Shown: piece after piece, positions 1-57,537 of the stretch
How the letters are laid out: each line of letters opens with the position of its first letter
Numbering within the stretch: position 1 is the stretch's first letter
NCBI GenBank assembly: GCA_947631335.1
Contig: CANRKZ010000002.1
Location: 1 to 57,537, forward strand
Source of the DNA: an uncultured Clostridia bacterium
GTDB lineage: Bacteria; Bacillota; Clostridia; TANB77; CAG-508
Length of the DNA: 57,537 bases
Reading direction: 5' to 3'
The notes under the pieces: model-generated
Seen by the model: the letters and a program-made list of their open reading frames with translations, nothing else
Databases searched by the model: none
Told to the model about the DNA's origin: nothing
Position numbers and translations under genes: made by a program

Positions 1-152
1 TCTAGCTTCCTCAATATTAACAATGGTATCATCAATAAATAGAATTTTCTTTGGATTTATTTTTAATCTTTTTTCAAATTTTACTTACCTCCATATACTA
101 TTTCTCTTATCATAACACAAGATGCTAAATTTCTAAAATTCTATATTTTGTA

Positions 153-181
153 TTGACAAATCATAGAAATCTTTATATAAT
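153..181 (+). promoter_or_regulatory. sigma-A-type promoter (TTGACA-17 nt-TATAAT) with no convincing CDS downstream
   Basis: ttgacaaatcatagaaatctttatataat read directly. Followed by the hairpin accac-aaac-gtggt and an A/T-flanked stem around 233-281. Confidence 0.4.
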
Positions 182-461
182 AAATATAGGAAATGAAGAA
201 ACCACAAACGTGGTTTGCCAGTTTAGTATGTAAAAAAACACACCGAACGGTCAAGTTACAGATGTGTTTTTTTATTGTCTATTTGCTTAAAATTATAACC
301 AGTATAATCAAGGCAAATACTATAATAATTTCGACAACTAAGCCAATAAAAGTAGGTATATTATTCCTAATAAAACAGCTTCTATATTTACCAATATACA
401 ACATTATTAGATAAAATACAAGCGAACAGAACAAATTTTTTAAGAAAATTTATTTATATTC

Positions 462-489
462 TTGCAATTTATTAAATTTATGATATACT
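462..489 (+). promoter_or_regulatory. sigma-A-type promoter with extended -10 (TTGCAA ... TGaTATACT)
   Basis: cttgcaatttattaaatttatgatatact read directly. The transcript would run into the terminator at 564-594 without a credible ORF. Confidence 0.35.
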
Positions 490-594
490 TTAGTAAATTG
501 ATTGATATTTGTGTCAATCGTTAAATGAGAGAAAAAGTTGTAGATAACTACGACGTCCACTCCAAAAATCCAGTAAATGTTTACTGGATTTTTC
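490..594 (+). ncRNA. candidate small structured RNA (promoter-to-terminator unit, ~100 nt)
   Basis: Three hairpins read by eye: gattga/tcaatc, gttgtag/ctacgac, and the terminator stem atccagtaaa/tttactggat. No SD-preceded ORF. Convergent with sigH. Confidence 0.2.
564..594. terminator. bidirectional intrinsic terminator downstream of sigH
   Basis: aaaaatccagtaaa-tgt-ttactggattttt: perfect stem flanked by an A-run and a T-run. Confidence 0.6.
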
Positions 595-621
595 TTTTAA
601 TTACTATTTTATTTTTACTTA

Positions 622-1266
622 TTAATTCTCAAACATGTTTTTTATTGCCTTTTTTCTAATTCTCTGTATTGCGTTATCTACTGATTTAACTGGAGAGTCT
701 AATTTTTTTGCAATTGTTAAATAACTTTCTCCTTTCAAAAATCTATCTAATACCTGTTTTTCAAATTTACTTAAATTCTTATTAACAGCATTTTCTACTT
801 CTGTATAATATTCTTTTTTCATAATCGTTTCTAAGGGATCCTCTATCACCTTACTATTAAATGTATCAATTAGTTCGACACTATCTTCTTCATTGTTGTC
901 ATAAGCAGCTGTATTCAAAGATAAATAAGAATTTAAAGGCATATGTTTTTGTCTATTCGAACTTTTTATGGCTGTTATTAATTGTCTTTCAATACAAATA
1001 TTGGCAAAAGATTTAAAAGAATTTTGTTTCTCTATCTTAAAGTCTTTAATAGCTTTAAACAAACCAATCATTCCTTCTTGAAAAACATCTTCTTTTTCAG
1101 CACCAATCATAAAATACTTACTCACTTTTATATTAACAAGAGGTTTATATTTTTCTAACAAATAAACTAAAGCATCTTTATCACCTTGTTTAATTTGAGA
1201 TATTGTTTGTTCATCTGTTAAATTACTATATTTATCTGTCGTAAAAAATACATTCTCATTTTGCAT
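622..1266 (-). CDS. sigH: RNA polymerase sporulation sigma factor SigH
   Basis: 214 aa. QEGMIGLFKAIKDFK, RQKHMPLNSY and VKSVDNAIQRIRKK match the SigH pattern as I recall it from Bacillus subtilis. Confidence 0.9.
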   Translation of the reverse strand: MQNENVFFTTDKYSNLTDEQTISQIKQGDKDALVYLLEKYKPLVNIKVSKYFMIGAEKEDVFQEGMIGLFKAIKDFKIEKQNSFKSFANICIERQLITAIKSSNRQKHMPLNSYLSLNTAAYDNNEEDSVELIDTFNSKVIEDPLETIMKKEYYTEVENAVNKNLSKFEKQVLDRFLKGESYLTIAKKLDSPVKSVDNAIQRIRKKAIKNMFEN

Positions 1267-1351
1267 ATGTCAAAATACCCCCAAAAGCGCTTTTTTAGTA
1301 TTATATATGTGAAAAATACTAATGTCAAGCAGTTTTTTGCTAAATTTCACT

Positions 1352-3085
1352 TTATTTTATTTCACTTTCAAAGATTTGCCATACATCTTCTGATTCCATA
1401 TCCTTTTTCCAGGAAGCTACACCTGCTAAATCATTTTCTTTTATTAATGATATTTTTGCTTTTAAGGATTCTAAATCTTCTATCCAGATTTGTTTTTTAT
1501 TTTCTCTGTCTGTATATTCTACATAATTTTGTTTTAGGTTATTATCCCATTCTTTTTTGATATCTTCTGGTAATATTTTATTAAGGTTTTTCATATCTAC
1601 CGTATTTCTACTAATAATTTCACCATTTGGATTAGTTGTCCAAACTCTTGTATAAAAAGGAACTGCAAGTATAATTTTTTGTGATTCAATCTCTTCTGTT
1701 TCTAAAAATTTGTTTAAATTTAATTTAATCCAATCATATCCAGCTGTTGTTCCTGCTTTTGTACTAGATTCTCCGTACTCATCATAAGCCATAAATACAA
1801 TGTAATCGGCTACATCTCCTAGTATATGTCGATCAAAGCACAAAGACCATGTTTCCCCTCCGTCAGGTGCTGTAACATCTACAGAAGTTACTAAGCCTAT
1901 TTCTTTTAAACGTGGTGTTAATTCTATGATAAATCTCGAATACATATCTTTATCTTCTTGTTTCATATTTTCAAAATCAACATTAATTCCATCTAATTTA
2001 TATTTTACACATTTATCTACAATACTATCAATTAATTGCTGTCTTAATTCATAGCTATTAATTATATTAGAAGTAATTGATAAACTTTCCGCAGCTGCTT
2101 CTGCATTTGTAAGCATTGGCCAAACTTTATAACCATTTTTGTGGGCCCATTCAATATAAGCTTGTCCTTCATTTCCTATATTTTCTCTTAAAATTTCTTT
2201 CTCATCTAAATAAAAAAATGATGGTGAAACAACATTAATTCCTTGGATTCTTTCTCCACTTCTATCTGGTATCGAATTATAATTTGAAAAGTAATCCCAA
2301 GTCAAATTAACTTTTCCGCTAATTTGTTTTTCCTCTTCCATGTTCTCTCTTACTGTAAATTCATTTTCTAATTGATTTGATTTAATATATCCTACTTTTC
2401 CATTTTCAGTTCTAATTCGTGTACTTCCGTTATTGGTAGATACAACAATTACAGAATCACCTTTTTTTACTCGATCTACTGTTTTAGCAATAAAGTTTGT
2501 AGAAGATTTTACCGCAATATCGGTTGTCACAATTGCTTTTTTTTGTTCTCTTTCCATAGAATCCATTGTCACTACTTTTGTTTTTTCAATATTACAAATT
2601 TCAATATCATAAACATCTTTCATTTCTGAAATTGGTAGATACACAATTCCTTCTTTTTGAATCGCATGTGCATATATATTTTTCTCTGAGCCATTGATTG
2701 TAATTACATTTTTATCAAAACTGATAGTAGCACTTTTCTTTTCATAAGTTGTTATAATTTGATTATTTTCTACATCTTCATAGATATATTTATCAAAAAA
2801 ATTTGCAATATCTGCTTTTGATAGATAAATAATATTATCTTCAATAAGAACTTTGTTTTTTAAATTTGAAGTTACATTTTTATTATTTATTACTAAATTG
2901 GTTATTTTATTGTTATCTAGTATAATAAAATTATTAGCTATAATAGCAATAACTGCTATTACAATTATAGCAACAACAATAAAAAAAACTTTAATTATTG
3001 TTTTCTTTTTCTTATCAATTTCTTGTGGTGTCATACTCTTTTTTATTTTTTCTTTTTTGATTAACTCTCTTCTTCCTTTTCTCAT
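1352..3085 (-). CDS. membrane-anchored glycoside hydrolase family 18 protein (YaaH/YdhD-like, with SH3b-like and stalk domains)
   Basis: N-terminal TM segment. GH18 catalytic motif LDGINVDFE. SD aaggag upstream of the ATG at 3085. Confidence 0.75.
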   Translation of the reverse strand: MRKGRRELIKKEKIKKSMTPQEIDKKKKTIIKVFFIVVAIIVIAVIAIIANNFIILDNNKITNLVINNKNVTSNLKNKVLIEDNIIYLSKADIANFFDKYIYEDVENNQIITTYEKKSATISFDKNVITINGSEKNIYAHAIQKEGIVYLPISEMKDVYDIEICNIEKTKVVTMDSMEREQKKAIVTTDIAVKSSTNFIAKTVDRVKKGDSVIVVSTNNGSTRIRTENGKVGYIKSNQLENEFTVRENMEEEKQISGKVNLTWDYFSNYNSIPDRSGERIQGINVVSPSFFYLDEKEILRENIGNEGQAYIEWAHKNGYKVWPMLTNAEAAAESLSITSNIINSYELRQQLIDSIVDKCVKYKLDGINVDFENMKQEDKDMYSRFIIELTPRLKEIGLVTSVDVTAPDGGETWSLCFDRHILGDVADYIVFMAYDEYGESSTKAGTTAGYDWIKLNLNKFLETEEIESQKIILAVPFYTRVWTTNPNGEIISRNTVDMKNLNKILPEDIKKEWDNNLKQNYVEYTDRENKKQIWIEDLESLKAKISLIKENDLAGVASWKKDMESEDVWQIFESEIK

Positions 3086-3160
3086 TCTCCTACTCCTTAT
3101 CTTTTTTATTTTACTATATCATAAATTGTTTTTTTCGCAAATAAATTTTATAAAAATTTA

Positions 3161-3844
3161 TTATTTTTTCATATCACGTAAAATTTGCTTTTGCTCTTTG
3201 CTAAGTCGATAAGATTCAATTCCTTTTTGCAAAGCCTTATTATAAGTAAATTTGTCCAATTTTGCACTTTTTAAATATAATAATGTTTCTTCATAATATT
3301 TTACTAGACATATCGATATTGCCCATGCAACTGCCATTTGTACATAATAGCTTGTATTTTTAATTTCATCAAATTTTTCAAAAACTTGTTTTAAATACTT
3401 TTCCTCTATATAATAGTCTAATAACATTACAACTCCAAATCGAATTTCAAATTCCTTGTCTGATTCAAGATAAGAACAAATAAAATTCCACATTATTTCT
3501 TTGTTTTTATTGGTTATTTTTAATCCTGCACAAAAGACATCGCAAATTGCCCAATTATCTATTTTAGGTATAAATTTTTTTATTGATTCCATAATTGTAG
3601 AAAAATCCTCTTTTACTAACCCTATTAACATCCCTTGTAACATAATTTCTTCATAATATTCATCACCAATGTTTTTCATTAGAATTTTAAATTCATATTG
3701 CTTTAATAGTTGTTTTGCATAATTTCTAAGAACAGGGACTCTGACTCCAATAATATTGTTTGTGCCAGGACATAGTTTGCTATGAAATTTTTTATATTGT
3801 TTATCTTGCATATTAATTAATTGTTGTTTAATCTGTTGTTTCAT
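3161..3844 (-). CDS. DNA alkylation repair protein (AlkD/HEAT-repeat family)
   Basis: 227 aa helical-repeat protein with the family-typical N-terminus (YKKFHSKLCPGTNNIIGVRVPVLR). Confidence 0.65.
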   Translation of the reverse strand: MKQQIKQQLINMQDKQYKKFHSKLCPGTNNIIGVRVPVLRNYAKQLLKQYEFKILMKNIGDEYYEEIMLQGMLIGLVKEDFSTIMESIKKFIPKIDNWAICDVFCAGLKITNKNKEIMWNFICSYLESDKEFEIRFGVVMLLDYYIEEKYLKQVFEKFDEIKNTSYYVQMAVAWAISICLVKYYEETLLYLKSAKLDKFTYNKALQKGIESYRLSKEQKQILRDMKK

Positions 3845-3925
3845 TTATTTACTCCTTATTTTGATATTTTAAAACAGATATGCTTATATTATAACATATC
3901 TGTTTTATTTTGTATTTGAAATCAT

Positions 3926-5995
3926 TTATTTTAAAATTCTTATTGTGTTAAAAATTGTAATTAATGTTGTTCCTACATCTGCAAAAACTGCTTCCCACAT
4001 ATCCGCTATTCCTAATAAACTAAAAACTAAAACAAGTAATTTTACTCCAATTGAAAACATTAGATTTTGTTTGATGATTCTATTTGTTTTTTTTGAAATT
4101 TGAATTGCTTCTACTATCTTCTCTAGTTCATCTGTCATAATGACGATATCAGAAGCCTCAATTGCTGAACTAGATCCAACACCTCCCATTGATATTCCAA
4201 TATCTGCTCTTGCTAAAACTGGACTGTCATTAATACCATCTCCAACATAGGCGACTTTCTTTTTCGTTTTATTTAAGCTTAAAACTTTTTCTAACTCTTC
4301 GTATTTATTTTGTGGTAACATTTCTGACTTTACTTCATCAATGTTTACCTCTTTTGCAATTCTAATTGCAATTTCTTTTTTATCTCCTGTAAACATTTTT
4401 GTGTTAATCTTTAGTTGTTTAAGTTTTTGTATTGTTTCCTTTGCTCTTTCTTTTATTTTATCTGTTAGTAAAATACTTCCTACTATTTCATCATCTATTT
4501 TTAAATATAATAAAGTTCCATAATCTTTTTTCTCTTTTTCTATATTACTAACAAAGTTGCTATTACCAATCTTAATTGTTTTTTCTTGAAAATTATATTC
4601 TAATCCTTTACCAGATATTTCTTTAAAATCTGTAACTTTTGTAGTATCCATATTATTTTCTACTTCTTTTAATATTGATTTTGCAATAGGATGATTTGAA
4701 AAACTCTCTCCCAAAGCAAAGTAGTTTAATATTTCTCTTTCTGTATAATTTTTATTTATACAATTTACTTTACTTATGCTAAAGTTTCCTGTTGTAATAG
4801 TTCCTGTTTTGTCGAATATAATCTGTCCTATATCTTTTATACCATCTAAATAGTCACTACCCTTTATTAAAATTCCCTCTTTAGATGCTTTACCAATTCC
4901 ACTAAAATAACTAAGTGGTACTGATATGGCAATAGAACATGGACATGATATAACTAAGAAAATAAGTGCTTTATAAATACTTTCTTCATAAGTTACATTT
5001 TGCATAAAAACAGGCATAAAAATTGCAACGGCTAAAGCTAAGCCTAATACTATTGGTGTATAAATTCTAGCTGCTTTTGCTACAAAAGTTTCTGTTTTTG
5101 CTTTTTTGTCTGTTGCATTTTCTACTAAATTTAAAATTTGACTAACAGTACTATTTTCATAATTTTCTTCTACTCTTACTTCTAAAAGTCCTCGGACGTT
5201 AATACTACCTGAAAGTACTTTTTCATTCTCTTTTACTTCTACCAAAGTACTTTCTCCTGTTAAAGCTGAATAATCCATTTCAGCCTGTCCTTTTGTAATA
5301 ATTCCATCCAAAGGAATTCTTTCGCCTACTTTTACTAGTATAGTATCTCCTATTTTTATGGTTTTGGGATTAACCTTTCTTACTTCATCTCCTACTTTTA
5401 AGTTTGCATATTCTGGTTTTATATTCATTAAATTAGAAATAGATTTACGTGTTTTATTAACTGCTCTTGCTTCTAATATTTTTCCAATTTCGTATAAAGT
5501 AATAACCATAATTCCTTCTGTTATCTTATCTACTAAGCAAGCTCCTATTACAGAAATAGTAATGAGTACATTTTCATCTAAAGTTCCCTTTTTTATTTGC
5601 AGAAAAGCTTTCTTTGCAGTTTGATAAAGCAAAATTATTAAAGAAATAATTAAGAAAATAATTTGTACTAAATTATTTATTTTTAAATTTATTGCAATAA
5701 AATATAAAACAATTCCTATAATAAGTCTTAAAATGTCATAATTTGTTTTTTGCTTTTCTTCTTTTTTTTCTTCTATTTCTAATACATTAACATCTGGTTC
5801 TATTTTTTTTATTATTTCTATAATTTCTTTTTTAGGGCTTTCATAATTAGTTTTAAACGATAATTTTAATGTAGAAAAATTAACATTAACATCCTCATAT
5901 CCTTCTGTAGCTGCAATTTTATCTTCTATCTTTTTGGCACAATTTGCACAATCTAGACCTTCCAACAAGTACTTATAGTTCTTCAATATGCTCAC
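3926..5995 (-). CDS. cadA: heavy-metal (Cd/Zn/Co-type) translocating P1B-type ATPase
   Basis: HMA motif GLDCANCA, CPC membrane motif, DKTGT phosphorylation site, GDGINDSP hinge. GTG start with SD. Confidence 0.9.
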   Translation of the reverse strand: MSILKNYKYLLEGLDCANCAKKIEDKIAATEGYEDVNVNFSTLKLSFKTNYESPKKEIIEIIKKIEPDVNVLEIEEKKEEKQKTNYDILRLIIGIVLYFIAINLKINNLVQIIFLIISLIILLYQTAKKAFLQIKKGTLDENVLITISVIGACLVDKITEGIMVITLYEIGKILEARAVNKTRKSISNLMNIKPEYANLKVGDEVRKVNPKTIKIGDTILVKVGERIPLDGIITKGQAEMDYSALTGESTLVEVKENEKVLSGSINVRGLLEVRVEENYENSTVSQILNLVENATDKKAKTETFVAKAARIYTPIVLGLALAVAIFMPVFMQNVTYEESIYKALIFLVISCPCSIAISVPLSYFSGIGKASKEGILIKGSDYLDGIKDIGQIIFDKTGTITTGNFSISKVNCINKNYTEREILNYFALGESFSNHPIAKSILKEVENNMDTTKVTDFKEISGKGLEYNFQEKTIKIGNSNFVSNIEKEKKDYGTLLYLKIDDEIVGSILLTDKIKERAKETIQKLKQLKINTKMFTGDKKEIAIRIAKEVNIDEVKSEMLPQNKYEELEKVLSLNKTKKKVAYVGDGINDSPVLARADIGISMGGVGSSSAIEASDIVIMTDELEKIVEAIQISKKTNRIIKQNLMFSIGVKLLVLVFSLLGIADMWEAVFADVGTTLITIFNTIRILK

Positions 5996-6326
5996 GCCCT
6001 TTCCTTACAATTTGAGAAATATGTTCATCATCTAAGCTATAATAAACTACCTTTCCTGCTTTTCTGTATTTGACTAATTTAGATTGTTTTAGGATTCTTA
6101 GTTGATGTGATATTGCTGACTGTGTAGTTTGTACTATATTGGCTATATCACAAACACATAATTCGTGTTCCATAAGAGCATAAATTATCTTCATTCTGGT
6201 AGAATCTGAAAAAACTTTAAAAAGTTCTGCTATATCATAAATCAAACCATCTTCTGGCATTTTTTCTTTTACTTTTTTTACAGTATCTTCATGAATTATC
6301 GTATTTTCGCAAATTCCTTCTTCCAT
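5973..6326 (-). CDS. ArsR/SmtB-family metal-responsive repressor (CadC-like)
   Basis: ELCVCDI and ISHQLRILK wHTH motifs. ATG at 6326 preceded by ggagg. Overlaps the cadA start. Confidence 0.85.
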   Translation of the reverse strand: MEEGICENTIIHEDTVKKVKEKMPEDGLIYDIAELFKVFSDSTRMKIIYALMEHELCVCDIANIVQTTQSAISHQLRILKQSKLVKYRKAGKVVYYSLDDEHISQIVRKGREHIEEL

Positions 6327-6544
6327 AATTCCTCCTTCTGCAACAATCACTAAAAGCAATTGTTGACTACCTATTTTTTAATTAATATTTGACTAATTAA
6401 ATATATGACCACTTGTTCATATATTTATTATATTTGTATTTTTTTCGTTTGTCAATTATTTTTATTAAAATTTTCTATTTTTTAATATTTACAATTACTT
6501 TCCAATTATTGTATAATAGTAAAATAGTAGAAAAGAGGTGTTTT

Positions 6545-7546
6545 ATGTATTATTTAGATGCAACTAATCTAATTAATGATAATGAATTAAAAAAAATCGC
6601 ACTTAGTATAAAAAAAGGTAAATTAGCACTATTCCCTACTGAAACAGTTTATGGAATTGGTACTAATGGATTAGATCAAAATGCTGTTAAAAAAATCTAT
6701 GATATAAAAGGCAGAAATTTCAATAATCCTATTAATTTATTAGTAAACTCTATGGAAATGGTTGAAATGCTTGCTCAAAATATTACCAACTTAGAATACA
6801 AACTAATGAAAGCTTTTTTTCCTGGTCCTTTTACTCTTATTTTAAAAAAGAAGCCAATTGTTCCTTCTATTATAACTGCTGGTTCTGATACAGTTGGTAT
6901 TCGTATGCCAAATAATGAAATTGCAAAAAAGCTTATTCAATATTCTAAAGTTCCTATTGCTGCCCCTAGTGCTAATATTTCAGGTAGACCTAGTGGAACA
7001 AAATTAGAAGATATTTTAGATGATTTTTCGGATAAAATAGATTTTGCAATTAACAGTGGAGCAACAAATTTAGGAATGGAATCTACTATTGTAAAAGTAA
7101 TTAATAACATTGCACATATTTTAAGACCTGGAAATATCACTCCAGAACAAATAAAAAAAGTTGCAGGTAATGTCATTATTGAAACATCTCACCTTCCAAG
7201 TGATCACTTGAAACATTATCAATTAAATACAAGAACTACTTTAGTTTATAGTAAAGATAAAAACAAAATGATAGAAAAAATAAAATCAATTGCTAAAAAT
7301 TATAAAAACCCAATTATTTTAAGTTTTTTTGAAGATTGTGATTACTACCATACTACCAAGATAATAGATATTGGTTCTAAATACAATTTACAGGAAGTTT
7401 CTAAAAATTTATTTTCAAATTTAAAAAAAGCTGAAAAAATAAAATCTGATATTATATTAATAGAAGGAATTAAAAAACAAGGCCTAGGATTAGCTATTAT
7501 GAACCGATTGTTAAATGTTTGCAATGGTAACTTTATTGAAATTTAG
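6545..7546 (+). CDS. tsaC: L-threonylcarbamoyladenylate synthase (Sua5/YwlC/TsaC)
   Basis: FPTETVYGIG motif plus a Sua5 C-terminal domain. ATG at 6545 preceded by aaagaggtg. The 44 upstream codons in the ORF track are low-complexity promoter DNA. Confidence 0.85.
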   Translation: MYYLDATNLINDNELKKIALSIKKGKLALFPTETVYGIGTNGLDQNAVKKIYDIKGRNFNNPINLLVNSMEMVEMLAQNITNLEYKLMKAFFPGPFTLILKKKPIVPSIITAGSDTVGIRMPNNEIAKKLIQYSKVPIAAPSANISGRPSGTKLEDILDDFSDKIDFAINSGATNLGMESTIVKVINNIAHILRPGNITPEQIKKVAGNVIIETSHLPSDHLKHYQLNTRTTLVYSKDKNKMIEKIKSIAKNYKNPIILSFFEDCDYYHTTKIIDIGSKYNLQEVSKNLFSNLKKAEKIKSDIILIEGIKKQGLGLAIMNRLLNVCNGNFIEI

Positions 7547-7669
7547 ATTAGAATTAATATTAAATTAATTAAAATTATTTGAAAAGCCAGCTTGATTAAA
7601 AAATACTTTTCTATCTATATTTTAGCATTTAATTAATACAAGTCTGGCTTTTTTATTTATAACAATTTT

Positions 7670-7905
7670 TTATTTTCTTTCGTTATTACATCCACAGTCA
7701 TTATTATATGGTTTCATATCATTCATATAAAATTTCTTTTCAGCTAGTTTATCTTGAACTCCTCTTAATGCTTCTCCAAATCTTTGGAAGTGTACAACTT
7801 CTCTTTGTCTTAGATATCTTAATGGATCTAACACTTCTGGATTGTCACGGCATAAGTTAATTAATTTTTCATAAGTTGCTCTTGCTTTTTGTTCTGCTGC
7901 AACAT
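7670..7905 (-). pseudogene. cotJC: cotJC 3' segment (split gene; encodes VAAEQKARATYEKLINLCRDNPEVLDPLRYLRQREVVHFQRFGEAL...ERK*)
   Basis: My own translation of the minus strand. It continues the CotJC (Mn-catalase-like) sequence that stops being homologous at 15319. Confidence 0.85.
7899..7905. repeat. left junction core GCAACAT (attL side)
   Basis: The identical 7-mer occurs at 15319-15325, exactly where cotJC homology breaks. Confidence 0.8.
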
Positions 7906-7995
7906 TGATGATACAACAACTTGATTTTTTGTTGATTTTTCAACATTCATTGTTGTACTAGCTTCTTCTATGTTGCAACTAGAATAATACAACAA

Positions 7996-9639
7996 TTAAA
8001 TTTTCCAATGTATCTTAATTGTTTTCTTGTGAGTTTTTGGGTCTTTCTGTCCAACCTCTATATATTCAATTAAGTTATCTACCATTTCTCTTGATAGCTC
8101 AGTTACATTTATATATTGCTTTAATAGTTCTTTCTTTGACTTTATCGTTTCTTGCTCATTTGAAAGTTCTAATAGTTTATCCTTCTTTTGTATCAACTGC
8201 TGTTCTATGGTTTCTTTGTCTTTTCTTAACTCTGTACTTAATGATATAAACTCTTCTTCTGTAATATGTCCATTGACCTTTTGCATAAATAAATCTTTTA
8301 ATGCTTTTGAATATTTGTTTATATTTCCTTCATACTGAGATATTTCTTCTTGCAATTGTTCTTTTTCACTTCTAACTCTCTTTAAAATAATGCTTTCCTC
8401 TAATTGTTCTACATTTAAGTATTGCTTTATTAACAAGTTTAGTTCTCTTAAAACTGTTTTCTTTAATCTTTCCTCTGATATAAAACTGCCTATGCAATCA
8501 CTTTTGTTTACTTGTCTAGTAGGACATCTCAAATATCTGTCATTGTGTGATTTACAAGATTTCATAGTATAACCACAATATTCACATTTGCATTTCTGTG
8601 CAAATACACCTATTTTACCACCTTTATATGGTTTATAGTTGTTGTTTCTTTTACTCTGCACACTATTCCACAAATCAATATCAATTATTGCCTCGTGTGT
8701 TCCTTCAACTATAAACCACTTGTCTTTAGGTCTAGGTTTATTCTTTTTAGTTCTAAAAGATACACTGCCATACTTACCTTGTACCATATTTCCTTTGTAC
8801 ATTTCATTTCCCAATATATCTGATATTGAAAAATATTTCCACTGCGTACCTAATTTGTTTGGTGGAGTCTTATATGCAATGCCTTGTTGTCTTTTATACT
8901 CGGTTGGATTTGGTATCCCTTGATTATTTAGTTCTCGTGCTATGGAAGTTTTTCCCATACCTTGGTTGTATAATGAAAATATCTGTTTTACAACTTTTGA
9001 TGCAACTGGGTCAATGATTAAATGTCCTTTTTTATTAGGGTCTTTTAAATAACCATACAATGGCACACTACCAATATATTCGCCCTTATTTCTTTTAATA
9101 TCAAGTGCTGATTTTATACTATCTGACATATCTTCAATGTACCACTGATTTGTTAGTCCATTGATTTGAATAGATTTTCTATTTCCTTTTAGTGCTGTAT
9201 CTGTATTATCAACTAAACCAATAAACCTAACATTCCATTCCTTAAATTTTTCAAGTACATACTGCTCAACCACAATACTATCTCTTGTAAATCTATTTAG
9301 ACTTTTGCATAGAACAATATCAACTTCTCCACGCTCTGCTAACTCTAATACTTTATTATAATTGGGTCTATCTTGATTCATTCCTGCCCAGTCCTCATCT
9401 ACAAATGTACCTACTATGTCCCAATCCTCATTGCTGTTGGCATACTCTGTCAACATTATTTTTTGATTTTTAATACTCTCGCTTTCATCCTCCTTATTTT
9501 TCTTATTCCTATCCTCTTGTGATAATCTGCAATAAATTGCTACTCTGTACCTTTTCTTTTCCGCAACTGTTTTGATTTCTTCTATTTTATTATTAGAAAT
9601 AGCAGTATATGGATTTTTCAAAGTATTTGTTTCATTCAT
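7996..9639 (-). CDS. large serine recombinase (SpoIVCA/phage-integrase type)
   Basis: N-terminal resolvase catalytic domain (VAIYCRLSQED...SIKNQK), recombinase domain, Cys-rich zinc ribbon (CEYCG...CPTR), C-terminal coiled coil. ATG at 9639 after aggagg. Confidence 0.9.
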   Translation of the reverse strand: MNETNTLKNPYTAISNNKIEEIKTVAEKKRYRVAIYCRLSQEDRNKKNKEDESESIKNQKIMLTEYANSNEDWDIVGTFVDEDWAGMNQDRPNYNKVLELAERGEVDIVLCKSLNRFTRDSIVVEQYVLEKFKEWNVRFIGLVDNTDTALKGNRKSIQINGLTNQWYIEDMSDSIKSALDIKRNKGEYIGSVPLYGYLKDPNKKGHLIIDPVASKVVKQIFSLYNQGMGKTSIARELNNQGIPNPTEYKRQQGIAYKTPPNKLGTQWKYFSISDILGNEMYKGNMVQGKYGSVSFRTKKNKPRPKDKWFIVEGTHEAIIDIDLWNSVQSKRNNNYKPYKGGKIGVFAQKCKCEYCGYTMKSCKSHNDRYLRCPTRQVNKSDCIGSFISEERLKKTVLRELNLLIKQYLNVEQLEESIILKRVRSEKEQLQEEISQYEGNINKYSKALKDLFMQKVNGHITEEEFISLSTELRKDKETIEQQLIQKKDKLLELSNEQETIKSKKELLKQYINVTELSREMVDNLIEYIEVGQKDPKTHKKTIKIHWKI

Positions 9640-9739
9640 TTTATATTTCCTCCTATCAGAAAACAATAAAATGAACCAATATTATCTGCTACATCTTATA
9701 ACATATAATATTGGTTCTTGTAAACTGCTCTCTCTAATT

Positions 9740-9850
9740 TTATTTATTTAACATTAAATTTACTACAACTTGCCAAGCCTCATTAAAAGCATGACTTCTA
9801 TCTGTTTCACTCTCTGAAACAAACACATTCTCACATACTATTGTATTCAT
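9740..9850 (-). CDS. 36-aa hypothetical protein upstream of the recombinase gene
   Basis: ATG at 9850 preceded by gaggtg. MNTIVCENVFVSESETDRSHAFNEAWQVVVNLMLNK. Too short for the ORF track. Confidence 0.3.
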   Translation of the reverse strand: MNTIVCENVFVSESETDRSHAFNEAWQVVVNLMLNK

Positions 9851-10321
9851 CTTCTATACACCTCGTTTAGTAAAATCCTATTCAATAGACAAAACACTTA
9901 TGCTTTGTTATTTATAATAAATGTGTTTTATTTATCTATTGATAGCTCTGTTGCACTTTGCTAGGTGTAAATAATCATTAAACTACTGCAATATAGCAGT
10001 ACATAGGAATTTCACCTCTCGGCTATCTGCCCAGTTGCCCCATTTCGTGCGATGTCTTACTTATTAAAAGTAAAATTATTACTATAAAATAAGTTTACAC
10101 TCAAGTTTTGGGTGCAAATGTATTTACTATTTTCTACCTTATAAACTAATAGTAAATAAGTTTAATGATTCTATTTAATTTTCAATGTACTGCAATTCCT
10201 TAATTTAAAGGCATTGTTATAAGTTCTTTAGACTTAATAATATGTTTGATTGCAATCAAGGAAAATTATCCTTCTCATTAATATTTTACTGTGGTTGATT
10301 TGGAAACTAATAGAAATGAAA

Positions 10322-10355
10322 AGTAGTACTAAAATCGGTCGTTTTTGGTACTACT
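10322..10355. repeat. 13-bp-stem hairpin (agtagtactaaaa / tttttggtactact)
   Basis: Read directly. One G-T pair, 7-nt loop. Confidence 0.5.
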
Positions 10356-10367
10356 AAAAAGACTACT

Positions 10368-10414
10368 CTTGATATATCAACACCGTATTTGCTTAAAGTG
10401 TTTAATATATCAAG
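10368..10414. repeat. perfect 10-bp inverted repeat cttgatatat ... atatatcaag (27-nt spacer) upstream of the resolvase gene
   Basis: Read directly. Confidence 0.5.
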
Positions 10415-10524
10415 TTTTACTATGATAATTTTAATGTCTTTAAGAGTTTCAAAAATTATTACCAGAATGATTGACTTCTGGTACACAATTGCGGTACCAT
10501 GTCTCCAGTAAGGAGGTAGGTATT

Positions 10525-11079
10525 ATGTTGATAGGTTATAAAAGATGCTCAACACAAGAGCAAAAATTAGATAGACAAACTGATATATTAAGTGAATATG
10601 GTGTTAGTAAAATCTTTGAGGAAAAGATAACTGGAACTAAAAGAGATAGACAAGAATTAAATAAAATGCTAGAAATGTTAAGAGAAGGAGATATTATAGT
10701 TGTTACTGATTTAACACGATTATCACGCTCTACAAAAGATTTATTTGAAATTGTAGAAACTATCAATAATAAAGGGGCTGAAATCAAAAGTCTAAAAGAA
10801 AGTTGGCTTGATACAACTACGCCTCAAGGCAAATTACTATTTACAATATTTGCTGGACTTGCTCAATTTGAAAGGGACTTAATCGCAGATAGAACTAAGG
10901 AAGGACTTGCTTCTGCAAAGAAAAGAGGTAAGACACTTGGTCGTCCTTGCAAATTTCAAGATAAGAAAGAAACTATACTTAATATGTATAATTCAAATGA
11001 TTATTCTATAAGTGATATTATTACTGCAACTGGAATATCTAAAACAAGTTTATATAGATTAGTAAATGCAAATATATAA
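10525..11079 (+). CDS. small serine recombinase (resolvase/invertase family)
   Basis: MLIGYKRCSTQEQKLDRQ catalytic-Ser N-terminus, LSRSTKDL, C-terminal HTH. ATG at 10525 after aaggagg. Confidence 0.9.
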   Translation: MLIGYKRCSTQEQKLDRQTDILSEYGVSKIFEEKITGTKRDRQELNKMLEMLREGDIIVVTDLTRLSRSTKDLFEIVETINNKGAEIKSLKESWLDTTTPQGKLLFTIFAGLAQFERDLIADRTKEGLASAKKRGKTLGRPCKFQDKKETILNMYNSNDYSISDIITATGISKTSLYRLVNANI

Positions 11080-11086
11080 AGAAAAC

Positions 11087-11121
11087 GGTGTCTGATAATT
11101 GTATTACAAATATCAGACACC
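11087..11121. terminator. bidirectional terminator between convergent genes
   Basis: ggtgtctgata ... tatcagacacc perfect 11-bp stem. Confidence 0.6.
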
Positions 11122-11128
11122 ATTGTTG

Positions 11129-11620
11129 TTAAATGGCAAGAATCAGCAAATTACCACCAGCAAAAGACCTACTGAAGCCGAAACGAACATGCTTAGGCTT
11201 GAACATTTCCTTGATTGAATCGATTACGAAGCCATATTCAGGTGCGGCACATATAATAAGATTGGAATCATCCCAATATCCGATTATGCCAGCTCCTTTT
11301 GCTCCTTGTATCATACTGTCATCCAATCTGACATAGTTACCAAACTTTATGGCTCTTACACCGTCTGCTTCAACAAGTTCAAGTGGAACTTTGTTAATTG
11401 TTCCATTTTTGTCTGTGGCTCCAAATGCTGTTGCCATAGGCTTGATGCCGAAATCTTGCTCTCCACAATATGCATAGGAAAGGCAAACACCTTTTAATGT
11501 ACCTTTGCATTCTTCTGGAGATGGTTTCTTTCCGTCATCATACCGGTATAGCTTGAATTCGATGGTTCTGTCATCTTCAGTAAGAAGATATGTTTCCGGT
11601 GATACATGACTAAAATCCAT
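11129..11620 (-). CDS. hypothetical protein (element cargo, 163 aa)
   Basis: ATG at 11620 after aggagg. No family recognised. Contains one of only two sense CGG codons in the window (11543-11545). Confidence 0.6.
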   Translation of the reverse strand: MDFSHVSPETYLLTEDDRTIEFKLYRYDDGKKPSPEECKGTLKGVCLSYAYCGEQDFGIKPMATAFGATDKNGTINKVPLELVEADGVRAIKFGNYVRLDDSMIQGAKGAGIIGYWDDSNLIICAAPEYGFVIDSIKEMFKPKHVRFGFSRSFAGGNLLILAI

Positions 11621-11745
11621 AATGATACCTCCTAACAATTGTTTTGGAAATTTAACAACTTGCTATCTTATTTAATTCGCATAGCTACGAATGATAATTT
11701 TATTTTACCATATTTTACATAAAATATCAATAGAATGGGGGAATT

Positions 11746-12081
11746 CTACTTGACATTGCTTTCTACATTCAATTTAGTTGCTATGATATAACCAAATAAG
11801 AATAATTGCTGTTCTTCTTCATAAGACATTTGATTTGTAATTTCCCAGTACTGTTCAAAAAGTTTCTGTTGTTCTTCTGTAAATGTAGATTCCATTTTGT
11901 CTGATATCCTTAATTGCTTAGTTCTTAACTTTTCATATTCCAAACCTGGAGTATATAATTCTTCTTCAAAATAACTAAATAATGTTTTAAGCAATTTCAT
12001 ATTACTAAAATCTATATTCTTCAAAGTATCTGTATCAAATATGCTGTCAAAATGCCTTAATATATCTTTTGCATTTTCCAT
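11746..12081 (-). CDS. hypothetical protein (111 aa; resembles small helical proteins of clostridial mobile elements)
   Basis: ORF with SD gaggaggtg. Architecture similarity only, from memory. Confidence 0.55.
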   Translation of the reverse strand: MENAKDILRHFDSIFDTDTLKNIDFSNMKLLKTLFSYFEEELYTPGLEYEKLRTKQLRISDKMESTFTEEQQKLFEQYWEITNQMSYEEEQQLFLFGYIIATKLNVESNVK

Positions 12082-12164
12082 TATAACACCTCCTCAAACC
12101 ATTCTAATTGATGGTTTCTAGCTTACCGCTGATGTTTTAATATGTCAATTTATTTTAAAAATAT

Positions 12165-12806
12165 CTATAAGCTATCAAAACCAAACCTTTTAAATAGTTT
12201 CTTTAACTTATTATAATCAGCTTTTCCTTTTGGCGTTTCAAGATTTCTAGGGTAGTAACATTGTCTTTCTTCATTGAATATCCCATCATTTAAGTAGTGG
12301 TATCTTGATAGTTCTAAGATAGTAGTGTTGTTTCTACTATTGGATTCAACTCCTCGAATGCTTATTGAAACACCATATTTACTTACACCATCTAATGCTG
12401 GTATTGATGTTGTTTCAATATCTGTATCTAACCACTTTTCTATCTCTTGACCATCTTCATTATATGCTTTTACAATGTAGCCGTTATCTTTTAGTACTAT
12501 CCAACTAGGGGTGTAACCTGTGATTCTATATGCTACAAGATTTGCTGAAGGTCTTTTTATAAAATCATAGTACATTACTTGGCATCTTCTATGTATATCG
12601 CTTGCTATTTTAACTGCTATGTCCGTTCTGTTAACGACAGCAATCATATTAGTGTCTGTTATTGCTAGTATATACAGTCTTAACCTTTCTGCTACTGTTT
12701 TTATATAGTCTATATCGTTTGCAGTACAATTATCAATTACAGTTACGGGAGCATTTTCCTTACCCTTGCTATAGCAAATTAGTTCGTCTAATGTTATTGT
12801 TTCCAC
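12165..12806 (-). CDS. hypothetical protein (213 aa, element cargo)
   Basis: ORF with SD aaggaggtg. No motif recognised. Confidence 0.55.
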   Translation of the reverse strand: METITLDELICYSKGKENAPVTVIDNCTANDIDYIKTVAERLRLYILAITDTNMIAVVNRTDIAVKIASDIHRRCQVMYYDFIKRPSANLVAYRITGYTPSWIVLKDNGYIVKAYNEDGQEIEKWLDTDIETTSIPALDGVSKYGVSISIRGVESNSRNNTTILELSRYHYLNDGIFNEERQCYYPRNLETPKGKADYNKLKKLFKRFGFDSL

Positions 12807-12989
12807 TTGTACACCTCCTTACTTATTTTTAGACATCACAAAAAGACTTGCTTTTAAACAGTTGAAATCCTTTTATTGTAGCTAGGATTCTACCGCCTAC
12901 TAATTTATTTTGCAAGTCCTTTTTAGTAAGTTCTATATAAGTTTTAAATTTTGTCAAGTATTTTTATATTCTATAAGTTTTAAATTTCT

Positions 12990-13220
12990 TCAAGCCTTTT
13001 TATATTCTTTCTTAAAGTATGGTTCTAGCAAGTAATTAACATTGCATAACATTGTTTTTGATTTGTCTAATAAGATTTTGACATATTTGAAATCAGTATA
13101 ATTTACATCAATTATAAACTCGCTATATAGTGAAAGTTGCTGACTGATTTTTTTAATATCAAATATATCTCTAGTTATACTGCTATCTCTTATATCTTCT
13201 TTTACTTCAACAATCTTCAT
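12990..13220 (-). CDS. hypothetical protein (76 aa)
   Basis: ATG at 13220 after aaggag. Confidence 0.45.
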   Translation of the reverse strand: MKIVEVKEDIRDSSITRDIFDIKKISQQLSLYSEFIIDVNYTDFKYVKILLDKSKTMLCNVNYLLEPYFKKEYKKA

Positions 13221-13277
13221 TATATTCACTCCTTGCATTATACTTTTTCTTACTCATTAATATTTTACCTAATTGTA

Positions 13278-15032
13278 TTAAAAAGTCTTATTATCTAATC
13301 TTCTTCTGCTAATATAAACTTCTTCTTTTGGAGGGTCAGGGATTGGTAGATTGTCAATATCAAAATAGTTTTCTTTTGCGGCTTTTAATATTAGGTTATA
13401 TAAACTCTCTAAACTATCAAATTTTGAACTATTATCTAAAGTGATTGGATTTATCCCTATTCTTTCAAGCATACGAATATATTTATCAACTGTAGCACTA
13501 CACCATGTTTTATGCTTACAATTATTACAAACCTTTGTAATTTCTTTGTTGTGACTTGCAGTAACTTGATTTAAATCATACTTATGCAAAGCAACTAAAA
13601 ACTGTTTTAATTTCGTTTTCCAATTTTTAGTATGATTAGATTTATCTATAATCTCTTTAGCTTTTTTTATATCATAGTTCTTATCTAAGTCAACATTCAT
13701 AACTGATATGCCCAGTGATTCTAAATCCTTTCTATATTTATTAACAGTTGCACCACACCAAGTATAATGCTCCTTTGCATTTTTATTTTTGGTTACACCA
13801 CTTATACCGTATCTGTTAACTTCAGCTATAAATTTCTTCAAATGAACTTTATCATTATTACTTAAACATTCTTTCTGATTTATCAATTTCTTTGCTGTCT
13901 TTAATTTATAGTATGTACCTGTATACAAAAAATCTTTTAAGAAATTAAAATAGTATGTATACATAGCTTCTTTACTCCAATAGGCATACAAATTTTTATC
14001 TAGCACTAACTTATCTTTAGTATCTGTTATAAGTTCTTTTACATTAGTTTGATATTCTTTACTTATTTCAGTCTGTCCCAATTCCTCAAGCATTAGGTTA
14101 ATCGTACCTATTTCTATTTCTAAATCATTAATATTTATGTTTTGCAGATTCTTTGGATACTTTATTTTCATACTTTCATATATTGATTCATTCACTAATT
14201 GATTTCTTTTTCTATCTATTCTTTCTTTTCTTGCTATTAGATTTTCTCTTTTGTCTATCTCTTTTAACAACTGATTTACTTCTTTTGTTGTGTCGTTTGC
14301 ATATTTATCAATGATTGCTGTACTTTGCCTTTTAATTAAGGTTTTTGTATTTTGTACTTCAATTCTAAATATATTCTTAAAGTCTTCATAAAAAGGAGGA
14401 TGTTTTTCTCTATATTCACTAAAACTGATTCCAGTTTGCTTATTTAATGTTTCATATTCTTTATAATACTTTTCTTTCTCATTATAGTATTTATCGTATA
14501 TGTTAATTGTTTTCTGTCCACTTTTAGATGTAAGATATATTGAAGTTTCGTATTCGTTTATTCTTTTGATATGTTTATATGTACTTTTGCTTTTATCTAA
14601 AAGATTTAGATATTCATACATTGTGTCATAATCTAAAAATAAATCAACACAAAAGTCAATTCGGTGTAAAAGTAATTGTGAATATGTTATTCCTAATGTT
14701 TCTCTAACTGTTTCGTTTATTATATTAATATATTTATCTCTGTCACTTAAAAAAATATCCATCTGTTGCAACACTCTATGTACATTTGCAATTAAAACTA
14801 CACATCTAAATTTGTCATAGTATTGAAATAGAATATTCTTATATTCGAATTCTATTCCATTGCTTACTATTTTTTCACTATCTAAAACTTGCGTACTACT
14901 ATATTTCCTATCGTATTTACCATATTCATTTATTATGTATTGAAACCTTCTATATACAATACCTAATTTTCGTATTCTATCTAAGTCTAACTGTATAATA
15001 CCATAGACTATAAAATTGATACTATCTATCAT
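13278..15032 (-). CDS. Rep_trans-like replication initiator with duplicated C-terminal modules
   Basis: IDSINFIV, HRIDFCVD, IYLTSKSGQKTINIYDKY and FRIEVQ follow the spacing of rolling-circle Rep_trans initiators. Two paralogous ~60-aa C-terminal repeats (…WCGATVNKYRKDLESLGI… / …WCSATVDKYIRMLERIGI…). Confidence 0.55.
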   Translation of the reverse strand: MIDSINFIVYGIIQLDLDRIRKLGIVYRRFQYIINEYGKYDRKYSSTQVLDSEKIVSNGIEFEYKNILFQYYDKFRCVVLIANVHRVLQQMDIFLSDRDKYINIINETVRETLGITYSQLLLHRIDFCVDLFLDYDTMYEYLNLLDKSKSTYKHIKRINEYETSIYLTSKSGQKTINIYDKYYNEKEKYYKEYETLNKQTGISFSEYREKHPPFYEDFKNIFRIEVQNTKTLIKRQSTAIIDKYANDTTKEVNQLLKEIDKRENLIARKERIDRKRNQLVNESIYESMKIKYPKNLQNININDLEIEIGTINLMLEELGQTEISKEYQTNVKELITDTKDKLVLDKNLYAYWSKEAMYTYYFNFLKDFLYTGTYYKLKTAKKLINQKECLSNNDKVHLKKFIAEVNRYGISGVTKNKNAKEHYTWCGATVNKYRKDLESLGISVMNVDLDKNYDIKKAKEIIDKSNHTKNWKTKLKQFLVALHKYDLNQVTASHNKEITKVCNNCKHKTWCSATVDKYIRMLERIGINPITLDNSSKFDSLESLYNLILKAAKENYFDIDNLPIPDPPKEEVYISRRRLDNKTF

Positions 15033-15318
15033 TATTATCCCTCCTAAAATCTTAAATTTCTTTAATCATTACAAATATTGATATGAATACATTTGTAGGC
15101 TATCTATATATAATTTTTTTTATTAAATATACATATATTATCTATCTGCTCTTATTCTTTTTAATAGTTTTAAGTTACTTAAAAAAAATAGGACTTGCTT
15201 CTATTTAACAAGTTCTATTTTACTTATTCTTCTTTTAACTTCACATACTAATTGTATGGTCTAATCTTAAATATTGGTTCATTCTATTGTATTTTACTTA
15301 TGTTGTACTATCAAAGGG

Positions 15319-15325
15319 GCAACAT
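15319..15325. repeat. right junction core GCAACAT (attR side)
   Basis: Identical to 7899-7905. Confidence 0.8.
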
Positions 15326-15731
15326 CTGCTGCTAAGTCTTCTTGTAAGTTTGCAATCGGATCTCCTTTACAAGCAATATATGCTGCTGTAAATGGAACAC
15401 CTGCTGCTGATGATGGATATACATCTACGCCATGATCTGTATAATATGGTGCTAAACCCGCCTTTTCGATTTCTTCAATTGATGCACCATCAGTAAGTTG
15501 ATGCACAATAGTTCCAACCATTTCTAAGTGAGCCAATTCTTCTGTACCAATATCATTTAAAATTGCTTTTGATTTTTGATCTGGCATACCAAATCTTTGA
15601 GATAAATATCTTAAAGAAGCGGCAAGCTCTCCATCAGGTCCACCATATTGAGATATAATTACCTTAGCTAATTTTGGATCTGTGCATTTAATATTGATTG
15701 GATATTGTAACATTTTGTTATAAGTCCACAT
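15319..15731 (-). pseudogene. cotJC: cotJC 5' segment (MWTYNKMLQYP...QEDLAADV)
   Basis: Mn-catalase/CotJC motifs GGPDGELAA and GTEELAHLEM. The ATG at 15731 overlaps the cotJB stop (TAATG). Homology ends at the GCAACAT core, followed by 9 junk codons and a stop at 15294. Confidence 0.9.
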
Positions 15732-16051
15732 TAATAATTCCCCCTTTCCCATGGCCATGGCATCTCAAGCCATCTCCACTTATTACAAGGGTAATTAATG
15801 GTAAGAGGTCCATATACTTTTTGGTATTTATCTTTTAATTCTTTTACTTGTTTACAGTATTTATTATGCAAACAAAGTGCTTTTTGATCTTCTGGGTGAG
15901 TGTCTAAATACAATGCAAGTTCATTAATAGCAAAATCATATGATCTAATTTGATTTATCATTTCTCTTCTTAAGTCACAATCTACTTTATTTTCTTCTTC
16001 ACACTCAGTATTGCAATTACATCCACAATTTCTATTTTCTTCTACTGACAT
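15731..16051 (-). CDS. cotJB: spore coat protein CotJB
   Basis: YDFAINELALYLDTHPEDQKAL...YGPL matches the CotJB signature. Confidence 0.85.
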   Translation of the reverse strand: MSVEENRNCGCNCNTECEEENKVDCDLRREMINQIRSYDFAINELALYLDTHPEDQKALCLHNKYCKQVKELKDKYQKVYGPLTINYPCNKWRWLEMPWPWERGNY

Positions 16052-16404
16052 TGATTACACCCCTTCCCAATTTCATTTGTTTTTCTTATATAATTCATTT
16101 CTTCCATTGATTGACCTGGTACATAAGGACTAACCAATTCTGGGAATATAGTTCCCATTTTTAATCCAACAGATGGCTTAAAAGTTTTATCCATATATTG
16201 ATAAGGTACATAACTTTGTGCTAACATTGGATTTTCTGGAAACACATTATATTCCTCATCAAAGCCACATTCACAGCTATCCATATAATCTTCATATGAA
16301 ACAACATCGTTACATTGATTTTCTAAGATATCAGATTGCATTTCACAAGAATTATTTTGGTAGCTATTGTTCATGCAGTAACATTTTCTATGATTTCTAA
16401 ACAT
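16042..16404 (-). CDS. cotJA: spore coat-associated protein CotJA
   Basis: YVPYQ...GLKMGTIFPEL..PY signature. ATG at 16404 after aaggagg. Confidence 0.8.
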   Translation of the reverse strand: MFRNHRKCYCMNNSYQNNSCEMQSDILENQCNDVVSYEDYMDSCECGFDEEYNVFPENPMLAQSYVPYQYMDKTFKPSVGLKMGTIFPELVSPYVPGQSMEEMNYIRKTNEIGKGCNQCQ

Positions 16405-16520
16405 ATCTTTCTTTCCTCCTTTTACTTTCATTATATGATTTTATTCGACAAATGCTACTACATTTTGTATATACATCATAAAAACACCTGTATCTAAATA
16501 CAGGTGTTTTTAATCTTTAA

Positions 16521-16712
16521 TTATGCATTTTCAGTTTCTTTTTTAGCTACTACTTCTTTTCCATCATAATATCCACAATTTTTACAAACTCTATGTGGCA
16601 TTACTGGTTCATGACAATGTGGACAGCTTGAAAATGTTGGATTCTCTTTTTTCCATGTTGATCTTTTTGAATGTGTTCTTGCTTTTGACCATCTTCTTTT
16701 TGGTTGTGCCAT
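16521..16712 (-). CDS. rpmF: 50S ribosomal protein L32
   Basis: MAQPKRRWSKARTHSKR...CPHC...HRVCKNCGYY. ATG at 16712 after aagggggg. Confidence 0.9.
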   Translation of the reverse strand: MAQPKRRWSKARTHSKRSTWKKENPTFSSCPHCHEPVMPHRVCKNCGYYDGKEVVAKKETENA

Positions 16713-16853
16713 TCTAATTCCCCCCTTGCTAAAGATATATGTATATATCTGTTTCAATTTTATCAAATTTATTTTAAATATGACCATCTACTTTTTTGGT
16801 CACTATAAGATTATACAAGTATTTTTCTTTTTTGTCAATAGTTGGTAGCTGGT

Positions 16854-17399
16854 TTATTCACAATATTTTTTATAGATTGTTCTTACATTATCTCTTGTTA
16901 AAGTTTTATCAATTCCTTGTTTAGCAACTTGAGTTAAAATTACTGTTATAAATTTCTCTATTTTAGGATTTAACATTTTCTTAGTCTTTTCTCTTTCCTT
17001 TTGCCAATAAGATAACTGATATTCATTTGTCCAATTTTTACCTTGATAAACCATACCTGCTGCCAATTTATCACAAATCATCTCTACTGCATATTTATAT
17101 GGAATAACAGGTGTTGGATCTGGAGCTAATTCATCTACCCAATATTCTGGATGGTGTTTATTTCTTCCTTTATGATGTAACCATGCCTTTGAATATCCAT
17201 CTGTTTTTTTTGCCTCAGTAATAGGAGAATATGTTCCTACATAATATTTAACACCTTCTCTAAACTCTGTTAAAGAATATTTGGATACATCATGAACAAA
17301 TCCTCTCCATGGTTCTCCTGTTTTACAACACAATTTAAATACTAACCATTTATGATGCGTAATTAATTTAAAATGTTTTATTGCATTACTTAAATACAT
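16854..17399 (-). CDS. DUF5662-like conserved hypothetical protein
   Basis: FKLITHHKWLV...HDVSKYS...WLHHKGRNKHHPEYW pattern recalled from Firmicute homologs. Confidence 0.6.
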   Translation of the reverse strand: MYLSNAIKHFKLITHHKWLVFKLCCKTGEPWRGFVHDVSKYSLTEFREGVKYYVGTYSPITEAKKTDGYSKAWLHHKGRNKHHPEYWVDELAPDPTPVIPYKYAVEMICDKLAAGMVYQGKNWTNEYQLSYWQKEREKTKKMLNPKIEKFITVILTQVAKQGIDKTLTRDNVRTIYKKYCE

Positions 17400-17526
17400 T
17401 CGTTTCCCCTTTTCTTTTTTACTTATAGTTTACTACAACTTTTTTCTCAAATCAATAAATTTTATTTACTTTTTTGCATACAATATAAAAGTATATTTTA
17501 AATAATAAAATAGATGGAGGTAAAAT

Positions 17527-19375
17527 ATGTGTGGATTTGTTGGATTTGCTAATTTTAAAAAAGATATTTCAAAAAATAGAGATTTATTAGAAACTATGAA
17601 TAATACTCTTTCCAAAAGAGGTCCTGATGAAGAAGGATATTACATAGATCATCATGTAGCATTAGCCCATAAAAGATTGATTGTTGTAGATCCAGAAGGT
17701 CGGAAAGCAACCCATGATTGAAACATTTTCTTTTGGGAAATATATTATAGTATATAATGGGCAAATATACAACACAAAAGAATTATGTAAAACTTTAGAA
17801 GACCATAACTTTAAAATTTATTCTCATTCTGATACAGAGGTTTTATTAAAAAGTTATATTTATTATGGTGAAGAAGTACTACAATATTTAAATGGAATAT
17901 TTGCTTTTGCCATTTGGGATACAAATAAAAATGAAATATTTTTAGCTCGTGATCATTTTGGTATTAAACCACTATTCTATACAAAAATAAATGAAACCTT
18001 TCTTTTTTCATCTGAAATAAAGGCTCTGTTTCCATACCCTGGCGTAGAAAAAATATTAAATGAACAAAGTATTTCAGAATTATTTGGAATTGGTCCAGCT
18101 CATACACCTGGCACTACTGTTTTTAAAAATATTTATGAAATAAAACCAGCTCATTTTGCTATATTTAATGAATCTGGACTTCATATAAAACGTTATTGGA
18201 AGTTACATTCTAAAAAACATACTGATACTTTTGAAGAAACTTGTGATAAGTTAAAATTTTTACTAAATGATGCGATTACTAGACAACTCGTTTCTGATAT
18301 GCCTTTATGTACTTTTTTATCTGGTGGATTAGATTCTAGCATTATTACAAAATTTGCTTCTGACTATTGTAAAAAACAAGGATTACCACCTTTAGATACT
18401 TATTCAATTGATTATGTAGATAATGATAAAAATTTCGTCAAAAGCGATTTTCAACCAAACTCTGATAATTTTTATATTAATTTAATGAATGAAAAACTTT
18501 ATACAAACCATCATAAAATTGTTGTTGATACACCAGAGCTTGCATACGCCTTAGAAGATGCTATGCTTGCACGCGATATGCCTGGAATGGCTGATATTGA
18601 TTCTTCTTTGTTACTATTTTGTAAAAATGTAAAAAAAGAGATGACAGTTAGCTTGACAGGAGAATGTGCAGATGAGATATTTGGTGGATATCCGTGGTTT
18701 TTCCGTGAAGATGCTTTAAAAAGTAACACATTTCCTTGGTCAATTGCTTTAGAAGAAAGGCAAAAATTATTGAATCCTAATATTGGAAATAAAATTAAAC
18801 TAAAAGAATATATTGATTATCGTTATCAAGAAAGTTTGAACGAAGTAGAAATATTAGATTCAGACTCTAGTGAAACAGCAGAAAAAAGAAAAATATCTCA
18901 CCTTACTTTAAATTGGTTCATGCAAACCTTACTTGACAGATCCGATAGAATGGCAATGTATAATGGTTTTGAGCTTCGTGTTCCTTTTTGTGATTATCGA
19001 TTAGCTCAGTATGTATGGAATATTCCTTGGGAATGGAAAGCATTAAATGGCAGAGAAAAAGGATTGCTTCGATATATTTGTAAAGACTTCCTTCCAAAAA
19101 CTATTGTAAATCGAAAAAAATCTCCTTATCCTAAAACACATAATCCAACCTATTTAAAAAAAGTAAAACAAATGTTAACAAAAATTATGGAAGATAAAAA
19201 TGCCCCCATTAATCATCTATTAAATAGAGAGTATATTTTAGAAATTCTAAAAACAGATGGTAAAGCATTTACAAGACCTTGGTTTGGTCAACTAATGACA
19301 GGTCCACAACTTATGGCTTATCTTTGCCAAGTAAATATGTGGTTAGAAAGGTATCAACTAAAAATTGAGATATAA
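17527..19375 (+). CDS. asnB: asparagine synthase (glutamine-hydrolysing); reading it requires a +1 shift at 17701
   Basis: MCGFVGF Ntn start. DPEG[G]KQPM is restored only by skipping C17701. SGGLDSS PP-loop downstream. Confidence 0.85.
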
Positions 19376-19391
19376 ATTATAAATTATAAAA

Positions 19392-19424
19392 ACTCGAAGT
19401 CATAAATTGTAACCTCGAGTTTTT
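19392..19424 (+). terminator. intrinsic terminator after asnB
   Basis: actcgaag ... cctcgagt followed by tttt. Confidence 0.55.
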
Positions 19425-19431
19425 AATAATT

Positions 19432-21453
19432 TTATTTAACTACTTCTTTTTCATCTTCATTCATATATCTATATACCATTTTACAAACCATATCAGCTGT
19501 TTTTTCTACACCAAAAGCATCACTGTTAATACAAATATCATAATTAGACGTATCTCTCCAATCTTTACCTGTATAATACCTATAGTGGTTTGCTCTTAAT
19601 TTATCAATTCTTTTAATTTCTTTTTCTGCCTTTTCTTTACTAAGTTTATAAAATTTTACCGCTCTGTTTATCTTATTTCTTATATCACTATATATAAATA
19701 CTTTTATTACATCTTTGTTATCACTTAAAATAAAGTCAGCACATCTTCCTACTATAATACAAGATTCTTTATTAGCTACTTCTTTAATTAACTCCGTTTC
19801 TTTAATAAATAATTCATCTGCATTATTGAATCCAGAATAGTAACCATAATTTAAAATTGCCAAGGAGTTTCTTTTTTGTTCGTTATTTTTTATATATTCT
19901 TCTGATAAACCAGTTTGCTTTGCTAATTTAGAAACAAACTCTTTATCGTAAAGTTTAATACCAAGTTTTTCAGCTATTAATTTACCTATATATCTTCCTC
20001 CTGACCCATATTCTCTAGATAAAGTGATTATAACATGTTTATTAAGCTGATTATTAATAAATGTATTTTTTTCAAAATACTTTGTCTCTAATTTCGTATT
20101 TTTTAAATGTTTTACTTCCATTAATAATAAGGTAGTTGCTACTATAAATGCTAATCCATCTGCAAAAGGCCCTGCATATAAAACGCCTTGAATTCCAAAA
20201 AAACTTCCTAACACTAACATAGCAGGTATCAAAAATAGGATTTGTCTTGATAAAGATAATATAGCACTTTTAATACTTTTTCCAATTGCTTGGAAGAAAA
20301 TTCCAGATGGAATTTGTATTCCATTACAAATACATAACATTAAATAGATTCTAAATGCTAAGCATGCAAACTCCATATAGTTATTATTATTTTCACTACC
20401 AAAAATTAAAATTAACTTATCTGGTATGGTTTGAAATAAAATAAATGCAATCGTACTTATAAGAACACTTATTCCTAATACTCTTTTTAGAGTTTCTTTT
20501 ACTCGGTCAAACTTCTCAGCTCCATAATTATATCCTAAAATTGGTTGTGTACCTGCCGAAATACCAACTATAATACTATTTAATATTTGACTAATTTTCA
20601 TAACAATTCCTAGTACTGTTATTGGTATTTCTGAACCAAATTTAGATTCTCCTCCATATTTTTTAAGTAAATTATTTTCAACTGCAATTACAAACACAAA
20701 ACTCATTTGTGTGATAAAACTACTAATTCCAAGTGCAGATACCTTTAAAGAAACATTAGCTTTTAACCTAAACTTATCTTTATTTAATAAAATCGATTTA
20801 AATCTTTTTATATAGCAAATATTTATAATAAATGTTATAATCTGGCTTATTACAGTTGCAATAGCAGCACCTTGTACTCCCATTTTAAAAATAAATATAA
20901 ATATTGGGTCTAAAATAATATTTAATATTGCTCCCATTACCATAGATGTCATTGCATAATTTGGTTTTCCATCCGCTCTTATAATGGAATTTAGAGTTGT
21001 TCCAACCATCATAAAAGGTAGACCTATACTAATAATATAACCATAATCAAGAGCATAACTTAGAAACTCATCGGTACATCCAAATACATTTAATAAAGTA
21101 GGCAAAAATGTTATTATAATGGTAAATAAAATTAAAGCAATTATAACAGATAAAGCAATACCATTGCCTACACCTTTGGCTGCTTCTTCTTTTTTCTTTT
21201 CTCCTAGTTTAAGACTTAAATATGCAGATGAACCATCTCCGAACATTAGAGCAAACGCTAAACATATTATGGTAAGTGGAAATACTACATTAGTAGCTCC
21301 ATTTCCTAAATATCCTACTCCCCATCCAATAAAAATTTGATCTACTATATTATATAAAGAATTTACTAATAAAGATATAATACAGGGAATTGAGAATTTA
21401 CGGATTAACTTTCCTATTTTTTCATAACCCAAAATATTTTCTTCTTTTTCCAT
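19432..21453 (-). CDS. MATE-family efflux transporter fused to a cytidylate-kinase-like (P-loop) C-terminal domain
   Basis: About 450 aa of polytopic MATE-like sequence, then ITLSREYGSGGRYIGKLIAEKLGI (Walker-A-like) to the C-terminus. Confidence 0.75.
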   Translation of the reverse strand: MEKEENILGYEKIGKLIRKFSIPCIISLLVNSLYNIVDQIFIGWGVGYLGNGATNVVFPLTIICLAFALMFGDGSSAYLSLKLGEKKKEEAAKGVGNGIALSVIIALILFTIIITFLPTLLNVFGCTDEFLSYALDYGYIISIGLPFMMVGTTLNSIIRADGKPNYAMTSMVMGAILNIILDPIFIFIFKMGVQGAAIATVISQIITFIINICYIKRFKSILLNKDKFRLKANVSLKVSALGISSFITQMSFVFVIAVENNLLKKYGGESKFGSEIPITVLGIVMKISQILNSIIVGISAGTQPILGYNYGAEKFDRVKETLKRVLGISVLISTIAFILFQTIPDKLILIFGSENNNNYMEFACLAFRIYLMLCICNGIQIPSGIFFQAIGKSIKSAILSLSRQILFLIPAMLVLGSFFGIQGVLYAGPFADGLAFIVATTLLLMEVKHLKNTKLETKYFEKNTFINNQLNKHVIITLSREYGSGGRYIGKLIAEKLGIKLYDKEFVSKLAKQTGLSEEYIKNNEQKRNSLAILNYGYYSGFNNADELFIKETELIKEVANKESCIIVGRCADFILSDNKDVIKVFIYSDIRNKINRAVKFYKLSKEKAEKEIKRIDKLRANHYRYYTGKDWRDTSNYDICINSDAFGVEKTADMVCKMVYRYMNEDEKEVVK

Positions 21454-21539
21454 TTTATTTTCCTCCCTCTCTTTCTCTTTTAATTCATAATAATTTTATT
21501 ATTTATGTAATCAATAAAATGCTTATCCGAAACTCAATA

Positions 21540-21568
21540 AAAAGGCAACACCTTTTGTGTTGCTTTTT
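21540..21568. terminator. bidirectional terminator (gcaacac-ctttt-gtgttgc)
   Basis: Read directly, flanked by A- and T-runs. Lies downstream of mutS. Confidence 0.55.
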
Positions 21569-21677
21569 ATTAAGTTAATAAATGCAATTTTTATCATATT
21601 CCAAATTTTTATTTTTGTCAATCCTTAATGACTTTTTAATTTATATCCATTTAAATAAGTATTTCCTAGCTATTGTT

Positions 21678-24294
21678 TTATTGCATTTTTTCTTTAATTT
21701 TAACAAGTGTATTCAAAGCATCAATTGGTGTTAATTCGTTTACATTAATTTTATCAATTTCATGTGCAATTTCTGCTAATTTGTATTGATATAAATCAAA
21801 CTGCCCGATCAAGCTGTTTTTTATCTTTTTTATCTTGCTTTTCATTCGTTAAGATATTTTTTCTTTCCAAAGAACGTAAAATTTCATTTGCTTTCTGAGT
21901 AACTGCTTTTGGAACTCCTGCAAGCTTTGCCACATGAATCCCATAACTTTCATCTGTTCCTCCTCTTACAATTTTTCTTAAGAAAATAATGTCTTCACCT
22001 TTTTCTTTAACTGCTATAGAGTAGTTTTTAATACCTTCTAATTTTTCTTCTAATTCTGTTAATTCATGATAATGAGTTGCAAATAGGGTTTTGGCACCGC
22101 ACTTTTCTTTATCTGCAATAAATTCTGCAACTGCCCATGCTATTGATAATCCATCATAGGTTGAAGTTCCTCTTCCAATTTCATCTAATATAACCAAACT
22201 ATTTTGAGTTGCTTCTTTTAGTATTGTTGCTACTTCCATCATTTCTACCATAAATGTACTTTGCCCCATACTTAAATCATCCGATGCTCCCACTCTTGTA
22301 AAAATTTTATCCACTACTCCTATTTTAGCTGATTCAGCTGGTACAAAGCTTCCACATTGTGCCATTAAGGTAATTAAAGCTACTTGTCTCATATAAGTAG
22401 ATTTACCTGCCATATTTGGTCCTGTAATTATAGCTAATCTAGCTTCTTCTTTATTTAAATACGTATCATTTTCAACAAATCCTCCTGCTCCTAATATTTT
22501 TTCAATAACTGGATGTCTTCCATTTTTAATATCAATTGTTCCAGAATGATTAACTTCTGGCATACAATAATTCATATCTTCTGCTACTTGTGCAAAAGAA
22601 GAAATAACATCTAAATTTGAAATAACTTCGCTCGTTGTTTGCAATCTTGTTATATTTCTGGAAATTTCCTCTCTTATTTCTATAAATGCATTATATTCAA
22701 GATTTATAACTTTTTCTTCTGCTCCTAATATCTGATTTTCTAAATTTTTTAATTCTTCTGTTATATATCTCTCTGCATTTGTTAGTGTCTGCTTTCTAAT
22801 AAATCTATCTGGTACTTGATTTAAATAAGATTTTGTTACTTCAATAAAATAACCAAAAACTTTATTAAAACCTATTTTTAAGTTTTTAATTCCTGTTTTT
22901 TCTTTTTCTTCTGCTTCTAACTGTATAAGCCATGTTTTTCCTTGGGTTTGTGCAGTTTTTAATTGATCAATTTCTTTATCATATCCTAATTTTATAATTC
23001 CTCCATCTTTAATTGTCATTGGTGGATCATCCACAATTGACTTTTCAATTAAATGATAAATATCCTGTAATTCATCTAATTTTTCATATAAATCTTTTAA
23101 TAAACTAGCATTACAATTTGCAAGTATTTTTTTTACTTCAGGTAATTTCAATAAAGAATTTTTTAATGTTATCATATCTCTTGCATTGGCATTGCCATAA
23201 GCCATTTTTCCAGCTAATCTTTCGATATCATACACTTTTTTTAAGTTATCTATGATATCCCCTCTTAACATAATATTTTCTTTTAGTTCCTTAACAGCTT
23301 CTAGTCTTTTATTAATTTCTATTGTTTCTACTAATGGATCATTTAGCCATCTTCTTAGCATTCTTCCACCCATGGAAGTACAAGTTTTATCAAGTACCCA
23401 AAGTAAGGTTCCTTTTTTAGACTTATCTCTCATTTTTTCTGTTATTTCTAAGTTTCTTCTGCTATTTACATCCAATGCCATATATTTAGAAATATTATAT
23501 ATTGTAATTTTATTAATATGTTCTAAACTTGTTTTCTGAGTTTCCTCTATATATTGAATTAAAGCATTAATAGAGCTTATTACTAGTGTCTTTTCTTCTA
23601 AGTTTTCTATTTTTTTTCCTGAATTATCTACTATATTAAATTGAACATCTAGGTTATTTAATTCTTCCTTAAAAAACTTATCATTAAATCGAGTTACATA
23701 TATATTTTCAAATCTTTCTCTAATTTTATTTATTTCTTCTTGGCAATCTGCCATCATAGAATTAATGACTAATTCAGATGGTTGATATCTTGCAATTTCA
23801 TCTAGCAAGATTGGAAAATTATAATTATTCTTGATTTCTGCTGAATAAAATTCTCCTGTTGAAATATCACATATACTAATTCCAAAGTAAATACCAGTTT
23901 TATAGATAGACATAATATAATTGTTTTTTCTTTCTTCCAACATATTACTATCTACTAAAGTTCCTGGTGTTATTACGCGAATAACCCCTCTTTTTACAAT
24001 TCCTTTTGTTTTTTTAGGATCTTCTAATTGCTCGCATATTGCAACTTTATATCCTTTAGCAATTAATCTTGAAACATAAATTTCTGCTGCATGATGAGGA
24101 ATTCCGCACATGGGTGCTCTTTCTTCTTGTCCGCAATCTTTTCCAGTTAAAGTTAGTTCTAATTCTCTTGAGGCAGTAATTGCATCTTCAAAAAACATTT
24201 CATAAAAATCGCCTAAACGATAAAATAAAATGCAATCTTTATATTCTTCTTTTGTTTCAAGATATTTTTGCATCATCGGTGAAAATTCTGCCAT
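21678..24294 (-). CDS. mutS: DNA mismatch repair protein MutS; the C-terminal ~42 codons are reached only by a +1 shift at 21807
   Basis: MAEFSPMMQKY start, GPNMAGKST Walker A, DEIGRGTSTYDG. After ...KKQLD the +1 frame continues GQFDLYQYKLAEIAHEIDKINVNELTPIDALNTLVKIKEKMQ*. Confidence 0.85.
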
Positions 24295-24314
24295 TTCTAT
24301 TTTCTCCTTTTCTT

Positions 24315-25731
24315 TTATTCTTGTATTTGTCCTTTTAAATACCACATATGTTCAGAAATAATTTTTAATTCTATCATTTTTCCTATTAAATCCGTCGATC
24401 CTTTAAATATAACCACTTTATTACTATCCGTTCTTCCTGATAATAAATTTGGGTTGTTTTTACTTTTTCCGTCTACTAATACCTTTTGAATTGTTCCTAC
24501 ATATTTTTGATTATTTTCTTCAATTTGACTTTCTACTAAATCTTTCAATTTATCGAATCTTTTATGTTTTTTTTCTTTTGGTATTTGATTTTCCATTTTA
24601 TCTCCTGGTGTTCCAACTCTCCTTGAATAGATAAACATATAAACTTGCTCAAATTTTACTGTTTTTATAACATCTAATGTATCTTCAAATTCTTTATCTG
24701 TTTCTCCTGGAAAGCCAACGATAATATCAGTTGATAAGGTTAAGTTTGGTATTTTCGATTTCATTTTTTGTACTAATGATAAATACTGTTCTTTGCTATA
24801 TTTTCGATTCATTTCTTTTAATACTTTTGTATTTCCAGATTGAAGAGGTAAATGAATTAGTTTACAAACTTTATCACACTCTGCTATAGCAGCAATAACA
24901 TCATCTGTAAAATCTTTTGGATGAGGAGATACAAATCTGATTCTTTCAATTCCTTCTATTTTATCAATTGCTCTAAGTAAAGTGGCAAAAGAATTTATCC
25001 CTTCATATGCTTCAAATTCTTTGTTTTTTTCTTTTTCGATTTTTAAATAAGAATTTACATTTTGACCTAGCAAAGTAATTTCTTTGTACCCTTCTTTTGC
25101 TAACTCTTTTACTTCCTCTAAAATAGCTTTAGGAGTTCTACTTCTTTCTCTTCCTCTAACATATGGAACAATACAATAACTACAAAAATTATTACAACCA
25201 TTCATAATCGTAACAGATGCTTTGATCTTGCTGTCTCTTTTTATTGGTAACCCTTCATAAATTTCTCCCTCAATATCAATTACATCTTCTAATTTTCTTT
25301 TTTCTTGTATTACTTTATATAAATTCTCTGGGAATTTATGTAATGTATGTGTTCCAAAAATGATATCAACAAATGGATAACTTTGTTTTATCTTATCTGT
25401 AATATGTTTTTCTTGCATCATGCATCCACCAATTGCAATAATAATTCCTTTTTCTTCTTTTAACCTTTTTAATTCTCCGAAGTTTTCCAAATAACTTATC
25501 TTCCGCATTTTCTCTTACACAACAAGTATTAAATAAAGCTAAATTTGCTTCTTTTTGATTTTCTGTTTTGGTATATCCCATTTTATCTAACATACCACAT
25601 AACTTTTCAGAATCATTTTCATTCAATTGACAACCCATTGTTAAAATAGTATATTTCAAATCTCCTTGATTTAATTTTCTTACTTTTTCGATATATTTTT
25701 CTTGTAATTTTATATTATTTGATGTATTCAT
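24315..25731 (-). CDS. miaB: tRNA-i6A37 methylthiotransferase MiaB; requires a +1 shift at 25479
   Basis: NTCCVRENAEDKLFGKL|GELKRLKEE is restored by skipping one C. Radical-SAM CNNFCSYC motif and TRAM domain downstream. Confidence 0.85.
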
Positions 25732-25854
25732 TCTTACCTCCATTGGTACATTAGGGACAGTGCCCTTATGTATCATTTATTTTAATACATTTTGTCGCAT
25801 TTTGCAAGAAAAAAATAAGGATAAAAGTTTTTTACTTTTATCCTATTTTTTGCC

Positions 25855-26055
25855 TTATGCAAGACCATATTTCTTTTTAAATTTATCTGCTCTACCACCT
25901 GCTGTATCTTGTCTTAAGTTTCCTGTCCAATATGGATGACATTTTGAGCACACATCTACTTTTAAATCTTTTTTTGTTGACCCAACTTCTAAAACATTTC
26001 CACATGCACATGTAATAGTTGTTTGGTTATATTCTGGATGTAAATCTTTTTTCAC
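25855..26055 (-). CDS. rpmE: 50S ribosomal protein L31
   Basis: (M)KKDLHPEYN...CSKCHPYWTG. GTG at 26055 after agaggtg. Confidence 0.85.
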   Translation of the reverse strand: MKKDLHPEYNQTTITCACGNVLEVGSTKKDLKVDVCSKCHPYWTGNLRQDTAGGRADKFKKKYGLA

Positions 26056-26140
26056 TTTCAAGTTCACCTCTTTCTCGAATTTAATAACATGACTGTTTTT
26101 TATCATAGCATATTTTTTTTACTTTTTCAAGTATTTACCT

Positions 26141-26302
26141 TTATTTTGTTTTATTTTTTTGTTCTTCACTATATATATATTCTGCTGAGTATAACATTTC
26201 TTTATTCAAAGATAACTTATTAACTAATTTACTCATTATATTAAATACACATGCTATTATTAAAATTAACATTCCAATTTTTTTCCAATATTTCTTAAGC
26301 AT
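26141..26302 (-). CDS. 53-aa putative membrane peptide
   Basis: ATG at 26302 after aaaggagaaaaagt. MLKKYWKKIGMLILIIACVFNI... Below the ORF-track size cut-off. Confidence 0.3.
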   Translation of the reverse strand: MLKKYWKKIGMLILIIACVFNIMSKLVNKLSLNKEMLYSAEYIYSEEQKNKTK

Positions 26303-26604
26303 ACTTTTTCTCCTTTTTAAATTGTAGAAAATTATAATTTAGTAGAATTTATATACAAATTAAATATGCAAATGTTACAAAATATTAGTAACTCTATTGT
26401 TTAAGTTTTGTTAGTACTTTTTACAAGCTATATCTATTATACTTTTATTTTTATGAATTGTCAATATTTGTTTTTCCTTGTTTTAAAAGATTCATCCTTT
26501 TTTAATAGATATTTTTTACTAATTTTATTTTAATCTTTATATCTAAAAGAAATCACTCTAAAAGCTTAGAACTTTTAAAGTGATTGGCTTTGAGCTTATT
26601 TAGA

Positions 26605-26952
26605 TTAAATAAACTCAAACTTAAAATTATGGAATGTGTCAAAAAAATCAGGAATGATACAGTTTTTATTTTCTCCTTCTATTATCAAGGCATCTTCATA
26701 TTTTTTTCCACAACAGTAAAGTTTGTGATCCATAACCAATTGATCGATTTCCTCATCGAACCAAACCTGATTGTCTATAATTGAAAAGCTTAATTGTATT
26801 ATTTCTAAATTAGCCCTTCTTTTACTAAAAAAATAAAAAACTGTATTTTCTGGGACGGCTACATCCGTTACATCATAACTGACTTTACAGTCCCAAATCT
26901 TAAAAATGTTTTCTTTTGACAGCCATATGGCGGTTAGCCATTTCTTTTCCAT
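26605..26952 (-). CDS. hypothetical protein (115 aa)
   Basis: ORF with SD gggagg. No family recognised. Confidence 0.5.
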   Translation of the reverse strand: MEKKWLTAIWLSKENIFKIWDCKVSYDVTDVAVPENTVFYFFSKRRANLEIIQLSFSIIDNQVWFDEEIDQLVMDHKLYCCGKKYEDALIIEGENKNCIIPDFFDTFHNFKFEFI

Positions 26953-26975
26953 TTGTGTTTTCCTCCCTACATTTG

Positions 26976-27010
26976 TTCGGAGGACTGTGCCTCCGAAAAT
27001 TTTATTTTTT
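26976..27010 (+). terminator. GC-rich hairpin ttcggagg-actgtg-cctccgaa plus T-tract (terminator-like, orphan)
   Basis: Read directly. Lies 24 nt upstream of the minus-strand ATG at 26952, and no plus-strand gene feeds into it. Confidence 0.35.
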
Positions 27011-27248
27011 CAAAGGCAACAAATTTCTTGTTGTAATATAATTATATCATATCTTACATAAAATTACAAATCAAAAAGGTTTTACATATCCCCTTATTAT
27101 TGTAAACAATTTAATTTGTATACTTTCTAATTTAATTTCAACGTTTTTATATAAATAATAACATTTAGATATATAAAATTTTCCAAAATTAAACTCTTAA
27201 AATAACATAATTTTATCTTTTTTGGTTAGAATAAAATTGGTGATATTT

Positions 27249-27963
27249 ATGAATAAAAAAGGATTACTAATATTAATAATCATAATAGCAGTTTTAATAA
27301 GTGGTGCAATTGGCTATTATTTTTATAGTCAATCCCTAACTGATAATGAAAATAGCAGTGAATACGAAGCAGAACGAACTTCTAGTACAAATCAAGAAAA
27401 TCGGAAATGATTCTAATAATGAAGCAGAGCATAATAATGAAAATCAAAAAATTTCGGAAGATTCCTCTTCTACTCAACAAACCATTCCATACGAGGAAAA
27501 TCAAATAGCTAGTTTTTCTACCACAATCTATTCTAAAGATCCAGCTAGGCAAAACAATATAAAGATAACCTGTGATATTTTAAATGATACCATAGTAAAG
27601 TCGGGAGATACCTTTTCTTTTTGTAATACTGTGGGACAAGCTACCACATCAAAAGGCTATCAAAAAGCTGATATTTTTGACAATAACGGTAATAAGAAAA
27701 AAGGGCTCGGTGGAGGTAACTGTCAAATAAGTAGTACTCTATATAATGCTGTACTTGCTAGTCCTGATTTAGTTGTAACAGAAAGACATAAACATAGCAA
27801 TTATGTTCCTTATATAGAAAAAGGAAAAGATGCTGCAGTAGCTTACGGTAGTTATGATTTTAAATTTCGAAATAATTCTCAAAATGACATAAAAATCAAT
27901 TGTTCAACAGATGGTAAAAGTGTTACAACTACCTTAATTGCTATAAAACAAATACAATCATAA
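27249..27963 (+). CDS. membrane-anchored VanW-family protein; requires a +1 shift at 27402
   Basis: The signal-anchor ORF (MNKKGLLILIIIIAVLISG...) ends 2 codons after AAT CGG. The +1 frame carries the VanW domain (GDTFSF...GGGNCQISSTLYNA). Confidence 0.75.
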
Positions 27964-28032
27964 ATTCTTTCCTTCCATAGAATATTTATGGATATATGAG
28001 AATATATTTTAATATCTATTGGAGGGATTTTT

Positions 28033-29352
28033 ATGCATTTTTTAAAATTATCAATTGGTTTTTTGTTAAGTTTTTCACTTATTTTTTGTTGTATCCTACC
28101 ATCTCTAGCAGAAGAAAGTATTTATGTTTGGTCTTCAAATGCCAACATGACTAATTCTGTAAATGATAGCTCTACTAACATAACTAACAGCACAAGTAGC
28201 AATTCGAATAATATAACAACAAATAACTCAAATTCTAATGAAGTAATACAAACTAGTTCGGAAGCAACAGAAAACAACTCTCTTTTACTGGAGTCTGGCA
28301 GTGCTATTTTAATAGAACAAACTACAGGGCAAATTTTATACTCACACAATATTCATGAGCAACTACGTCCTGCTTCTGTTACTAAAGTAATGAGCATTTT
28401 ATTAATTATGGAAGCTCTAGATAATGGTAAAATTTCTTTAGAAGATACAGTACCTTGTAGTGAAAATGCTGCTTCTATGGGAGGTTCTCAAATTTGGCTA
28501 GACCCAAGAGAAACTTTATCAGTAAACGAAATGTTAAAGGCCATTTGTGTTAATTCTGCAAATGACTGTGTTGTAGCAATGGCAGAATATATCGCTGGTT
28601 CAGAAGAAGCTTTTGTTCAAATGATGAATGATAAAGCAAAAATTCTTGGTATGAATGATACTTGCTTTAAAAATTGTCATGGTCTTGATGAAGATGGGCA
28701 TGTTACATCAGCTTATGATATTTCTTTAATGTCAAGGGAATTATTAAATCATTATCCTAGTATTACCAATTATACTACTATATGGATGGATACGTTACGC
28801 GACGGAAAATCGCAACTATCAAACACCAATAAATTAATAAAAAGTTATAAAGGTGCTACTGGTTTAAAGACCGGTTCTACTTCTCTTGCTTTATATAATT
28901 TATCTGCTAGTGCAACAAGAGATGATTTGTCTTTAATTGCTGTTATTATGAAAGCTCCTTCTACAAAAGTTCGATTTGAAGAAGCACAAAAATTACTTGA
29001 TTATGGGTTTAATACATTCTCTTTTAAACAATTTGGAAAAAAAGATGATATTGTAAAAACTGTTTGTGTTGATAAAGGCGTTACTTCTTATGTTGATGCC
29101 GTATTAAAAGATAATGCAGGTACTTTAATTGAAAAAGGGAAAGATAAAAATATTGAACAAATTTTAAATTTAGAAGAAGTGATTCCTGCTCCTGTTAGCA
29201 ATGGTCAAAAGCTTGGTGAAGTATCTTTTTCTTTAGATGGTAAAACCTTATCGACTGTAGATATTATTGCTAAAAATGAGGTTGAAAAAATTAATTTATT
29301 TACCATGACAAAACATATTTGTTATTCTTGGGTTGATTTGTTAAGAAGCTGA
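28033..29352 (+). CDS. D-alanyl-D-alanine carboxypeptidase (PBP5/DacB/DacF class)
   Basis: SxxK (ASVTK), SxN (SAND) and KTG (KTGST) motifs, signal peptide, C-terminal PBP5_C-like domain. Confidence 0.85.
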   Translation: MHFLKLSIGFLLSFSLIFCCILPSLAEESIYVWSSNANMTNSVNDSSTNITNSTSSNSNNITTNNSNSNEVIQTSSEATENNSLLLESGSAILIEQTTGQILYSHNIHEQLRPASVTKVMSILLIMEALDNGKISLEDTVPCSENAASMGGSQIWLDPRETLSVNEMLKAICVNSANDCVVAMAEYIAGSEEAFVQMMNDKAKILGMNDTCFKNCHGLDEDGHVTSAYDISLMSRELLNHYPSITNYTTIWMDTLRDGKSQLSNTNKLIKSYKGATGLKTGSTSLALYNLSASATRDDLSLIAVIMKAPSTKVRFEEAQKLLDYGFNTFSFKQFGKKDDIVKTVCVDKGVTSYVDAVLKDNAGTLIEKGKDKNIEQILNLEEVIPAPVSNGQKLGEVSFSLDGKTLSTVDIIAKNEVEKINLFTMTKHICYSWVDLLRS

Positions 29353-29353
29353 A

Positions 29354-29399
29354 AATAATCCCAAATATTAAATATATTTATTTAATATTTGGGATTATT
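29354..29399 (+). terminator. 21-bp perfect inverted repeat after the carboxypeptidase gene
   Basis: aataatcccaaatattaaata / tatttaatatttgggattatt. Confidence 0.6.
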
Positions 29400-29684
29400 A
29401 TATATTAATTTAAGTATTTCAAATTTTTTTACAATTTTATTATAAACTTCTGAATTGCACTTTTTCAATATAACATCATCTTTCGTAATTTGGAAAAGAT
29501 ATATCAAGCTTCTTCCGCTCTTTTTATTTTCTCATTTGCTTCTTCTTTCATCTTTCTATTTTCATCTCTTTACTATTATATGTTTTATAATTTTTTTGTA
29601 AATATTTTAAAATAAAAATGAACCCTCCTTATTAAACCTTTTGTCTAACATTTTGGGTTCACTTCACTATCTCAATGTGACTTT

Positions 29685-30284
29685 TTATTCATCTTCTAAC
29701 GTTTCATCATATTCAAATTCATAAGTCTGATCTGGTTCTATTACTTCTTCTATCTTTTTTTCTTCTTTTTCAATTTTATTTTTTATTTGCTTTTTATTCT
29801 TTTCTTCTTTTTGCATGCTATCTTGTTGCTTCTTTTGCATTTCTTTTAATATTTTTTGAGTTTCTTCTTTTTTGTTTTGGATATGTCGATTCATCATATT
29901 GTTTGCCTTTTCAATTAAGTCTGGCATATAGTCTAAAAGCTTATCTAAAGACGATGTATGATTAACTGGCATTAATTTTACATTGTTTGATTGTATAACT
30001 AAAAATGCAATAGGGTTAATCGTAACTCCTGCACCAGATCCACCTCCAAATGGTAAACGATATTGAATTTCTTCTTCTTTATCTTTTTTTGTATATTCAT
30101 CAATTGTTTCTCCTTTAAATTCACTACCACCTGCTGCAAATCCGAAAGAAACTTTTGAAATTGGTATAATTACAATATTATTAGAAGTTTCAATTGGTTC
30201 TCCAATTATAGTATTGACATCAATCATATCTTGTATACTATTCATAGCTGTAATCATAAGACCCTCTATTGGATGCTCGCTCAT
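29685..30284 (-). CDS. ytfJ: GerW/YtfJ-family sporulation protein with a Lys/Glu-rich tail
   Basis: MSEHPIEGLM...IDVNTIIGEPIE...ISKVSFGFAAGGSEF matches YtfJ. Confidence 0.85.
   Translation of the reverse strand: MSEHPIEGLMITAMNSIQDMIDVNTIIGEPIETSNNIVIIPISKVSFGFAAGGSEFKGETIDEYTKKDKEEEIQYRLPFGGGSGAGVTINPIAFLVIQSNNVKLMPVNHTSSLDKLLDYMPDLIEKANNMMNRHIQNKKEETQKILKEMQKKQQDSMQKEEKNKKQIKNKIEKEEKKIEEVIEPDQTYEFEYDETLEDE

Positions 30285-57537: not shown

Follow-up and report, generated by a model that had tools for sequence, protein, structure and literature searches.

Several sporulation genes are known to be interrupted by elements that a large serine recombinase (LSR) excises under the control of a recombination directionality factor (RDF), an event that rebuilds the gene, as in skin, SPbeta and gin. 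In skin (sigK; SpoIVCA in Bacillus subtilis, CD1231 with the RDF CD1234 in Clostridioides difficile) and SPbeta (spsM; SprA and SprB), the LSR gene lies near one end of the element and precise excision restores the open reading frame, and in the C. difficile skin element and SPbeta the recombinase is constitutive while the small RDF is under sporulation control. The gin element of Bacillus cereus gerE (GirC and GirX; Abe et al. 2017, PMC5595907) is a non-phage element that carries an LSR and lies within a mother-cell sporulation gene. According to a preprint (bioRxiv 10.1101/2021.11.22.469490), the spore-coat gene cotJC was also among the integration targets that Abe et al. 2013 (Mol Microbiol 90:415) listed from an in-silico survey, and its interruption has thus been noted before; in the literature searched, we found no experimental or family-level account of such elements.

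Here, we describe an element of this kind from a gut Clostridia bacterium. On the minus strand of the window (the whole 57,537-nucleotide stretch analysed), the operon cotJA-cotJB-cotJC is present with cotJC in two parts, and the features of the operon and its junctions are as follows.

16042-16404, minus strand: cotJA (Pfam PF11007), a 120-aa gene call also found in identical metagenome contigs.
15731-16051, minus strand: cotJB (Pfam PF12652, E 2.7e-27).
15325-15731, minus strand: cotJC 5' segment, codons 1-135 plus the GA of codon 136, from alignment with intact homologues.
15325-15332, minus strand: attL core GCAGCAGA, with the crossover dinucleotide GA inferred at 15326-15325.
15295-15324, minus strand: element-side arm of attL (P' arm), TGTTGCCCCTTTGATAGTACAACATAAGTA, making up the right half of the near-palindromic attP.
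7897-7926, minus strand: element-side arm of attR (P arm), AATCAAGTTGTTGTATCATCAATGTTGCAG.
7893-7900, minus strand: attR core GCAGCAGA, with GA at 7894-7893.
7670-7892, minus strand: cotJC 3' segment, …EQKARATYEKL…EVVHFQRFGEAL… to the stop, from alignment with intact homologues.

The likely start of cotJA is the ATG at 16404, which is preceded by the ribosome-binding site AAAGGAGG. Further upstream, at 16437-16430, lies a CATATAAT box, the canonical mother-cell -10 box of C. difficile, where cotJ-type operons are expressed in the mother cell under sigma-K (PMC3789822). The 5' segment of cotJC matches the Pfam Mn_catalase profile (E 6e-40) over positions 1-151 of 284, and the open frame that contains it (15294-15758, minus strand) appends 10 element-encoded codons (DVAPLIVQHK) before a stop at 15294. 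The 3' piece lacks its own start codon. This premature stop and missing start are what decaying pseudogene fragments, or an assembly artefact, would display if no functional rejoining took place. When the two parts are joined in silico at GCAGCAGA, however, the product reads ...QEDLAAEQKARA... as in intact CotJC homologues, and it aligns end to end with intact proteins of ~205 aa (E ~1e-125, 91-95% identity) with no frameshift in either piece. The broken allele also recurs in contigs from three other, independent metagenome assemblies, two of which (L003 and L005) contain the junction while the third (L004) stops within the 5' part, and the same junction is found at more than 20 loci across different species and collections. 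Because the join aligns in full and the allele recurs independently, the split is not a chance arrangement; with an exact attachment-site architecture in addition, we give decay or artefact almost no credence. The sequence-only reading that preceded this analysis had placed the missing C-terminus at 7905-7670, and it is confirmed at about 7900-7670; the comparison that this reading had suggested, with the uninterrupted genes of relatives, speaks against decay.

That reading had also correctly predicted an in-frame rejoining, but at the 7-mer GCAACAT, which corresponds to a deletion of 7899-15318 (7,420 bp). Although in frame, this junction yields QEDLAADVAAEQK, with four added residues (AADV) found neither in any of the 8 aligned intact homologues nor in intact cotJC DNA; the 5' part ceases to be homologous after ...QEDLAA, not after ...AADV. 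The shared core is instead GCAGCAGA at 15332-15325 and 7900-7893, which makes the element 7,432 bp long, 12 bp more than had been proposed, and it is inserted within codon 136 (window 7893-15326), where the Mn-catalase fold has its conserved ...DLAA|EQKAR... stretch. Across the family, the core shrinks to a minimum of CAGA (15328-15325 in the window), which is reached in L010 and L011. Around GA, 18 of 26 positions are complementary between the P and P' arms, and the attP rebuilt from them is nearly palindromic about this non-palindromic dinucleotide; in six independent elements, the dyad about GA scores 18-19/26, as compared to 2-11 for other centres. The P' arm sequence is kept in the window element and in L003, L005, L006, L007 and L009. 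A central GA is also used by TndX-type LSRs (PMC4430133), and the GA within GCAGCAGA is the probable crossover dinucleotide. Recombination there would free a circle and leave cotJC in register with its uninterrupted homologues. The layout resembles that of gin: the shared core is short in both (9 bp in gin, 8 bp here), with the predicted cleavage dinucleotide at its 3' end and in the middle of an imperfect inverted repeat of the element att site, while attB is asymmetric.

As had been proposed, an LSR gene lies just inside the left end, where it ends ~100 bp from the junction (7996-9639/9666). The gene and the conserved module that precedes it are as follows.

7996-9639, minus strand: LSR, 547 aa from a conserved ATG, TnpX/TndX-like with the catalytic motif YCRLS.
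9665-9724, minus strand: hairpin, T-rich tract and LSR promoter-like site (stems 9717-9705 and 9685-9673; folding energy z = -5.5).
9740-9850, minus strand: conserved 36-aa ORF MNTIVCENVFVSESETDRSHAFNEAWQVVVNLMLNK with the ribosome-binding site GAGGTG, a candidate RDF.

The LSR contains the Pfam domains Resolvase, Recombinase, Zn_ribbon_recom and DUF4368, matches a PHROG integrase (E 2e-101), and is under purifying selection across its family (dN/dS 0.13-0.16). Among solved structures, its closest chains are those of TnpX and of a C. difficile conjugative-transposon recombinase. With attL and attR sharing GCAGCAGA and a near-palindromic attP, the LSR has, as judged from the DNA, the substrates expected of a TnpX/TndX-type enzyme. 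It shares with TndX of Tn5397 and TnpX of Tn4451 the DUF4368 C-terminus, a central GA crossover (known for TndX from the literature) and a preference for a conserved protein-coding target. Unlike the cotJC element, Tn5397 and Tn4451 encode resistance and conjugation functions, and neither is known to restore a developmental gene.

Wherever the sequence ahead of a family LSR can be read, the 36-aa ORF is conserved there, even in members with as little as 45-50% LSR identity, and it is represented by 72 protein clusters in public data. Its AF2 model (pLDDT 91.6) consists of an extended N-terminus and one helix (residues 15-35). GirX, at 42 aa, without a motif and often unannotated (PMC5595907), provides a precedent for such a small RDF. 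Between the 36-aa ORF and the LSR, the hairpin is found by folding in 12 of 13 members, and in distant ones its stems are built from different sequences. A sigma-A-like promoter for the LSR (TTTACA at 9724-9719, N17, TTATAA) overlaps it and retains its -35/N17/-10 layout in distant members. A possible sporulation-type promoter upstream of the small ORF is a weak match only (CATAAGTG), and promoter-like hexamers show no enrichment in this AT-rich DNA. Unlike in gin, the small ORF immediately precedes the LSR gene, separated from it by the conserved hairpin and promoter.

A partner may not be needed, since TndX alone is reported to suffice for both integration and excision, although the cotJC element does have a candidate RDF. 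TndX-type enzymes that run in both directions unaided and a constitutive-looking LSR promoter would fit a reversible, stochastic ON/OFF switch that generates population heterogeneity in the spore-coat catalase rather than a strict developmental rearrangement, and yin is excised at all time points and heterogeneously across the population (PMC10747680). We regard such a switch as improbable: the separate, insulated transcription unit of the small ORF suggests regulated control, and no excised or empty-site sequence of the host species was found in assemblies or the protein database.

The remainder of the element is cargo.

13278-15032, minus strand: 584-aa protein, N-terminal part Rep_trans-like, C-terminal part of repeated helical modules.
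12990-13238, minus strand: 82-aa orphan ORF, also in L005 and weakly in L006.
12165-12806, minus strand: 213-aa orphan ORF with homologues in the elements of L006 and L009.
11746-12081, minus strand: 111-aa DUF6809 protein (Pfam PF20648, E 4.6e-7).
11129-11638, minus strand: 169-aa orphan ORF, an open reading frame call with no match in Pfam, PHROG or other family searches.
10471-11079, plus strand: small serine recombinase of the resolvase/invertase type (Resolvase and HTH_7, Pfam E 1.5e-44; PHROG DNA invertase).
10001-10079, minus strand: borderline pemK RNA motif (RF02913; 34.7 bits against a gathering score of 34.8, E 0.0024).

The 584-aa protein returned nothing in Pfam, PHROG, NCBIfam, PADLOC, plasmid or phage searches. 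From its AF2 model (pLDDT 83), the top two Foldseek matches in the PDB are the Staphylococcus aureus RepDE/rolling-circle initiators 4cwe and 4cwc (probability 0.99-1.0, E ~1e-3, TM 0.37), and the N-terminal part probably serves as a Rep_trans-like initiator of rolling-circle replication. Its invariant residues are N-I-Y-D-K of INIYDK and R, D and D of HRIDFCVD. The small serine recombinase, the only element gene on the opposite strand, has a 100% identical counterpart in L006 and a truncated remnant in L040-L042; gin likewise carries additional serine recombinase genes. A PHROG search found no phage genes in the 7.4-kb element. The likeness to skin and SPbeta that had been suggested therefore holds for a coat gene split by an LSR element and restored by precise deletion, but not for a prophage origin or the 14-134 kb size of those elements. 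The cotJC element looks like an integrative element of the rolling-circle-plasmid or IME type, closest in style to gin and to the recombinase modules of the Tn5397/Tn4451 type. It differs from gin in its target (cotJC, not gerE), its host (Clostridia, not Bacilli), its DUF4368-bearing, TnpX-like recombinase and its Rep_trans-like cargo.

Relatives of the LSR occupy this cotJC site in many other gut species. In three collections, wherever an LSR relative is at least 45% identical, it lies next to a cotJC fragment interrupted at residue ~133-136 or shares its locus with one, while relatives at ~30% identity have no such association. The sizes of these elements run from 2.3 kb to over 10 kb, and in some relatives cotJC is in three pieces. 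The insertions are recent and horizontally spread, as species with 96.5% identity over 3.4 kb of the element have cotJ operons that are 82% identical, and LSR dS is far below cotJC dS in the same genome pairs.

This mobility, the Rep_trans-like gene, and the relaxase, NikA or T4SS coupling protein genes in the elements of some relatives (a further likeness to Tn5397/Tn4451 and to ordinary ICE/IMEs) are what one would expect of an ordinary integrative element, be it a rolling-circle plasmid, IME or ICE module, that uses the conserved cotJC stretch as a safe, widely available attB, excises for transfer only, and leaves cotJC inactivated. TndX also targets a conserved coding domain, with Tn5397 inserting into Fic-domain DNA, and loss of the gene may be tolerated: unlike sigK, which sporulation requires, cotJC encodes a coat component, and work on C. 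difficile reports catalases of its type as redundant or dispensable for forming the coat. Yet minimal elements of 2.3-3.1 kb, without transfer or replication genes and with cargo decayed to remnants (of DUF6809 in the human-gut element L041), keep only the LSR and small ORF intact, under purifying selection. Both cotJC halves are open and conserved in every carrier, with no frameshift or stop in either half even in three-part genes, though such intactness may reflect the youth of the insertions rather than selection. For the host species, only the interrupted allele has been seen, with no intact allele among 5.8 billion proteins searched. On balance, we consider a purely transfer-driven element unlikely, if still a serious contender.

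Our preferred reading, to which we assign a probability of about 0.58, is developmental excision from cotJC in the mother cell by the LSR and the 36-aa factor. Constitutive recombinase production from its own sigma-A-like promoter, combined with an RDF under sporulation control, is the arrangement we propose, as in the C. difficile skin element and SPbeta. The terminator-like hairpin would insulate the 36-aa gene from the LSR, and the 36-aa protein would act as a regulated directionality or activation factor whose expression in sporulating cells enables LSR-driven excision from the mother-cell chromosome. In class B relatives, the module is oriented against cotJ, and read-through from the cotJ promoter thus cannot be a general trigger. 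For gin, excision and RDF activity have been demonstrated, whereas for the cotJC element they are predicted from sequence; searches of IMG/VR and JGI metagenomes did not recover the attP junction of an excised circle, and mother-cell specificity and sporulation timing are proposed by analogy.

If excision occurs in this manner, full-length CotJC would be made alongside CotJA and CotJB for the spore coat, while the forespore copy would remain interrupted, such that the element is inherited. The freed circle may use the 584-aa Rep_trans-like protein for replication and the small resolvase for resolution, which would also offer a route for horizontal spread. Unlike the Tn5397/Tn4451 recombinases, the LSRs of these elements form a broad clade locked to a single cotJC site, and the cotJC element represents a new, well-supported example of the known intervening-element kind.

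Within the cotJA-cotJB-cotJC operon of the window, an element is inserted in the coding sequence of cotJC. That cotJC is interrupted, with a large serine recombinase (LSR) gene near one end, had been proposed in the sequence-only reading, and Pfam, gene calls and homologue alignment all bear it out. The locus comprises:

Minus strand: CotJA (PF11007)
Minus strand: CotJB (PF12652)
15731-15325, minus strand: CotJC first half, covering Mn-catalase profile positions 1-151 of 284, with a stop codon next
9740-9850, minus strand: small ORF of 36 aa
7996-9639, minus strand: LSR of 547 aa with Resolvase, Recombinase, Zn_ribbon_recom and DUF4368 domains, between the cotJC halves
7892-7670, minus strand: CotJC second half, 7.4 kb from the first half on the same strand

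The LSR gene ends ~100 bp from attR, the border with the cotJC 3' piece. The surroundings are those of an ordinary chromosome (MutS, MiaB-like, AsnB and P-type ATPase genes), and G+C content is 27.7% for the window overall versus 28.7% for the element. The same locus occurs in three other assemblies, two containing the junction and the third ending inside the cotJC 5' part. Elsewhere in the window, two minus-strand genes would fit a spore-forming host: one (1352-3085) encodes a GH18 protein that also has a Cu_amine_oxidN1 domain and may be a YaaH/SleL-like hydrolase of the spore cortex, the other (622-1266) a sigma-70-family factor. A palindrome with a 15-bp stem and T/A runs on both sides (16479-16512), likely a bidirectional terminator isolating the cotJ promoter region, lies in the interval from the gene for ribosomal protein L32 to cotJA.

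The position of the join differs from that first proposed. The sequence-only reading had placed it at the 7-mer GCAACAT, removing 7,420 bp; deletion of 7899-15318 keeps the frame and gives the product QEDLAADVAAEQK, which adds the residues AADV, absent from every homologue. We rejected this junction because the insertion is unmatched both in homologue proteins and in intact cotJC DNA. The register QEDLAAEQK is found in 8/8 aligned intact homologues (87-95% identical), and the comparison with uninterrupted cotJC that the same reading had suggested gives this register in the DNA of two related loci, L001 and L002. Alignment of attL with attR instead yields a shared core, GCAGCAGA, at 15332-15325 and 7900-7893, and thus an element of 7,432 bp. 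When joined in silico at this core, the ORF is restored in the QEDLAAEQKARA register, as in intact homologues, and aligns full length with ~205-aa proteins (E ~1e-125). The observed borders (slash) and predicted products are:

attL, minus strand: …GACTTAGCAGCAGA/TGTTGCCCC…
attR, minus strand: …CAATGTTGCAGCAGA/ACAAAAAGC…
attB, predicted rejoined cotJC: …GAAGACTTAGCAGCAGAACAAAAAGC…
attP, predicted circle junction: …TCATCAATGTTGCAGCAGATGTTGCCCCTTTGA…

We rebuilt attP for six elements, those of the window and of loci L006, L009, L010, L011 and L007/L021. The two bases that close the core, GA, form the centre of symmetry: around them, 18-19 of 26 flanking positions are complementary in each of the six, and counts for any other centre are 2-11. 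The attB site is asymmetric about GA (2-4/26). The shared core is 4-9 bp long among the six sites; in L010 and L011, the attL/attR identity shrinks to CAGA, with GA still inside. This is the textbook layout of LSR sites, in which an attP of ~50 bp has imperfect inverted repeats about a central 2-bp crossover and only a few bp in common with attB. In several carriers, the metagenome contig stops close to an element border or right at it: L003 stops 254 bp past attL, L004 stops inside the cotJC 5' part, and the L007/L021 contigs break inside the LSR 3' end. A mixture of integrated and excised forms, causing the assembly graph to branch, could explain these ends, as could strain variation.

The recombinase exceeds the cut-offs for PF00239, PF07508 and PF13408, matches PF14287 (DUF4368) at 25.4 bits, just over the cut-off of 25, and contains a YCRLS motif. 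Its top PDB sequence matches, 3g13 (a Clostridioides difficile conjugative-transposon recombinase) and 2mhc (TnpX), span the catalytic domain only, at modest identity. Central GA is always present in TndX target sites (PMC4430133); here, GA is the symmetry centre of attP and lies within the minimal core CAGA, and the DUF4368 C-terminus and closest similarity also align this LSR with the TnpX/TndX type. Exact-protein look-ups with either start codon gave no match, and IMG/VR holds no close relative (best 22% identical).

Related loci were sought in one genome per GTDB species, in JGI and other metagenomes, and in contigs encoding relatives of the small ORF. In all three collections, every locus with an LSR at least 45% identical also has a cotJC fragment broken at residue ~133-136. 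LSRs that are ~30% identical occur as tandem pairs with no cotJC fragment broken at this position; these pairs (L015-L019, L032-L037), which lie away from cotJC and are reminiscent of CcrA/CcrB, mark the boundary of the cotJC-specific clade. Within the clade, the LSR of class A (window, L006-L012, L021, L027, L030, L040-L045) is co-directional with cotJC and adjoins its 3' part, and that of class B (L013, L014, L028, L029, L031, L046-L048) converges on the 5' part. Two orientations would be the expected outcome of a flipped central dinucleotide. Sources of carriers include human-gut metagenomes, gut MAGs from mouse and chicken, and MAGs named 'Lapin', presumably of rabbit origin, and two variants of the small ORF are indexed in 145 and 367 blocks, respectively. 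Element sizes are 2,339, 4,541, 6,589, 7,432 and 9,911 bp, with ~3.1 kb in L041 and >10 kb where the cargo includes a T4SS coupling protein or relaxase. A strong skipping-rope RNA match (RF02924, 70.9 bits) lies at L012:7982-8059 (plus strand), within a few kb of an LSR that targets cotJC.

The cargo of the window element runs in the cotJ direction with one exception:

Cargo: three orphan ORFs and a DUF6809 protein
Cargo, opposite strand to the other element genes: small resolvase/invertase

The sequence-only reading had likened the element to skin and SPbeta. The split sporulation gene, the LSR and the precise join support that likeness, but the gene content is not prophage-like: a PHROG search found no phage genes beyond the two recombinases, so we rejected a phage origin, and PADLOC found no defence genes. 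A 584-aa cargo protein has no match in Pfam, NCBIfam, plasmid or phage searches. The top two PDB structure matches (Foldseek) of its AF2 model (pLDDT 83) are the staphylococcal RepDE/RepD initiators, a weak but specific similarity (probability 0.99-1.0, E ~1e-3, TM 0.37). The tyrosine of its INIYDK motif is invariant, and this motif may be the counterpart of the RepD tyrosine motif. On its predicted fold, the protein may be a Rep_trans-like rolling-circle initiator. With no phage genes, a putative Rep-like protein and a resolvase, the element therefore looks like an integrative rolling-circle-plasmid/IME type, unlike a prophage. A pemK RNA motif (RF02913) matches at 10001-10079 of the window (minus strand) with 34.7 bits, 0.1 bit under the gathering score, in a G+C-richer island ~150 nt upstream of the small ORF; the region around it is common only to L006, at 96.5% overall identity.

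We surveyed the sequence upstream of every family LSR for which it is readable, down to 45-50% identity. Each is preceded by an ORF of 36-50 aa with a good RBS and the consensus …I-x-C-x-N-[IV]-F…F-[NT]-x-x-W-x-x-[VI]-[VI]-N…; its protein forms 72 clusters in public data and is modelled confidently by AF2 (pLDDT 91.6) as a single helix preceded by an extended N-terminus. Between this ORF and the LSR, a hairpin followed by a T-rich tract folds in 12/13 members, with stem sequences that differ in distant ones. RNAalifold gave no consensus on this spacer, since MAFFT does not bring the stems into register; single sequences were folded instead, with covariation judged by eye and unscored. A promoter-like site overlaps the hairpin, with TTTACA at the stem's 5' base and, 17-18 nt further downstream, a TATAAT-like hexamer within the loop. 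Since a generic promoter scan finds 55 sites versus 58 expected, which is chance level in AT-rich DNA, only the positional conservation of these hexamers counts. A CATA-type -10 box upstream of the small ORF is a weak match. The hairpin may be a terminator, shielding the small ORF from a putative LSR promoter and leaving two separately controlled units. Such an arrangement would resemble that of skinCd and SPbeta, both of which combine a constitutive recombinase with a small recombination directionality factor (RDF) under sporulation control. The conserved 36-aa ORF, with its own RBS upstream of the LSR and a hairpin between them, is a candidate RDF; the RDF of gin, GirX, is a motif-less protein of 42 aa (PMC5595907). 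Read-through from the cotJ promoter was rejected as a general trigger because the class B module is on the opposite strand. In the 2.3-kb element of L010, a relatively G+C-rich 74-aa ORF (L010:9454-9678, plus strand) sits between attL and the small ORF; in an alignment of seven upstream regions, this stretch is unaligned with the window or the five other elements.

The host operon is probably expressed in the mother cell, by analogy with cotJ of B. subtilis, which is reported to be sigma-E-dependent and mother-cell-expressed, and with cotJ-type expression in C. difficile, which is sigma-K-dependent in the same compartment (PMC3789822); a CATATAAT box lies upstream of cotJA in the window. We favour, with a probability of roughly 0.6, a reading in which the LSR would cut the element out at GA in the sporulating mother cell, the 36-aa protein helping or licensing the excision, so that cotJC would be restored while the element stays in the spore genome. 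As to excision itself, a search of IMG/VR for the excised-circle (attP) junction returned only two matches, both chance ones inside high-GC phage structural genes without a recombinase, with none found in JGI metagenomes. Stochastic switching, as in yin, appears improbable next to the favoured reading. That the split gene is a pseudogene or an artefact is very hard to credit, as the junction recurs in other assemblies. No intact cotJC allele of the window's species was found among 5.8 billion proteins. The dN/dS is 0.04-0.17 for the cotJC halves and 0.13-0.16 for the LSR, the latter indicating purifying selection.

The weight of these intact halves depends on the age of the insertion. Between the window and L006, dS is 0.10 for the LSR and 0.57-0.65 for cotJC; between the window and L010, the values are 0.26 and ~1.4. 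Moreover, the elements of the window and L006 are 96.5% identical over 3.4 kb and their resolvases 100%, against 82% for the cotJ operons. These divergences point to horizontal spread and to elements of more recent origin than their hosts, and vertical co-divergence of element and host was rejected on the dS comparison and the blocks of DNA identity. Intact halves are accordingly weaker as proof of selection after insertion. The chief rival reading, less likely than the favoured one, is that of an ordinary mobile element whose attB is a conserved coding sequence and whose carriers have lost cotJC. The minimal elements count against such a purely selfish reading: in L041, from the human gut, the resolvase and DUF6809 gene are only fragments while the LSR and small ORF are full-length, and beyond these two genes the 2.3-kb element of L010 contains nothing else of note. 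The residue-136 element of L040-L042 is constant at 3.1 kb; the resolvase (residues 109-200) and DUF6809 survive in it only as truncated pieces, suggesting reductive evolution from a window-like element.

Further breaks occur elsewhere in cotJC. L011 and L042 contain a second, unrelated LSR element (541-aa recombinase, ~27% identical) near residue 117-122, with the shared core ACAGCATCATA in L011, and in L013, L040 and L045 cotJC is also broken near residue 62-64, at an E-x-x-H metal-binding motif:

L011:1-9000 (GTDB representative CANRQI010000038.1) and L042:3131-11096: second element plus the family element at residue 136
L013:5760-7720, L040:7494-7718 and L045:34-255: residue-62 breaks

In L013, a 537-aa LSR ends exactly at the residue-62 break, and in L040 sortase and HTH_36 cargo lie upstream of it. 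With these second and third sites, some cotJC genes are in three pieces. In one human-gut species, three haplotypes (L040-L042, from human-gut metagenomes and GCA_964307875.1) coexist with the same flanking genes and have one or two cotJC insertions. A broader proposal, which we put forward tentatively, is that cotJC of gut Clostridia is a landing pad for unrelated LSR elements with at least three recurrent sites (~62, 117-122 and 136), that some strains would need two excisions per coat gene, a combinatorial developmental rearrangement, and that the 36-50-aa protein represents a new RDF family paired with a terminator/promoter switch.

Known intervening elements of sporulation genes are skin, SPbeta, vfbin, vrin, gin and yin. 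All but gin have prophage-like content, which the present element lacks as well, and the attB of gin is reportedly asymmetric, as it is about GA here. The searchable literature yielded neither experiments on cotJC elements nor a treatment of them as a family; a preprint cites Abe et al. 2013 as having listed cotJC among targets of phage or transposon insertion. Systems of this kind are well known, and what is added here is a site-locked LSR clade, a small-ORF/hairpin module, a decay series and multiply split genes. The series runs from conjugation- or replication-competent elements to 2.3-kb remnants with only the recombinase and 36-aa ORF, and suits the study of how mobile elements are domesticated into switches. 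The recombinase, candidate RDF and defined att sites with central GA could serve as a compact, directional recombination tool. For annotation, split cotJC in gut MAGs should not be labelled a pseudogene. If excision is developmental, cotJC would join sigK, spsM, spoVFB, spoVR, gerE and yabG as genes rebuilt by programmed rearrangement, with hosts among the gut Clostridia of rabbits, mice, chickens and humans, bacteria that are abundant and for the most part uncultured.
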